Made by a program: the position numbers and the translations under genes. A DNA stretch of 64,000 nt, taken from positions 416,001 through 480,000 of the forward strand of contig CAWDVR010000003.1 in assembly GCA_963805975.1 (NCBI GenBank), in the 5' to 3' direction. Positions 1 to 64,000 of the stretch are shown here, piece by piece (the stretch's first letter is position 1; every line of letters starts with the position of its first letter). This DNA is from an uncultured Acidobacteriota bacterium. GTDB taxonomy: Bacteria > Acidobacteriota > Thermoanaerobaculia > Multivoradales > SZUA-115. The notes under the pieces were generated by a model. That model ran no database searches and was not told the origin of the DNA. It saw nothing but the letters and a program-made list of their open reading frames with translations.

Positions 1-329
1 ATCACCGGGTCCTGCGACTCGGCGCCCAGCCGCGTCAGGTACTCCTTGAGCGTGATCGGGATCTGGCCGCTCTGGTCCGCGGCGCCGACCGAGTTGAAGA
101 CGAAGAGGGCGCCCTGCTTCGAGAACCCGAGGAGGGCGTTGAAGACGTCGTTGAGCTTGAGGAAGAACCGCGCCCCCGGCTCCCACCAGAGGACCAGGAA
201 GCCGAAGACGAGCTGCAGCGCCAGGCCCCAGATCACCACCCGCCAGGGAAAGCGCTTGCGGTCCTCGGAGAGCAGCCAGGCGGCGAAGATGAAGACGAAG
301 ATGCCGAGGAGCGAGACGAGGTTCCTCAC
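1..329 (-). CDS. CNT-family (NupC-like) nucleoside:cation symporter, N-terminal part (runs off window)
   Basis: Own translation of the minus strand from GTG at 329, with GGAGGG upstream: MRNLVSLLGIFVFIFAAWLLSEDRKRFPWRVVIWGLALQLVFG...GALFVF, the typical CNT N-terminus. Not in the ORF track. Confidence 0.85.
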   Translation of the reverse strand, partial: MRNLVSLLGIFVFIFAAWLLSEDRKRFPWRVVIWGLALQLVFGFLVLWWEPGARFFLKLNDVFNALLGFSKQGALFVFNSVGAADQSGQIPITLKEYLTRLGAESQDPV

Positions 330-463
330 AGCCGATCCCTCCACAGAGGTCTACTGAACCCCGTCCACTCGAGGGCAGGGGGCCCGGGCCAGCTCCGGCA
401 GCCGTTGCGCAAAATCGTCCCGCAGTCTCGCCCGGATGCCGGTGGAGGTCAAGCGGCAGCTCT

Positions 464-2065
464 GTGGCTCGGGCCGGGAGCTTGCCCAGGATTTTGTGCA
501 CTCCCGAGGGTTGCAAAGCGGCCGATTCGGTGTATCGTCAGTCGACGTCGCTCCCCGTGGGGCAGCTCTCGCTTCTCGCTATCTTCGGAGGTTGCGGAAC
601 CTTGCTCAGGAAGACTTCTCGCGCCGCGCAACTTCGCTTCGTTCTCGTACCCCTCCTGATCTCCGCCCTGTGGTTGCCGGAGGCGCTCGCCAACGCGGCG
701 ATGGTCCGCGCCCTGGGCCCGCGCATCTCCGAGGCCCGACGGTCCTCGCCCGACCTCGGGGTGCACGTGGTCGAGGTCGCGACCGGCGACGAGGTCTACG
801 GCTACCGGGCGGACGAGCTGCAGGTGCTGGCCTCGAACACCAAGCTGTTCACCACCGCCGCGGCCCTCGACATGCTGGGCGCCGGCTTCGAGTACGACAC
901 GCCGGTGCTGATCCGCGGCTCGGTCTACGCCGGCGCCCTGGGGGGTGACCTGGCGGTGGTCGGGAGCGGCGACCCCAACCTCTCCGGCCGGCTCTACGGC
1001 GGCGACCCCTACCACGTGTTCCGCGACTGGGCGCGGGCGCTCAAGGCGCGCGGCGTCTCCCGCGTGCGTGGCGACCTGTACCTGGTGCGTGGGCTCTTCG
1101 ACTCGCGGACCCTCCATCCCGACTGGCCCGCCGACCAGCTCGCCCGCTGGTACGAGGCGCCGGTCGACTCGCTGTCGTTCGCCGACAACTGCGTCGGGGT
1201 GCGGGTCTACCCCGGCGCCCGGCGCGGCGCCGCCGGCTCGGTCGAGCTGGTGCCGCCGGTGGACATCTTCCGGGTGGTCAACCGCGTCACCACTACGGCC
1301 TCGCGCCGCGGGCAGCGCGTGGTGGTGAGCCGCGCGCACGGCAGCCACGAGATCCTGGTCTCCGGCGCCGTCTACCAGCAGGATGGCCCGATCGAGACCG
1401 AGGTCACCGTGCCCGACCCGGTGGAGTACTTCGGCGCCGCCCTCGAGGCGGCGCTCGCCGGCGAAGGGGTGGCGATCGAGGGCGCGACGCGGATCGTCGA
1501 GACGCTGCCCGGCGACGTCTGGGAGCGGGTGGCGAGCGCGCGCTCGGATCTGCTCACCACGCTCTCGGTCACCAACCAGAAGAGCCAGAACTTCTACGCC
1601 GAGAGCCTGATCAAGCTGCTCGCCGCCCGCACGGCGGGCGAGGGGAGCTGGCGGGAAGGCGCACGGGCGGTCTCCAACTTCCTCCACCGCGCGGGCCTGC
1701 CCGACGGCTTCGAGCTGGCGGACGGCTCCGGCATGAGCCGCGGCAACCGGGCCACGCCGCGCCACCTGACGACGCTTCTGCGCCACATGTACCTGCGGCC
1801 GGACGGCAAGACCTTCGTCGCCACCCTGCCGCTCTCGGGCGGCGACGAGGGGACCTGGAGCTATCGCCTGCGCGAGTCGCCGTACCGCGGCAACGTGTGG
1901 GCCAAGACCGGGACGCTCTCCGGTGTCTCCAGCCTTTCCGGCTACGCCCGGGCCCTCTCCGGCCGCGTCTACGCCTTCTCGATCCTCTGCAATGGCACGG
2001 GATCGGTATGGCGGGCCCGCCGCGCGCAGGACTCGATCGTGCGCGCGCTCGTCGACTTCGGTTGA
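464..2065 (+). CDS. dacB: D-Ala-D-Ala carboxypeptidase/endopeptidase (PBP4, peptidase S13)
   Basis: ASNTK (SxxK), SQN (SxN), DGSGMSR and AKTGTL motifs. True start is probably further downstream (~600). Confidence 0.92.
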   Translation: MARAGSLPRILCTPEGCKAADSVYRQSTSLPVGQLSLLAIFGGCGTLLRKTSRAAQLRFVLVPLLISALWLPEALANAAMVRALGPRISEARRSSPDLGVHVVEVATGDEVYGYRADELQVLASNTKLFTTAAALDMLGAGFEYDTPVLIRGSVYAGALGGDLAVVGSGDPNLSGRLYGGDPYHVFRDWARALKARGVSRVRGDLYLVRGLFDSRTLHPDWPADQLARWYEAPVDSLSFADNCVGVRVYPGARRGAAGSVELVPPVDIFRVVNRVTTTASRRGQRVVVSRAHGSHEILVSGAVYQQDGPIETEVTVPDPVEYFGAALEAALAGEGVAIEGATRIVETLPGDVWERVASARSDLLTTLSVTNQKSQNFYAESLIKLLAARTAGEGSWREGARAVSNFLHRAGLPDGFELADGSGMSRGNRATPRHLTTLLRHMYLRPDGKTFVATLPLSGGDEGTWSYRLRESPYRGNVWAKTGTLSGVSSLSGYARALSGRVYAFSILCNGTGSVWRARRAQDSIVRALVDFG

Positions 2066-2149
2066 CGCGCCCCAGGCCGCGGCCGGGCGCGTGGTAGCCT
2101 TTCGCTTCCCCGCAACAACGAACCGCCACCACTCCTCGAGGGACCTCCC

Positions 2150-3388
2150 GTGACCGCACCAGCACCCCGGCCCGTGGACTACCACCAGCGGATGAAGAAG
2201 GTCGAGAATTTCGTCGAGGCGATCGAGAACGCCGCGGACGTGGCCACCACGCTGCACGCCGCGGTCGCCGCCATCGTGGCGCAGTTCCGTGACGAGCTGG
2301 GCATCTTCGGCGGGCGCCTCTACCGGCGCGACGATCAGGACTACGTCTTGCTCGCCACCTTCCCCGACGCCAAGCAGGTGGACGGTATCCGCGTGCCGCG
2401 CAACTACGGCCCCATCGAGCGCGTGCTGGAGGAGGGGACGCTCTACATGAGCCCCGCCGACCCCGGCTTCGACCGCGACCTCGAGGAGAAGCTCGGGGTG
2501 GAGCAGTTCGCCGCCGTCGAGGTGGCGGGCGAGGAGTACATCCTCGCCTTCAACGTGACACCGGGGCCGCACAAGGACGACATCCTCTTCTCGCTCGGCA
2601 TCCTGCGCCACACGCTCGACCAGAAGCTAGCCCGCGAGCGCATGGCCGGGGTGTTCAACGAGGCGCGTATCATCCAGACCTCGATCCTGCCCAAGCGCTC
2701 GCCGGTCTACGGCCCCTACGAGATCGCCGGCAAGAGCCGGCCGGTCGAGAGCGTGGGCGGCGACTTCTACGACTTCATCCCGATCACCGACAAGATCATG
2801 GGGATCGCCATCGCCGACGTCTCCGGCCACGGGCTGCCGGCGGCGCTCCAGGTGCGCGACATCTACACCGGCCTGCGCATGGGCATGGCGCGGGACTTCA
2901 AGATCGTGCGCACGGTCGAGCGACTCAACCGCATCATCCACGAGAGCACGCTCACCAGCCGCTTCGTGTCGATGTTCTACGGCGAGCTGGAGCTCAACGG
3001 CCTCTTCATCTACGTCAATGCCGGCCACCCGCCGCCGTTCCGCCTGCGGGCGGAGGACGGCGGGGTGGACTTCATGGAGGCGGGGGGCGCCGTCCTGGGA
3101 CCGCTCTCCGAGGCCACCTACGAGCGCGGCTTCGTGACCATGCGGCCGGGCGACGTGGCGGTGCTCTACACCGACGGCATCGTCGAGACCATGGGGCCGG
3201 ACGAGGACGGCAAGTATGCCGAGTTCGGCACCGACCGGCTGCAAGAGGTGGTGCGTGCCCACCGCGAGCGGCCGGCGGCGGAGATCATCGAAGCCATCTT
3301 CCACGCCGTCGAGACCTTCGGCGACCATCGCCCGGCGGCGGACGACCGCACGGTGGTCGTGGTGCGCTACCCGCAAGAGAACGCTTGA
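2150..3388 (+). CDS. PP2C/SpoIIE-family (RsbU-like) Ser phosphatase with N-terminal GAF-like domain
   Basis: VGGDFYD, IADVSGHGLPAAL, NAGHPPP, YTDGIVE and DDRT motifs. Confidence 0.92.
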   Translation: MTAPAPRPVDYHQRMKKVENFVEAIENAADVATTLHAAVAAIVAQFRDELGIFGGRLYRRDDQDYVLLATFPDAKQVDGIRVPRNYGPIERVLEEGTLYMSPADPGFDRDLEEKLGVEQFAAVEVAGEEYILAFNVTPGPHKDDILFSLGILRHTLDQKLARERMAGVFNEARIIQTSILPKRSPVYGPYEIAGKSRPVESVGGDFYDFIPITDKIMGIAIADVSGHGLPAALQVRDIYTGLRMGMARDFKIVRTVERLNRIIHESTLTSRFVSMFYGELELNGLFIYVNAGHPPPFRLRAEDGGVDFMEAGGAVLGPLSEATYERGFVTMRPGDVAVLYTDGIVETMGPDEDGKYAEFGTDRLQEVVRAHRERPAAEIIEAIFHAVETFGDHRPAADDRTVVVVRYPQENA

Positions 3389-3418
3389 GAGCCGGCAGGG
3401 CCGAGAGGAAGCAACGAC

Positions 3419-3607
3419 ATGAGCGACAACCGCAAGTACACGCTCGAGCTCAAAGAGGCTCAGTTCCAGTACCTGACCCGGATGGCCAAGAAGTACGACC
3501 TGCCCGACGAGGGCAAGGCGGTGCGCTGCCTGATCAACTTCGGGACCGAGCAGGACGAAAGCGGCGAGCGGGGGATCTTCGAGGAAGTGCGCTGCCTGGA
3601 TTGCTAG
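3419..3607 (+). CDS. small hypothetical protein, RHH-like, with C-terminal CxxC
   Basis: 62 aa, GAGGA SD, good codon usage, strand-helix-helix pattern, ends RCLDC. Confidence 0.6.
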   Translation: MSDNRKYTLELKEAQFQYLTRMAKKYDLPDEGKAVRCLINFGTEQDESGERGIFEEVRCLDC

Positions 3608-4281
3608 CCCAGCTCCACGATCTCCAGCTCCTGCCGCAGCTTGATGATGCTCCCCGCCGGGTAGACGCCGGCCCGGAGCTGCACGCCGGGATAGATCTGC
3701 GTGCCACGGCCGACCACCACGCCGGGGTGGAGCACCGAGTTGCAGCCGGTGGCGACGGCGTCGCCCAGCACGGCGCCGAGCTTGCGGCGGCCGGTGGGAA
3801 GCGGCGTGCCGCCCAACGGGATGCGGATCTCGCCGCCGTCGTGGCGGAAGTTGGAGAGCACCGTCCCCGCCCCCAGGTTGACCCCACGGCCGAGGATCGA
3901 GTCGCCCACGTAGTTCAGGTGCGGAGCTTTGGCGCCGGGGAGTAGGATGGCGCGCTTGATCTCGGTCGAAGCGCCCACCACCGCTCCATCGCCCAGGTAG
4001 ACGCCGCCGCGCAGGTAGGCCCCCGGCCGGATCTCCACGTCACGGCCGATCCACACCGGCCCCTCGATCACCGCACCGGGTCCGATGCGGGTGCCCTTGC
4101 CGATGGCGATCCGGTCTCCCAGCAGGTGGATGTCCGCCGGCACGGCGATCTCGAGGCGCTCGCTGGGCAGGGCGTCGAGCAGCTCCTCGAGCGGCTCGCC
4201 GAGGAGGCCCCAGGGCCTTTCCGGCTCGAAGCCCGCGGCGAGCTCCGGCGGCAGCTCGGCAAAGAGAGGAGGGAAGGTCAC
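3604..4281 (-). CDS. left-handed beta-helix (hexapeptide) transferase, GlmU C-terminal-like
   Basis: Hexapeptide repeats, HLNYVGDSILG, NLGAGT and TGRRKLGAVLGD motifs. Confidence 0.88.
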   Translation of the reverse strand: MTFPPLFAELPPELAAGFEPERPWGLLGEPLEELLDALPSERLEIAVPADIHLLGDRIAIGKGTRIGPGAVIEGPVWIGRDVEIRPGAYLRGGVYLGDGAVVGASTEIKRAILLPGAKAPHLNYVGDSILGRGVNLGAGTVLSNFRHDGGEIRIPLGGTPLPTGRRKLGAVLGDAVATGCNSVLHPGVVVGRGTQIYPGVQLRAGVYPAGSIIKLRQELEIVELG

Positions 4282-4302
4282 GGGCCGGGATTATAGGCTC
4301 TC

Positions 4303-4938
4303 GTGGTGAGCCGCCTCCGCACCCTGCCGGCAGCCTTCTACCGCCGCGCTGCCGACGAGGTGGCGCGGGACCTTTTGGGCCGCTATCTGATTCACGAGCC
4401 GCAGGGGGGTGGGCGAATGGTGGTGCGGATCGTCGAGACCGAGGCCTATCTCGGCGCTCCGGACCGCGCGAGCCATGCCTGGGGCGGCCGGCGAACGGCC
4501 CGCAACGCCAGCCTCTACCTCGGCCCCGGCCACGCCTACGTCTACTTCATCTACGGCATGCACTTCTGCCTCAACGCGGTCACCGGGCCTCCCGGCCTGG
4601 GCGCTGCCGTGCTCTTCCGCGCCGGCGACGTGGTGGAGGGTCGTGCAGCGCTGGCCGCCAACCGCGGGCTGGGGGCCTTGGAGGCGGAGGGAACGCTGCG
4701 GCCGGGCCAGCTCGCGGGCGGCCCGGGCCGTCTCTGCCGGGCGCTCGCCATCGACCGCCGCCAGGACGGCCTGCTCCTGACCTGCGGCCCGCTGCGCATC
4801 ACCCGGGGCGAGCCGGTAGAGCCGGCGGCCGTGGCCACCGGCCCGCGCATCGGTGTCGCCTACGCGGGCGAGGCCGCAGAGTGGCCCCTGCGCTTCGCGC
4901 TGAGAGGGAACCGGGAGGTATCAAGGCCACGGCTGTAG
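4303..4938 (+). CDS. mpg: DNA-3-methyladenine glycosylase (MPG/AAG family)
   Basis: IVETEAY, YVYFIYGMHFCLN, GPGRLC and GPRIGV motifs. Start is probably the GTG at 4306. Confidence 0.93.
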   Translation: MVSRLRTLPAAFYRRAADEVARDLLGRYLIHEPQGGGRMVVRIVETEAYLGAPDRASHAWGGRRTARNASLYLGPGHAYVYFIYGMHFCLNAVTGPPGLGAAVLFRAGDVVEGRAALAANRGLGALEAEGTLRPGQLAGGPGRLCRALAIDRRQDGLLLTCGPLRITRGEPVEPAAVATGPRIGVAYAGEAAEWPLRFALRGNREVSRPRL

Positions 4939-5006
4939 CGGCCGGGCCTGTGCCGGCCGTCTTGCAGAAGCCGGCATTGCACGGCCGGTACAAGCCCGGC
5001 CGCTAC
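4935..5006. repeat. GTAG-type REP doublet (REPIN-like)
   Basis: GTAG-CGGCCGG-gcctgtg-CCGGCCG followed by its inverted partner ending CCGGCCGCTAC. The TAG is the mpg stop codon. Lies between convergent genes. Confidence 0.75.
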
Positions 5007-5041
5007 GTCCAGAAGTCGAGGAACCGGTGGCCCGGCACCGT

Positions 5042-6181
5042 TCACTCCAGCCGGATGTGCCCGGCGACCGCCAGGCGCCAGATGACCAGCAGGCCGTCGA
5101 GCTGCTGCATGGGGCTTATCTTGAGGAGAGACTTCAGGTCGTACTGGCCGTTGATGCGGGTCAGGACGAACCCTTCCTGGGGCGTCAGGTCGAGGGCGGT
5201 GATCTCGTTCAGGTCGACGTTGAGCTTGGGCACCGAGTCGAGCCGCACTCCGGCCGCCTCTACCGCCTCGCGGATGCGCTGTTCCGACTTCTCCACCGCT
5301 CGCTGCACGTCGCGGTTGTCCGGCTCCAGGCTCTTGGCGGCGCGCAGGTGCCGCAGGACCGCCTGGTAGTCCTGCCGGGCGAGGTGCTGCTCGGCCGCCT
5401 TGACCAGCGCTGCCGCCGACACCGAGGAATCCTGGGTTGCGACCTCCGCCTCCTGCGCCGGCACCTGGGGCGGCGCCGACCAGCGCGGCTTGATCATCTT
5501 GATGCGCCCGCGGCGCACCTGCTCGAAGATCACCTTGCAGACCCGGTACTCGCTCGAGTGGGTGTGCAGGCAGATCTCCTCCAGGGTGCGGTCGTCGTTG
5601 ACGAGCTGCAGGATCGAGAGGGCGCCGGCGTCGATCCCCGGGTCGGTGAGCTGATCGACCAGCACCGGGATCGCCTGCATCGAAGGGATCATCTCGCGGA
5701 TGCGGCGCCACTCGTCGGCGCGCCGGGCGCCCTCGAGGATGAGGGCGGCGACGTCGAGGTCGATGGGGATGAGGTTCGAGACCGGCAGCTCGCCGTCGTG
5801 GAAGCGGAACTCGGCCTCGGCCCAGGAGAAGACGTTGTAGATCGACTCCTCGGCCTTGACCCGCAGCAGGCGTTGCAGGTCCGGCTCGGAGACCGCGCCG
5901 ATGGTCACCAGGATCTTGCCCAGGAGCATCTGATTCGACTCCTGCATCTCGATCGCCTTGGCGAGCTCGACCTCGGTGATCAGGCCGTGGCTCACCAGGA
6001 AATGGCCCAGGTACTCCTTGGGGTCGGTCGAGGAGGAGGAGAAGATGCGGCCGGAGCGGAAATAGATCCGCTTCTGGATCTCGCCGTTGTCCATCACCAG
6101 GGTGCCGGTCTTGCTGCTGTGCGACAGCCACTGCAGCAGCTCGGCCACCTGCATGGTGTTGAGATTGCCCGCGATGCTCAT
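5042..6181 (-). CDS. DUF4388 (PatA-N-like) domain protein with TPR-like helix and C-terminal winged-helix
   Basis: MSIAGNLNTMQVAELLQWL..SKTGTL, LGHFLV, FSWAEAEFRF and LTPQEGFVLTRING motifs. Confidence 0.8.
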   Translation of the reverse strand: MSIAGNLNTMQVAELLQWLSHSSKTGTLVMDNGEIQKRIYFRSGRIFSSSSTDPKEYLGHFLVSHGLITEVELAKAIEMQESNQMLLGKILVTIGAVSEPDLQRLLRVKAEESIYNVFSWAEAEFRFHDGELPVSNLIPIDLDVAALILEGARRADEWRRIREMIPSMQAIPVLVDQLTDPGIDAGALSILQLVNDDRTLEEICLHTHSSEYRVCKVIFEQVRRGRIKMIKPRWSAPPQVPAQEAEVATQDSSVSAAALVKAAEQHLARQDYQAVLRHLRAAKSLEPDNRDVQRAVEKSEQRIREAVEAAGVRLDSVPKLNVDLNEITALDLTPQEGFVLTRINGQYDLKSLLKISPMQQLDGLLVIWRLAVAGHIRLE

Positions 6182-6293
6182 CGTTTGGCGGGGAGATTAT
6201 AGAGCCGGATCGATGAGTTCGGAGATCGAAGGGAGCGCGAGGCCGGTGCTGCCCCCCGGTGAGGAGTCCCGGGCCTCGCTGCCGACGGCTCGC

Positions 6294-6782
6294 TCACGAG
6301 CGGGCGCGGGTGGTTCCGGTCTGGCCTTGATAGTGGCTCGACGAGCCGGGCTCGCCATAGGCGACCTCGGGCTCGCTCTCCATGGCGATGAAGATGAGCT
6401 GGGCGATGCGCCGGCCGGCCTCGAGCACGAAGGGCTCCGGCCCCAGGTTCTGGAGCTCGAGGGTGATGTTGCCCTCGAAGCCGGGGTCGCACCAGCCGGC
6501 GAGGGAATGGTTGATCCACACCCGGCCGAGGGTCGATTTGAGCTTCAGGTCGCAGGCCACGTTGCGCGGGATCGTCACGTACTCGATGGTCGAGGCGAGC
6601 ACCACCTCGCCGGGGAAGAGCTTGACCCGGGGCGAGGCGAAGCTTTCCGGGTCGCGCGTCGGGCAGATCCACTGGTCGGAGACCCGCACGTCGTAGCTCG
6701 CGGCGTTGACCTGCTCGGGGCTGAAGGGCTCGGCACCTCCCGCGAGGCCCCAGGCGCGGATCCAGGAGTCGGGTTTGATCAT
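6294..6782 (-). CDS. dcd: dCTP deaminase
   Basis: VNAASYD, KSTLGR, AGWCDPGFEGNITLEL, RIAQLIF and YQGQ motifs. Confidence 0.92.
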   Translation of the reverse strand: MIKPDSWIRAWGLAGGAEPFSPEQVNAASYDVRVSDQWICPTRDPESFASPRVKLFPGEVVLASTIEYVTIPRNVACDLKLKSTLGRVWINHSLAGWCDPGFEGNITLELQNLGPEPFVLEAGRRIAQLIFIAMESEPEVAYGEPGSSSHYQGQTGTTRARS

Positions 6783-6789
6783 CGCCCGC

Positions 6790-7806
6790 TCAGCGGAACT
6801 GCACGGGGAAATGCAGGCCTTCGCGATGGATGGTGTCGACGAAGCGCACCATGCGCCGCGGCAACGACATGAAGAGCGTCGAGGTGCGGCAGCCGCCGCC
6901 GAAGAAGCGCACGCCCTTGAGGAGCTGGCCGTCGGTGACCCCGGTCGAGCTGAAGATGAGCTGCTCGCCGGGGGCCAGCTCCTCGGTCGAGTAGACCTTC
7001 TCGAGGTCGGTGTAGCCCAGGGCGCGCAGGCGGTCCTTCTGCCCCTCGTCGGTCGCCACCAGGCGGGCCTGGATCTCGCCGCCCAGGCAGCGCATGGCCG
7101 CGGCCGTGATCACGCCCTCGGGCGCGCCGCCGATGCCCATCACCGCGTGCACACCGGTGCCGCGCACCGCCGCCGCGATCCCCGCCGAGAGGTCGCCGTC
7201 CGAGATCAGCCGGATGCGGGCGCCGGCGGCGCGGATGTCGGCGATCAACTGCTCGTGCCGCGGCCGGTCGAGCACCACCACCGTCAGGTCGTTGACCTCG
7301 CGGCCGAAGGCCTCGGCCAGGTTGCGCAGGTTCTCGCCCACCGGGGCGTCGATGTGCACCCGGCCGCGGGCCGTGGGGCCGACGACGATCTTCTGCATGT
7401 AGGTGTCGGGCGCGTGCAGCAGGCCGCCGCGCTCGGAGGCGGCGAGCACGGCCACGGCGTCCGGGGAGCCGGTGGCGCAGAGGTTGGTGCCCTCGAGCGG
7501 ATCGACGGCGATGTCGACCGCCGGCACGCCCTCGGGCGGCCGGCCGTCGCCGCTCCCCTTCAGGGCGCCCACCTCCTCGCCGACGTAGAGCATGGGCGCT
7601 TCGTCGCGCTCGCCCTCGCCGATCACCACCCGGCCGGCGATCGGCAGGCTGTCGAGCTCCCGGCGCATGGCCTCCACCGCCACGTGGTCGCTCGCGTGGC
7701 GGTCGCCGTAGCCCATGGTATGGGCGGCGGCGATCGCCGCCTGCTCGGTGACGCGGATGAAGTCCTGCTCCAGGACGCGGTCGAGGCCTTCGACTCCGTT
7801 GGCCAT
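6790..7806 (-). CDS. glpX: class II fructose-1,6-bisphosphatase
   Basis: [29 protein letters not shown] and GGAPEGV motifs. Confidence 0.95.
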
Positions 7807-9026
7807 CAGCGGCGATCTCCCGCCAGCGCCGGCGCCGGCTCTTCCTTCCTCGCCGGCGGGTTGAACGCCGGGATGCCGGTGACCCGCTCGCCGATCACCA
7901 GGCCGTGGATGTCGTGGGTGCCTTCATAGGTGTAGACGGACTCGATGTTGAGCAGGTGGCGGATCACCGGATAGTCGTCCACGATGCCGTTGGCGCCCAG
8001 GATCTCGCGCGCCAGCTTGGCGCACTCACGCGCCACCCACACGTTGTTCCGCTTGCCCATCGACACGTGGTAGTGCTTGAGCGTGCCGGCATCCTTCAGG
8101 CGGCCGAGCTGCAGGGCCAGGAGCTGGCCCTTGGTGATCTCGGAGATCATCCAGGCGAGCTTCTCCTGGATGAGCTGGTGCGCGGCGATCGGCTGGCCCC
8201 CGAACTGGATGCGGGACTTGGCGTACTCGAGGGCCGTGTAGTAGGTCTGCATCGCCGAGCCGATGCCACCCCAGGCAATGCCGTAACGCGCCTGGTTGAG
8301 GCACATGAGCGCGCTCTTCAAGCCATCGGTGCCGGGCAGGAGGTTGTCGGCCGGGATGCGGCAGTCGAGGAAGCCGAGCTCGGAGGTGGTCGAGGCGCGC
8401 AACGAGAACTTGCCGTGCTGGTCGCTCGAGGTGAAGCCCGGCGTGCCTTTCTCGACCAGGAAGCCGCGGATGCCGTCGGCGGTCTGCGCCCACACCACGG
8501 CGACGTCGGAGAGCGTGCCGTTGGTGATCCACTGCTTGGAGCCGTTGAGCACCCAGGACGAGCCGTCGCGCCGCGCCGCGGTGCGCATGCCGCCGGGGTT
8601 GGAGCCGAAGTCAGGCTCGGTCAGGCCGAAGCAGCCGATCGCCTCGCCGGAGCCCAGGGCCGGGATCCAGCGGTCTTTCTGCTCCTTCGAGCCGAAGGCG
8701 TAGATGGGGTACATGACGAGCGAGCTCTGCACGGAGACGAAGCTGCGCAGGCCGGAGTCGCCGCGCTCCAGCTCCTGCATGATGAGGCCGTAGGCCACGT
8801 TGCCGAGGCCCGGCAGGTCGTACTCGGCGATGGTCGAGCCGAAGAGGTTCAGGCGGCCCATCTCCGGCACCAGCTCGAGGGGGGTGCGGCCCTCGCGGTG
8901 GCACTCTTCGATGATCGGCATCACCCGCTCGTCGACGAAGGCGCGCACGCTGTCGCGGACCAGGCGTTCCTCGTCGGAGAGCAGGGAGTCGAAGTCCAGG
9001 TAATCCACACCGGGAAAGCGATTCAC
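7806..9026 (-). CDS. acyl-CoA dehydrogenase (glutaryl-CoA dehydrogenase-like)
   Basis: [23 protein letters not shown] and [10 protein letters not shown] motifs. Start reassigned to GTG at 9026, which has a GAGGAG SD. Confidence 0.9.
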
Positions 9027-9104
9027 GGAGATCTCCTCATGGTTTCTGGGAGGCGGGAAGGGGCGACAAAATCGCCGCCGGATGATAGCACGGCGGTTGC
9101 GCCA

Positions 9105-9240
9105 CACCTGGAGGAGCAGCGGGGAGCCCGAGCCCATTCCGAGCTTCCAGGGGCCTGGGAGGAGCGGAGCGTTACCCCCAGGGGCGTCGAGCACCGGACC
9201 AGGCCCCTGGAAGCTCGGAATGCGCCGCTGCTGCCAGGTG
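9105..9240. repeat. long-stem hairpin element, copy 1 (conserved GAGGAGCGSAG...TCGAGCACCGSA loop)
   Basis: Perfect 24-bp inverted repeat 9135-9158/9199-9222 around a 40-nt core, plus an imperfect outer extension. Confidence 0.85.
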
Positions 9241-9268
9241 AGGAGCATCGGGACTATCATCGCCCGCC

Positions 9269-9538
9269 ATGGCCTCGTTTCCCGGTGGGAGCGCCTGGGC
9301 GATGGTGCGCGACATCGCCGAGGGCTACGTGTTGCTCACCGAGCGCTCGTTCCGCCCCTTCAGCCGGCCCGAGCTGGACAAGGTCCAGTTCGAGCTCGAC
9401 CGCAAGCTGCGGGAGCTGCGGGGCGAGCAGCCCGCCCTGGACGACCTGCCCGCGGTGCAGGGACGCAACCGCCGCCTGCAACGGCTGCAGACGGCGATGA
9501 CGATGCTGCAGGCGTTCCGGATGCGGCGGAAGACGTGA
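9269..9538 (+). CDS. hypothetical helical protein
   Basis: 89-aa ORF with high-GC3 coding pattern. TATCAT lies 8 nt before the ATG. Confidence 0.7.
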   Translation: MASFPGGSAWAMVRDIAEGYVLLTERSFRPFSRPELDKVQFELDRKLRELRGEQPALDDLPAVQGRNRRLQRLQTAMTMLQAFRMRRKT

Positions 9539-9544
9539 GGGGCC

Positions 9545-10177
9545 CTACCGCAGCCGCCACATCCCCACGAAGGTCAGCGCCAGACCGCCCAGGTCGTCCT
9601 CCCCGAAGGCGCGGCTGATGCCGGCCTCGCCGATCGCGTCCGGCACGGTCGAGTAGCGCAGCTCGGCGCCCCAGCGGAAACCCTCGCCGGCACGGCGCAG
9701 GCCGACGACGGCGTGGGCGCCGGGGTCCGTGCCGTCGGCGCTCCGGGTCCCACCCTCGTCCTCCCAGAACAGCAGGGTCGCGCCGCCGCCCGCGTAGAAG
9801 CGCCAGCGCGCGTCGGGGTTCGCGACCCAGGCGGCGGTCGCCGCGAGCGGCTGGTAGGTGAGGGTCTCTGCGATGCCCGTCGGCCGCGGCGGCCGGCTGG
9901 GGAGCACCTGCTCGCCCTCCACCCGGCCGTAGTCATAGGTGAGCGCGAGCAGCAGGTGGCGTCGCACCTCCGCCTCGAGCGCCAGCCCGACCTGCGGCAT
10001 GGGCTCGCCGAACACCGCGTCGTAGCTGTCGGCCGAGCCGATCATCTCGAAGGCGCCCAAGCGGCCACCCAGGCTCCAGCGCCAGGGCTCGCGGGGAGCT
10101 TCCCCGGCCGGCTCCTGGGCCGCGAGGGTGAGGGGAAGCAAGGCGGCGGCGAAGGCCAGCAGGACGCGGCGACTCAT
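9545..10177 (-). CDS. outer-membrane beta-barrel protein (8-stranded type)
   Basis: Signal peptide, alternating beta-strand pattern (FYAGGG, WGAELRY), terminal strand FVGMWRLR. Confidence 0.7.
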   Translation of the reverse strand: MSRRVLLAFAAALLPLTLAAQEPAGEAPREPWRWSLGGRLGAFEMIGSADSYDAVFGEPMPQVGLALEAEVRRHLLLALTYDYGRVEGEQVLPSRPPRPTGIAETLTYQPLAATAAWVANPDARWRFYAGGGATLLFWEDEGGTRSADGTDPGAHAVVGLRRAGEGFRWGAELRYSTVPDAIGEAGISRAFGEDDLGGLALTFVGMWRLR

Positions 10178-10194
10178 CGGAACCTCCCACGAAA

Positions 10195-10220
10195 TGTCAT
10201 CCTGAGCGCAGCGAAGGATC
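10195..10220. repeat. REP-like palindrome TGTCATCCTGAGCGCAGCGAAGGATC, copy 1
   Basis: Identical 26-mer at 27430-27455. Confidence 0.8.
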
Positions 10221-10235
10221 GCTCGCCGGCGCGCA

Positions 10236-11759
10236 TCAAAACGCGATCCCCAACCCCTCGTGGGCCGCCGCCGCGTCGAGCAGGCCGTGCCCCGTGGCGT
10301 CGTCCCGGCCCTGCCCCTGGAGGTTGCGGGCGGTGTCCACGAGCAGCGAACGGATGATCTCCGGGTCGTCGACCCCGAGCGCCACGAGCAGAGCGGCCGT
10401 GCCCGCCACCTGCGGCGCCGCGAACGAGGTGCCGGTGGCCCAGAACGAGGCGTAGACCGTCTGGCCGCTCACCGGGTCGAAGAGGAAGCTCGGCGCGAGA
10501 GCGGCGTCGCGTCGCTCGCCATCGACGAACCGCCGCGGGTCCTCGCCGGCCGGCGCCATCAGGTCGAGACCGGGACCGAAGTTCGAGTAGCTGGCCCGGC
10601 CGTCCGCGAAGCTCGTGGCCCCTACCGCGATCACCTGCGGGTAGCGGGCGGGGAAGGAGACGTCGCCCTGCGCGCCGGGCCCGGCGGCCTCGTTGCCGGT
10701 CGCGGCCACGATCACCACGCCGGCGCGGTGGGCGCGCTCGATCGCCAGCCGCATGACCTCCGAGCCCTGAGGACCGCCGAGGCTCAGGTTGACGACCCTG
10801 GCACCGCGCGCCACGGCGAAGTCGAGACCGTCCGCCACGTCGGAGAAGAAGGCGAAGTTGAAGTCGTTGATCACCCGCACGGGCAGGATGGTGGCGCGCG
10901 GTGCGATGCCGGCACCCGCGATGCCGTTGTTGGCGGCGGCGGCGATCTGGGCGGCGATGAAGGTGCCGTGGCCGAAGCGCGGCGAGCCGGGCTCGCCGTC
11001 GCCCACGCCGCGGTCGAAGGGCACGCCCCCGGTGACCACGTCGAGCCCCGGCAGGAAGCGCGTGGCACTGAGGTCCAGGCCGCGCCGGGCCGGAAAGCTG
11101 GCACCCTCGCCGGAGGCGACACCGCTGTCGATCACCGCCACGATCACGCCCTCTCCGCCCGTCGTGTTGAGATCGAGGGCCCGCGGCAGCCGGGTGCGAT
11201 CGAACCACCACTGCAAACGGATCTGCGGGTCGCTCGGCGTGGCCTTGGCGACCGCGTTCAGGAGCGGCCAGGCCACCGGATCGGGCTCGGCCGAGAGCAC
11301 GCCGGGCAGGCCGGCGAGGCGCCGGGCGAGGCCCTGCGGCGTGTCGCTCTCGCGCACCCCCACGCGGGCGAAGGCGCCCGAGTGGGCGAGCTTGAAGCTG
11401 GTGCCGCCGCCGGCAGCGGCGATCTGGCGGCGCTGCCAGAGGGGCAGCTCGCTCGCGAAGCGGACCACGATGTGGCCGGGGGCCACCGCCGGCAGCCGGG
11501 CCCGGCCGAGCCGAGCGAGGACCGCGGTCACCGGGCGTGGAAGGGGCCCCGGCTCGCCGGGGCCGTCCGCGGGTGGCGAGGCGTGCGGGCCCTGGGCCGG
11601 AAACGGGCGCTCCGGGAAGTCGTCGCCCGGAGGGTCGTCCCAGGGCGGGCGGGCACCGCTGCCGCCAGCGGCCAGCATCGCGGCCAGCAAGGCGGAGGCG
11701 ACCAGCCCCCGGCGCACTCTCATCCACATCGAGGGCGTCCAGATCACGGGCGTCCACAT
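10236..11759 (-). CDS. secreted S8 subtilisin-family serine protease
   Basis: VAVIDSG, GHGT and GTSFAAP catalytic motifs, ATGN oxyanion motif, signal peptide and prodomain. Start uncertain (11723-11834). Confidence 0.92.
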   Translation of the reverse strand: MWTPVIWTPSMWMRVRRGLVASALLAAMLAAGGSGARPPWDDPPGDDFPERPFPAQGPHASPPADGPGEPGPLPRPVTAVLARLGRARLPAVAPGHIVVRFASELPLWQRRQIAAAGGGTSFKLAHSGAFARVGVRESDTPQGLARRLAGLPGVLSAEPDPVAWPLLNAVAKATPSDPQIRLQWWFDRTRLPRALDLNTTGGEGVIVAVIDSGVASGEGASFPARRGLDLSATRFLPGLDVVTGGVPFDRGVGDGEPGSPRFGHGTFIAAQIAAAANNGIAGAGIAPRATILPVRVINDFNFAFFSDVADGLDFAVARGARVVNLSLGGPQGSEVMRLAIERAHRAGVVIVAATGNEAAGPGAQGDVSFPARYPQVIAVGATSFADGRASYSNFGPGLDLMAPAGEDPRRFVDGERRDAALAPSFLFDPVSGQTVYASFWATGTSFAAPQVAGTAALLVALGVDDPEIIRSLLVDTARNLQGQGRDDATGHGLLDAAAAHEGLGIAF

Positions 11760-11871
11760 CGCGGGGTCCCCCTGTTGCGAGCTTGGCTCGGTATATGCTC
11801 CGCGGCGTTTCTCAGAGGCTATGGATACCGCCACCGGATCGTTGGTTTAGGTCGAGGCTCTCGCCCTTGCC

Positions 11872-12708
11872 ATGAACCCTATCTCGTTTCTGGCGCAAGT
11901 CGGGGCCCTGGTGGCGGGCATCGGCACCGCCCTCCTCCTCGACCGCGCGATGGCGCGCCGCGGCCTGGTACCGCCGGGCTTCGCCAGCCCCTTGCGGCGG
12001 GCCCTGGCGGCCTGCCTGATGGCGGCGTTCTTCTATTTCGCGATCTTCCTGCCGATCACCGCCTACGGGCAGTCCCAGCCCTCCGACATCGCCGAGCAGC
12101 CCATCCCGTTGCTCTTCACCATGCAGGCGCTCCTCGCCGGCGTGGTCGGCACCTGGTACCTGCTGGGCTTCGCGGCCCGGCGGCCGGCCGACCCGGCGCA
12201 GCGCTTCCGCGTGCAGTTCGGGCTGGTGACGTCCCGGCCGCTCGAAGAGCTCTTCCTCGGCCTGGTGGCCGGGGGTGCGGGCTGGCTGGGGCTCATCGCC
12301 GTGATGCTCGTGGTGGTGGGGCTGTTCGTGCTCTTCGGCGGCCAGGACGCCCTGCCCCAACAGGCCCCCGAGCTGATCGCCTGGATCGCCGCCCTGCCCA
12401 TTGCCGTGCGCGTGGCGCTGTCGCTCGCGGCGGGCTTTTTCGAGGAGCTCTTCTTTCGCGGCTTCCTCCAGCCGCGAGCCGGCATCGCCTTCTCGACCGT
12501 CCTCTTCGTGTTCGCCCATGCGAGCTACGAGCAACCCTTCATGCTCGTCGGCCTGACCTTCCTCTCGCTGGTCCTGGCGTTCCTCGTGCGCTGGCGCCAG
12601 ACCATCTGGCCGGCGGTGGTGGCGCACGCCGCCTTCGACCTCTTCCAGCTCCTGGTCATCATTCCGACGGTGCTCGACCTGGTGCCGACGGCCGGCCCCG
12701 GCAAGTAG
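11872..12708 (+). CDS. CPBP-family (CAAX/Rce1-like) intramembrane glutamic protease
   Basis: EELFFRG, FVFAH and AHAAFD motifs; multiple TM segments. Confidence 0.9.
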   Translation: MNPISFLAQVGALVAGIGTALLLDRAMARRGLVPPGFASPLRRALAACLMAAFFYFAIFLPITAYGQSQPSDIAEQPIPLLFTMQALLAGVVGTWYLLGFAARRPADPAQRFRVQFGLVTSRPLEELFLGLVAGGAGWLGLIAVMLVVVGLFVLFGGQDALPQQAPELIAWIAALPIAVRVALSLAAGFFEELFFRGFLQPRAGIAFSTVLFVFAHASYEQPFMLVGLTFLSLVLAFLVRWRQTIWPAVVAHAAFDLFQLLVIIPTVLDLVPTAGPGK

Positions 12709-12767
12709 CCCGCGCCGGCCGGGAAGCGCTTCAGTGTTCTGCTAGACTCGCTGGCCGGGAAGAGCGC

Positions 12768-13253
12768 ATGGAGCCGCACCAACTCCTCTTCCACCTCGCG
12801 ATCGACAGTCGCTTCGAGAGCATCGAGGTGGTGCAAGTAGTGCTCTCCGACGTGCTGGAGAGGTTCGGGGTCGGCGACGACAGCCGCCACTGGATCGACA
12901 TCGCCGTGCGCGAAGCGGTCGCCAACGCCATCAAGCACGGCAACCGCGAGGATCCGGCCAAGAAGGTGGAGGTGGATCTGTTGCTCGAGGCGGGAGACCT
13001 GGTGGTCCGGGTCATGGACCGCGGCGCGGGCTTCGACCCGTCCTCGACCGACGATCCGCTCGCTCCCGACAACCTTCACAAGACGAGTGGCCGCGGCCTC
13101 TTCTTCATGCGCAAGTTCATGGACGGCGTCGACTACACGCCGCGCCCGGGCGGGGGCATGGTGGTGACCCTGCGAAAGAAAGGCCCTTTCTCGCTACTCA
13201 ACCTTCGTTCCAAGTCCGAACAGTCTGAACATGGGGAGGAAAGAGCGGTATGA
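12768..13253 (+). CDS. anti-sigma factor Ser kinase (RsbW-like, HATPase_c)
   Basis: EAVANAIKHG, DRGAGFD and SGRGLFFM motifs. Real start is ATG 12768, inside the long track ORF. Confidence 0.9.
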   Translation: MEPHQLLFHLAIDSRFESIEVVQVVLSDVLERFGVGDDSRHWIDIAVREAVANAIKHGNREDPAKKVEVDLLLEAGDLVVRVMDRGAGFDPSSTDDPLAPDNLHKTSGRGLFFMRKFMDGVDYTPRPGGGMVVTLRKKGPFSLLNLRSKSEQSEHGEERAV

Positions 13254-13585
13254 AGATCAACGTGCGGCAGAACGGCGGCGTCACCATCCTGGACCTCTCG
13301 GGCAGGGTCACCATCGGCGAGGGCGACATGCAACTGCGCGAGGCAGTGCAGGAGCAGCTTGCGAACGGCAACATGAAGCTGCTCCTCAATCTCGCCGCCG
13401 TCACCACCATGGATTCCTCGGGCGTGGGCGAGCTGGTCTCGAGCTACACCAGGACCACCAATCGCGGCGGCAAGCTCAAGCTCCTCAATCCTCCCCAGAA
13501 GATCGGCGACATCCTCTCCATCACCCAGCTCATCACCATCTTCGAGGTCTTCGACAACGAGGAAGAGGCCGTCGCCTCGTTCTGA
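13250..13585 (+). CDS. STAS-domain anti-anti-sigma factor (RsbV-like)
   Basis: MDSSGVGELV phospho-Ser motif; ATGA overlap with the kinase gene. Confidence 0.93.
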   Translation: MKINVRQNGGVTILDLSGRVTIGEGDMQLREAVQEQLANGNMKLLLNLAAVTTMDSSGVGELVSSYTRTTNRGGKLKLLNPPQKIGDILSITQLITIFEVFDNEEEAVASF

Positions 13586-13665
13586 CCGGCAGCTTCCCTG
13601 CGCGCCGAGCCCGGCAGCCCCACGAAGGCTGCCTAGCCGAACCATGGGGCGACCGAGGGTCGCCC

Positions 13666-14364
13666 TCAGCTTTCCCCAACGCCCAGCTCCCGCTTCAGCT
13701 CCGCCAGCTCCCGCCGTAGCGCGGCCACTTCAGTCTCCAGGCGCTCGACGCGCTCGGTGAGGTCGACCGTGGCCACGGCGGGCTGGGAGCGGGGGCGCTC
13801 GGTCAGCGGAGCTGCCGGCGGCGAGCCCACGGGACGAACCGGGCTCGCGGCAGGCTCGGCCGCTTCTTCCTCGGCCCCCACGACCTGGGTCCATCGTGCC
13901 TCGCGCTGGCCGGGGCGGCGCGGCTGCTCGCGCACCAGCGGGTGATCGCCCTGGGCCATCCGGACCAGGACATTCTCCACGTCCTGGACGCTCTCGAAGC
14001 TGCGCATGCGCTCGGCACGGATGCGCAGCTCGGCCGAGGTCTGCGGCCCGCGGAGCAGCAGCAGTGTCATCACCGCCTTGGCCGGCTTGTCGAGCGACCA
14101 GCGGCGCTCGAGCAGATGCTCCCAGCGCTCGCTCCGCGCGCCTTCGCTGCGCCAGGCGAGGGCCTCGTGGCGCAGGGCGTCGATAGCCTCCACCACCTCG
14201 GTCTCGGAGAGCTCCAGCACCGGCTCGCGGTTGCTCTTCTGGTTGCAGGCGGCGAGCAGCGCGTTGACGGTCAGCGGATACTGGTCCGGCGTGGTCTGCT
14301 CCTTTTCGAGCAGGCTGCCGAGGACGCGGAGCTCGTTTGCGGTCAGCTTGCGGTGCAGGGGCAT
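13666..14364 (-). CDS. YceH/DUF480 family protein
   Basis: RVLGSLLEKEQTTPDQYPLTVNAL..ACNQKSNREPV and LLLRGPQT motifs. Confidence 0.92.
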   Translation of the reverse strand: MPLHRKLTANELRVLGSLLEKEQTTPDQYPLTVNALLAACNQKSNREPVLELSETEVVEAIDALRHEALAWRSEGARSERWEHLLERRWSLDKPAKAVMTLLLLRGPQTSAELRIRAERMRSFESVQDVENVLVRMAQGDHPLVREQPRRPGQREARWTQVVGAEEEAAEPAASPVRPVGSPPAAPLTERPRSQPAVATVDLTERVERLETEVAALRRELAELKRELGVGES

Positions 14365-14424
14365 GGGCGGATGTTAGCCCGCCGGCGATAGGATCGCGCC
14401 CTCGAAGTTGGCCAAGGAGCCCTG

Positions 14425-15101
14425 ATGGATCGACGCAAAGCCCTGATCGCCGGTGCCGGCGGCTTGGTGGGCGGCCACTGCCTGGAGCGGCTGCTGGCCG
14501 AGGATGGCTATGCCGGCGTCGTCTCGCTCGGCCGGCGGACCCTCTCCCGGGGGCACCCCAAGCTCGCGGAGCGAGTCGTGGACTTCCGCCGCCTGGCCGA
14601 GGTCGAGGATCTCCCGGCGGTGGACGACGTGTTCTGCTGCCTGGGGACCACGATCCGGCAGGCGGGCTCGCGCGAGGCCTTTCGGGGAGTGGACTTCACC
14701 TACGTGCTGGAGCTCGCCCGCCTGTCGCTCGCCGCGGGCGCCCGGCAGTTCCTGGTGGTCACCTCGATGGGCGCCGACCCCGGCTCGCGCATCTTCTACA
14801 GCCGCGTCAAGGGCGAGGTCGAGCGCGCCCTGCGCCAGCTTCCGTTCGAGGCGCTGCAGATCTTCCGGCCCTCGCTCCTCCTAGGCCAGCGGGCCGAGAG
14901 CCGTCCCGGCGAGAAGCTGGCCACTGCGGCGATGAGCGTCATCTCCTGGCTCCTTCTGGGTCCGTTGCGCCGATACCGGCCGATCGCCGGGCAGACCCTG
15001 GCACGGGCCATGTTGCGCGTGGCTCTCGAGGCGCCGGCCGGCTCCACGTCTACGAGTCGGACCGCATCGCGGAGCTGGCGCGGGGCCGCGGCGAGCCGTA
15101 G
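14425..15101 (+). CDS. NAD(P)-binding atypical SDR oxidoreductase (YraR/TIP30-like), frameshifted near 15042
   Basis: GAGGLVG, CCLGTT, YSRVKGEVE and RPSLLLG motifs. The family-like ending HVYESDRI is in another frame, which stops at 15101. Confidence 0.82.
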
Positions 15102-15105
15102 CGGC

Positions 15106-15606
15106 TCAGCCTGCGGCCAGCCGCTTGATCAGGCTCATCTGCCCCGCGTGGTAGAGATCGTGCGAGGCGGCGCCCATCACCAGCTCACGGACCGGGTACT
15201 TGCTGCCGGCAGGGGTGCGGTCGAGGTCGGCATCGGAGAGCGCGGCCACGGTGTCTCGTAGCTCGCGATGGCAGCGAGCCAAGAGCGCCAGCGCCGCCTT
15301 CCACTCCGCTTCCGACGTGCTCTCGGGTGGCGCGAACCAGTTGCTGCCAGCAAGCGGAAAAGCACCCCTGCCGCCGTCCGTCAACTGGCGGCGGACGGCG
15401 TATTTCCAGTAGGCGGCGTGTAGGGCGAGCTCCCAGATCGTGTGCCGGCCCGGCCCCGGCCGGAAGTCGGCCATTTCCGCCGTCACGCCGCGCAGAGCGC
15501 CCTTGAGCGTCGGCCCATGCCAGGCTTTGTGGTCGAACGCCTGGTCGAGGAGGCGTAGGAGAAGGGTCACGCGAGGGCTGCTGGCTTGGGTGCTGTTCCC
15601 GGACAT
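15106..15606 (-). CDS. DinB-family protein
   Basis: AWHGP, HTIWELALH and HDLYHAGQ motifs. Confidence 0.88.
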   Translation of the reverse strand: MSGNSTQASSPRVTLLLRLLDQAFDHKAWHGPTLKGALRGVTAEMADFRPGPGRHTIWELALHAAYWKYAVRRQLTDGGRGAFPLAGSNWFAPPESTSEAEWKAALALLARCHRELRDTVAALSDADLDRTPAGSKYPVRELVMGAASHDLYHAGQMSLIKRLAAG

Positions 15607-15660
15607 CGAGTTTCCTTCAGCAGAGGGCGCACGCCGTGCGCCCTCTGACTCCCGACGATC

Positions 15661-16638
15661 TCACGGCGCCAGCACCTGCCCGGTCTCGCGGTCGAAGCGC
15701 CACAGGTTGCCCGGGATCAGGTGGACGCCGCCCAGCCAGCGGTCGATGGGATGGATCTCGAGCCAGTCCTGCTCGCCGGCCAGCACCTCGCGGCCGAGCG
15801 CGGTGAGGCGGACGCGAGCCGCCCAGAACCCCTCGGCCTCGGCTTCGCTGCGCGGCGCCCGCAGCGGCGTTCCGTCCTCGAAGAGGAGCAGCGCCGGTGG
15901 CCCCACGCTCATCCGTTCGAGATACGAGGCGAACACCGTGTCGCCGAGGAAGATGCGTTCCTCGCCCTCGTGGTGGGCCTGCCGGAAGGCCTCACCGAGC
16001 GTTGCCGCGCCCGCCGAGATGGCCGCCAGCGCCTGCTGTTCGGAGCGCGACAAGCCGTCGGCCGTGGACGGGAACTCCTCCAACTGACGGCGCAGAGCGT
16101 CGGCCAGGAAGGGCAGGAGGTGAGTGTCTTCGTCCAGCAGCGGCGGGATGGCCATCGGCTCGGGCGCGCGGAACGCGGCCCAGGCGCGACAGGCGAGCGC
16201 CAGATGCGCCGGCGACGCCTGGTGGCGAAGGGCGAAGAGGCCGGGGTAGTGCTCTACCGGGATACGGCCCAGGTAGTCCTCCACCTTCACCAGAAACGTC
16301 TTCGCCGGCCGGGCGCCGCGCTCGGCCAGCGCGTCGAGAACTTGCAGGAGCTGGAGCTGGTCGTAGAGGTCGTGCTCGAACCACAGCACCACCTCGTCAT
16401 GGTCGGCGAAGCGCTCGAAGCGGCTGTCGCGCTCCGCCAGCTCGGCCTCCACCTCGGAGAGCGGGGCCCAGCCCTGGGCGGCGATGAAGCGCGCCCGCAC
16501 CGCGGACAAGGCGTGCAGACCGAGCCCCTCGGGTACGGGCCCCTCGTGCAGCACGTCCCGCCAGGGCAGAACTTCGCCCGGCAGGCCGGCGTTGCGGATG
16601 CGCTCGGCGGCGATGTCGCCGTTGGTCACATGGAGCAT
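15661..16638 (-). CDS. DUF1835-like protein
   Basis: MLHVTNGD, WRDVLHEGPV, LWFEHDLYDQLQ, FLGD and RWLGGVHL motifs. Start reassigned to ATG 16638. Confidence 0.8.
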   Translation of the reverse strand: MLHVTNGDIAAERIRNAGLPGEVLPWRDVLHEGPVPEGLGLHALSAVRARFIAAQGWAPLSEVEAELAERDSRFERFADHDEVVLWFEHDLYDQLQLLQVLDALAERGARPAKTFLVKVEDYLGRIPVEHYPGLFALRHQASPAHLALACRAWAAFRAPEPMAIPPLLDEDTHLLPFLADALRRQLEEFPSTADGLSRSEQQALAAISAGAATLGEAFRQAHHEGEERIFLGDTVFASYLERMSVGPPALLLFEDGTPLRAPRSEAEAEGFWAARVRLTALGREVLAGEQDWLEIHPIDRWLGGVHLIPGNLWRFDRETGQVLAP

Positions 16639-16763
16639 CGGTGGCCGGCAGTCTATGAGCGCGGAAGGTCTGCGACAAGCTCGGAAAAGCGTCCACATAC
16701 TCCGGCTCGACGAAGAGGGGTCGTTTGCTACACTGCCGCCTGTGCCAAGAGGGGGGCCCTTCG

Positions 16764-16970
16764 ATGAGATTCCAGATCACGTTGGATCGCGACGAGGACG
16801 GTGTCTGGGTGGTCGAGTGCCCTTCGATCCCCGGCTGCGTGAGCCAGGGTACGACTCGCGAGGAAGCCCTCGAAAGCATCAAGGAAGCGATCGCCCTCTG
16901 TCTCGAGGTGCGGGCCGAGCGAGGTCTTCCACTGACGGTCGAAACCCAGCAGGTCGAGGTCTTGGTCTAA
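16764..16970 (+). CDS. hicB: HicB-family antitoxin (short form, no DNA-binding domain)
   Basis: DEDGVWVVECPSIPGCVSQGTTREEALESIKEAI. Confidence 0.92.
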   Translation: MRFQITLDRDEDGVWVVECPSIPGCVSQGTTREEALESIKEAIALCLEVRAERGLPLTVETQQVEVLV

Positions 16971-17201
16971 GTGCCGCAGGTGCCGCGCCTCAAGGGCCGC
17001 GAGATAGTGCGCATCTTCGAATCTCTGGGCTGGATCTTGGTCCGGCAGCGTGGTAGTCACCTGATCCTCGTCCGCGAGGGTCACCTCGCGACCCTCTCGG
17101 TGCCCGATCACAAGGAGGTTGCACAGGGGACCCTCCGCAGCCTGATCAAGGCGGCAGGGCTCACGCCGGCGGAGTTCGTTGACGCCTGGAAACGGCTCTA
17201 G
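16971..17201 (+). CDS. hicA: HicA-family mRNA interferase toxin
   Basis: RQRGSH, VPDH and GTLRSLIKAAGL motifs; abuts hicB. Confidence 0.92.
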   Translation: MPQVPRLKGREIVRIFESLGWILVRQRGSHLILVREGHLATLSVPDHKEVAQGTLRSLIKAAGLTPAEFVDAWKRL

Positions 17202-17274
17202 CGTGCCGGGCTGTGGAGTAGAGGCGAGCCATGATGCGTGATGCTCTCGCGGCTCGTACCAGCCGCGGCGCCGC

Positions 17275-19725
17275 TCACTCTGCCCGGAGCGCCGCCTGCG
17301 GGTCCGTGGCCAGGGCGCGGCGGGCGGGGAGCCAGGCCGCGGCCACGGCGGTGGCGGCGAGGAGCACCACGGCGGCGAGGAAGGCCGCGAGGTCGGTGGC
17401 TTCGAGGCCGCCGATAGCCCCGGCCACGAGCGGCACGGCCGGCAGGCTCAGGAGGAGCCCAGCGCCGGCACCGAGGGCGGCCAGCCGAAGGCCGTCTCCC
17501 AGGATCAGGCGGAGGACATCGCGTGGCGTGGCGCCCAGGGCGATCCGCACCCCGAGCTCGCGGCCACGGCGTGCCACGAGCTGGGCCATCAATCCGTAGA
17601 GACCGACCGCCGCCAGCACCAGACCCAGCCCGCCGAACCCCGAGAGCAGGCCACTCACGCTGCGCTGCTTGTCGTTGCGCAGGGCGGCGAGCGCTTCGAG
17701 AGTGGTGGTCTCGAAGACCGGGAGCTGCGGATCGATCGCCGTGACGAGCTTCTTCAGCGTTGGCAGGGCACCGGCGGGATCGCCGTCCACCCGTACCAGG
17801 AGCGTGGTGCGGCCGAGCACCGAGCGTTGCGCGAGCGGCAGGTAGACGAAGGGAGGCGGGTCCTCGGTGGCCTCGTCGTAGCGCGCGTCGGCGGCCACCC
17901 CCACCACCTCCACCAGGCTGCCACCGGCGCCGTCCAGCCGCAGGCGCTGGCCCACGGCATCTTCGCCGCCGAAGAGCCTCTCGGCGGCCGTTCGGTTGAG
18001 GATCGCGACCCCCGGTTCCTGGGGCCCGTCCGCCGGGGTGAAGTCCCGGCCGGTGAGCAGCGGCAGCTCGAGGGTGCGGAAGTAGCCCGGCGCAACACCG
18101 TTGAGGAAACCGGTCATACCTTCGCGGTCCGGGTCGGCCGCGGTCTCGGTGCCGACCCAGGTGCCCACCATCATGCCGGAGAGCGGTGCCAGGTTCGCGG
18201 CGCTCGCCGAGACCACCGCCGGCAAGGCCTCGATGCGCTCCAGCGCCTCGCCGAAGAAGCCCTGGCGCTCGGCCGGGGTGTAGCCCTGGAGCTCGAGGTC
18301 GAAGGTCAGGGCCGCGACACCCTCCGGCCGGAAGCCCAGGTCGGCCGCCGCGGCCCGCCCCAGGGCTCCGAGGCAGAGTCCGGCCACCGAGAGCAGCACG
18401 AGCGAGAAGGCGAGCTGCGCCACCACCAGCGCTCTCCCGAGCCGCGAGCGCGACGCGGCACCGGCGGCCGCCAGGCTCGCCCGCGGCGCGGCGCGGGTGG
18501 CGGAGAGCGCCGGTGCCAGGCCCGCGAGCAGGGCCGAGACCACCGCGATTCCCAGGGTGAAGGCGAGGAGCCGTGGGCCGCTCGCTGGCTCGAGATCACC
18601 GACCTCGGAGGCCGGCAGCAAGGCGAGCAGGAGGTCCGCGGACCAGGTGGCGGCGAGGAGGCCCAGCGCGCCGCCCAGGACCGCGAGCAGCAGGCTCTCG
18701 CCCAGGAGCTCCCGCACCAGCCGGCCGCGCCCGGCGCCGAGGGCCAGGCGGACGCGGATCTCCTGGCCGCGGCCGAGCCCGCGCGCCAGCAGCAGATTGG
18801 CCACGTTCGAGCAGGCGATCAGCAGGACCAGGGCCGCCACTGCCGCCACCAGCCCGGCGAGCGGCAGCAGCTCGCCGCGCGCTTCGGGCGGCAGGCCGCC
18901 CAGCGCCGGCGTGAGCTGCACAGTTCGCCGCTCGTGGCTCTCCGGGTGCTCCAGCGCGATGTTCGCGGCCACGGCACCGAGGGCGGCGCGGGCCCGCTCG
19001 AGCGGGACTCCCGGAGCGAGGCGCCCCACCGACCGGAGCCACGAGGAGCCGCGCGCCGAGAGCGCCCCCGCATTGCCAGGCATCGCGGCCTCGGCCATGG
19101 CGAGCGGCACCCAGAGATCGGCGGCGCGACCGAGCTCCGGGCCGCGGAAGCCGGCCGGCGCCACGCCCACCACGGTGACGTCGTGCCGGTTGAGCACGAT
19201 CGTCCTGCCCACCACGTTCGGGTCGGCGCCGTAGCGCGTGCGCCACAGCCGGTCGGAGAGCACCACCACCGGGTGCGCACCGGGCGTCGTGTCCTCGACG
19301 GGGAGGAAAAAGCGCCCCAGCGCCGGGCGCACACCCAGCACCTCGAAGTAGTTGCCGGACGCGGCGTGACCGGAGATCCGTACCGGCTCGCCATCCCCGC
19401 CGAGGGCCCCGCTGAGAGACAGGGGCACCGCGTCGAAGGCGGCGAGGCCGCTCCACACTCCGTCGACCCCGCGGAAGTCCAGGTAGTCGGGGTAGGACAG
19501 CCCGCCCGGCCGCGCGCGGTACTGCCAGGCGGCGGAGACCCACACCAGCTCGTCGCCCGCCCGGACACCGGGGAGCGGCGAGAACAGCACCCCGGAGAGC
19601 AGCGCAAAGAGGGTCGAGTTGACCCCGATGCCGAGCGCCAGCACCAGCGCCGCGGCGGCGGTGAAGGCGGGCCGTCGGGCGAGCGAGCGCCAGGCGAAGC
19701 GGAGGTTCGACGGGGTGATGGTCAT
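17275..19725 (-). CDS. ADOP-type duplicated MacB/FtsX ABC permease
   Basis: LALGIGVN, LLIACSNVANLLLAR, VVAQLAFS and RELGVRIALGA motifs; two FtsX halves. Confidence 0.92.
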   Translation of the reverse strand: MTITPSNLRFAWRSLARRPAFTAAAALVLALGIGVNSTLFALLSGVLFSPLPGVRAGDELVWVSAAWQYRARPGGLSYPDYLDFRGVDGVWSGLAAFDAVPLSLSGALGGDGEPVRISGHAASGNYFEVLGVRPALGRFFLPVEDTTPGAHPVVVLSDRLWRTRYGADPNVVGRTIVLNRHDVTVVGVAPAGFRGPELGRAADLWVPLAMAEAAMPGNAGALSARGSSWLRSVGRLAPGVPLERARAALGAVAANIALEHPESHERRTVQLTPALGGLPPEARGELLPLAGLVAAVAALVLLIACSNVANLLLARGLGRGQEIRVRLALGAGRGRLVRELLGESLLLAVLGGALGLLAATWSADLLLALLPASEVGDLEPASGPRLLAFTLGIAVVSALLAGLAPALSATRAAPRASLAAAGAASRSRLGRALVVAQLAFSLVLLSVAGLCLGALGRAAAADLGFRPEGVAALTFDLELQGYTPAERQGFFGEALERIEALPAVVSASAANLAPLSGMMVGTWVGTETAADPDREGMTGFLNGVAPGYFRTLELPLLTGRDFTPADGPQEPGVAILNRTAAERLFGGEDAVGQRLRLDGAGGSLVEVVGVAADARYDEATEDPPPFVYLPLAQRSVLGRTTLLVRVDGDPAGALPTLKKLVTAIDPQLPVFETTTLEALAALRNDKQRSVSGLLSGFGGLGLVLAAVGLYGLMAQLVARRGRELGVRIALGATPRDVLRLILGDGLRLAALGAGAGLLLSLPAVPLVAGAIGGLEATDLAAFLAAVVLLAATAVAAAWLPARRALATDPQAALRAE

Positions 19726-19734
19726 CTCTCGCCC

Positions 19735-22224
19735 TCACTCGCTCTTGAGTACGCGCATCGGCTCGAGGCGCGTGGCCCGCCGCGCCGGCAGGTAGCAGGC
19801 GACGAGGCCCACTACCCCGAGCAGCACGGTGACGGCCGCGAAGGTCCGCGGATCGGTGGGGGAGACCCCGTAGAGCAGGCTCGCGATGGCGCGCGACAGG
19901 ACGAGGGCGCCGGCCAGGCCCGCGGCGAGGCCGGCCCCCACCACCGCCAGGCCGTGCCGGGTCACCATGCCGAGGACTTGCTTGCGCTCGGCGCCGAGCG
20001 CCATGCGGATGCCGATCTCCCGGCTGCGCTGGGCCACGGCGTAGGCCAGCACGCCGTAGAGGCCGAGCGCCGCGAGCGTCACCGCGATGGCGGCGAAGAC
20101 GCCCAGGAGCAGGGCGCCGAAGCGGGCCTGCGACAGGCTCTCTCCCGAGCGCTGCTGCATGGTCTTGAGGTCGAAGAGCGGGAGGTCACGGTTGAGAGCG
20201 CCGATCTCGGTGCGGATGGCCGGCACCAGGGCGAGCGGCGTGGTGTGGGCCTTGACGAAGACGTGGGTGGTCGGCGAGCCGTACTGCAGCACGGGCACGT
20301 AGATCTCCGCCTTGACCGCTTCCGAGGGCGGGCCGTAGCGCACGTCGCCCACGATGCCAACCACTTCGCCCAACTGGTCGTCCCGGAACATGCCGATGCC
20401 CACCGCCATCCGCTTGCCGAGCGCCGGCTCGCCGGGGAAGAGCTGCACCGCGGCCTTGCGATTGAGGATCACCGCGAGCGGCGCGCCCCGGCGGTCGGCG
20501 CTGCCGAAGGCCCGGCCTTCGAGGAGGGGGATGCCAAGGGTGCGGAAGTAGTCCGTGCCGATCATGTGCACGCCGATCGGGATCATGTCGCTGTCGGCGA
20601 TCGGCGGCCTGCCCTCGAGGGCGGTGACCACCGAGGCGGGGCAGCGGCTGGAGAGCGGCGTGCAGCGGTCGAAGGAGACCGCCGCCACCCCCGGCAGCGC
20701 GCCCAGGCGCTCGGAGAGCGACTCGAAGAAAGCAGTCGTGCCGGGGCCGTCGTACTCGCCCTCGGGCGGTTGCAGCCGGAAGGTGAGGACGTTGCTGCCG
20801 TCGAAGCCCACGTCCTCGCGCGCCAGGAGCGAGAAGGTACGGAGCATCAGCCCGGCGCCCACCAGCAGCACCAGCGCCACCGCCACCTGGCCCGCGACCA
20901 GGAGGTTCCTCGGCGTCAGGCCGCCGCGAAAGCCGGCGGTGCTGGCGGCGGCCTGGCGCATGGCGGCGCCGAGGTCACGGCGGGCGGCGTGCACCGCCGG
21001 CAGCAGGCCGAAGACCAGCGCCACGGCGACCGATACCGCGAAGGTGAAGAGGAGAACCCGGGCGTCGACGTGAATCGACCCGAGATCGAGGAAATGGCCG
21101 GCGAGGAGCCCGGCGCTCGCCGAGCGCGCCGGGGCGATCCAGGCCAGCGCCTCGATCCCCCAGAGCGGCAGCAGGAGGCCCGCGAGGCCGCCCAGCACCG
21201 ACAGCACCAGGCTCTCGGTCAAGAGCTGGCGGACCAGCCGCCCGCGCTGCCCGCCGAGCGCCGCGCGCACCGCCATCTCGTGGCGCCGCGCGGTGGCCCG
21301 CGCCATCAGGAGGCTCGAGATCGAGGCGCAGGCGATGAGCAGCACGAAGCCCACGGCGCCCATCAGCACCACCACCGAGGTGGCGAGCGCACGGTCCTGG
21401 CGCGCCGTCCGGAACGGCACCGTCTGCGCGCCCCAGGCGCTGCCGTCGCTCCTCGGCGAGGGGTGCGCCTCGGCCACGCGGCGGCCGGCGGCCACCACCG
21501 CCTCCGCGGCCTGCTCCGGGCTGACCCCCGGCTTCAGCCGGCCGACCACGGCCAGCCAGTGCATCCAGCGCTCCTCGAACACCTCGGGGTAGATCAGCTC
21601 GCCCGCCATCGCCACCGGCACCCACAGCTCGGCTTCGCCGGAGAGCCCGCGCACCCCCGGTGCCAGCACGCCGAGCACGGTGAGCGGCCGGCGGTTGATG
21701 GTGATCGTCTTGCCGACCAGCGCCGGGTCGCCGCCGAAGCGCCGCTTCCAGAGGGAGTGGCTCAGCACCACCACCGGCGTCTTGGCCGGCGCCGTGTCCT
21801 CCTCCTCGGTGTAGAGCCGGCCGTGGGAGGTCTTCAGGCCGAGCAGCGGGAAGTACGAGGCGGTGGCGATCTCGGCGCGCAGTCGCTCCGGCTCGCCGGC
21901 GCCGGTCAGCGTGGTGTCGATGGTGTCGAAGGCGGCGAGCGACTCGAAGGCGCGGTCCACTTCGCGGAGCGTCATGAACTTGGCGTATGACCAGGGTGCC
22001 TCGCGGCGCGGCTCCGAGGGGCGGTCGACCGTCATCTCCAGCACCGCGATGCGGTCCGGCTCGGGGTAGGGCGGGTCCCTGAGGAGCGTCTGGTCGAGGA
22101 TCGAGAACATCGTCGCGTTGGCGCCGATCCCCAGGGCGAGCGTGGCCACGGCCACCAGCGTGAAGCCCGGGCTCTTCAACAGCAGGCGGACGGCGAGGCG
22201 GAGGTCGGAAAGGAAAGTCGTCAT
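19735..22224 (-). CDS. ADOP-type duplicated MacB/FtsX ABC permease
   Basis: Same architecture; close paralog of the next gene. Confidence 0.92.
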   Translation of the reverse strand: MTTFLSDLRLAVRLLLKSPGFTLVAVATLALGIGANATMFSILDQTLLRDPPYPEPDRIAVLEMTVDRPSEPRREAPWSYAKFMTLREVDRAFESLAAFDTIDTTLTGAGEPERLRAEIATASYFPLLGLKTSHGRLYTEEEDTAPAKTPVVVLSHSLWKRRFGGDPALVGKTITINRRPLTVLGVLAPGVRGLSGEAELWVPVAMAGELIYPEVFEERWMHWLAVVGRLKPGVSPEQAAEAVVAAGRRVAEAHPSPRSDGSAWGAQTVPFRTARQDRALATSVVVLMGAVGFVLLIACASISSLLMARATARRHEMAVRAALGGQRGRLVRQLLTESLVLSVLGGLAGLLLPLWGIEALAWIAPARSASAGLLAGHFLDLGSIHVDARVLLFTFAVSVAVALVFGLLPAVHAARRDLGAAMRQAAASTAGFRGGLTPRNLLVAGQVAVALVLLVGAGLMLRTFSLLAREDVGFDGSNVLTFRLQPPEGEYDGPGTTAFFESLSERLGALPGVAAVSFDRCTPLSSRCPASVVTALEGRPPIADSDMIPIGVHMIGTDYFRTLGIPLLEGRAFGSADRRGAPLAVILNRKAAVQLFPGEPALGKRMAVGIGMFRDDQLGEVVGIVGDVRYGPPSEAVKAEIYVPVLQYGSPTTHVFVKAHTTPLALVPAIRTEIGALNRDLPLFDLKTMQQRSGESLSQARFGALLLGVFAAIAVTLAALGLYGVLAYAVAQRSREIGIRMALGAERKQVLGMVTRHGLAVVGAGLAAGLAGALVLSRAIASLLYGVSPTDPRTFAAVTVLLGVVGLVACYLPARRATRLEPMRVLKSE

Positions 22225-22233
22225 CGGTAGCTC

Positions 22234-24729
22234 CTACTCGCCTCGCAGCACGTTCATGGGGTCGAGGCGCGTGGCGCGCCGCGCCGGCAGGTAGCAGGCG
22301 AGGAAGGCGACGCCGCCGAGGAGCAGGGTGACCACGGCGAAAGTGGCGGGATCGGTGGGCGATACGCCGTAGAGCAGGCTCTCGACCGCGCGCGTCAGGG
22401 CGAGAGCTCCGGCCAGGCCCGCCGCGAGACCGATCCCCGTCACCGTGAGGCCGTGGCGGGTGACCATGGCCAGCACCTGCCGCCGCTCGGCGCCGAGCGC
22501 CATGCGGATGCCGAGCTCGCGGCTCCGCTCACCGACCATGAAGGAGAGCACACCGTAGAGGCCGAGCGCGGCGAGGGTGATGGCGATGGCGGCGAACAGG
22601 CCCAGCAGCAGGGCGCGGAAACGGGCCTGCGACAGGCTGTCGCCGAGCCGCTGCTCCAGCGTCCGCAGATCGAAGAGCGGCAGGTTGGGATCGAGCGCGG
22701 CGATCTCCCGGCGGATCGCCGGCACCAGCGCGAGCGGCGCGCTCCCGGCCTTCACCAGCACGGTAGTCGAGGCCGACGCGTACTGCATCGCGTGCACGTA
22801 GACGTCCGGCCGCGCCGGCTCGGAGGCCGCGCCGTACGGCACGTCGCCCACCACACCGATCACCTCGGCGTAGGCGTCCTTGTCGCCGAACATCCCGATG
22901 CCGACCCGGATGCGCTGCCCGAGCGTGGTCTCGCCGGGGAACAGGCGTTGCGCCGCGGTCTGGTTGAGGATCGCCACCAGCGGCGCCCCCCGCGCGTCGG
23001 CGCGGGCGAAGCCGCGGCCGGCGACGAGCGGGATCGAGAGCAGGCGGAAGTACTCCCGCCCCACGGAGTGGACGCCGACCCGCACCGCCTCCGGGTGGGC
23101 GATCGGCGGCCGGCCGGCGACGGCGGTGACGCGCGAGCCGTCGCAAAGGCTGGAGAGCGGCGTGCAGCGGTTGACCGCCACCGCCTCCACCCCCGGTATC
23201 GCGCCCAGGCGCTCGGAGAGCGCTTCGATGAAGGGTGCCGCCTGCTCGGACGTGTACGCGCCGGTGGGCGGGTCGAGGCGGAAGGTGAGGACGTTCCTGG
23301 CGTCGAAACCGAGATCCTTGCTCGCCAGACGGGCGAAGGTCTCGATCATCAGCCCGGCGCCCACCAGCAGCACCAGGGCGAAGGCCACCTGCCCGGCCAC
23401 CAGCAGGTTGCGGGGGGTGAAGCCGGCGCGAAAGCCGGCGGCGCTCTGGCCGCTCGACTGGCGTAGCGGGGCCACGAGGTCGCGCCGCGAGGCGTGGAGG
23501 GCCGGCAGCAGGCCGAAGACCACGGCCACCCCGGTCGACAGCGCGAAGGTGAAGGCGAGCAGCCGGCCGTCGACCTGGACCGCGGCGAGATCCAGGAAGT
23601 GGCCGGCGAGGATGCCGGCGTTGGCCGAGCGCGTGGGCGCGAGGGCGGCCATCGCCTCCACGCCCCAGAGCGGGAAGAGAAGGCCGGCCGCGCCCCCCAA
23701 GAGGGCGAGCACCAGGCTCTCGGTCAGGAGCTGGCCGACCAGCCGCGCACGGCGCCCGCCGAGCGCCGCGCGCACCGTCATCTCGTGGCGGCGGGCGGTG
23801 GCCCGCGCCAGCAGCAGGTTCGAGATCGAGGCGCAGGCGATGAGCAGCACGAAGCCCACGGCGGCCATCAGCACCAGCACCGAGGTGGCGAGCGCGCGAT
23901 CGGTGCGCGCGGCCTCGAACGAGGTGAGCTGGGCGCCCCACCGCGCCGCGTCCTCGAACGGCGCCGGGTAGGCCTCGTCCACCCGCCGGCCTTCTGCCGC
24001 CAGGGCTTCCCGGGCCTGCTCGAAGCTGAGGCCGGGCTTGATGCGGCCGACCGCGGTCAGCCAATGGGACCAGTGGTCCTCGAAGACCTGGGGGTAGTAG
24101 AGCTCGCCGGCGAGAGTGAGCGGCACCCAGAAGTCGGCCTCACCCGACAGGCCGCGGAAGCCCGGCTGGGCCACGCCGAGCACGGTGAGCGGCTTGCGGT
24201 TCAGGGTGATCGTCTTGCCGGCGACCGCCGGATCCCCGCCGAATCGGCGCTTCCAGAGGCCGTGCCCCAGCACCACCACCGGCGAGCGGCCGGGCACCGC
24301 GTCCTCCGCCTCGGAGTACGTGCGGCCCACGACGGCCGTGATTCCCAGGAGCGGGAAGTAGGCGGCGGCAGCGATCTCGCCGCGCACGCGCTCCGGTTCG
24401 CCGGTGCCACTCAGCGTGGCGTCGATGGCGTCGAACGCGGCGAGCGGCTCGAACGCTTGGTCGATCTCCCGCAGGGTGACGAATTTCGAATAGGACCAGG
24501 GCATCACGTCCCGCGGCTGGCCTGCGGGCTCGGCGGTGACCTCGAGCAGAGCCAGCCGCCCGGGCTCGGGATAGGGTGGGGCCTTGAGCAGCGCGTGGTC
24601 GATGATCGAGAACATCGTCGCGTTGGCACCGATCCCCAGGGCGAGCGTGGCCACGGCCACCAGCGTGAAGCCGGGGCTCTTGGCGAGCAGGCGGACGGCC
24701 AGGCGGAGGTCGGAGAAGAAGGTCGTCAT
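22234..24729 (-). CDS. ADOP-type duplicated MacB/FtsX ABC permease
   Basis: Start reassigned to ATG 24729 (MTTFFSDLRLAVRLL, GGAGGAG SD). Confidence 0.92.
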   Translation of the reverse strand: MTTFFSDLRLAVRLLAKSPGFTLVAVATLALGIGANATMFSIIDHALLKAPPYPEPGRLALLEVTAEPAGQPRDVMPWSYSKFVTLREIDQAFEPLAAFDAIDATLSGTGEPERVRGEIAAAAYFPLLGITAVVGRTYSEAEDAVPGRSPVVVLGHGLWKRRFGGDPAVAGKTITLNRKPLTVLGVAQPGFRGLSGEADFWVPLTLAGELYYPQVFEDHWSHWLTAVGRIKPGLSFEQAREALAAEGRRVDEAYPAPFEDAARWGAQLTSFEAARTDRALATSVLVLMAAVGFVLLIACASISNLLLARATARRHEMTVRAALGGRRARLVGQLLTESLVLALLGGAAGLLFPLWGVEAMAALAPTRSANAGILAGHFLDLAAVQVDGRLLAFTFALSTGVAVVFGLLPALHASRRDLVAPLRQSSGQSAAGFRAGFTPRNLLVAGQVAFALVLLVGAGLMIETFARLASKDLGFDARNVLTFRLDPPTGAYTSEQAAPFIEALSERLGAIPGVEAVAVNRCTPLSSLCDGSRVTAVAGRPPIAHPEAVRVGVHSVGREYFRLLSIPLVAGRGFARADARGAPLVAILNQTAAQRLFPGETTLGQRIRVGIGMFGDKDAYAEVIGVVGDVPYGAASEPARPDVYVHAMQYASASTTVLVKAGSAPLALVPAIRREIAALDPNLPLFDLRTLEQRLGDSLSQARFRALLLGLFAAIAITLAALGLYGVLSFMVGERSRELGIRMALGAERRQVLAMVTRHGLTVTGIGLAAGLAGALALTRAVESLLYGVSPTDPATFAVVTLLLGGVAFLACYLPARRATRLDPMNVLRGE

Positions 24730-24954
24730 GAGACTCTCCTCCGCGCGGAGGCTGCGCGGTTGGCCGGCGGAGGAGCAAGCGGTGTGCCGTCGGGAGCGAG
24801 CGCGCGGATTCGCGGCACGACGGTGGTTGGGGCCGCGCCCGCGCTCCGGTTCCGGGCACCGGCAGTCCCGGAAGCGGACATGGCTTTGTTGACAGCGACG
24901 AGCGGGCCGGGAAATAGTGCGCCGAGTTTCGAGATCCCTTTCCCGGAGGTGCCT

Positions 24955-25899
24955 GTGAGCGAGCTCCTCGACGTGGCCGAGACCCCGGACGCGGAACAGG
25001 CCGAGGCGACGCCTGCCGGCGGGCCGGCGGCGCCGCGGCGGCCGAAGATCCGCGACATGGAAGGCGTGGTGACGGAGGTCATTGTCGAGACCGCCGACTC
25101 CGCCACTGTCGTGCTCTTCACCGGTAACGAGCCGCTCGACTACTGGCCCGGTCACTTCCTCACCCTCCGGCCGCACCAGTTCCCGGCCCTCCAGCGCTTC
25201 GTCGCCTACTTCGAGGACGTGAAGGGCCGGGCCGAGCCGCCGCGCGCCTACTCCATGGCCTCGGCGCCGCACGAGAAGTACCTCGCCTTCACCATCAAGG
25301 AAGAGCTCTACGTGAGCGGCGCGACCAAGTACCCGCCGTTGATGTCGCCTTTCCTCACCTACCGCCTGAAGCCGGGCACGCGCCTCGAGTTCACCGGCTT
25401 CGGCGGGCCGTACGTGATGCCGCACGACATCGAGTCCCGCACCGACCACCTGGTGCACATCTGCGCCGGCTCCGGCATCGTGCCCAACTTCAGCATCCTC
25501 AAGCACGCGCTGGTCACGGGCATGAAGCTCCGCCACACGCTGATCTACGGCAACAAGACCTGGGACGACATCATCTTCCGCGACGCGCTCCGCGACCTCG
25601 AGCGCCGCTACCCGGACCGGCTGACCATCCACCACGCCATCTCCCGCGAGAAGGACGTGGCCCGCCACGGCCCCCACGTGCGCACCGGCCGCGTCGGCCT
25701 CGAGATGATCCGCGAGCTGGTCCCCGATCCCTCGGCCATCGAGATCTTCACCTGCGGCCCCGGCCTCACGAAGTTCGACAAAGAAGCCGCCCGGGAGAAA
25801 GGCGAAGCACCCACCCCGAGGTTTCTGGAGACCGTGCTCGAAGCGGTGAAAGAGATCGGCGTGCCCAAGCAGAAGGTCCACCGCGAGGCGTACGGGTAG
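24955..25899 (+). CDS. FNR-like FAD/NAD(P)-binding oxidoreductase
   Basis: PGHF, RAYSMAS, CAGSGIVP, TCGP and terminal REAYG motifs; GTG start with GGAGG SD. Confidence 0.88.
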   Translation: MSELLDVAETPDAEQAEATPAGGPAAPRRPKIRDMEGVVTEVIVETADSATVVLFTGNEPLDYWPGHFLTLRPHQFPALQRFVAYFEDVKGRAEPPRAYSMASAPHEKYLAFTIKEELYVSGATKYPPLMSPFLTYRLKPGTRLEFTGFGGPYVMPHDIESRTDHLVHICAGSGIVPNFSILKHALVTGMKLRHTLIYGNKTWDDIIFRDALRDLERRYPDRLTIHHAISREKDVARHGPHVRTGRVGLEMIRELVPDPSAIEIFTCGPGLTKFDKEAAREKGEAPTPRFLETVLEAVKEIGVPKQKVHREAYG

Positions 25900-25933
25900 G
25901 CGCCCCGCACTCTGGTGGCCTAAGGGGGGTGGC

Positions 25934-26227
25934 CTACGGCCGGGCCTGCATCCAGCGGCTCACTGCCTCGGCGATTCGCTCGACCCCGAGGTCGAGGCGG
26001 ATGGCCTTCAGGTCGCCGGCGAGCCGGTCGAAAGTGAGGTCTGCGGGTTCGCCGGTCGAGCCCCCGCCTCCCCGCAGGTCGACGTAGACGAGCCGCAGGC
26101 CGTCGCTCAGTTGGGGCGGCGTGAGGCGCTCGTACGGCCGCGTGCCGATGGCACTCAGGACCAGGCACGTGGGCCCGGTGCCGCGGGTCGAGTAGAAGAG
26201 GTCGGCGCCCTGGACGGAGACGATCAT
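25934..26227 (-). pseudogene. internally deleted alpha/beta-hydrolase remnant
   Basis: 97 aa. The N-terminal hydrolase segment (LFYSTRGTGP, VYVDLRGGG, LGVERI) jumps straight to a C-terminal-like helix; no G-x-S-x-G. Coupled to the terC stop. Confidence 0.65.
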
Positions 26228-27186
26228 CAGAGCCCGGACTGCCGCTCGCTGGTCTCGATCACCGCCGCCTCCCGCGCCTGCCGCCGGTTGGCGATCCACG
26301 ACGCCACGATGGCGATGGCGAGGAGGGTCACGATCACCCCGAGCGAGACCAGGATCGGGATCTTCACCCACTCGACGATCACCATCTTGACGCCGACGAA
26401 GGTGAGGATCGCCGACAGCGCCGGCTTCAGATACACGAACTTGCTCACCGCGCCGGAGAGCAGGAAGTAGAGCGAGCGCAGGCCGAGGATGGCGAAGATG
26501 TTCGAGGTGAAGACGATGAACGGGTCGCGGGTCACCGCGAAGATGGCCGGGATCGAGTCGACGGCGAAGATGAGGTCCGTGATCTCGACCAGCACCAGGA
26601 CCAGGAAGAGCGGCGTCGCCGCCCACTTGCCGGCCTCGCGGACGAAGAAGCTCGCGCCGTGGAACTCGCGGGTCACCGGCAGCACGCGGCGCACGAGCTT
26701 CAGCACCGGGTTCTTGGTGGGGTCGATCTCCTCGTCGCGGGAGAGGAACATCTTGACGCCGGTGAGGATCAGGAAGCCGCCGAAGATGTAGATCACCCAG
26801 TGGAAGCTCGCGAGGAGCGCGGAGCCGGCGCCGATCATCGTGCCGCGCATCAGCAGCGCGCCGAGGATGCCCCAGAAGAGCACCCGGTGCTGGTGGATCG
26901 CCGGCACCGCGAAGAAGCTGAAGATCAGCACGAAGACGAACATGTTGTCGACCGAGAGCGACTGCTCGATCACGTAGCCGGTGAGGAACTCGAGCCCGGC
27001 CTGGGGCCCGCGGAAGACGTAGAGGCCGGCGCCGAAGATCACGGCCAGGGTCATCCATACCCCGACCCAGACCGCGGCCTCCTTGACCTTCACCACGTGC
27101 GCTTTGCGGTGGAAGACGCCGAGATCCAGCGCCAGCATGGAGACGACGAAGAGGAGGAACAGAACCCACGGCCAGACGCCTACCAT
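26227..27186 (-). CDS. TerC-family (Alx-like) membrane protein, probable Mn2+ homeostasis
   Basis: EQSLSVDNMFVF, QHRVLFWGILGAL, DLIFAVDSIPA and SNIFAILGLRSLYF motifs. Confidence 0.95.
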   Translation of the reverse strand: MVGVWPWVLFLLFVVSMLALDLGVFHRKAHVVKVKEAAVWVGVWMTLAVIFGAGLYVFRGPQAGLEFLTGYVIEQSLSVDNMFVFVLIFSFFAVPAIHQHRVLFWGILGALLMRGTMIGAGSALLASFHWVIYIFGGFLILTGVKMFLSRDEEIDPTKNPVLKLVRRVLPVTREFHGASFFVREAGKWAATPLFLVLVLVEITDLIFAVDSIPAIFAVTRDPFIVFTSNIFAILGLRSLYFLLSGAVSKFVYLKPALSAILTFVGVKMVIVEWVKIPILVSLGVIVTLLAIAIVASWIANRRQAREAAVIETSERQSGL

Positions 27187-27212
27187 GTGGAAGCTCTCCA
27201 GCCGGGCCGTGG

Positions 27213-27258
27213 AAAGAAAAAGGCGAGACCACGTCCCGAGGATCGTGGTGGTCTCGCC
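27213..27258 (-). terminator. intrinsic terminator forming the riboswitch expression platform
   Basis: Minus strand GGCGAGACCAC...GTGGTCTCGCC followed by TTTTTCTTT; the 5' arm overlaps the aptamer 3' end. Confidence 0.8.
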
Positions 27259-27370
27259 TCTCGTGCCGGAGCCGCTGCCGGGCTCCGGTCCTGCGGGGCC
27301 GCCGGGCCGCCTTTGGCGCCCGTGTTGACGACGACCCCGGCCCGCAAAGGCGGGCGGCTACTCCCCAACC
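27247..27370 (-). ncRNA. yybP-ykoY (Mn2+) riboswitch
   Basis: Minus strand GGGGAGTAGCC...CGTCAACAC...GGCGAGACC signature, directly upstream of a TerC gene. Confidence 0.88.
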
Positions 27371-27429
27371 GTTCGCCGGCCCGAACAATGCGGCGGGATG
27401 AGATATTCCCGCTCCAGGATGCCTTGAGC

Positions 27430-27455
27430 TGTCATCCTGAGCGCAGCGAAGGATC
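27430..27455. repeat. REP-like palindrome TGTCATCCTGAGCGCAGCGAAGGATC, copy 2
   Basis: Identical to 10195-10220. Confidence 0.8.
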
Positions 27456-27467
27456 TTGTCCACGGGC

Positions 27468-27559
27468 AGTGGTTTCGGTCCCAGGTGCCCTGGTGCGGTG
27501 CTCGAGCTCCCTGGCGGGCGGCCTGCGCTCCTCCCAGGGCACCTGGGACCGAAACCACT
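27468..27559. repeat. long-stem hairpin element, copy 2
   Basis: Perfect 26-bp inverted repeat 27468-27493/27534-27559 around a 40-nt core (minus strand GAGGAGCGCAG...TCGAGCACCGCA). Confidence 0.85.
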
Positions 27560-28508
27560 ACTGCCGCGCCTCGTAGCCGCTCACGGCGCGCACCACCACG
27601 CCTTTCCGCTTCACCTGCACCTCGACCGTGCGCCGGCCGCCGGAGGCCAGGGGCACGGTGGGGTAGTAGGTCAGGAGGTAGGCGCTCCGGAGCTCGTTCT
27701 CGATGCGCTGGTAGATCGTCGTGAGGTCGCCTTCGGTGGGCACGAAGTAGACGTCGCCGCCGCCCGCCCTCGCCATGCGCTCGAGCTTGGCGATGAAGCC
27801 TCGGGTCTGGAAGTCCCGCCCGCCGCTCCGCGCCGCCTGGTTGTTGGTGACGATCATGTAGACCGGCAGGCCGGCGGCCCGCGCCCTGGCATAGGCCTCG
27901 CGGTAGGCCCTGCCGCCGTCCTCGTCGGCGCCGTCGAAGAAGACGATCAGCGCCCGCTTGCCGCGCGAGCGCCCGAGCTCGTCGAGCGACAGCGTGATCG
28001 AGGCCCAGAGCGGCGTCATGCCCTTGGGCTCCAGGCCTCGCAGCCCGTCCTTCACCCGGTCGAGCGCGCCGGTGGTGCCCGTCACCAGCTCCGGCTCGGC
28101 GCCGAAGCTCACCAGGAAGGCGCGGTCCCGAGCCGGGGTGAGGCTCGTGACCAGGTCTCCCGCGGCCTTCACCACGGCCGGCAGCTTGACGAACATCGAG
28201 GCCGAGGTGTCGATCGACAGCCCGACGGTGACCGGCAGGTCGCGCGAGGTGGTGGCCGTCTCGAGCTGCTGCTCCACGCCGTTCTCGCGCACCACGAAGT
28301 CGGCGGCGGTGAGGTCGGTGATGGTGGCGCCGCTCTTGTCCGTGGCGGTGACGTAGAGCTCGGTCAGCCGCACGTCGATCGACTCGCCGAAACCGGCCGG
28401 CGGCTCCACGGCCTGCTGCGCCTCGGTCTGGGGCTGGGCCGCGACGGTGAGCGCCACGAGGGCGAGCACGGCGGCCACGGGTACGGTGAGGAGTGCGACA
28501 AACCACAC
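27558..28508 (-). CDS. VWA-domain protein (acidobacterial VWFA-related type)
   Basis: YVTATDKSG..ITDLTAADF, IDTSASM MIDAS motif, T-L-W and FFDG. Start uncertain. Confidence 0.85.
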   Translation of the reverse strand: MWFVALLTVPVAAVLALVALTVAAQPQTEAQQAVEPPAGFGESIDVRLTELYVTATDKSGATITDLTAADFVVRENGVEQQLETATTSRDLPVTVGLSIDTSASMFVKLPAVVKAAGDLVTSLTPARDRAFLVSFGAEPELVTGTTGALDRVKDGLRGLEPKGMTPLWASITLSLDELGRSRGKRALIVFFDGADEDGGRAYREAYARARAAGLPVYMIVTNNQAARSGGRDFQTRGFIAKLERMARAGGGDVYFVPTEGDLTTIYQRIENELRSAYLLTYYPTVPLASGGRRTVEVQVKRKGVVVRAVSGYEARQ

Positions 28509-28569
28509 GCCGTGCGTCGTTTTCCCGACAGGGCTGCGCGGCGTGGACGAAGCGGCTAGCATGCTCCCG

Positions 28570-30624
28570 ATGAGAACACGACTCGCCGTCAATGTCTTCC
28601 TCGTTCTCGCCGTTTTTCCGTCCTTCGTCGCAACACAAGCGCCGCGCCTTCCGGCCGAGGACAAGCTCGCGGTCTCCCGCGCCGAGGGATTGTTCCGCGC
28701 CGGCGAGGAGAGCGGCGAGCTGGCGGTGGAAGCCACGTTCCTGTTCCAGTCGCCCACGACGGCCGGGCAGCAGGGCCGGCTCGCCGTGCTGGTGGACCTG
28801 GCGCCGGTCCGCTCCTACGCGGGGCCGACGGCGGCCCCGGCCGGCACGCGATTCAAGCTCTCGCTGGTTGCCGACAACCGCGACGGCGATACCTGGATCG
28901 CCCACCAGACCATCGAGGCCCCGGCGGCGGCCGGGGCTCCGTTCTGGTCCTACGAGGCGGTGGTCGAGCTGCCGGGCGAGCTGCGCGACCTGGCGGTGAT
29001 CGTCGAGGAGCCGGCGAGCGGCCTGTGGGGCGGCGCCGTGGCCGAGGCCACCGACGAGGAGCTCGGGGCGCCGCGGGAAGCGGCCGTGTCCGTGGGTTCC
29101 GGCGTCTGGTCGGTGCTCGAGGCGGGAGGCGGCGGCCAAGCCGGGGCGCAGGCGCCGAGCCCTGCGCCGCAGCCGGCGGGAGCACCCCCGGTCGCCACCA
29201 CGCCCCCGGGCGGGGCTCCATCCCACGCCGGAAGTGTGCCGCCGCTCCTCGCGGCGCCCGCGGGCGAAGCCGGCTCCGCGGCGCCCGGTTCGGTGATCCG
29301 CCTGCTGCCGCCGCGCGGCCGGCGGCCGGAGAAGGGGGCCCGTTTCGACACCCTGGTCGCCGACTACGAGGTGGCGAAGGTCGAGTTCTACCTCGACGGC
29401 AAGAAGGTCTCGACCGCCACCAAGGAGCCCTTCGAGGCCCGTCTGGACCTCACCGGGCCGGGCACGGGCCAGACCGTGAAGGTGGTGGCGCTCGCCGGCG
29501 ACGGCCGCGAGCTGGGGAGCGACGCCCTGGTGGTGAACGACCCGGCGCGCTCGCTCCGCATCCGCCTCTCGAAGGTCGAGGGCGACCCGGCCGCGGGGAG
29601 CCTCGACGTCGAGGCGCAGGTGGCCGTGCCTTCCACGGTGCGGCTCGAGCGCGTCGAGCTCTACTGGAACGAGACGCTGGCGGCGCGCTTCACCGCGCCG
29701 CCCTACGCCGCCAAGGTGGCGACCGGCGGCCGGGTGGGCGAGGCGGACTACGTGCGCGCCGTGGCCTACGCGGCGGACGGCACCTCGGTCGAGGACGTGC
29801 GGCTGATGGCCTCCCGCGGCGTGGCCGAGGCGGTGGAGGTGACCCTGGTGCAGCTCTACGCCGTGGTCACCGACGGCGCCGGCAAGCCGGTGCGCGACCT
29901 CGGGCGCGAGGACTTCTCGGTGCAGCTCGGCGGCCGGGCGCAGGAGATCGCCAACGTCTCCTTCGCCACCGACGTGCCCCTGCTCCTGGGGCTGGTGATC
30001 GACACCTCGGGCAGCATGGAGCACATCATGAACGAGACCAAGCAGGCGGCGGGGCAGTTCCTGGACGGCGCGGTGCGGGACGGCGACCAGGCCTTCCTGG
30101 TGGACTTTTCGACCCGCCCCCGGCTGCGCCACCGTGCCACCGGCGACGTGATGGAGCTCATCACTAGCTTCCGTGGCATGCGCGCCGACGGTTTCACCGC
30201 ACTCTTCGACTCGATCATCTTCTCCCTGCTCGAGTTCTCGCGCGGCTCCTCGCGGCGCGCCCTGGTGCTGCTCTCGGACGGCGACGACTACGGCAGCCGC
30301 TTCGGCTCGCGGCGCGTGGTGCAGTACTCGCAGCGCATGGGGGTGCCGGTCTACGTGATCGTGCTCGGCGGCGAGCGGGCGATCCGCGGCTCGAGCCGGC
30401 TGGACCTCGAAGGCGTTACGGCCGAGTCCGGCGGGCGCCTCTACTTCGCGGACACCATGGACGACCTCGCCGGCTCCTACGCCGAGATCAACGACGAGCT
30501 GCGCAGCCAGTACCTCGTCACCTTCTACGCCCCGGCGGGGGCCAACCTCGACGCCTTGCGCGACGTGGAGGTCAAGGTCAAGCGCAAGGGCCTCGAGGTG
30601 CGCTCGGTGGTGGGGGTCGAGTAG
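28570..30624 (+). CDS. secreted VWA-domain protein with Ig-like domains
   Basis: KVEFYLDG..PF Ig-like repeats, IDTSGSM MIDAS motif, TALFD and LSDGDD. Confidence 0.85.
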   Translation: MRTRLAVNVFLVLAVFPSFVATQAPRLPAEDKLAVSRAEGLFRAGEESGELAVEATFLFQSPTTAGQQGRLAVLVDLAPVRSYAGPTAAPAGTRFKLSLVADNRDGDTWIAHQTIEAPAAAGAPFWSYEAVVELPGELRDLAVIVEEPASGLWGGAVAEATDEELGAPREAAVSVGSGVWSVLEAGGGGQAGAQAPSPAPQPAGAPPVATTPPGGAPSHAGSVPPLLAAPAGEAGSAAPGSVIRLLPPRGRRPEKGARFDTLVADYEVAKVEFYLDGKKVSTATKEPFEARLDLTGPGTGQTVKVVALAGDGRELGSDALVVNDPARSLRIRLSKVEGDPAAGSLDVEAQVAVPSTVRLERVELYWNETLAARFTAPPYAAKVATGGRVGEADYVRAVAYAADGTSVEDVRLMASRGVAEAVEVTLVQLYAVVTDGAGKPVRDLGREDFSVQLGGRAQEIANVSFATDVPLLLGLVIDTSGSMEHIMNETKQAAGQFLDGAVRDGDQAFLVDFSTRPRLRHRATGDVMELITSFRGMRADGFTALFDSIIFSLLEFSRGSSRRALVLLSDGDDYGSRFGSRRVVQYSQRMGVPVYVIVLGGERAIRGSSRLDLEGVTAESGGRLYFADTMDDLAGSYAEINDELRSQYLVTFYAPAGANLDALRDVEVKVKRKGLEVRSVVGVE

Positions 30625-30650
30625 CACCACGGCCGCGGTTCGCGAACGGC

Positions 30651-31940
30651 TCAGGGCGGTGGCTGGACGCGCCGGGGCTTGACGAAGATCCGCTCGAGCT
30701 CGCGGCCGGGCTGGGCCGTCGTCGCCGGGCGTGCCAGGAGCGTGGTGCGCTTGCCCGTCACCCAGGTCTCCGGCGTCGCGGCCGTCATGGGCAGCCCTTT
30801 GGCGGTCTCCACCACCCGGCGCGAGGCCACGTCCCACACCGCGGTCTCGGCCACCGTCGCCCGCGCCGCCACCAGTCGGCTCAGGGTGGCACGGCCGAGG
30901 GTGAGCGGCGCGGTGCTGAGGGAGCGCTTCTCCTGGGCCACCAGCAGCGCATGGCCGGCGTCCTGGGCCCAGCCCACCACCTTGCCGAGCGTGGCCGGCG
31001 GCTTGGAGACGGGCTCGCCGGAGCTCCGGTCTCGCAACTCGACGCAGCCGGCACCGCCGCGCTCCGGCCGGCAGGAGCCGCGCTCGATCAGCTCGTACGA
31101 CTGCTCGAGGTAGAAGGCACCGTCCGGCGAGACGTGGAAGGCGCCCGAGGGCACGGTGGAGACCCGCCGCGCGGCCACGTCGTAGCGCAGCACTTTCTTC
31201 GGCGGCTCGTCGGCCAGCACCCGGAGCAGCACCGCGTTCTCGCGCCCGCCGGTGGCCCACCCCAGCTCGTAGGGGTCGGCGGCCGCGATCGGCTCCGTGG
31301 CGCCGGTCGCGATGTCCATCAGGAAGGCGCCGCGCGGCAGGAAACCGACGCCGCCCTCGTAGTAGTCGCCCACGATGTAGGCGATCTGCTTCTCGTCCGG
31401 GCTGAAGAGGTAGCGCTGCACGTTGTCCTGGACGCGGCGGACCTCCCGGCCCGCGGCGTCGAGGACCACCAGCTCGTTTCTCGGCGGCACCTGGTACTCG
31501 CCGTCGACCACCACGCCGTCCGTCGACTCGAGCACCGCGGTGTAGCGGCTGGCCGGCGACACCGCCACCTCGAACAGCACCTTGTTCTCGGCCGCGCGGT
31601 AGAGCGGGATGCTCTTCTTCGTCACCAGGTCGGCTCTGAGCAGGAGGCGGCGGTCGGTCGTGTCGCGCTTGACGAGGAGCGGCTGCGGCTCGGCCACGGG
31701 CGGCTGTGCCGCAACGGCCGCCGCGATCGGCGGGGCGACCGCGGCCCGCGGGGAGGTTCTCCCGGTCCGTGCATCGACGGCGCCGGCTCTTGGCCGAGCG
31801 TCGGCTCTCCCGGCCCGTGCATCGACGGCCGGTTGGCGCGTTGGCCGCTCGGCCCGCGGCTGCTGGGCCAGAGAGCCGGCAGCCGCGAGCACGGCCAGGA
31901 GGCAGCAGCCGGCGACCTTCCAGGCAACGTGGCCGCTCAC
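30651..31940 (-). CDS. secreted beta-propeller-like (TolB/WD40-like) protein
   Basis: GTGA overlap with the upstream gene, signal peptide, repeated VSPA/FSPD/VSPDG blade motifs. Confidence 0.6.
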   Translation of the reverse strand: MSGHVAWKVAGCCLLAVLAAAGSLAQQPRAERPTRQPAVDARAGRADARPRAGAVDARTGRTSPRAAVAPPIAAAVAAQPPVAEPQPLLVKRDTTDRRLLLRADLVTKKSIPLYRAAENKVLFEVAVSPASRYTAVLESTDGVVVDGEYQVPPRNELVVLDAAGREVRRVQDNVQRYLFSPDEKQIAYIVGDYYEGGVGFLPRGAFLMDIATGATEPIAAADPYELGWATGGRENAVLLRVLADEPPKKVLRYDVAARRVSTVPSGAFHVSPDGAFYLEQSYELIERGSCRPERGGAGCVELRDRSSGEPVSKPPATLGKVVGWAQDAGHALLVAQEKRSLSTAPLTLGRATLSRLVAARATVAETAVWDVASRRVVETAKGLPMTAATPETWVTGKRTTLLARPATTAQPGRELERIFVKPRRVQPPP

Positions 31941-32884
31941 GGCGAGCCCCCGGCCGCGGACGGTGCGTTCAGGCGCAGGTGGAAATGATTGCTGTGGCCC
32001 GGGGCGTAGGCCAGCACCTGGCGCTCGCTGCCGAGCTGGCGGCTGTCGAAGCCCAGGCGGTCCACGTCGGCGAAGATCACGTTGACGTTGCAGTGGTCGA
32101 GGATGAGCTTCATCAGCGCCTGGGTGGCGTCCGCGTCGTAGGCCTCCGGGTCGCGGCGGATGTCGAGCGGATGGCTCTTGCCGTCGCGCCGCACGTAGCG
32201 CAGGTCGACGTCGAGGCCGTTCTGGTGCGAGCGGTGGGGCCGGAACCGGCCGCCGCCGCGCTGCGAGAGGTCGTTCACGTTGAGCTCCCGGCCGGTGGCC
32301 TCCCACTCGCGCCCCACGGTCTCGAGGCAGGCGAGGAGGGCCAGCGAGCCCCAGTCGTCGGCGTCCACCGGATCGCCGCCGCGGTTGTGGACATAGCCCG
32401 TGCCGCGGTCCTTCAGGTTGACGCTGCCGTCCAGCCGGCCGGCGTAGTAGGAGCCCCCGGGGCGGCTAGGGTCGGTGTCGCAGCCCGGAAGCTGGAACGG
32501 CACGTAGCCGGACTCGGAGTTGTTGCGTTCGATCGTGTCGCTGATGCCGTCGCCGTCCTCGTCCCAGCCGGCGGCGGTGCCGCAGAGGATCGGCGGCGTC
32601 ACGACTTCCGTTTCGGTCGCGGCGCCAGCCGTCTCGTTCTCGCTACTAGCACTCCCGGCATCGGTCGGCACGCCGGTGTGGCCTGGCCCTGCGGGTTCGC
32701 CCGGCTTTCCGGGGTCTCCCGGCTGTCCAGGGTTGCCCGGCTCTCCAGGGTTAGAGGCACCGGCGTCCGGTGTTTCGGTGGCGGTTACGGCACCACCCGG
32801 CGCCGGGCGGTCTTCCTTCGAGCAGGCCAGGCCGAGGGTGGCGGCGAGCACGAGCGAGGTGAGGAGGACGGGGCGCAGGTCCAC
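31937..32884 (-). CDS. lipoprotein with MepA-like (LAS/Hedgehog-fold) murein endopeptidase domain
   Basis: LGLAC lipobox, PGx linker, DEDGDGISD motif, NDLS..GG...HRSHQNGLDVD and HSNHFH. Confidence 0.8.
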   Translation of the reverse strand: MDLRPVLLTSLVLAATLGLACSKEDRPAPGGAVTATETPDAGASNPGEPGNPGQPGDPGKPGEPAGPGHTGVPTDAGSASSENETAGAATETEVVTPPILCGTAAGWDEDGDGISDTIERNNSESGYVPFQLPGCDTDPSRPGGSYYAGRLDGSVNLKDRGTGYVHNRGGDPVDADDWGSLALLACLETVGREWEATGRELNVNDLSQRGGGRFRPHRSHQNGLDVDLRYVRRDGKSHPLDIRRDPEAYDADATQALMKLILDHCNVNVIFADVDRLGFDSRQLGSERQVLAYAPGHSNHFHLRLNAPSAAGGSP

Positions 32885-32888
32885 GGCT

Positions 32889-33665
32889 CTACCTCACGAT
32901 CTCGCTCTGCAAGTAGGCGTAGAAGAACGGCGTCGCCGCGGCGCTGAAGACGTGCCACAGGGCGTGCCCCTGCCAGAAGGAGTCGGGAGTGCAGAAGGCG
33001 CCGTCGGTCTTCGACGGCACCCAGACCGCGAACGCAGTGCCGAAGAGGGCGATGCCGGCGAAGAGACCGATCGGGTCGCGCGAGATGCGGTCCGAATAGC
33101 CGACCGCGATCTCGGAGGCGATCACCGCCGTGATCAGGATCACGAAGGTGAGGATGCCCATGTGCTCCCAGGTGATGAACCAGGTGAGAAGACCAAATGT
33201 GAGCGTGATCCCGAGGTAGAGCAGCACGAAGACGAGGGGCTTGAAGCCGGTGAGCCGCATCAGGTCGTAGCAGAAGAAGAAGGTGAGGAACATGTTCATC
33301 GACAGGTTGTCCACCCAGCCACCCCACTCCTTCTGCGAGGCGTGGAGGAACATGCTGCCCGGCCCCAGCCAGATGACCAGGCAGCCGAAGAGGATCGAGA
33401 ACAGGCTGGAGACCGCCATCGGGTTGGCGGGCGAGCCGGTCTTCTTCTGCAGCGAGACGAAGAACAGGATGCCGAGCCCGGCCAGCACGAACGCCATGTC
33501 CGACCAGGTGTTGACCGGCTGGCGGAACATGCTGTCGCGCCGCACCCGCTCGCAGTACTTGTTGGGCTCGTCGGCAGCCCCCACCCCACCCCAGTCGAGC
33601 AGGCCGCCGATCAAGAGAGCCGTCATCATGACGGCGAAGGCAATCGCACCGATCAGAAGCGCCAT
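32889..33665 (-). CDS. CREST-superfamily (alkaline ceramidase-like) membrane hydrolase
   Basis: YCER, NTWS, GSMFLHAS (SxxxH), D and HALWH (HxxxH) motifs; about 7 TM segments. Confidence 0.82.
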   Translation of the reverse strand: MALLIGAIAFAVMMTALLIGGLLDWGGVGAADEPNKYCERVRRDSMFRQPVNTWSDMAFVLAGLGILFFVSLQKKTGSPANPMAVSSLFSILFGCLVIWLGPGSMFLHASQKEWGGWVDNLSMNMFLTFFFCYDLMRLTGFKPLVFVLLYLGITLTFGLLTWFITWEHMGILTFVILITAVIASEIAVGYSDRISRDPIGLFAGIALFGTAFAVWVPSKTDGAFCTPDSFWQGHALWHVFSAAATPFFYAYLQSEIVR

Positions 33666-33905
33666 GGTCCTCCCCGTAAGACTTCCGGCCCCGGCTGGGA
33701 AGCGGGGCCGCGAGATCGGGAAGGAGAGGCGGATCGGAGGGGTGGAGCGTTACAGGGCGGCGAGGAACCTGTAAGAAAACCTGGCCACCGGAGTTATCGG
33801 ATTGACCTTCCGCGGAGCCACCCAGTCGCATCTCGGGCTCACCGGTCGGTCGCGTGAACCCGGCGGCGCTGGTTTCCGTCTCTCTCGGCGAAGGAGGGCC
33901 CGCTC

Positions 33906-36356
33906 ATGCACGACCTGTTCAAGGAAATCCGCCTGGCCTTGCGCCAGCTCGCCCGCCGGCCGGGGATCAACGGCCTGGCGGTCCTCTCGCTCGCCCTGGG
34001 CATCGGGGTCAACACCACGATCTTCACGCTGGTCAACGCGGTGCTGCTGCGCGGCGTGCCGGCGGCCGAGCCCGACGAGCTGGTGGCGGTCTACATGAGC
34101 GAGGGGGAGAAGTTCCGCTACGCCACCGCCTCGTACCTCGACTACGTCGATCTCCGGGACGGCAACACCGTGTTCTCCGAGCTCTCCGCCTACGACGTGG
34201 CGGTGGCGAGCTACGAGACCGGCGATGCCACCGAGCTGCTCTTCGGCCAGCACGTCACCGGCAACTACTTCCCCATGCTGGGGTTGTCGCTCGCCGCCGG
34301 CCGCGGCTTCGAGGCCGAGGACCGCGAGCCGCCCGGCTCGCAGCCGGTGGTGGTGCTCGGTCACCGCTTCTGGCAGCAGCGCTACCGCGGCGACCCCGGG
34401 GTCGTCGGCCAGACGATCCGCTTGAACGGCAAGCCGCTGACCATCCTCGGCGTGGCGCCGGCGAAGCTCTCCGGCAGCTTCCCCGGCATCGTGGCGGACT
34501 ACTGGCTGCCGATGTCGATGCGCGACGTGATGAACGAGGGCCAGGACCTTGCCGAGCGGGGCAACCGCTCGCTGTGGCTCCAGGGCCGCCTGCGCCCCGG
34601 CTCCACCCTGGCCGCGGCGCAGAGCCAGCTCGGGACGATCGCCGCGCGGCTGGCGGCGGCCTACCCGGACTCGAACCAGAACCGCCAGGTCTTCCTGGTG
34701 CCGAGCCAGGACGTGGCGCTCAACCCGGCGATCGACAAGCCGGTGCTCGGGGTCGCGACGCTGCTGCTGGTGGTGGCGGCGCTGGTGCTCCTGATCGCCT
34801 GCTCGAACATCGCCAACCTGCTCCTCGCCCGCGCCTCCGACCGCGCGCGGGAGATCGCCATCCGCCTCGCCATCGGCTCCGGCCGCTGGCAGCTCGTGCG
34901 CCAGCTCCTGGCGGAGAGCCTGCTGCTGGCGCTGGCGGGAGGCGCGCTCGGGCTGCTCTTCGCGCTATGGGCGGCGCAGCTCCTGGTGAGCTTCAAGCCG
35001 CCGCTTCCGATCCCCATCAATCTCGACCTGTCGCCCGACCTCTCGGTCTTCGGCTACGCGCTGGCCCTCGCCCTCGGCACCGGTCTCGCCTGCGGCCTGA
35101 TCCCGGCGCTCAGGGCCTCACGGCCGCGGCTGGTCTCGGCGCTCAAGGGCGAGAGGGCGACCCTGCCCGGTCGCCTGCGCCGGCTCTCACTGCGCAACGC
35201 GCTCGTGGTCTGGCAGGTGGCGCTCTCGACCGTGCTCTTGATCGGCGCCGGTCTCTTCCTGCGCAGCCTGGGGCAGGCGCAGGCGATCGACCCCGGCTTC
35301 ACCCTGCGCCGGGGCGCGGTGGCGAACGTGGCCCTGGGCCTGGGCGGCGCCTACACGCCGGAGGAGGGCCGCGTGTTCTACCGCGAGGTCACGGAGCGGC
35401 TGGCCGCGCTGCCGGGCGTCACCGGGGTGGCGCTCACCGAGCACCTGCCGCTCTCCGGCAACGTCCACCTCACCGGCATCGAGCTCGAGAGCCGGCCGGT
35501 GGCGGACGAGGACGACGAGCTGCCGGTAGACACCGCCTCGGTGGGCCCGGGCTACTTCCAGACCCTGGGCGTCGCGCTCACCGACGGCCGCGATTTTTCG
35601 CTCGCCGACGGCCCCGGCGCCCCCGGCGTGGTGATCGTCAACCAGGCCGCGGCCGCGAGCTTCTGGCCCGGCGAGGCCGCGGTCGGCAAGCGGCTGCGGC
35701 TGGGCAAGGAAGATCCCTGGCTGACGGTGGCCGGTGTGGTGGCCAACGGCAAGTACCGCACCCTGGGCGAGGCGCCGCGGCCCTTCCTCTACAGCAACCT
35801 GCAGCAGGACTACGGCTCGATGTTCTCGATCGTGGTGGCGGCGCAGAGCGACGAGCGGGCGCTCCTGCCCGTGCTGCGCGAGGAGCTGCGGCAGATGGAC
35901 CCGAGCCTGCCGATCTTCGGCCTCAAGACCATGACCGAGCACCTGAGCTTCATGCTCTTTCCGGCGCGCATGGCCGCGGTGCTGCTCTCGGCCTTCGGCG
36001 TCCTGGGGCTGATCCTGGCCTCGGTGGGCCTCTACGGCGTGGTGGCCTACGCGGTGGCGCGCCGCACCCGCGAGGTGGGGATCCGCATGGCGATCGGCGC
36101 CGGCCCGCGGGACGTGCTGCGGCTGGTGGTGGGCGAGGGCATGGGCCTGGTAGGGGTCGGGCTCGCGGCCGGCATCGCGCTGGCGCTCGCCGGCTCGCGG
36201 GTCCTGGGCAGCCTGCTCTACGGCATCAGCCAGGTCGACCCCGTGACCTTCGTCACCGTGCCGCTCCTGCTCCTCACCGTCGCCCTGGTAGCCAACCTCC
36301 TCCCCGCCCGCCGAGCCACCGCGATCGCGCCGGTGGTGGCCCTGCGGCAGGAGTAG
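33906..36356 (+). CDS. ADOP-type duplicated MacB/FtsX ABC permease
   Basis: LALGIGVNTTIF, LLIACSNIANLLLAR and RTREVGIRMAIGA motifs. Confidence 0.92.
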   Translation: MHDLFKEIRLALRQLARRPGINGLAVLSLALGIGVNTTIFTLVNAVLLRGVPAAEPDELVAVYMSEGEKFRYATASYLDYVDLRDGNTVFSELSAYDVAVASYETGDATELLFGQHVTGNYFPMLGLSLAAGRGFEAEDREPPGSQPVVVLGHRFWQQRYRGDPGVVGQTIRLNGKPLTILGVAPAKLSGSFPGIVADYWLPMSMRDVMNEGQDLAERGNRSLWLQGRLRPGSTLAAAQSQLGTIAARLAAAYPDSNQNRQVFLVPSQDVALNPAIDKPVLGVATLLLVVAALVLLIACSNIANLLLARASDRAREIAIRLAIGSGRWQLVRQLLAESLLLALAGGALGLLFALWAAQLLVSFKPPLPIPINLDLSPDLSVFGYALALALGTGLACGLIPALRASRPRLVSALKGERATLPGRLRRLSLRNALVVWQVALSTVLLIGAGLFLRSLGQAQAIDPGFTLRRGAVANVALGLGGAYTPEEGRVFYREVTERLAALPGVTGVALTEHLPLSGNVHLTGIELESRPVADEDDELPVDTASVGPGYFQTLGVALTDGRDFSLADGPGAPGVVIVNQAAAASFWPGEAAVGKRLRLGKEDPWLTVAGVVANGKYRTLGEAPRPFLYSNLQQDYGSMFSIVVAAQSDERALLPVLREELRQMDPSLPIFGLKTMTEHLSFMLFPARMAAVLLSAFGVLGLILASVGLYGVVAYAVARRTREVGIRMAIGAGPRDVLRLVVGEGMGLVGVGLAAGIALALAGSRVLGSLLYGISQVDPVTFVTVPLLLLTVALVANLLPARRATAIAPVVALRQE

Positions 36357-36399
36357 GGGGAGGCTTCAGGCTGGGGCCAGTGTCCTCAAGAGCTGGCCG

Positions 36400-36545
36400 C
36401 TCACTGCTGGCGAAGTCTTCAAGCTGGGCGGAGGTGTCGACGACGGCCCGCTCACGCGACTCTCCGAGGTCGATGTCCAGCCGGATCTTGCCCTTGAGCT
36501 TCATCGCCTTCTCGTAGGCCGCGGCCCGCCGTACGACACGACGCG
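36400..36545 (-). pseudogene. probable degraded vapB-vapC relic
   Basis: RRAAAYEKAMKLKGKIRLDIDLGESRER resembles a VapB C-terminus and is fused to VVDTSA, the first strand of a PIN domain. The rest is absent. Confidence 0.45.
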
Positions 36546-36547
36546 GG

Positions 36548-37222
36548 TCAGGCGTCGTCGCTCTCATCTCGCACCCAGATCTTGCCGGCGGCGCGCCAGC
36601 CGAGGGTCAGCGTGTCGCCGTTCTCCATGCGGATCTCGACGGCGTCGGCCGCTTCCTCGCGGGAGAGCACCACGAGGCGGGTGCCGAGCGTCAGGCCGCG
36701 CTTCTCGAGCAGGCGCAGGAACTCGGCGCTCTGGTCGGACACGCGCGCCACCTCGACGGGCACGGCGACGGCGGAGGTGAGGAGGGTGGGGAGGTCCGGC
36801 TCCTCGACCACGCCCTCGGCCGAGGGGATGGGATCGCCGTGGGGATCGACCGAGGGGTGGCCGAGCATCTGGTCCATGCGCTCGAGCAGGCGGTCGGAGA
36901 TGGCGTGCTCCAGCAGCTCGGCCTCGTCGTGGACCTCGCTCCAGTCGAGGCCCATGACCTTGACCAGGAAGAGCTCCACCAGCCGGTGCCGGCGCAGGAC
37001 GTGCGCCGCGAGCTGGCGGCCCGAGGCGGTGAGGGTGACGCCGCCGTAGGGCTCGTAACGCACCAGGCCGCTGTCGGCGAGCGCTTTCACCATCGCGGTA
37101 GCGGTACCGGGCGCCACGCGGAGCGCGCCTGCCACGTAGCCGGTCGAGACCAGCGCACCGGGGCTGCGCTGCTCCTCGAGCAGGATCTGCTTCAGGTAGT
37201 CCTCGACGGTGCTGGTGGCCAC
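36548..37222 (-). CDS. DtxR/MntR-family metal-dependent regulator with FeoA domain
   Basis: TVEDYLK, LRRHRLVELFL, VHDEAELLEHAIS and DPHGDPIP motifs. Confidence 0.95.
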   Translation of the reverse strand: MATSTVEDYLKQILLEEQRSPGALVSTGYVAGALRVAPGTATAMVKALADSGLVRYEPYGGVTLTASGRQLAAHVLRRHRLVELFLVKVMGLDWSEVHDEAELLEHAISDRLLERMDQMLGHPSVDPHGDPIPSAEGVVEEPDLPTLLTSAVAVPVEVARVSDQSAEFLRLLEKRGLTLGTRLVVLSREEAADAVEIRMENGDTLTLGWRAAGKIWVRDESDDA

Positions 37223-37257
37223 CCGGCAAGCCTATCCCAGGGCCCGAGGACGAGAGG

Positions 37258-37338
37258 ACCCTGCCTGGAGGCTCTGGTCCGGTGCTCGACGCCCCCTCCG
37301 GGTAACGCTGCGCTCCTCCCATAGCCTCCAGGCAGGGT
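37258..37338. repeat. long-stem hairpin element, copy 3
   Basis: 20-bp inverted repeat with 1 mismatch, 37258-37277/37319-37338, around a 41-nt core nearly identical to copy 1 (minus strand). Confidence 0.85.
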
Positions 37339-37469
37339 GTCCCCTCGCAGGCCGTCGCGTTGACAGGGCTGAGAGCGCGAGTGACAATGCTCCGCATCGA
37401 GTCGCAACAATACGGATCTGCCGATCGGGGTGAAGCTCGCCGCGACCGGTCCAACGAGGGAGGAATCGT

Positions 37470-37646
37470 ATGAGCACACAGGGCAAGGCTCCGCGCCAGA
37501 TCACCTGGGTCATCTGTCTGGTTCTCTTCCTCGTCGCGGTGCTGGCGCACTTCGGCGTCATCCAGGTGGATGCCCGGTACGCCGACTGGTCCTGGATCAT
37601 CGGCTACGCCCTGCTGCTCCTCGCCGTCCAGGTCCGCGGCCTGTAG
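37470..37646 (+). CDS. small two-TM membrane protein (58 aa)
   Basis: Own translation: MSTQGKAPRQITWVICLVLFLVAVLAHFGVIQVDARYADWSWIIGYALLLLAVQVRGL. GGAGGA SD. Below the ORF-track cutoff. Confidence 0.8.
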   Translation: MSTQGKAPRQITWVICLVLFLVAVLAHFGVIQVDARYADWSWIIGYALLLLAVQVRGL

Positions 37647-37726
37647 CGGGCCGCGGAACCGTTCCAACGCGTAGCTCAGCCGCTCTCGCCGACGGGCTAT
37701 AGTGCCCGGCGGGAGGACGTTCCGGC

Positions 37727-38578
37727 TTGGTGTCCGACGAGGTCGCGGCGGTTTTCGAGCACGAGGTGGAGGAGTCGGTCACGGCCTGGCTCCCGGTGCG
37801 CAACGCCTACTTCGAGCGCGTGCGGCGCTTCGCGCTGGACCGCGTGGACGAAGGGGCGAAGCTCCGCGACTTCCTGCTCGCGCGGGTGCCCGGGGACAGG
37901 CTCCGGGTGCTCGACCTCGGAGCCGGCAACGGGGGCGTGTCCTTCGGCGTGGCGAGCTCGCCGCGGCTCCGCGTGACGGCGCTCGACATCGTGCCCAACT
38001 CGGTGCTGCGGCGCGTCTGCGCCCGGACGGCGACCGGCGTCACCCAGGTGGTGGGCCGGGGAGAAGCGCTGCCGTTTCCCGAGCAGAGCTTCGAGGTGGT
38101 GCTCTGCCTCGACAGCTTCGAGCACTTCGACCGGCCGGCGGCGATCGGCCGCGAGATCCTGCGGGTGCTGGCGCCGGGGGGCGTCTGCCTGCTCAAGACC
38201 CCGGCCCGCTTCAAGTACCTCTTCCGGCCCGACCCGCACTGCGGCCTGACCGGCCTGCTGCTGCTGCCGGACACCGTGCAGAGGTTCCTGGTCAACCGGC
38301 TGCTGCGCTGGCCCGTGCCCTACGACGTGGCCCACACCTACTGGCACGTGGGGGAGATCCTGGCGCATTTCCCGGGCCACGGGCCGGTGGAGCTGCTGTG
38401 GGACCGGGTCTTTCCCGGCACCGGCTGGCTCGCCGACCGGCTGTGGTACCGGCACCGCCTGTTCTACTGGGACGGGCTGCTGATCGCCAAGCGTGGGAGC
38501 GGCGAGGCGGCGGGGCGCGATCCCTGGAGGTCGCTGCCGTTTCCGCTGGCGCAGATGGCGGCCTGGGACGCCGGCTAG
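37727..38578 (+). CDS. class I SAM-dependent methyltransferase
   Basis: VLDLGAGNG, LPFPEQSFEVV and RVLAPGG motifs. Confidence 0.88.
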   Translation: MVSDEVAAVFEHEVEESVTAWLPVRNAYFERVRRFALDRVDEGAKLRDFLLARVPGDRLRVLDLGAGNGGVSFGVASSPRLRVTALDIVPNSVLRRVCARTATGVTQVVGRGEALPFPEQSFEVVLCLDSFEHFDRPAAIGREILRVLAPGGVCLLKTPARFKYLFRPDPHCGLTGLLLLPDTVQRFLVNRLLRWPVPYDVAHTYWHVGEILAHFPGHGPVELLWDRVFPGTGWLADRLWYRHRLFYWDGLLIAKRGSGEAAGRDPWRSLPFPLAQMAAWDAG

Positions 38579-38603
38579 GCCGCGCCGCTCCCATTCTCCT
38601 AGC

Positions 38604-39314
38604 TCACGCTTCGGCCCCGTCCTTCTCGGGCGGCGCTTCCGGGGGCGCTGCCTCGGGAGGCGCTGCCGCTGCCGGCGCCGGTGGAGGCGCCTCTCGCGGT
38701 GGCGCGGAGGAGGCCTCCCGCGGCGCCGCTTCCCGGTGCACCGGAGCGTCCTTGTGCGCGGCCATGCCGTGCGGGGCCAGGATCATCACCATCTGCCGGC
38801 CTTCCATGCGCGAGCGGTGCTCGACGACGCCGATGTCCGCGAGCTGCGTGGTGACCTTGTCCAGGATGTCGTTGCCCAGCTCCGGGCGGCGGAGCTGGCG
38901 GAAGCGGAAGAAGACCGTGACCTTGACCTTGTTGCCCTTGCCGAGGAAACGGCGGGCCTGGTCGGTCTTGATGCCGAAGTCGTGGCCGTCGATGGTCGGA
39001 CGGTACTTGATCTCCTTGACCTCGATCACCGCCGCCTTCTTCTTCGACTCGCGTTCCTTCTTCTGCTTCTCGTAGCGCACCTTGCCCCAGTCCAGGATGC
39101 GCACCACCGGCGGATCGGCGGTGGCGCCGACCTCGACCAGGTCGAGGCCGCGCTCCTCGGCGAGGCGGCGGGCCTCCTCGAGCGGAACGATGCCGAGCTG
39201 GCCGCCGTCGTTGTCGATCAGGCGGACCGGGCTCTTGCGGATGCGCTCGTTGACGCGGGGTTCGTTGGGATCGCGAACGGGACCTCTGTCGAAGCGTGAC
39301 ATGACCTTACGAAT
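38604..39314 (-). CDS. infC: translation initiation factor IF-3 (probable AUU start)
   Basis: RVNERIR, VRLID, GLDLVEV, KEIKYRP, GNKVKV and EGRQMVM motifs. An in-frame ATT at 39314 sits 6 nt after AGGAGGAG. Confidence 0.95.
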   Translation of the reverse strand: MRKVMSRFDRGPVRDPNEPRVNERIRKSPVRLIDNDGGQLGIVPLEEARRLAEERGLDLVEVGATADPPVVRILDWGKVRYEKQKKERESKKKAAVIEVKEIKYRPTIDGHDFGIKTDQARRFLGKGNKVKVTVFFRFRQLRRPELGNDILDKVTTQLADIGVVEHRSRMEGRQMVMILAPHGMAAHKDAPVHREAAPREASSAPPREAPPPAPAAAAPPEAAPPEAPPEKDGAEA

Positions 39315-39423
39315 GTGGATCTCCTCCTAGAGCTCGCCCTGGGCGAGGCCGTGGAAAAAAGGCGGGCGAGCCGCGAAGCCAGCCGCCGGGTTCATACGTG
39401 GGAACAGTGCATGCGGGGGTAGA

Positions 39424-40140
39424 TCAAAAGCTCTCTCCGGGCTGGAGCGCCACCACCTCGCAGGCCACACCGAGGTCGGCCAGGGCCGCCACCAGGTCGG
39501 CGGGCTTGCCAGTGAGCGCATCGAAGGTGCCCCAGTGGATGGGGATGACCCGGCGCACCCCGAGGAAGCGGCAGGCGCGGGCCGCCTGCTGCGGGTCCAT
39601 GGTGAAGAGATCGCCGATCGGCAGGAAGGCGAGCTCGGGGCGCCACAGCTCGCCGATCAACTGCAAGTCGGAGAAGAGGGCGGTGTCGCCCGCGTGGTAG
39701 AAGGTGTAGCCGCCCGGCAGGCGCACCACGAAGCCGCTCGCGATGCCGCCTTCGAGCAGCTTCCCCCCGTCCTCGATCGACGAGGAGTGATCGGCCCGCA
39801 CCATGGTGACCTCGAGATCGAGCACCTTCTGCATGCCGCCGAGGTTCATGGCGGAGCAGCCCTCGACACCCTGGGCTGCGAGCCACTGGCAGATCTCGTA
39901 GTTGGCGACCACCCGGCGCGGCCGGTAGCGGCGGGCGATCGCGACCGCGTCCGCCATGTGGTCCGAATGGCCGTGGGTGATGAGCAGGGCGTCGACGCGC
40001 CCGAGATCCTGAGCGGCCGGCGGGCAGGCCGGATTGCCTGTCACCCAGGGGTCGATCAGCACCACCTCGCCGGCCGGCAGCTCGCAGCGCACCGTGGCGT
40101 GCCCCAACCAGGTGAAGGTAGGGCGCGGGTGGCTGCTCAT
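39424..40140 (-). CDS. UPF0173 metallo-beta-lactamase-fold hydrolase
   Basis: TWLGHA, THGHSDH, YHAGDT, LPIGD and IPIHWGTF motifs. Confidence 0.92.
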   Translation of the reverse strand: MSSHPRPTFTWLGHATVRCELPAGEVVLIDPWVTGNPACPPAAQDLGRVDALLITHGHSDHMADAVAIARRYRPRRVVANYEICQWLAAQGVEGCSAMNLGGMQKVLDLEVTMVRADHSSSIEDGGKLLEGGIASGFVVRLPGGYTFYHAGDTALFSDLQLIGELWRPELAFLPIGDLFTMDPQQAARACRFLGVRRVIPIHWGTFDALTGKPADLVAALADLGVACEVVALQPGESF

Positions 40141-40288
40141 CGGGGGCGGGTCGCCGGGGCGATCAAACGGTCTCTCTCCTCAAACAAAAGTCTCCAAGCT
40201 CGCTCGATTGGGGACAAACGGCCGGTATTGTACTCGATTGAGATCGGAGGTGGGTTGCCACCGCGACGGCGACAGTTCGGCGCAGGAG

Positions 40289-40378
40289 TGGATTCCCGCT
40301 TCCGCGGGAATGACAGCCGTAAGCCGGAACTCACCTCGCCAAAGTTGTGTCCGTCATTCCCGCGGAAGCGGGAATCCA
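40289..40378. repeat. inverted pair of ATTCCC-N8-GGGAAT (dRS3-like) palindromes
   Basis: TGGATTCCCGCTTCCGCGGGAATGAC (40289-40314) and its exact reverse complement (40353-40378). Confidence 0.88.
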
Positions 40379-43300
40379 TCCGGCTCTGGCGGTTCCCACG
40401 CCTCTCCCACCTCGCGCGTCAGCCATTCCCGGCGGTAGGCCTCGTGCTCCGGCGTCTGCGGGTAGCTCTCGCCGGGGCCGTAGGGGTAACCGCTCATGGC
40501 GCCGAAGGGCAGGGGCTCGAGCTGCAGCGCCTCGTAGGTGTTGCGGTCGGCGTCCTTGTCCCAGCCCAGGCTCTCGAGGAAGACCGAGCGCCGCATGCCG
40601 GGAGCCGGCGCGGGCAGCGCCGAGGCATCGAAGGACAGCTCCAGCGCATCGCCGGGGGCAAGGATCACGGCGAGGTCGTCGGCGCGCTCGAGGAGCGGCC
40701 GCACGTCGCCGAAGCGGGTGTAGCGGCCGGGGAAGGGGAGCCACGGGCTCTTTCGGGTCACGCGGGCGAAGTCATAGCCGTGCGGGCCGTTGGGGGCCTG
40801 CCGCACCAGGGCCGAGAAGCCGCGGTAGGCGAGCTCGGCGCGGGCCGGCGCCAGGCGCGCCACCACGCGGGGGGCCGCGTCGTCGGCCGCCGTGGTCCAG
40901 GCGATGCGGTCCCAGCCGAGCCAGAGCGAGGTGGTGATGCGGAGCCGGCTCGCGCCCGGAGGAAGCGGCGGCGTGTCCACCACCAGGGTCTTGGTCTTCC
41001 CCGCCGGGTGGCCCATCGAGGGCAGCAGAACCTGCCAACCTGCCGCGGTCTCGACCTCGAGCCGCGGCGGCAGGTAGGGCAGGTCCGGCCGCTGCGCCAC
41101 CGCGAGGTTCAGGCTGGCGTCGGCGGGGAAGATCCAGCCGTCGAGGAGCAGGCGGACGGGAGCGGCGGGTGCTTCCCCGAGGTCGAAGGTGAAGCTCCAC
41201 TCCGGGGCCACGCCCTGGTACGGGCTCTCCTCGTAGCCGTCGGCGTAGACCTCGTCGCGCTCCGCCACCGCGGCCGTGGCGTCCTCCCCGCGGCCATCCC
41301 ACGCCGCGGTCACCGGCTCGAGGTCGCGGGCGCCGAGCACCTTCTCCGGCACCGCCATGCCGGGTACGATCCGGAGGCTCGACGCCACCTCGACCTCGGC
41401 CGGCGCGTCCACCACCCAGAGCCGCACCTCGTCGAAGAAGGCCGCCTCCCAAAGCTCTTCCGTGACCACCAGCTCGTAGCGGCCGGCCCGCGCCTCCGCT
41501 CCCGGCACCGCCACCAGCTCGCGCGGGTCGGAGCTGGCGTAGACCCCGGGCGCCACCGGCAGGCCGAGCGGCGCGCCCCACAGGAGGTCGGTCACGAACT
41601 CGATCTCTTCGCCGTTCCAGGCGTAGAGGAAAGGGCAGCTTCCCTTGAGGATCTGCTCCTCCACCAGGAGCTGGTTGCCCTTGGGTTGCAGGCGGTTCTG
41701 CGGCACGCCGTTGGTCCACAACACGCGCAGGGCGTCCGCCTGCGCGACGCTGCCCAGGCCGAAGTGGGTGACCTCGCCGGCCGCTTCCCGGAACTGGTAG
41801 GCGCGGCCGGCGCGCACCTCGACCACCGAGCCCAGCCCGAAGAGGTTGTTCTTGCTGTTGCCGGTCGCGAGCCCCCGGAGCCGCACCGCGAGCCAGCGGT
41901 TCCGGTTGCCGCCGTCGTTGGTCAGCCGGTGGAGGCCGTGGGGGCCGGCGGCCAGGAGATCGAGGTCTCCGTCGCCGTCGAGGTCCGCGTCGGCGAGCGC
42001 CGTGGCCGCGCCCGGAGCGCCGGGTACCGCGAGCCGCGTGAAACCTCCCTCCTCCTGCTGCATCAGGAGCCAGAGTCCGCCCGGACCGCCGGCCGCCAGG
42101 TCGAGGCGGCCGTCGTTGTCGAGGTCGGCGGCCAGCACTGCGGAGAGCCTGGTGCCCGCCGGCACCGGCGGCGGGGCCTTCCAGCTCGCGAAGCGGCCGC
42201 CGAGGTTGTGGAGCAGGACAAGCCCGTTGCCGGCCACCGCGAGGTCGGGCAGGCCGTCGTTGTCGAGGTCGGCGCTCACCAAATCGCGGGCGCCGAGACC
42301 GGAGCCTGCGAGCCCTGCCCGGAGGGTGCGGTCGCCGAGCTTCCCCTGGCGCATGTTTTCGAGCCAGGTGACGCCCTTCTCCCCGGCCAGCAGCAGGTCC
42401 AGGTCGCCGTCGCGGTCGAGGTCGCTCGCCAGCATCGCCCGCGCACCCGCCCCGGCGCCGGCCGGCAGCACCAGCTTGCCCACGGCTTCGAGCGGGCCCT
42501 TGAGATTGTTGCGGTAGAGCTCGACGCCGGGGCCCGCGACCGCGAGGTCGAGGTCGCCCTCGATGTCGAAGTCGAAGGCCACGGCGGCATTGCCGCGCGC
42601 GGCGGCGAGACCGAGGTCCGGCGCCGCGCTGAAGCCGCCCTTGCCATCACCCCGCAGGGCGAGAGTGTCCTTCTCGCCGGTCCCGATGAGGTCGAGGAAG
42701 CCGTCGTTGTCCAGGTCGACGGCGAGAAGTGAGGCGAGGCCTGCCGGCGCAGAGGCGGCGACCGCGGCCGGCTGGAAGCCGGCGCTCGCCCGCCGCAGCT
42801 CGAGCCCGGCGCCGGCGGCGCGCACCAGGTCCGGCTTGCCGTCGCCGTCGAAGTCGCCTGTCGCGAGCACGCGGCCCGTGGTCGCCGCCGCGTCCAGCCG
42901 TTCGGCGCGAAACGTCACCGTGCCCGGCTTGCCAAAGGCTGTGACTGCCGGCTCACCCGCAAAGCGCAGCACGGGCTGGCCCTGGATGCCGATCGTGAGC
43001 TCGCGCTGGCCGGCCTGGAACATGGGCGTGACCTTGAGCACGTTCTCTACCCGCAGCGCCGGCACCCGCGCGCCTTCCAGGTCGCCCTTGGCGAGGGCGT
43101 CGAGGGCCTTGGCCAGCGTCTCCGCGGCGACCGGCGGCGCCTGCCAGGAAAGCTCCTTGACCCGCAGCAGGGCCTGCGTGGCGCCCGCCCGGTCTTTCTT
43201 CTCGATCGCCCGGCCGGCCTGCCGCAGCAGCACCACCACGTTCTCCGGCCGCAGCTTGGCGAGCCGCGCCAGCGCGGCGTCCGCGCCCGCCTCGGCCGCC

Positions 43301-43746
43301 GGGGACTTCAGGCTCGAGGCGTGCCGATAGAGCTGGTACTGCGTCTCGACGTCGTCGGGCAGCGCGGTGGCCGCCGCCTGGTACACGCCGAGCGCTTCCT
43401 CCACCCGGCCGCTCCATTTGAGGATCTCGGCGTGGATGGCCACGAGCTCACCGCGGCCCGGCGCGAGCTTCAGCGCCTGCTCGATCGAGGCGAGCGCGGC
43501 GTCGTACTTCTGCTGGCGGAGCAAAGCGATCGCGAGATTCGCATGCCCCAGCGCATCGCCCGGCACCGCCTGGATCACCCGGCGAAAGTTGGCCTCGGCG
43601 TCCACCGGCCGCTCGTTCTCGAGCTGCGCGATGCCCGCCGTGCGCAGCGTGAGCGCCGCCTCCGGGATGGAGGCGGCGAAGGTGGCGGTCGAGCTGCCGA
43701 AGAGAAGGCAGAGGAGGAGAGAAGCCGATCGTAGTGGCCGCATCAC
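40354..43746 (-). CDS. secreted TPR + FG-GAP/VCBS + ASPIC-UnbV (CRTAC1-like) protein
   Basis: Signal peptide, TPR helices, many DxDxDGxxDL repeats, THFGLG and KGSCPFLYAWNG motifs. Confidence 0.88.
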   Translation of the reverse strand: MMRPLRSASLLLCLLFGSSTATFAASIPEAALTLRTAGIAQLENERPVDAEANFRRVIQAVPGDALGHANLAIALLRQQKYDAALASIEQALKLAPGRGELVAIHAEILKWSGRVEEALGVYQAAATALPDDVETQYQLYRHASSLKSPAAEAGADAALARLAKLRPENVVVLLRQAGRAIEKKDRAGATQALLRVKELSWQAPPVAAETLAKALDALAKGDLEGARVPALRVENVLKVTPMFQAGQRELTIGIQGQPVLRFAGEPAVTAFGKPGTVTFRAERLDAAATTGRVLATGDFDGDGKPDLVRAAGAGLELRRASAGFQPAAVAASAPAGLASLLAVDLDNDGFLDLIGTGEKDTLALRGDGKGGFSAAPDLGLAAARGNAAVAFDFDIEGDLDLAVAGPGVELYRNNLKGPLEAVGKLVLPAGAGAGARAMLASDLDRDGDLDLLLAGEKGVTWLENMRQGKLGDRTLRAGLAGSGLGARDLVSADLDNDGLPDLAVAGNGLVLLHNLGGRFASWKAPPPVPAGTRLSAVLAADLDNDGRLDLAAGGPGGLWLLMQQEEGGFTRLAVPGAPGAATALADADLDGDGDLDLLAAGPHGLHRLTNDGGNRNRWLAVRLRGLATGNSKNNLFGLGSVVEVRAGRAYQFREAAGEVTHFGLGSVAQADALRVLWTNGVPQNRLQPKGNQLLVEEQILKGSCPFLYAWNGEEIEFVTDLLWGAPLGLPVAPGVYASSDPRELVAVPGAEARAGRYELVVTEELWEAAFFDEVRLWVVDAPAEVEVASSLRIVPGMAVPEKVLGARDLEPVTAAWDGRGEDATAAVAERDEVYADGYEESPYQGVAPEWSFTFDLGEAPAAPVRLLLDGWIFPADASLNLAVAQRPDLPYLPPRLEVETAAGWQVLLPSMGHPAGKTKTLVVDTPPLPPGASRLRITTSLWLGWDRIAWTTAADDAAPRVVARLAPARAELAYRGFSALVRQAPNGPHGYDFARVTRKSPWLPFPGRYTRFGDVRPLLERADDLAVILAPGDALELSFDASALPAPAPGMRRSVFLESLGWDKDADRNTYEALQLEPLPFGAMSGYPYGPGESYPQTPEHEAYRREWLTREVGEAWEPPEPDGFPLPRE

Positions 43747-43888
43747 CGCAGGATTCTAGATGCCTTTGGGGCCAGCCCCGCTGCCGGTGCGAGCCGGCCC
43801 CGTCTCGTGCGCCTAGAAGCAGCCGCTGGATTGATCACCTCCCCGGCGTGGAACGAGAAGGCGAGGGGCTGGTGATACCGTCGCTCCG

Positions 43889-44404
43889 ATGAGCGTCGCG
43901 ACCGAGCACCAGCGCTACGCACCCCGGGAGCTGGGGTTTGCCGTGGTGACGGTGTCCGACAGCCGCACGGCGGAGACGGACACCGGCGGCGAGCTGGCGC
44001 GGCGGCTGATCACGGAAGCCGGGCAGCGGGTGGTGCGCTTCGCGATCGTGCGCGACGACATCGGCCAGATCCGCGCCGCGGTGGGCGAGGCGCTGGGCGA
44101 TGGCGAAATCGACGTCGTCGTGACCACCGGCGGCACCGGCGTCTCGCCGCGCGACGTGACGATAGCCGCCCTGGCGCCCCTGCTCACCGCCGAGGTGCCG
44201 GGGTTCGGTGAGCTCTTCCGGATGCTCTCCTACCGCGAGGTGGGTGCCGCCGCCATGCTCAGCCGCGCCACGGCCGGGCTCGCCGGCAGGAAGGCGATCT
44301 TCGCGCTGCCCGGCTCACCCAAGGCCGTGGAGCTGGCGCTCCGCGAGCTGGTGCTGAAAGAGGCCGGCCACCTGCTGGGCCAGGCGCGGCGCGAAGATCG
44401 TTGA
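43889..44404 (+). CDS. moaB: molybdenum cofactor biosynthesis protein MoaB/Mog
   Basis: TVSDSR, TTGGTGVSPRDVT, PGFGELFR, SRA and LPGS motifs. Confidence 0.9.
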   Translation: MSVATEHQRYAPRELGFAVVTVSDSRTAETDTGGELARRLITEAGQRVVRFAIVRDDIGQIRAAVGEALGDGEIDVVVTTGGTGVSPRDVTIAALAPLLTAEVPGFGELFRMLSYREVGAAAMLSRATAGLAGRKAIFALPGSPKAVELALRELVLKEAGHLLGQARREDR

Positions 44405-44414
44405 CCGCTTCCGC

Positions 44415-44663
44415 CTACCGCCTCAGCAGCCGCGAGATCAGCAGCACGACCAGTGCGCCGCCGACGGCGAGACCGAAGCTACGCAGGTCGAAGGTCTGGA
44501 CCGTGCCGTAGCCCAGCCGGGTGCCGATGTAGCCCCCCAGCGCGGCGCCGATGACGCCGAGGACGATGGTGAACAGAATGCCGCCGGGGTCTTTGCCCGG
44601 CAGGATGAGCTTGGCGAGCGCACCGGCGATCAGGCCGAAGATGATCCAGGAAAGGCAACCCAT
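44415..44663 (-). CDS. GlsB/YeaQ/YmgE-family membrane protein
   Basis: WIIFGLIAGALAKLILPGKDPGG..TIVLGVIGA. Confidence 0.92.
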   Translation of the reverse strand: MGCLSWIIFGLIAGALAKLILPGKDPGGILFTIVLGVIGAALGGYIGTRLGYGTVQTFDLRSFGLAVGGALVVLLISRLLRR

Positions 44664-44765
44664 CTCGACTCCCTCCTTCTCCCGTCCGTGGGCTGAACAA
44701 CGTGTGAACCGGAACCGCGACTAGTCTACAGAGTCACAGCCCCGCGCGCTCCGGCCCGCTCGCGA

Positions 44766-46949
44766 TCACGGCACGGTCAGGGACCATTCCTCGGTCCCGC
44801 CGGACTCGAAGCCGTCGGCGAAGAGCCCGGTCGGCCCAATGCGCACGATCTTGCCGAGCGACGGCACGCCGTCGGAGCTGACCAGGAAGAGCAGGTAGTG
44901 GCCCGGCGGGCAGAGCCTGGGGTCGGCGGGCGCCGTGACGCTCAGGCCGCCCGGTGCCACTTCGAAGGCGAGCCGGTTGATGCGCTGGTTCATGTTCAGA
45001 GCGTGAGTGACCGAGGAGAGGCGGATCAGCGTCACCGCACTGACCGCGGCTCCGTCCGGGGTCTGGACGAAGAAAGTCCCGCCGTGGGGAACGGCCGCCG
45101 GAGCGGCGGAGAGCACGGGCCGCGGGCCTCGGAACAGGTAGGGCGGCGAGAAGATCTCGGCGGTGAAGTGGTCCGTGTCGTCGCCGCCGCCGTTGGGGTG
45201 GCCGCCACCCGGCACCAGCACGCGGGCGTCCGGTAGGAGCAGTGCCTCCGAGTGATAGAGGCGCGCCTCGTGACCGGCGGCGAGCGTCTGCCAGGTTTCG
45301 GACGCGGGTTCCCAGAGCTCTGCCGGGTAGACGGCACCGTCGCTGTTGTTGAAGCCGGGGGCCCCGGTGCCGCCGGTCGCGAGCACGGTGCCGTCCGGCA
45401 GCAGAGTGAGGTTGTGCTGCCGCCGCCGGTAGGCCATGGGTGCAGTGGTGCGCCACTCGGGCCTCGGCGTGGCGAGGTCGATCACCTCCACGGCAGCGAC
45501 CGGGGGGTCGCCTCCCCCGGCGATCATCACCTTGCCGTCGTCGTAGAGCACCGCCGAGCCGTAGTCACGGAAGCCGAAGGCGCTGTCGTCGACCGCGGTG
45601 TAGGAGCCGGTGCCCGCGGGGTCGAAGTAGCCGGTCTCGGCCTGGGGCCCGGCGGTGAACACCCGGCCATTCGGTGCCAGGAAGAGGTAGGGGTAGAGAG
45701 GAAGCCACTGCACGGCGCCGGTCAGGCTCCGCCAGGTGCCGGTCGCGTGCTGCCAGACCTGCGGCAGGGTGTTGACGCCGAGCTGCGGGGTGATCCTGCC
45801 GGAGGCCACGAGCACGTCACCGTTGGCGAGGAGCACCGCCGTCGGGTACCAGCGGGCGGCATTCATCACCGGCTGCGCCTGCCAGAGGCCGCTCACGGGG
45901 TCGAGGATGCTGGTCAGGTCCTGGCCCACGTTGTCGATCACGTGGCCACCCGTCGCCAGCAGGCGGCCGTCGGCGAGCAGCACGTGGGCGGTGCAGAAGA
46001 GGTCGTGGTCTCCGGGCGGCAGCGGCGCCAGGCTGACGATCCCGGTCTCCGGGTCGTAGTAGCGGGGATCGCCGTCGCCGGCGGCGTCGTGACGGTCCCA
46101 GAAGAGCACCTTGCCGTTGGGCAGGAGGTGGGCGTGGATCGACACCACCGGCCAGGCGAAGGGCGCGCTCCACTGCCCGACCGCGCTCGGCGGGCAGGTG
46201 GTGTAGGTGACCTGGACGTTGTCGAGGTCGTGGTCCGCGGTCTGCCCTCCGCCTCGCGCGCCGACCCAGGCACGCCCCTCGTAGGGGAGGAGGCCGGGCA
46301 CGGGAAGGGCGTTGATCACGGTCACCGCGCCGCCGCCGGCCGGGGTCAGCGTGACGGTGACCGAGGGCGTGGCGCCCGTCGCCAGCAGCACCCGGGCGTG
46401 GACCCACTGGCTCGATGCCAGGTTGACGGCGCCGGCCGGGACCTGCGCCAGCCGCACGCCGTTCCAGTGCACGGAGACGTGGTTGCCGTCGGGGTCGCCG
46501 ACCTCCGCGTTCTGAAAGACGTCGAAGCCGATGCCGAGCGAACGAGCGAAGTTGGGCTCCTCGGCGGCGAAGTGCGGGCCTTCGACGCCGGCCGCGCCCC
46601 GCGTGTGGTGGAGCGCGGTGTCGAGCAGCACGAAGCCCAGGCCGTCGGCACGGCCGGTGCCGGGGGTGATGCGGAAGTCGAGCTCCGCCGTCATGCCGCA
46701 GAACGGGCCGGGGTCCGTACGATCGAAGGCGATGGTGTTGTGGATCGGCGTCACGCCCGCGCCCGGCACGAGTCGGAGGAAGTTGCCGGAGGGCCCGGCG
46801 GTCACCGCGGCGCCCGGCGCATTGGCGAGCTGGAGGAGCTGGTAGCCGGAGCCCGGGCCGTCGAAGTCCTGGGTGGTGGCCGCCTGGGCGGGAAGGCCGA
46901 CGAGGCCGAGCAGGAGCAGCCAACCCGAGGCGTGGTGAAGTCGGGGCAT
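44766..46949 (-). CDS. secreted galactose-oxidase-like copper radical oxidase (AA5-like, DUF1929) with N-terminal L-type lectin domain
   Basis: LFC, RWYPT, RLYHS and VTHA ligand motifs; ADGLGF..IGFD...NHV lectin motif; C-terminal LFADGFESGGTEEWS. Confidence 0.88.
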   Translation of the reverse strand: MPRLHHASGWLLLLGLVGLPAQAATTQDFDGPGSGYQLLQLANAPGAAVTAGPSGNFLRLVPGAGVTPIHNTIAFDRTDPGPFCGMTAELDFRITPGTGRADGLGFVLLDTALHHTRGAAGVEGPHFAAEEPNFARSLGIGFDVFQNAEVGDPDGNHVSVHWNGVRLAQVPAGAVNLASSQWVHARVLLATGATPSVTVTLTPAGGGAVTVINALPVPGLLPYEGRAWVGARGGGQTADHDLDNVQVTYTTCPPSAVGQWSAPFAWPVVSIHAHLLPNGKVLFWDRHDAAGDGDPRYYDPETGIVSLAPLPPGDHDLFCTAHVLLADGRLLATGGHVIDNVGQDLTSILDPVSGLWQAQPVMNAARWYPTAVLLANGDVLVASGRITPQLGVNTLPQVWQHATGTWRSLTGAVQWLPLYPYLFLAPNGRVFTAGPQAETGYFDPAGTGSYTAVDDSAFGFRDYGSAVLYDDGKVMIAGGGDPPVAAVEVIDLATPRPEWRTTAPMAYRRRQHNLTLLPDGTVLATGGTGAPGFNNSDGAVYPAELWEPASETWQTLAAGHEARLYHSEALLLPDARVLVPGGGHPNGGGDDTDHFTAEIFSPPYLFRGPRPVLSAAPAAVPHGGTFFVQTPDGAAVSAVTLIRLSSVTHALNMNQRINRLAFEVAPGGLSVTAPADPRLCPPGHYLLFLVSSDGVPSLGKIVRIGPTGLFADGFESGGTEEWSLTVP

Positions 46950-47119
46950 TGGAGAGTCTCCCGAAGATCGGGTTGAGGCCCCCAGTCTACTCTTCCTGCC
47001 ATTGCATCAACTGCTTCGACGATGACGAACGAGCTCGCCCCGCAAGCGAGTGTCACTGTGAAACTCATCTAGCTTCCATGCGTACATAGGGGTCGGACAC
47101 CCGAAGACCGGAGCCCTCG

Positions 47120-47434
47120 ATGCCCTCGAAACCCCTCGGTACCTCGACCCTCGCCGTGCTGGCCGCCGTGGCCCAGGGCTTTCGCTACGGCTTCGATGTG
47201 ATGGACCGCGCGGCTCTCCAGAGCGGTACGGTCTACCGCGCCCTGGCGCGCCTGGAGGAGCTGGAGCTGGTGCGGTCGGACTGGGAAGAGGCGGCCGCGG
47301 CCCTGGCCGAGAAGCGCCCGCGCCGCCGCTACTACGAGATCACCGCCGCCGGCTCGGCCGAGCTGGTCCGAGCCGAGGCAAGCTTGCGTGCCCTCACCCG
47401 CTGGGTGGCCCTCGAGCCCGCGGAGGGAGGCTAG
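47120..47434 (+). CDS. PadR-family regulator
   Basis: YGFDVM, SGTVYRALARLE and RPRRRYYEIT motifs; directly upstream of an ADOP permease. Confidence 0.92.
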   Translation: MPSKPLGTSTLAVLAAVAQGFRYGFDVMDRAALQSGTVYRALARLEELELVRSDWEEAAAALAEKRPRRRYYEITAAGSAELVRAEASLRALTRWVALEPAEGG

Positions 47435-47436
47435 CC

Positions 47437-50109
47437 ATGGCGGCGGAAGAGCGCCCACCCAGCCCGGTGCTGCGCCTCTGCCGGCTGCTGCTCCAGGCCC
47501 TCGGCCTGGTGCTGCCCAGGAGCAGCCGCGCCCCGTGGCGCGAGGGCTGGGAGGGCGAGCTCTGGCACCGCTGGCGGCTCCTGGCCGGCGGCGGCCGCCC
47601 TCCGCTCACCGCCCAGCTCGACCTCCTGGCGCGCTCGACCGGCGCCTTCTCCCACGCCCTCTGGCTCGCGAGCCGTGAATGGAGGACCGAACCCATGCTG
47701 CAGGATCTTCGCTACGCCTGGCGCCAGCTCGTTGCCAAGCCCGGCTTCACCGCCGTCGCCCTGCTCTCTCTCGGTCTCGGGATCGGTGCCAACTCGGTGC
47801 TCTTCAGCGTTGTCGACGGCGTGCTGCTCCACCCCTTCCCCTATCCCGAGGTGGACCGCCTGGTGGCGCTCGGCGTCTCCTACCCCAAGCTGGGCGGCGA
47901 GGAGCGCTTCGTGGAAGCGGTATCCGAGCCGGAGCTGGCGGACGCGGAAAACGGGAGCCGCACCCTGGAGCGCTTCTTCGCCTTCGACCTCGGCAACCGG
48001 GACCTGGGCGGCATCGACGTGCCGGAGCGGCTGTTCACCGCCTTCGTCTGGCACGACCCGTTCCCCACGCTCGGCCTCCCGCCGGCCCTCGGCCGCGGCT
48101 TCACGCGCGAGGAGATCGAGCGCCAGGAGCCGGTGACGATCGTCAGCCACCGGGTGTGGAAGGACCGCCTGGGCGGCGACCCGGCGTGGGTCGGGCGCTC
48201 GATCCTGGTCAACGGCATTCCCCGCACGCTGGTCGGCGTCATGCCGGCCCGGCTCTCGCTGCTCAACACCGAGCTGTGGCTGCCGATGTGGGCGTCGCGC
48301 GGCGAGCTGCCGCGGGAGCAGCGCCAGTTCACGGTGCTGGCGCGGCTGGCGGACGGCGTCTCGCTCGCCGAGGCCAACGCCGAGCTTGAGACGCGCGCCG
48401 CGCAGACCGAGCAGGCGTTCGTCGCCGAGCGCCCGGAGTATGCGGGCTGGCGCCTGGCCGCCACCCCGTTCGTCGGCGTCTGGGGAAAGTTCGTGGGCCC
48501 GGCCGGCTACATCCTGCTGGGCGCGGTGGGGCTGGTGCTGCTCCTCGCCTGCACCAACCTGGCGAGCCTTCTCCTGGCGCGGGCCAGCGCCCGCCAAGGG
48601 GAGCTCGCGGTGCGTGCCGCGCTCGGCGCCGCCCGGCCGCGCCTCGTCCGGCAACTGCTGACCGAGTGCCTGCTGCTCGCCGCCGGCGGCGGCGCGCTGG
48701 GCCTGCTCCTGGCTGTCGCGGGGCTGGACGCGGCGGTCGCCGCGCTGCCGCTCGACCAGTTGCCGGGCCACGTGGAGATCGGCGTCAACGGCCGCGTGTT
48801 GGGCTTCACGCTCGGGGTCTCGCTCCTCTCTGGGCTGCTCTTCGGTGTGGTGCCCGCCTTGATCGGCTCGCGGGTGGACGTCCAGGCGCGGCTCAAGGCC
48901 AATGCCGGGCGCTCGCCGCTGGGCCGCCGCGCGGGCTTCGTCCGCCGCGCGCTGGTGGTGGTCGAGGTGGCCCTCGCCCTGATGCTGATGGTGGGCGCGG
49001 GCCTCCTGATGAAGAGCCTCCTCCGGCTGCGCGCGGTGGATCCGGGAGTCGAGGTGGAGAACGTGCTCACCATGCGCCTCACCCTGCCGCAGGAGCGCTA
49101 CCAGGGCGTGGCGGTGGTGCAGTTCTTCACCGAGCTGGCGGAGCGGGTCGCGGCCGTGCCGGGCGTCGAGTCCGCGGCCGTGGCGAGCCAGCTCCCGCCG
49201 CTCGGAGTCTTCGATACACGGTTCGAGATCGAGGGCGAGGCGCCGGCCACGGCCGAGCTGCTGCCGGTGATGGACCTCACAGTCGCAAGCCCCGAGCTCT
49301 TCCGCACGCTCGGCATTCCACTCCACCGGGGACGCCTCTTCGGCGGCGAGGACGGCATCTCCTCGCCGCCCGTGGTAGTGGTCAACGAGATGATGGCCCG
49401 GCGCTACTTTCCGGGCCGCGAGGCGATGGGGCGGCGCATCCGCCTGGGCGGCGGCAGCGGGCCGTGGGCGACGATCGTCGGCGTGGTGGCGGACACCCGC
49501 AACCACGGCCTCGACCAGGCGACCGAGCCCGAAGCCTTCGTGCCCCTCGCCCAGACGCGCGGCGCCGACAACCAGCTCTTCCTGGTGGTGGCGACCCAGG
49601 GAGACGCGCTCGCCGCCCTGGGCTCGGTCCGCGCCGCGGTGCGCTCGCTCGACCCCCACCAGCCGGTCTACGCGGTGAGCACCGTGGCGCAGCGGTTCGC
49701 CGGCCAGCTCATGGCGCGCCAGGTCGCCGGCATCGCGCTCTCGGTCTTCGCGCTGGTGGCGCTGGGGCTTGCCGCCATGGGCATCTACGGCCTGCTCTCC
49801 CACTCGATCGCCGAGCGCACGCACGAGATCGGCATCCGCATGGCGCTCGGCGCCGGGCGCGAGAACGTGCTCGCGCTGGTGGGGAGGCAGGTGGCGGTGC
49901 TCCTCGCCTGCGGCCTGGGCCTCGGCGCCGCGGGTGCGCTCGCCCTCTCGCGCTCGCTCTCGGCCCTGCTCTTCGAGGTCAAGCCCACCGACCTGCGGAC
50001 CCTCGTCGTGGTCGCCGCCGTGCTCGGGGCCACCGGTCTCCTGGCCGGCTACCTCCCGGCGCGGCGCGCCGCGGCGCTCGATCCCTCGCGGGCGTTGCAG
50101 GAGGGGTGA
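47437..50109 (+). CDS. ADOP-type duplicated permease with N-terminal prefix domain
   Basis: ~85-aa helical prefix followed by MLQDLRYAWRQL..PGFT and a duplicated FtsX architecture. Confidence 0.92.
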   Translation: MAAEERPPSPVLRLCRLLLQALGLVLPRSSRAPWREGWEGELWHRWRLLAGGGRPPLTAQLDLLARSTGAFSHALWLASREWRTEPMLQDLRYAWRQLVAKPGFTAVALLSLGLGIGANSVLFSVVDGVLLHPFPYPEVDRLVALGVSYPKLGGEERFVEAVSEPELADAENGSRTLERFFAFDLGNRDLGGIDVPERLFTAFVWHDPFPTLGLPPALGRGFTREEIERQEPVTIVSHRVWKDRLGGDPAWVGRSILVNGIPRTLVGVMPARLSLLNTELWLPMWASRGELPREQRQFTVLARLADGVSLAEANAELETRAAQTEQAFVAERPEYAGWRLAATPFVGVWGKFVGPAGYILLGAVGLVLLLACTNLASLLLARASARQGELAVRAALGAARPRLVRQLLTECLLLAAGGGALGLLLAVAGLDAAVAALPLDQLPGHVEIGVNGRVLGFTLGVSLLSGLLFGVVPALIGSRVDVQARLKANAGRSPLGRRAGFVRRALVVVEVALALMLMVGAGLLMKSLLRLRAVDPGVEVENVLTMRLTLPQERYQGVAVVQFFTELAERVAAVPGVESAAVASQLPPLGVFDTRFEIEGEAPATAELLPVMDLTVASPELFRTLGIPLHRGRLFGGEDGISSPPVVVVNEMMARRYFPGREAMGRRIRLGGGSGPWATIVGVVADTRNHGLDQATEPEAFVPLAQTRGADNQLFLVVATQGDALAALGSVRAAVRSLDPHQPVYAVSTVAQRFAGQLMARQVAGIALSVFALVALGLAAMGIYGLLSHSIAERTHEIGIRMALGAGRENVLALVGRQVAVLLACGLGLGAAGALALSRSLSALLFEVKPTDLRTLVVVAAVLGATGLLAGYLPARRAAALDPSRALQEG

Positions 50110-50230
50110 AGGCGTTACCCGAGCTCGCCCGCCTCGACGAGGAGCGCACGATAGATCCTGGCGCGGGGCGCGTCGATGTGACGGCGGGCGTGGGTTGATG
50201 CCATGCCTCCTCCCGGGCAACGGTACGGCC

Positions 50231-51139
50231 TCAGCACTCTTTGTAGTGGCGCTCCATGGCATGCATCTTCTTGGTCGGTGTATTCAAGCTGTCACCGTAC
50301 CAGTCGGCGAGGTAGGTGGAGCACATCACTTTCTTCGGTGCCAGGTTGCCGACCCATTCGGCACAGCCGTAGGGGCACGGAGGGAGCTCGGCATAGAGCC
50401 AGTCGAGGCTGGCACCGGCCTGGAGAAGGCTCTTTTGGGTCTCAGCACCGTCCGTCTGGTAGAACGTGACTCCTAGCTGCTCGCAAACCTTCTGGAGTGC
50501 GCCGCGCTCGGCGTGGCTGGGTGCGGTTCCGCCGGTATTGCTGCGCGCAGTACCGGTGACCACCTTGCCCTTTTGGCTGGTCGCCTGCGCCATGGCGAAG
50601 CAGCAGAGTGTGCTTCCCTCCTTCTTGCGCAGCGTTCGCACCGGCTGGAGGATCTCGAGATCGGAGGAATCGACCTCCTCGAGCTTGTAACCCTTCCGTA
50701 GCTCGGCTCGTGGCTGCTGGAGGGGCGGCGCGGAGAGCCGGCGGAGGGCGTAGTCCATACAGAAGCTGTGATGTTGCCAGGGGACCTGCTGCTCCTTGAT
50801 CCACTGGAAGACCGCCGGCAGCGAGCCGAGCTGGTCGATCTGCGAGCGGTACCAGCCTTCCAGCTCGTCGTAGTCCGGGATCTGGGGATCCGTGGTGTAG
50901 GTGATCTCCTCCATGCGCTGGATCGTGCGCGAGGGCCACGGCGGCGGCGAGATCACGGGGCGCCAGCCTGCCGGATGCGCGATGCGCGCCCTCATCGGCT
51001 GCGCCGCGGGAGCCAGGGCCCGCGCCAAATGCGGCGCCAGCGGTATGGGAGCGGGAGCCACGGCGGGTTGCCCGACGCTGGCGATCATCCGCGCCACGTG
51101 CGGCGCGAGCGGCCGCGCTGGAGCGGCGTTGGGTTGCAC
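50231..51139 (-). CDS. putative effector/toxin with C-terminal Zn-dependent deaminase domain
   Basis: SHAE and LYAELPPCPYGC motifs; Pro/Ala-rich leader ending TIQRM. Start uncertain. Confidence 0.7.
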   Translation of the reverse strand: MQPNAAPARPLAPHVARMIASVGQPAVAPAPIPLAPHLARALAPAAQPMRARIAHPAGWRPVISPPPWPSRTIQRMEEITYTTDPQIPDYDELEGWYRSQIDQLGSLPAVFQWIKEQQVPWQHHSFCMDYALRRLSAPPLQQPRAELRKGYKLEEVDSSDLEILQPVRTLRKKEGSTLCCFAMAQATSQKGKVVTGTARSNTGGTAPSHAERGALQKVCEQLGVTFYQTDGAETQKSLLQAGASLDWLYAELPPCPYGCAEWVGNLAPKKVMCSTYLADWYGDSLNTPTKKMHAMERHYKEC

Positions 51140-51299
51140 CGTGCGGTGCTGGGTCGGTAGCTGCGGCAGCTTCCGCGGGTGGCGGCCGAGAGCGAGGGTG
51201 GGGAGTCGGGGCGGCAGTTGAGCCTCCAGTTCAAGCTCGGGGGCAGCTTACAGCCTATCCTTTTCGAGTCGTCCAGGGACCTTGCCGGAGATCAACCCG

Positions 51300-52538
51300 T
51301 CAAGGACGCTCTGCCAAGAAATCGAGCATCGTCGCGAGCGTCTCGCGCTCGAGGATCATCTCGAAGTGCGGGCCGTGGAGGTCGAAGGGCGGGTGGGAGA
51401 GGGCAGCGCTCTCCTGGGGCGAGAGAGAGTGCTGGCTGGCCTGGGCGGCGTGGCCGTCGCCGCGGGCCCTGGCGAGGGCCGCGAGCCTCGGCCGCGCCTC
51501 CAGCCAGGGGTCGCCGGTGAAGTGCGTCCGCCAGCGCCCGCCGCTTTCCACGAGCACGGCACGCCAGGGTGTGGGCTCGTCGAGGCTCTGGAGCGAGGCG
51601 TAGCGAGTGGCGCCGAAGGTGGGCGAGTCCGCTGCGAGGAGCTTGCGCAGGCGCCGGGCGCGGTCCAGGGAACGGGTGAGGAGGGCCAGGCGGTCCTCCT
51701 CCGGGCCCAGGAGGTCGAACGGCTTCACCGCCAGGCGTCGCGCCGCCCTCGCGCCCCAGATCGACCAGCCGTAGCGCCGCCAGCTCTCGGCCGCGAAGAG
51801 GTCGATGGCGAGTGGCTGGCCCTCCTCGTCCAGGAAGAGGTCCGCAGGCTCGGTCGGCAGATCCTGGTAGAGCGACGGGAACGTGAACAGGGTCTCCGGC
51901 GCCCAGGTCCGACCGACGAACCCGGCGTAGGAGCGCCCGCGGTTCATCTCGCGGAGGATGCGGAGACTGCCGGCGTTGGAGGTGCCGACCAACAGGAGCT
52001 GCTCGATCACGACGCCGGGGACCGGGGCCGCCCGCCCGGCCTCCGCCTCTTCGAGCGAGGCCGCGCCGTACTTGGCGAGGTACCGGCAGATGCGCTCCCC
52101 GGCCGACTGGCAGATGAGCGCCACCCGCAGCTCGGGGCCGCCGCGCAGCTCGTGGAGTGCCTCGAGCCGCGCGGCGAGCGAGGCCACGGCCTCAAGATTG
52201 TCCTGCCGCCAGTCATAGGGGAAGACGAAGAAGCTCTCACCGGGCTCGGGGTCGAGGAGGTTGCCGGCCGTGAAGCCGTTGGCCTCCAGCAGGCGGACGA
52301 TGGGGCCGTAGACGTCCTTTTTCCACATGCCAAGCGGCAGCGGGATCTCCTCGATGACGTCGAAGGCCGTGACGCTTCGCGGCTTCAGACCGGGCTTCAC
52401 CGGCAGGGCCAGCGCCCTCCCGCCGTCCCGCGGCGAGAACAACCGCGCCGCCGTGCCCCACTCGACGCGGCAGGTCTCCTCGTCGCGAAGCTGCGAGCCC
52501 GTGATCCCCGGTACCAGCACTACCACCCGCTCGCCCAC
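51300..52538 (-). CDS. alpha/beta-hydrolase, LCAT/lipase-like
   Basis: VLVPGITGSQL, FPYDWRQD, CQSAG nucleophile elbow, GTSNAGS, GDG and terminal His. Confidence 0.78.
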   Translation of the reverse strand: MGERVVVLVPGITGSQLRDEETCRVEWGTAARLFSPRDGGRALALPVKPGLKPRSVTAFDVIEEIPLPLGMWKKDVYGPIVRLLEANGFTAGNLLDPEPGESFFVFPYDWRQDNLEAVASLAARLEALHELRGGPELRVALICQSAGERICRYLAKYGAASLEEAEAGRAAPVPGVVIEQLLLVGTSNAGSLRILREMNRGRSYAGFVGRTWAPETLFTFPSLYQDLPTEPADLFLDEEGQPLAIDLFAAESWRRYGWSIWGARAARRLAVKPFDLLGPEEDRLALLTRSLDRARRLRKLLAADSPTFGATRYASLQSLDEPTPWRAVLVESGGRWRTHFTGDPWLEARPRLAALARARGDGHAAQASQHSLSPQESAALSHPPFDLHGPHFEMILERETLATMLDFLAERP

Positions 52539-52601
52539 CGCCTGCCTGAGGCCGGGCAGGGTGGGCGGTGGGGCGGTGGAGCAGGAGAGGAAGTCGTCAC
52601 G

Positions 52602-53237
52602 CTAGAGGCTCACCTCTCCGGCCGGTCTGCTCCGGTTGCGGTAGAGGCTCTCGTCCACGGCACCGATCATCCTTTCGAGGTCCAGGCGGTGGTCGAGGAA
52701 GGCGTTCATGCGCTCGGCCTCGGCGCGGGGGTTGGCGACCACGGCCTTGTAGTCCACGTACAGCACCTCGAACTGCGGCGCGGTGCGCAAGAGGTACTGC
52801 GCCTTCCAGAGGTGGTCCTCGAAGACCTCGGTCATGCGCCCGTCGCCGGCCGCCGGCTCTTCGCCGCGGTGTGCGAGCATCTTCTGCTGCGAGGCCAGCA
52901 CCTCGCCCAGGTCGCGCCGCAGGAAGATCACGCGGTAGTTGTTGGCGGCCGGGAGCTCCTTGAGCAGATAGGAGATGACCTTGATCGCCTTGCCGCGGGC
53001 GGCCCGGAGCCAGCTCTTGTCGGTCTCGTTCGCCAGGTCCTTGACCCGCTCGTGCTCGAAGTAGCCCTTGGGGTTGTCCTCGTCGGCGGTGCGCAGGCCG
53101 TCGGTGTGAGTGACGAGGCCGCCGGCTTCGAGCATCTTCATCGCCATCGAAGTGCCGGAGCGCGGCAGCCCCGAGACCACGACGACCGGCTCGCCGTGGC
53201 GCAGCCGCCGCCAGGTCCGTTGCAGTGGAGAAGCCAT
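52602..53237 (-). CDS. PAPS-dependent sulfotransferase-family protein
   Basis: VVSGLPRSGTSM 5'-PSB loop, DNPKGYFE and RRDLGEVLASQ motifs. Confidence 0.88.
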   Translation of the reverse strand: MASPLQRTWRRLRHGEPVVVVSGLPRSGTSMAMKMLEAGGLVTHTDGLRTADEDNPKGYFEHERVKDLANETDKSWLRAARGKAIKVISYLLKELPAANNYRVIFLRRDLGEVLASQQKMLAHRGEEPAAGDGRMTEVFEDHLWKAQYLLRTAPQFEVLYVDYKAVVANPRAEAERMNAFLDHRLDLERMIGAVDESLYRNRSRPAGEVSL

Positions 53238-53359
53238 CGTCTGGGCCGCTTGATCTGTCGAGGGGCTTGTCGCTACACTCCGAAGGCCGCCCGGCCCGCG
53301 GGCGGACTTTTATAGCACACGCTTCCACGATCCCCTACGCCGCCGCCCCGAGCCCCCGG

Positions 53360-55543
53360 TTGATCGCTCCACCTCGCTCCGTACGACCTCGCCTGCGCGC
53401 CGGATGGCTGCTCGCGGCCGGCTGCGCGCTGGTGGCGGCCTGGGCCCTGCCCGCCCAGGGCTACATCGGCCCCGGCGCCGGTTTCGCGCTGCTGTCGTCG
53501 TTCATGGTGGTCCTCACCACCATCATCCTCGCCTTCCTCTCGCTCCTCATCTGGCCATTCCGCGCTGTCTACCGGCGGCTCTCCCGCGGCAAGGCTCCCA
53601 GGCCGGTGATCAAGCGGATGATCGTGGTCGGTTTCGACGGCCAGGAGCCCAAGCTCACCGACCGCTGGATGGCCGAGGGCAAGCTCCCCAACTTCAAGCG
53701 GCTGGCCGAGATGGGCTGCTACCGGCGGCTGCGCTCCACCTACCCGTCGATCTCGCCGGTGGCTTGGTCCTCGTTCTCGACCGGCACGCACCCGGCCAAG
53801 CACAACATCTTCGACTTCCTGGACCGCGACCGCCGCACCTACCTGCCGATGCTGTCCTCGACCCACATCGGCGGCGTCGACAAGTTCTTGAAGATCGGCA
53901 AGTGGAAGATCCCGCTCGGCAAGCCGGACATCCGCCTGCTGCGGCGCTCGACGCCGTTCTGGACGCTCTTGGGCGAGCGCGGCATCTGGAGCACGGTGCT
54001 CCGCGTGCCCATCACCTTCCCGCCGGACAAGTTCTACGGCGCCGAGCTCTCGGCCATGGCGGTACCGGACCTCCTGGGCACGCAGGGCACGTTCCTGCTC
54101 TACACCACGCGACCGGCGCGCAAGTTCAAGGAGGGCGGCATCCGGGTGGGCCTCGAGCCGGCCGCAGGATCGAACGGCGCGCGGTTCGAGACCCGGATCG
54201 ACGGCCCGGAGAACTCCTTCCTCGAAGGCAGCCCGCCGCCGCCGCTCTCGGTGCCGATGGCGATCGAGCTCGATCGCGCCGCGGGAACCGCGAAGGTGAA
54301 GATCGGCGACGAGGACGAGCTGACCTTGAAGCCGAGCCAGCTCAGCGGCTGGGTGACCCTCCCCTTCAAGGCCGCGCCCGCCGTCAAGGTGAAAGGCATC
54401 TGCCGCTTCCAGGTGCTGGAGATGGGCGAGCACTTCTCGCTCTACCTGTCACCGATCAACATCGATCCCGACTCGCCGGCCATGCCCATCGCCCACCCGT
54501 CCTACTACGCCACCTACCTGGCGAAGAAGCTCGGCCCCTTCGCCACGCTGGGGCTGGCGGAGGACACGTGGTCGCTCAACGAAGGCGTGGTGGACGACGG
54601 CACCTTCCTGCAGCAGGCCCTGGACATCGACGACGAGCGCCGGGGGATGTTCTTCGCGGCGCTCGACCGCCTGCGCAAGGGCTCGCTGGTCTGCGTGTTC
54701 GACGCCACGGACCGCGTGCAGCACATGTTCTGGCGCTATCTCGAGAAGGGCCACCCGGCGACCCAGGGCAAAGAGGCGGGGCCGCACGCCAACGCCATCG
54801 AGGAGCTGTACCAGCGAAACGACGCGCTGGTCGGCCAGGTGATGAAGAAGCTCAGGAAGGGCGACCTCCTGATCGTCTGCTCGGACCACGGCTTCACCTC
54901 CTTCCGCCGCGGCGTCAACCTGAACGGCTGGCTGCTCGCGAACGGATACCTGGCGCTCAAGGAAGGCGCGGACGGCTCGGGCGAGTGGCTGGCCGACGTG
55001 GACTGGTCGAAGACCCGCGCCTATGCGCTGGGCCTCACCGGCATGTTCCTCAACCTGAAGGGCCGCGAGGCGCAGGGCATCGTCGAGCCGGGCGCGGAGG
55101 CCGAGGCGCTCAAGGCCGAGATCCTCCGCAAGATGTCCGGTCTGAAGGACACGGAGAAGAGCGAGATCGGCATCAACGAGGTGTTCGACACCGCCAAGCT
55201 CTATAGCGGCCCGTACCTCGAGAACGCGCCGGACTTCATCGTCGGCTACAACCACGGCTACCGCGTGTCGTGGGACTGCGCGAGCGGCATGGTGGCGGGG
55301 CCCGTCTTCGAGGACAACGTGAAGGCGTGGAGCGGCGACCACTGCGTGGACCCGCGGATCGTGCCCGGCGTGCTGTTCTCGAGCCACGCGATCGACGACG
55401 ACGACCCGGCGCTGATGGATCTCGCGCCCACGGCGCTCCGCCTGTTCGGCCTGGAGCCGCCCAAGCACATGGACGGCAAGCCGCTGTTCAAGCCCGGGCC
55501 GCTCGAGACGGACCCGTTCGCGAAGCCGGTGGTGGCGGGATGA
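53360..55543 (+). CDS. AlkP-superfamily phosphodiesterase/NPP-like protein with signal peptide and YIGPGAG-TM anchor
   Basis: GFDG, SPVAWSSFSTG, DRVQH, SDHGF and SGDH motifs. Probable TTG start at 53360. Confidence 0.88.
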   Translation: MIAPPRSVRPRLRAGWLLAAGCALVAAWALPAQGYIGPGAGFALLSSFMVVLTTIILAFLSLLIWPFRAVYRRLSRGKAPRPVIKRMIVVGFDGQEPKLTDRWMAEGKLPNFKRLAEMGCYRRLRSTYPSISPVAWSSFSTGTHPAKHNIFDFLDRDRRTYLPMLSSTHIGGVDKFLKIGKWKIPLGKPDIRLLRRSTPFWTLLGERGIWSTVLRVPITFPPDKFYGAELSAMAVPDLLGTQGTFLLYTTRPARKFKEGGIRVGLEPAAGSNGARFETRIDGPENSFLEGSPPPPLSVPMAIELDRAAGTAKVKIGDEDELTLKPSQLSGWVTLPFKAAPAVKVKGICRFQVLEMGEHFSLYLSPINIDPDSPAMPIAHPSYYATYLAKKLGPFATLGLAEDTWSLNEGVVDDGTFLQQALDIDDERRGMFFAALDRLRKGSLVCVFDATDRVQHMFWRYLEKGHPATQGKEAGPHANAIEELYQRNDALVGQVMKKLRKGDLLIVCSDHGFTSFRRGVNLNGWLLANGYLALKEGADGSGEWLADVDWSKTRAYALGLTGMFLNLKGREAQGIVEPGAEAEALKAEILRKMSGLKDTEKSEIGINEVFDTAKLYSGPYLENAPDFIVGYNHGYRVSWDCASGMVAGPVFEDNVKAWSGDHCVDPRIVPGVLFSSHAIDDDDPALMDLAPTALRLFGLEPPKHMDGKPLFKPGPLETDPFAKPVVAG

Positions 55544-57501
55544 GGGGCAGGGTAAGGGTCTCTGCCCTTGCGGCGCTCGGTCTCGCGCTTCTCACTCTCG
55601 CCGCCTGCGGCAGGAAGCACGACGCCAACGGCCCGCGCATGATCGTGCTCGGCTTCGACGGCATGGACTATGCGCTGACGCAGAAGCTCATGGCCGAGGG
55701 GCGGCTCCCGAACCTCGCCAAGCTGGCGGCGGAGGGCGGCTTCCAGTCGCTCGCCACCGCCGTGCCGCCGCAGAGCCCGGTCGCCTGGTCGAACTTCATC
55801 ACCGGCCTCGACGCCGGCGGTCACGGCATCTTCGACTTCATCCACCGCGACCCCAACACCATGACCCCCTACCTCTCGACCAGCCACACCGAGGCGGCGG
55901 GGAACGTGGTCAAGATCGGCAAGTACCAGTTCCCGCTCTCCGGCGGCAGGGTGGAGCTGCTGCGCCACGGCCAGCCGTTCTGGGACGTGCTCGAAGCGCA
56001 CGGCGTCGAGACCACCGTGGTGCGCATGCCGGCGAACTTTCCGCCCTCGGAGAAAGCGACGCGCGAGCTCTCCGGCATGGGCACGCCGGACATCCTCGGA
56101 ACGCCCGGCACCTTCACCTTCTACACCTCGGAGCTCTTCGCCTACTACGGCAAGCAGGTTTCGGGCGGCGAGGTGCACGAGGTCTTCGTCGAGGACGGCA
56201 TGGTCAAGGCCCAGCTCTACGGGCCGAACAACCCCTTCCTCTTGAAGTCCGAGAAGGTGGCGGCCGACTTCACGGCGGTGATCGACCCGGTGGAGCCGGT
56301 GGTCAAGCTCAGCGTGGGCGACGAGCAGCGGGTGCTGAAAGTAGGGGAGTGGAGCGACTGGGTGCCGGTCGACTTCAAGCTCATCCCCACCCAGAACCTG
56401 CGCGGCATCTGCCGCTTCTATTTGAAGTCTTTGCAGCCGGAGTTCCAGCTCTTCGTCTCGCCGATCAACTTCGACCCGCTCGCCCCGGCGCTGCCGCTCT
56501 CGCACCCGGAGGACTACGCGGCCGAGCTGGCGGAGGCCACGGGCCGCTTCTATACCCAGGAGATGCCGGAGGACACCAAGGCCTACAAGGAAGGCATCTT
56601 CTCGACCGACGAGTTCCTGACCCAGGCGCGCTACGTGGTCGACCACATGATCGAGCAGTACGACTACGTGCTCTCCCAGTACAGCTCGGGCCTGCTGTTC
56701 TACTACTTCGGCAACACCGACCAGGTGGCACACATGATGTGGCGCACCCTGGACCCCGGCCACCCGGCCTACAGCGCCGAGAAGGACGGGCCGTACGAGG
56801 ACGTGATCCCGGCGCTCTACGAGAAGTTCGACGGCATCGTCGGCCGGACCCGCGAGCGGATGCCCGCCGGCACCATGCTGGTGGTGATGTCCGACCACGG
56901 CTTTTCTTCCTGGCGCCGGGCGGTACACCTCAACTCCTGGCTGCGCGACAACGGCTACCTCGTGCCGCTCGATCCCGGCCGCAAGACCGACGCCGGCTAC
57001 TTCTCGAACGTCGACTGGACGAAGACGCGCGCCTACGCCCTGGGCCTGAACGGCCTCTACGTCAACCTCAGAGGGCGCGAGAAGAACGGCATCGTCGAGT
57101 CGACCGATCGCCTGCCGCTGATGAAGGAGATCGCCGGCAAGCTCCTCGCGCTCACCGATCCCAAGACCGGCGAGCGGGCCGTCACCAAGGCCTACCTCCG
57201 CGAAGAGGTCTACCAGGACCGGGAGTACATCGAGATCGGCGCCGACATCCAGGTCGGCTACGCCAAGACCTACCGCGGCTCGAACGAGTCGGCCCTGGGC
57301 GGCATGACCGAGGAGCAGTTCACGGACAACCTGAGCGCCTGGAGCGGCGACCACTGCATGGACCACGAGGCCGTGCCCGGCGTGCTGTTCACGAGCCGCA
57401 AGCTCCGGAAGCCGGCCACCAGCCTGAAAGACCTGGCGGCCTCGATCCTCACCGAGTTCGGAGTGGAAGGGTTTCCGCTGCGGGAGCGCCGCTCGCCCTA
57501 G
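55540..57501 (+). CDS. AlkP-superfamily phosphodiesterase/NPP-like lipoprotein
   Basis: ATGA overlap with the upstream gene, LAAC lipobox, GFDG, SPVAWSNFITG, DQVAH, SDHGF and SGDH motifs. Confidence 0.88.
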   Translation: MRGRVRVSALAALGLALLTLAACGRKHDANGPRMIVLGFDGMDYALTQKLMAEGRLPNLAKLAAEGGFQSLATAVPPQSPVAWSNFITGLDAGGHGIFDFIHRDPNTMTPYLSTSHTEAAGNVVKIGKYQFPLSGGRVELLRHGQPFWDVLEAHGVETTVVRMPANFPPSEKATRELSGMGTPDILGTPGTFTFYTSELFAYYGKQVSGGEVHEVFVEDGMVKAQLYGPNNPFLLKSEKVAADFTAVIDPVEPVVKLSVGDEQRVLKVGEWSDWVPVDFKLIPTQNLRGICRFYLKSLQPEFQLFVSPINFDPLAPALPLSHPEDYAAELAEATGRFYTQEMPEDTKAYKEGIFSTDEFLTQARYVVDHMIEQYDYVLSQYSSGLLFYYFGNTDQVAHMMWRTLDPGHPAYSAEKDGPYEDVIPALYEKFDGIVGRTRERMPAGTMLVVMSDHGFSSWRRAVHLNSWLRDNGYLVPLDPGRKTDAGYFSNVDWTKTRAYALGLNGLYVNLRGREKNGIVESTDRLPLMKEIAGKLLALTDPKTGERAVTKAYLREEVYQDREYIEIGADIQVGYAKTYRGSNESALGGMTEEQFTDNLSAWSGDHCMDHEAVPGVLFTSRKLRKPATSLKDLAASILTEFGVEGFPLRERRSP

Positions 57502-57520
57502 CGGCACCAAGGAGTAAGCG

Positions 57521-57715
57521 ATGTTTGGAACCGTCAAGATAAAGCTCGACAAGGAACTGGTCGAGCGGGTGAAGAAAGTGAGCGACGTGGCCGGGTACTC
57601 CTCGCCCGAGGAGTTCATCACCCATGCGCTCGAAAAGGAGCTGGCGAAGCTCGAGGACGCCGGCTCCGAAGAAGAGATGAAGAAGCGCCTGCGCGGTCTC
57701 GGCTACATCTCCTGA
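57521..57715 (+). CDS. small RHH/CopG-like protein with C-terminal RLRGLGY motif
   Basis: AAGGAG SD; VKIKLDKELVERV..GYSSPEEFI; ends EEEMKKRLRGLGYIS. Confidence 0.8.
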   Translation: MFGTVKIKLDKELVERVKKVSDVAGYSSPEEFITHALEKELAKLEDAGSEEEMKKRLRGLGYIS

Positions 57716-57719
57716 GGCG

Positions 57720-58568
57720 ATGTCCACCGTCAACGCCCTGCTGCGCCCGCTGTTCGACGCGTTGCTCTCCCCCTTCGCGGGCCTGCCCGCCTGGGCGGGG
57801 CTGGCGGTGGTGTCCCTCGTCGTCTCGGTGCTGATGCTCCTGGTCTACAAGCGGTTCTCGAACCAGGCCAAGCTCGAGGAGGTCAAGCGCCAGATCTACG
57901 CCGGCATCTTCGAGATCCGCCTGTTCAACGACGACTTCCGCGCCATCTTCCGGGCCCAGGGCGAGATCCTGCGCCACAACCTGCGCTATCTGGGCTACTC
58001 GCTGGTGCCCATGGCGTGGATGCTGGTGCCGCTGCTGCTGATCGTGGCGCAGCTCCAGTTCCACTACGGCTACGAGGGTCTGAAGCCGGGCGAGCCGACG
58101 CTGCTCACGGTCAAGCTCAAAGAGGACTGGAGCAGCCGTTCGCTGGCGGCCGACGCCACGGGCAAGCCGCGGGTGACCCTGGAGGCGCCGGCGGGCTTCA
58201 CGGTGGAGACCCCGGCGGTGTGGTCGCCGTCCGAGAAGGAGCTCGCCTGGCGGGTGGTGGCGGAGCGTCCGGGAAGCTACGAGCTGAAGCTCCAGGCCGG
58301 CGGCGAGCCGCTCGCCAAGTCCGCCGTCAGCGCGGACGAGATCATCCGCCGCTCGCCGATCCGGGTCGGTACGAGCTTCTTCGATCAGCTCCTCTACCCG
58401 GCGGAGGACCCGGTGCCCGCCGCGAGCGCCGTCGAGTCCATCACTCTCGGCTACCCCGAGGCCGAGGTCAGCCTCTTCGGCTGGAACACGCACTGGATCA
58501 TCGCGTTCCTCATCCTCACGATCGTCTTCGCCTTTGCCCTGAAGGGGTTGTTCGGGGTGACGATCTAG
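57720..58568 (+). CDS. EMC3/TMCO1 (DUF106)-like three-TM membrane protein with extracytoplasmic insertion
   Basis: Amphipathic N-helix, TM1, YKRFSNQAKL helical hairpin, SLVPMAWMLVPLL TM2, ~130-aa beta-rich loop, FGW..HW TM3 ending KGLFGV. Confidence 0.65.
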   Translation: MSTVNALLRPLFDALLSPFAGLPAWAGLAVVSLVVSVLMLLVYKRFSNQAKLEEVKRQIYAGIFEIRLFNDDFRAIFRAQGEILRHNLRYLGYSLVPMAWMLVPLLLIVAQLQFHYGYEGLKPGEPTLLTVKLKEDWSSRSLAADATGKPRVTLEAPAGFTVETPAVWSPSEKELAWRVVAERPGSYELKLQAGGEPLAKSAVSADEIIRRSPIRVGTSFFDQLLYPAEDPVPAASAVESITLGYPEAEVSLFGWNTHWIIAFLILTIVFAFALKGLFGVTI

Positions 58569-58576
58569 CGCTCTGA

Positions 58577-58605
58577 TTGACGCCTCGCTCGTGGCGGAGT
58601 ATGTT
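58577..58605 (+). promoter_or_regulatory. sigma70-type promoter of the TA operon, probably leaderless
   Basis: TTGACG-17 bp-TATGTT, with the ATG 6 nt later and no SD. Confidence 0.7.
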
Positions 58606-58611
58606 CACGGT

Positions 58612-58842
58612 ATGAAGTTGAAGACATCCGTCACACTTTCAGAAGAGACAGTCCGAGCGCTCGACGAGATCGCGGGCCCGGGCGGGAACCGCTCGCGGGT
58701 CATCGAGGAAGCGATGGGCGAGTTCGTGCGGCGCCGGAGCCGAGAGCTGCGCGATACGCGTGACCTCGAGATCATCAACCGCAACGCCGAGCAGCTCAAC
58801 CGCGAGGTCGAGGACATCCTGGCCTACCAGACGGAGCCGTGA
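58612..58842 (+). CDS. RHH antitoxin
   Basis: [21 protein letters not shown]; GTGA overlap with the toxin gene. Confidence 0.85.
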
Positions 58843-59165
58843 GGCGCGGAGACCTCTATCGCGTCCGCCGGCCGGGTGGAGGTGATCCCAAGAAGAGCCG
58901 GGTCTTCGTCATCGTCAGCCGCGAGGCGCTCGTCGAGTCCCGGTTCTCCACCGTGATCTGTGCTCCGGTGCTCAGCCAGCGCGATGGGCTCGCCACTCAG
59001 GTGGACGTCGGCCCGGACGATGGGTTGAAGCATGCCTCGAGCATCCACTGCGACGCGCTCGTCAGCCTCCCGAAATCGGTACTCACGGACTACGTGAGCT
59101 CCCTCGGTCCAGGGAGCATCCGCGCCCTGGACCGAGCGCTTCGCATTGCCCTTGCTGTGGAGTGA
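58839..59165 (+). CDS. PemK/MazF-family endoribonuclease toxin
   Basis: [27 protein letters not shown] and LDRALRIAL motifs. Confidence 0.9.
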
Positions 59166-59216
59166 GCCGGTAGTCGCCCGCGAGGCAGAAAGTACGAGCT
59201 TTTCCTGGCCTACGTC

Positions 59217-60365
<1,149 letters not shown>

Positions 60366-60478
60366 CCCCGCCCCGCTCTGTCGGCTTCTCGCGCCGGCTT
60401 GTCGCCTTGGCGCGGGGTCTGGCGCACTCTCTCAAGAGTGCAGCCCATCACACACGCTCTCGAACCGGAGGTCTCGTC

Positions 60479-60787
60479 ATGAAAAGCGCCAAGATCGCGC
60501 TCGTGCTCCTCGCCCTTCTCGTCCCCGCGCTCGCCTCGGCCGAAGGCTCGTGCCCTGCCCCGGCGGCGACTTCAGCCGATGCGCTTCTGGCCCTCCTCCA
60601 GGAGGCCCCGGCGCCAGCGCTGGACCTTTCCGGCGACGCCGCACCGACGTTCCTGTTTCCCCCACAGTGCGACAAGGCCTGGTGCTCGGAGAACCGCTGG
60701 GGCTGCCGGCAGGACTGCCTCCCCTGCGGCTACTCCTTCACCTGCTATGTGCTCGACTGCGCCTACGACTGCCACTGTCTCTGCTAG
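60479..60787 (+). CDS. secreted cysteine-rich prepropeptide (102 aa)
   Basis: GGAGG SD, Sec signal (ASA), acidic Ala/Pro-rich pro-region, C-terminal ~40 aa with 10 Cys. Confidence 0.82.
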   Translation: MKSAKIALVLLALLVPALASAEGSCPAPAATSADALLALLQEAPAPALDLSGDAAPTFLFPPQCDKAWCSENRWGCRQDCLPCGYSFTCYVLDCAYDCHCLC

Positions 60788-60836
60788 GGCTGCGCCCCGA
60801 CACGGCCTGCTGAGTCCAGAGCCCAGCAGGAGGAGG

Positions 60837-61826
60837 TCAAGGAACCCGGCCGCCGAGGATCGCGGCCAGCTTGCTGGAGTCGATGTTGCCGCCGGAGACG
60901 ATGGCGACCACGGGACCCTCGAGGTCCCGGGCGGCAAGCGCGGCGGCAAGGGACAGCGCACCGGCGCCTTCGGCCACCACGCGATGGCGCTCCACGAGGA
61001 GGCGCACGGCCGCCGCGGCGCCGGCGAGCGAGACCACGCACGAGCCCGCGACGAGCCGTTCGGCGAGCGGCCACATCTCCGCGATCAGACCCTTGCTGCC
61101 GGCGCCGTCGACGAAGCTCGGGCGGTAGTCGATGGCGACCGGCCTGCCCTCCGCCAGCGAAGCGGCGAGCGGCGCGCCGGTCTCCACCTCGCAGGCGAAG
61201 ACCCGGACCTCGGGCCGCAGCGCCGCGAGCACCGATGCGATGCCGCAGGCGAGGCCACCGCCACCCCAGGGGACGAGCACGGTCCGCGCCTCGGGCAGGT
61301 CCTCGAGGATCTCGAGCGCGATGGTGCCGTTGCCGGCCATCACCGCACGGTCGGCGCAAGGGTGAACGAAGAGGCCTTCGAGACCGGGGTAGCGGCGCTC
61401 GAGGAGCACCTGCCACCAGAGGTCGAAGGGCACCTTCTCGACGCTCGCTCCCAGGCGCTCGATGGCCGCGAGCTTGGTCGCGGGCGCCGTTTCCGGCACC
61501 ACCGCGGTGGCGGGCACGCCGAGCTCGCGCGCGGCCCACGCCACGCCCTGCGCCATGTTGCCCGCGCTCGCGGTGTAGACGCCGCGGGCGAGCTCCTCGC
61601 GCGGCGCCGCGAGCAGTGCGTTCGCCGCCGCTCGCAGCTTGAAAGAGCCGATGGGCTGCAGGTTCTCGAGCTTCAGGTAGACGGGAAAGGGCGGAGCGCC
61701 GGCCAGGCCGGCGCTGTCGAGGCGCACCAGCGGCGTGCGCACCGCCATGCCGGCGATGCGCTCGCGGGCGGCATGCACCTCATCCAGGCTCGGGGCGTCG
61801 AGGCTCGGCGCCTCAAGCGGGGGCGT
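60837..61826 (-). CDS. PLP-dependent threonine/serine dehydratase-like protein
   Basis: LKLENLQPIGSFKLR, SAGN, PWGGGGL and SGGNID motifs. Start uncertain (ACG at 61826 behind GGAGG). Confidence 0.88.
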   Translation of the reverse strand, partial: TPPLEAPSLDAPSLDEVHAARERIAGMAVRTPLVRLDSAGLAGAPPFPVYLKLENLQPIGSFKLRAAANALLAAPREELARGVYTASAGNMAQGVAWAARELGVPATAVVPETAPATKLAAIERLGASVEKVPFDLWWQVLLERRYPGLEGLFVHPCADRAVMAGNGTIALEILEDLPEARTVLVPWGGGGLACGIASVLAALRPEVRVFACEVETGAPLAASLAEGRPVAIDYRPSFVDGAGSKGLIAEMWPLAERLVAGSCVVSLAGAAAAVRLLVERHRVVAEGAGALSLAAALAARDLEGPVVAIVSGGNIDSSKLAAILGGRVP

Positions 61827-62844
61827 GGCTTCCTCCGGTTGCGAGCGGCGTGCCGCGCCCGGCCGCCAGCGCCGCGAGATACACGTGCCGGGCCGCCGCC
61901 GCGTCCTCGGCCCCCAGGCCCAGCGACTTGAAGAGGGTGACCTGGGCGCCGTCCTGGCGGCCTGCGATCGTGCCGGCGAGCGCCTCGCCCAGCTCGCCGG
62001 CAACACAGCTCTCCTCCAGCTCTCCCTGCCGGAGCGGGATCAGGAGGTCCCCGGCTTCGTTCCACGCCGACTCCCGCCGGTCGACGAACACCCGCGCGCG
62101 GCGGATGGCCTCGGTGTCGAGCTCGCGCGTCGCCGGGGTGCAGGCGCCCACGGCGTTGACGTGGCAGCCGGGGGCGAGCCAGCGCCCGAAGACGATCGGC
62201 TCCCGGGCGGCGGAGACCGTGCAGACGATCCCGGCGCCGGTGATCGATTCCTCGGGCGTTGCGGCCACCTCGATCGGGAGGCCCCAGCGCCGAGACTCCT
62301 CGGCGGCGAAGCGCTCCGCGCTCGCCGGCGTCCGGCTCCAGACCCGCACCCGCGAGAGCGGGCGGACCGCCTGCACGGCTTCCAGATGGCTCCTGGCCTG
62401 CGTGCCGGTTCCCAGCAGGGCGAGGTCGGAAGCCTCGGGCCGGGCGAGGAGGCGGGTCGCGACCGCGCTCACCGCGGCGGTGCGGATGGCGGTGATCGAG
62501 GCGGCGTCGAGCACGGCCAAGGGCCGGCCGGCGCCGGCTTCGAAGAGCAGCACGAAGCCGAGATGGGTCTCCTCCGATTTCTCCCAGTTCGCGGGGAACA
62601 CGGTGAGAGCCTTGAGCGCCATCACCGCGGGTTCCGTGCCGCGGGCCGGAAGGGCGGACGGCATGGTGCCCAGGAGGCCACGCCGGTCGGGAAGCCACAG
62701 GGCCGAGCGCAGCGGCTGCAACGCCTCGCCGCGGGAGAGCTCCGCCAGCGTCGAGGCCATCACCTCGATGCACTCCGCCATCGGGAGCAGTGCCTCGACG
62801 TCGCGTCGGCCGAGGAAGAGAGGGTCTTCTCGTGCTCGCTCCAT
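61813..62844 (-). CDS. ornithine cyclodeaminase/mu-crystallin-family protein
   Basis: ITAIRTAAVS, GTGTQA, HVNAVGA and LFKSLGLGAED motifs. Confidence 0.92.
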   Translation of the reverse strand: MERAREDPLFLGRRDVEALLPMAECIEVMASTLAELSRGEALQPLRSALWLPDRRGLLGTMPSALPARGTEPAVMALKALTVFPANWEKSEETHLGFVLLFEAGAGRPLAVLDAASITAIRTAAVSAVATRLLARPEASDLALLGTGTQARSHLEAVQAVRPLSRVRVWSRTPASAERFAAEESRRWGLPIEVAATPEESITGAGIVCTVSAAREPIVFGRWLAPGCHVNAVGACTPATRELDTEAIRRARVFVDRRESAWNEAGDLLIPLRQGELEESCVAGELGEALAGTIAGRQDGAQVTLFKSLGLGAEDAAAARHVYLAALAAGRGTPLATGGSHAPA

Positions 62845-62909
62845 CAACAAATCTCCTTCTCGGTCCTGCAACGCTGGCACCAGGATACCCGGAACGTTGC
62901 AGAAACCTC

Positions 62910-62940
62910 TTGCACCTCACGCAGCGTGAGGTTCTAGCAT
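62910..62940 (+). promoter_or_regulatory. MerR-type promoter with TipA-like operator
   Basis: TTGCAC-19 bp-TAGCAT with a perfect dyad ACCTCACGC-A-GCGTGAGGT (62914-62932). Confidence 0.88.
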
Positions 62941-62979
62941 GCTCCGCGTGGCCACGAAGCACCTCGTGCCGCGAGGAGG

Positions 62980-63729
62980 ATGGACATGAAACCGTTGCCT
63001 TGGAAGGTCGGAGAGCTGGCTCGCCGGACCGGGTTGTCGGTGCGTGCCCTCCACCACTACGACGAGATCGGCCTGCTGCGGCCGTCGCTGCGCAGTGCCG
63101 CCGGCCATCGCCTGTACGACCTGCGCGACGTCTCCCGGCTGCAGCAGATCCAGTCGTTGCGCAGCATGGGGTTTCCCCTGGAGGAGATCCGGCGGTTTCT
63201 CGAGAGCCCCGGCGTCTCTCCGCAGCGCGTCATCCACCTTCATGTCGCCCGGCTGCGCGAGCAGATCTCGCTCGCGACGCGGCTGGCCGAGCGCCTGCAG
63301 GCGGTGGCGCACCCCTTGGGCTCCGCGGAGATGGTCTCCGTGGACGAGCTCTGCAAAACCATTGAGGACATGAGCATGTTCGACCAATACTTTACGACCG
63401 AGCAACTCGAAGAGCTGCGCGTGCGGGGCGAGCAGACCGGCCCCGCGCGCATGGAAGAGGTGGGCCGCGAATGGGCCGAGCTCATCCCCGCGATGCGCGC
63501 GGAGATGGAGAAGGGCTCCGACCCCGCGAGCCCGCGGGTGCAGGAGCTGGCGCGCCGCTGGAGAGGGCTCGTCCAGGAGTTCACCGGCGGCAACCCGGGG
63601 ATCGAGCAGTCGCTGCGCAACATGTATTCTCACGAAGGCCCGGCCTTGCAGCAAAGGCTCGGCAACGTGCCGGACCCGGAGCTGTTCGCCTACGTCTCGA
63701 AGGCCAACGCGGCGGCGAAAACTGGTTGA
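62980..63729 (+). CDS. MerR-family regulator with TipAS-like effector domain (TipA/SkgA-like)
   Basis: VGELARRTGLSVRALHHYDEIGLL; DPASPRVQELARRW...FTGG. Confidence 0.92.
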   Translation: MDMKPLPWKVGELARRTGLSVRALHHYDEIGLLRPSLRSAAGHRLYDLRDVSRLQQIQSLRSMGFPLEEIRRFLESPGVSPQRVIHLHVARLREQISLATRLAERLQAVAHPLGSAEMVSVDELCKTIEDMSMFDQYFTTEQLEELRVRGEQTGPARMEEVGREWAELIPAMRAEMEKGSDPASPRVQELARRWRGLVQEFTGGNPGIEQSLRNMYSHEGPALQQRLGNVPDPELFAYVSKANAAAKTG

Positions 63730-63852
63730 AGCAGGCTTGACGCCCCGCCCCAGCCCCTCTCGGGGCGGGGTGTTCATGCTCTTACTGCATCGGCGGAATG
63801 CAATCGCTCCGCGGTGGGTTCTTGGTGGCCGAGGTCGAAAGAGGAGGCCATT

Positions 63853-64000
63853 ATGAGGACCGTTCACGGACTGCACCACGTCACCGCCATCTCCGGGCCC
63901 GCGCAGGAGAACGTCGATTTCTACGCCGGTGTGCTCGGCATGCGGCTGGTCAAGAAGAGCGTCAACCAGGACGACCCCGGCACCTACCACCTGTTCTACG
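63853..64000 (+). CDS. VOC-family ring-cleaving dioxygenase/glyoxalase, N-terminal part (runs off window)
   Basis: Own translation: [49 protein letters not shown]; GAGGAGG SD. Confidence 0.88.

Follow-up and report, generated by a model that had tools for sequence, protein, structure and literature searches.

The window, that is, the whole 64-kb stretch of DNA that was analysed, contains on the minus strand a gene encoding a PAPS-type sulfotransferase (ST; positions 52602-53237), which is divergent from four genes located on the plus strand. These encode two paralogous proteins, AlkP1 (53360-55543) and AlkP2 (55540-57501), one small protein of 64 amino acids (57521-57715) and one membrane protein of the DUF106/EMC3-TMCO1 type (57720-58568). 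The tight coupling of the four genes described in the earlier note was confirmed in the ORF coordinates: the end of AlkP1 and the start of AlkP2 overlap in an ATGA sequence (55540-55543), followed by gaps of 19 nt (AlkP2 to the small ORF) and 4 nt (small ORF to the membrane gene).

In the genome survey, the DUF106 membrane gene was present in 17 of 41 relatives and in 71 of the 251 genomes of the phylum, which indicates that the cassette is not a chance arrangement. One 72nd match (genome G045) was weak and was discarded as spurious. The small gene was found directly upstream of the membrane gene at all 141 distinct loci. Where 6 kb or more of upstream flank was available (123 loci), every locus had one AlkP gene or both, with both at 117, and an ST gene was present at 89 (77 divergent and 12 on the same strand). 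The small and membrane proteins of the cassette family were thus never seen without an AlkP neighbour (123/123), whereas the earlier note had named their usual occurrence without AlkP or sulfotransferase neighbours as an outcome that would count against its proposal. Wherever AlkP1 or AlkP2 was absent beside the DUF106 gene, it was located elsewhere in the genome (five out of five cases). The five-gene cassette is a conserved, co-inherited unit.

Features of the encoded proteins

The ST matched PF13469 (E 4.5e-11) and PF00685, both above the cut-off, and the sequence GLPRSGTS was conserved in the consensus of 89 sequences; this places it with the PAPS-dependent sulfotransferases, which are defined by their family profile, 5'-PSB loop and 3'-PB motif. 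No relative was found in the PDB. No hydrophobic segment, signal peptide or TM was seen in this protein, which is predicted to be cytoplasmic. Of the 120 longer homologues listed, 41 (counted by eye, some of them partial) have the ST fused to the N-terminus of AlkP1, before its signal helix. By hand count it occurs in 50 of the 71 cassette genomes versus 10 of the 180 other genomes; in 21 of the 71 it was not found at E<=1e-20. Genes of the PAPS pathway (Sat, CysC, CysD/N, CysQ-like) lie near 44 of the 141 loci and none was found nearby at 97, a CysQ-like PAP phosphatase being encoded at 24 loci. Nucleotidyl-transferase genes were not a recurring neighbour in the clusters from these 141 loci.

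AlkP1 matched PF01663 and was modelled by AF2 with a pLDDT of 92.8. Judging by the N-termini of its homologues, it probably starts at the TTG at position 53360 rather than at the mechanically assigned GTG at 53225. It consists of a signal peptide, a tyrosine arm, a long TM helix and a bimetal NPP-like catalytic domain; arm, TM and basic stretch were found in 110 of 113 orthologues. The arm (53462-53578, plus strand) comprises the mature N-terminal Tyr35 (codon 53462-53464), GPGAG and a single long hydrophobic helix that ends in WP and basic residues. Its Y, G, P, G, A and G were invariant in 105 out of 105 sequences, selected with a pattern that permitted Phe at the Tyr position, and an A-x-A-type cleavage site precedes the Tyr in 108 of 110. 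This conservation, together with the stand-alone copies (see below), makes the arm a candidate sulfate carrier. The first 10 residues of the model had a pLDDT of 55, versus 92.8 overall.

The putative nucleophile of AlkP1, Ser132 in SPVAW (53753-53755, plus strand), was assigned by alignment to phosphonoacetate hydrolase and is at least 90% conserved; the position corresponds to that of the NPP/PhnA nucleophile. The NPP fold is present, and in AlkP1 and AlkP2 the metal ligands known from the NPP/AlkP family (Asp, D-x-x-x-H, D-H and His) are invariant or nearly so, as is the Ser/Thr nucleophile. Both paralogues have the SPVAW, SDHG and WSGDH motifs reported for them before. The best Foldseek match of the AlkP1 model was Xac NPP (7n1s, E 1.3e-11), and no sulfatase was among the matches listed (phosphodiesterases, phosphatases and phosphonoacetate hydrolase). 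Since the site is of the bimetal NPP type and no sulfatase is among those matches, phosphoryl transfer is the family default. A formylglycine (S1) sulfatase was rejected, C/S-x-P-x-R being replaced by S-P-V-A-W and PF00884 giving no match. One loop forms a short basic/aromatic hairpin in AlkP1 and AlkP2 but a TM hairpin in their solo relatives, which suggests that this loop touches the membrane.

AlkP2 (PF01663, plus strand) is 40% identical to AlkP1 over 618 amino acids. It has a lipobox with Cys23 (55606-55608) and is hence a lipoprotein here; its putative nucleophile is Ser79 (55774-55776). A lipobox-like motif was present in 83 of 127 orthologues, and several others among those listed have twin-arginine-like or other signal peptides. 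The Tyr arm was absent from all 127. The catalytic domain of AlkP1 is predicted to be cytoplasmic and AlkP2 to lie outside, on opposite sides of the membrane.

The small protein is ribbon-helix-helix-like, with an acidic linker and an RLxxLGY tail (57686-57712) that was found at 141 of 141 loci. Its sole Pfam match was a weak RHH_1 (E 0.005, below the cut-off), and many of its 2115 homologues are called CopG/Arc/MetJ by JGI. The tail is a tag common to many proteins: many exported Thr-type sulfatase-fold proteins carry LGY tails, which are also plentiful in 16 families without the cassette and are therefore independent of it.

The AF2 model of the membrane protein (pLDDT 91.3) shows, in this order, the EH1 helix, TM1, a cytoplasmic hairpin, TM2, an extracytoplasmic Ig-like insert and TM3 (helices 2-19, 24-46, 49-68, 73-116 and 259-274), in agreement with the hydropathy. 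The N-terminal peripheral helix, the three-TM core and the helical hairpin after TM1 are the features of Oxa1 proteins. The window protein itself had no Pfam match; PF01956 was matched by 62 of 118 homologues at E<=1 (best 2.5e-5), and the JGI names of homologues likewise support DUF106 homology. Archaeal MJ0480 (5c8j) was the sole significant PDB profile match (E 5.6e-10). The best structure match by VIA was 7tut_8 (Z 8.5, a modest value for helical proteins; rmsd 4.1; 136 residues aligned, model residues 18-282), a chain that is probably TMCO1. W259, the candidate for the conserved interfacial Trp of the last TM, is invariant, and S47, Q49 and Q111, candidate residues of a polar groove, are at least 90% conserved; no conserved mid-membrane Arg was seen. 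On profile and model evidence the protein is a true DUF106/EMC3-type member of the Oxa1 superfamily and a putative insertase. Identity with bacterial YidC was rejected: the protein has three TMs and not the five-TM core, PF02096 neither matched it nor appeared among the 25 families listed for the 118 homologues, and a genuine, normal YidC is encoded elsewhere in the host genome. No gene for an EMC6- or GET2-like partner was among the recurring neighbours of the 141 loci. The shortest family members are devoid of the Ig-like TM2-TM3 insert.

In the ESMFold2 model of AlkP1 (residues 35-707) with the DUF106 protein, the complex score was 0.69, versus 0.00 for the best of three controls. The pass mark is reached by 116 of 157 solved pairs and by 2 of 215 mismatched pairs, and is rough here because our own alignments were used. 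The runs agreed in at least 86% of contacts, with a partner pLDDT of at least 77. AlkP1 is thus predicted to bind the DUF106 protein, with its helix 46-69 and residues 380-392 against hairpin 57-91; AlkP1 residues 35-45, Tyr35 included, were not confidently placed. It is this side of the hairpin that contacts substrate helices in YidC, TMCO1 and EMC3, according to the available text of PMC8675477.

Minimal arm operons and the TagF-YidC loci

Distant DUF106 genes without the AlkP pair were found in other phyla, and at 8 of 8 such loci a stand-alone arm microprotein is encoded directly upstream. An ST gene lies directly downstream of DUF106 at 7 of the 8, and a periplasmic ASST gene is present at 6, adjoining the arm gene in 5. 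Some of these eight loci are closely related to one another (L351 and L348 share 62% identity), and four of the eight were retrieved after the carrier idea arose, with arm, ST and ASST in 4 of 4. The STs of the minimal operons and of the window belong to different subfamilies, with no blastp match at 1e-5. No ASST was found at 156 cassette loci; that of the window genome sits outside the cassette, in a separate polysaccharide locus. The donors of ASSTs are aryl sulfates, and tyrosine peptides are among the molecules on which these enzymes act; the available text of a 2026 review (PMC13426309) gives their substrates in nature as unidentified.

A similar arm is fused to a TagF-like protein (PF04464). 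A YidC-domain gene lies within 2.5 kb at 25 of 42 such loci, and at 14 of the 16 with both flanks; at 22 loci it is fused to an AlkP fold. Stand-alone arms of the DPGTGS type had a YidC neighbour at 1 of 36 loci. By motif and layout, the YxGPG and YxDPG arms may be related. The TagF version has a different Oxa1 subfamily and donor and the same layout as the DUF106 cassette. No description of loci with TagF-like and YidC::LtaS/sulfatase-fold fusion genes was found in the literature searched.

The tyrosine arm as a candidate sulfate carrier

It is about evenly balanced whether the arm Tyr carries sulfate across the membrane under the guidance of the DUF106 protein. In favour are the opposite predicted topology of the twin AlkPs, the ST-AlkP1 fusions, the invariant arm, the modelled complex, the minimal operons, the TagF parallel and the counts of ST and PAPS-pathway genes. 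Against it stand the NPP-type site, the cassette genomes and loci where no ST or PAPS gene was found, the differing ST subfamilies, the lack of an ASST at the cassette loci, the LGY tails in families without the cassette and the single YidC neighbour among the stand-alone DPGTGS-type arms. We infer the following chemical steps for such a shuttle. The ST would use PAPS to form a sulfated tyrosine, either on the arm itself or on the small protein's LGY tail; the Ser nucleophile of AlkP1 would place the sulfuryl group on arm Tyr35; the arm would slide through the hydrophilic Oxa1 groove, the usual path for short polar N-terminal tails; and AlkP2 would take the group outside and pass it to clients. 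Candidate clients are ASST and the exported LGY-tailed Thr-type sulfatase-fold proteins, which would act as envelope-glycan sulfotransferases. The LGY-tail relay, with the first, second and fourth steps in this detail, is doubtful. Because signal-peptide cleavage leaves Tyr35 outside, the arm would have to move inward for loading, a movement that this shuttle requires and that finds no support in any model.

The earlier note had proposed a dedicated inner-membrane machine that handles sulfate or phosphate esters and includes an Oxa1 protein of the ER/archaeal type. For sulfate esters this is supported; that the Oxa1 protein is, in the main, simply the membrane-biogenesis factor of the system is not. 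The DUF106 protein accompanies the Tyr arm even without AlkP, between a cytoplasmic PAPS-type ST and a periplasmic ASST, which a carrier role fits better. It is nevertheless conceivable, if unlikely, that the DUF106 protein places the arm helix in the membrane with its N-terminus outside and remains bound as a scaffold that keeps the inner and outer enzymes together; the Tyr would then have a structural role, and sulfate would be carried by a lipid or small molecule. Signal, short loop and TM form a layout typical of Oxa1/YidC substrates; the predicted contact falls on the substrate-receiving hairpin, and the Oxa1 hallmarks appear to be retained. However, the host already has a normal YidC, and the arm of the minimal operons has no cargo domain to anchor, yet its Tyr stays invariant, with the ST on one side and the ASST on the other. 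It is difficult to see why a helix of 50 residues should need an insertase of its own, except where that helix is itself the working part.

We regard it as quite improbable that the ST acts on a lipid, or on a phenol or sugar linked to one, and that the DUF106 protein scrambles the product, with AlkP1 and AlkP2 loading and unloading it at the two faces of the membrane and the arm as an EMC6-like accessory. The AlkP1/AlkP2 loop thought to touch the membrane, a TM hairpin in solo relatives, is consistent with this, and AlkP enzymes of the LtaS/EptA type take groups from lipids. Insertases do scramble lipids via the same groove, but scrambling ceases once a peptide fills it (bioRxiv 2023.09.01.555937, available text). 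Moreover, no lipid-synthesis gene recurs in the top neighbour clusters of the 141 loci, and the invariant Tyr and the link to ASST are left unexplained.

Least probable of all is a reading in which the twin AlkP enzymes act on a phospho-group, transferring or hydrolysing it (that of PAP, of APS/PAPS or of a nucleotide-activated phospho-ester), with the arm perhaps carrying phosphoryl, as in the TagF version, and the ST as an optional tailoring neighbour: the NPP-type site and fold, the 21 of 71 cassette genomes in which no ST was found and the CDP/CMP-type donors of the TagF/YidC parallel favour it, but ST-AlkP1 fusions exist, the ST is concentrated in cassette genomes (50/71 versus 10/180), PAPS-pathway and not nucleotidyl-transferase genes recur nearby (44/141 loci), and 24 loci already have a gene for a CysQ-like PAP phosphatase.

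With the Tyr carrier as the preferred reading, a wider proposal can be made tentatively, at less than even confidence: the Oxa1/YidC groove would have been repurposed at least twice, in a DUF106-type and a YidC-type form, as a track for a Tyr helix that carries activated sulfate or phospho-groups over the inner membrane; the sulfated arm would be the natural donor of periplasmic ASSTs; and the cassette, with its twin AlkP enzymes, would be a hub serving about twenty exported sulfatase-fold transferases via LGY-tail tyrosines.

Relation to known systems and significance

A tyrosine shuttle has been proven in DltX and PatA, where the cargo is an acyl group, and the DltB/DltX/DltD and PatA/PatB systems resemble the cassette in the cytoplasmic activated donor, the invariant membrane Tyr carrier and the outer Ser-nucleophile transferase (PMC12148441, available text). 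Unlike in these MBOAT-SGNH systems, the Tyr of the cassette is at the mature N-terminus (YxGPG) and not in a C-terminal FxYxxF, the partner is an Oxa1 protein, the outer enzyme is of the AlkP fold or an ASST, and the group is likely sulfate. No MBOAT protein, FxYxxF motif or SGNH transferase was found in the cassette, which may hence work like such a shuttle and is not a member of that class. The donors of the PAPS-independent ASST/AssT enzymes, and Cpz4, are treated in PMC13426309 (available text). The caprazamycin Cpz8/Cpz4 relay reportedly has two steps and runs through a small pyrone. It resembles the route proposed here in that the aryl sulfate formed by a PAPS enzyme becomes the donor for an ASST; in the present proposal, the aryl carrier would be a protein tyrosine crossing the membrane.

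Archaeal DUF106/Ylp1 (MJ0480, PDB 5C8J), EMC3, TMCO1 and GET1 share the EH1 helix, the three-TM core, the hairpin and the last-TM Trp (PMC8675477, PMC8887752, available text of both), whereas the cassette protein is bacterial, occurs beside YidC, has an Ig-like insert and is tied to one helix and to sulfation genes. In Halobacterium salinarum, the AlkP/sulfatase-fold proteins Agl30/Agl31, of which one is membrane-bound and one soluble, are needed for glycan sulfation; the evidence is genetic, and the available text of PMC11980604 names no donor and mentions neither an Oxa1 protein nor an arm nor a PAPS-type ST. By analogy, they may serve as precedent that an AlkP fold can add sulfate. The TagF-like plus YidC::LtaS loci share an Oxa1 domain, an outward AlkP-fold enzyme and a cytoplasmic nucleotide-donor transferase with a Tyr-x-x-Pro-Gly arm at its start; they differ in that the Oxa1 domain is of the YidC type (PF02096) and fused, the donors are phosphonate/phosphate ones and the arm is mostly without a signal peptide.

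The 'archaeal/ER' DUF106 branch is widespread in bacteria, with 1051 clusters at 50% identity (E<=1e-30). Since plasmid pD4M1B of Paroceanicella profunda D4M1, a marine bacterium available in culture, carries a four-gene version, the carrier idea is directly testable. If true, it would give the Oxa1 family a function beyond protein insertion or lipid scrambling, explain how sulfation can take place outside the cytoplasm although no PAPS is produced there, and name the donor that periplasmic ASSTs use in nature. A further suggestion is that many proteins annotated as sulfatases in the Acidobacteriota would add sulfate, not remove it.

Organisation and spread of the cassette

Re-examination of the window bore out all five genes, the gaps and the motifs reported in the earlier note. 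A PAPS-type sulfotransferase (ST) gene is divergent from four plus-strand genes (cassette 52602-58568), which encode two paralogous AlkP/NPP enzymes (AlkP1 and AlkP2), a small RHH-like protein ending in an RLxxLGY ("LGY") tail and a DUF106 membrane protein. The short divergent region separating ST from AlkP1 showed no promoter consensus; it contains a terminator-like GC hairpin with a T-run (53287-53305, + strand) just before the AlkP1 start. A MazE-like/RHH antitoxin and PemK/MazF toxin pair lies directly downstream of the cassette (58612-59165, + strand; PF02452, E 1.2e-12) and does not recur as a neighbour in other cassette loci. The LCAT-like alpha/beta hydrolase gene that immediately follows ST, likewise on the minus strand (51300-52538; weak PF02450 match), is also absent from the recurring neighbours.

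The membrane gene was present in 17 of 41 relatives and in 71 of the 251 genomes of the phylum, with one weak hit left out (70 of 248 when three unpublished genomes were excluded). From 156 fetched loci, 141 were distinct, and the small gene was located immediately upstream of the membrane gene in every one of them (141/141). Where at least 6 kb of upstream sequence was available (n=123), an AlkP gene was found in 123 loci, both AlkP genes in 117 and ST in 89, so that this neighbourhood check upholds the co-occurrence of the cassette genes. An AlkP gene absent from the locus was located elsewhere in the same genome in the five cases tested. Outside Acidobacteriota, strong matches were obtained in 15/151 genomes from the phylum of G283 (a Myxococcota record), in 10/10 from that of G284 and in 1/301 from that of G285 (a Gammaproteobacteria record). 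The 14 strong myxococcal loci fetched contained AlkP1 (13), the small gene (13) and ST (12). The cassette is real and widespread. In the phylum of G283, a small TPR lipoprotein with a terminal LGY tail is encoded divergently from AlkP1 (L331:3801-4367, L334:7101-7694, L335:3665-4261, L339:13725-14282), and it may be the periplasmic equivalent of the small RHH protein.

The membrane protein, the AlkP enzymes and the tyrosine arm

The assignment of the membrane protein to the ER/archaeal type of Oxa1 proteins was confirmed: the family profile matched archaeal MJ0480 (E 5.6e-10), 62 of the 118 homologues matched PF01956 weakly, and the best structural match across the whole membrane core was a multipass-translocon chain, at a Z of 8.5 that is barely above unrelated helical matches. 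It is a DUF106-type Oxa1 member, a branch treated as archaeal and eukaryotic in the available text of PMC8675477 and PMC8887752; the host genome also encodes a normal YidC. In the AF2 model a peripheral helix precedes TM1, a helical hairpin joins TM1 to TM2, and an Ig-like domain separates TM2 from TM3. The Ig-like label comes from Foldseek, which with this model matched solely Ig-like domains, none at E<=0.001, and is therefore uninformative on the membrane core. Very short members of about 142-144 aa, lacking the Ig-like insert (L346:9057-9482 and L347:7922-8353), are near-minimal Oxa1 cores. One DUF106 fragment joined to ST (P0454) resembles a read-through across a frameshift and was excluded from the counts.

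The N-terminus of AlkP1 carries a cleavable signal followed by the motif Y-[IV]-G-P-G-A-G, which leads into a long hydrophobic helix and then a run of basic residues (110/113 orthologues), an arrangement from which the catalytic domain is predicted to be cytoplasmic. Tyr35 and GPGAG of this arm were invariant in 105/105 sequences. The single arm-pattern match in genome G013 was an internal chance match, and an Atlas search with the arm gave nothing beyond a 0.75 lead. A lipobox is present in 83 of the 127 AlkP2 orthologues, and several others have twin-arginine-like or other signals. Both paralogues retain the bimetal ligands and the Ser nucleophile, and their nearest structures are NPPs and phosphatases. 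Solo long AlkP relatives with a signal peptide, from genomes that lack both DUF106 and the small protein (L184:8629-10800, L185:8589-10739, L186:464-2632), have a TM hairpin in a membrane-facing loop that is short in AlkP1 and AlkP2, which suggests that the two probably act at the surface of the membrane.

No PDB relatives of ST were found in the search made for them. Counted by eye among the longer homologues listed, many of them close kin, ST is fused before the AlkP1 signal helix in 41/120 and lies behind a short AlkP–LGY–TPR unit in 34. ST domains of the same type are also fused to methyltransferases, DegT-type aminotransferases, APS kinase, Fe-S proteins and proteins named heptosyltransferase (P0409-P0509), and the domain is a portable glycan-linked module.

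The AlkP1–DUF106 complex model passed at 0.69 (best control, 0.00), by a mark met by 116/157 solved and 2/215 mismatched pairs and only roughly applicable to this pair. Agreement of contacts was at least 86% and partner pLDDT at least 77. In the model, AlkP1 residues 46-69 and 380-392 contact the DUF106 hairpin, and residues 35-45 have no confident placement. This prediction supports, but does not show, binding of AlkP1 to DUF106.

Arms outside the cassette

The strongest evidence for a reading in which the arm tyrosine carries sulfate across the inner membrane, guided by DUF106, comes from distant DUF106 loci with a stand-alone arm. Four weak, distant DUF106 matches were fetched (a fifth, in G598, was left out of the locus set), and an arm microprotein was encoded directly upstream in all four. 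A profile of the distant proteins aligned with the window family at 99.4% (hhalign) and matched 5/401 genomes, three of them new, and one plasmid record. In the eight resulting loci, where the L351 assignments rest on blastp alone, the arm was directly upstream in 8/8, a PF13469-type ST directly downstream in 7/8 and a periplasmic aryl-sulfate sulfotransferase (ASST) present in 6/8. The Paroceanicella profunda pD4M1B record shows a four-gene run of arylsulfotransferase, arm, DUF106 and sulfotransferase. According to the available part of PMC13426309, ASSTs require an aryl sulfate donor, and tyrosine peptides are among their targets; a sulfated arm tyrosine would be a donor of this kind. No ASST was found within the cassette loci. 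The host ASST sits beside Sat-CysC in a polysaccharide locus that also encodes a GT-C/PMT-like protein, a UDP-sugar dehydrogenase and a Wzx-like flippase (L188:3656-14242; G000:C6 about 245600-256200), a candidate client pathway.

A scan of metagenomes with the motif Y-[IL]-D-P-G-[TS]-G-S-M revealed a parallel system and yielded 121 loci, with flanks for 80. About half of these arms are stand-alone microproteins and about half start a longer protein, TagF-like where checked; genes for PEP mutase, cytidylyltransferase, aminotransferase and LicD lie nearby. A YidC-domain gene lay within 2.5 kb in 25 of 42 TagF-arm loci (14/16 where both flanks were present), and in 22 loci it was part of a fusion with an AlkP fold; stand-alone arms had such a neighbour in just 1/36 loci. 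Elsewhere (L195, L210, L235, L253, L313, L314 and others) a stand-alone Y-L-D-P-G-[TS]-G-S microprotein accompanies a gene whose product, of about 460 aa, contains a methyltransferase-like domain, together with genes for membrane proteins of the sulfatase fold. These loci have no Oxa1 gene nearby and constitute a third arm system.

LGY tails and the proposed sulfate route

The LGY tail terminates the small protein in 141/141 loci and is nearly absent from the cassette enzymes (AlkP1, 1; AlkP2, 1; ST, 0). It was also found on 9/14 stand-alone CysC proteins, in 44/53 sulfatase-fold ORFs near cassettes, on some CysD proteins and on a second RHH-like protein, encoded with sat/cysC/cysQ-like genes upstream of the cassette (L046, L091, L120, L141, L144). 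As read from the printed rows, none of the seven host C-x-P-x-R sulfatases has the tail after its domain, and 16/20 host non-Cys (mostly Thr-type) sulfatase-fold proteins have it, most of them with export signals. The tail residue was Tyr in 63/63 distinct terminal motifs. The median count per genome was 9 in the 71 cassette genomes versus 3 in the 180 without (reversed-pattern control, 1.7/1.8), and cassette genomes were richer in 8/9 untied mixed families. Sixteen cassette-free families average at least 8 tails, which rules out that the cassette is needed for LGY-tailed sulfatases; in a search without positive control, the small protein was found in 0/5 tail-rich cassette-free genomes. Completion of the ST fold in trans by the tail does not fit the exported tail-bearers. 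The tails may be second-tier carriers or mere docking helices, and it is on their role that the model is weakest.

We give an even chance to a route in which ST would transfer sulfate from PAPS to the arm tyrosine, directly or via the tail of the small protein and AlkP1. The loaded arm would cross the membrane in the Oxa1 groove, and AlkP2 would receive the sulfate and pass it to ASST or Thr-type clients, with envelope glycans as final acceptors. The DltX/PatA tyrosine acyl shuttle (PMC12148441) and the requirement of AlkP-fold proteins for Halobacterium glycan sulfation (PMC11980604), both as described in the available text, are precedents. ST was present in 50/71 cassette genomes versus 10/180 others (49/70 without the unpublished G087); the failure to find it in the remaining 21/71 speaks against the tyrosine route, as does the arm starting on the outer side. 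A dedicated insertase or scaffold, the best-surviving alternative, is unlikely, and a lipid carrier with scrambling (bioRxiv 2023.09.01.555937) appears somewhat less probable still. The AlkP site is of the phosphodiesterase type, a further point against this route; phospho-group chemistry is the explanation to which we give least credence.

Every single component belongs to a known family. No description of the combination, as the earlier note had stated, or of the arm–Oxa1 pairing across three enzyme sets was found in the open-access literature searched, and the available part of PMC11625862 describes no such sulfation route. With its mechanism inferred, the cassette is categorically new as a system.
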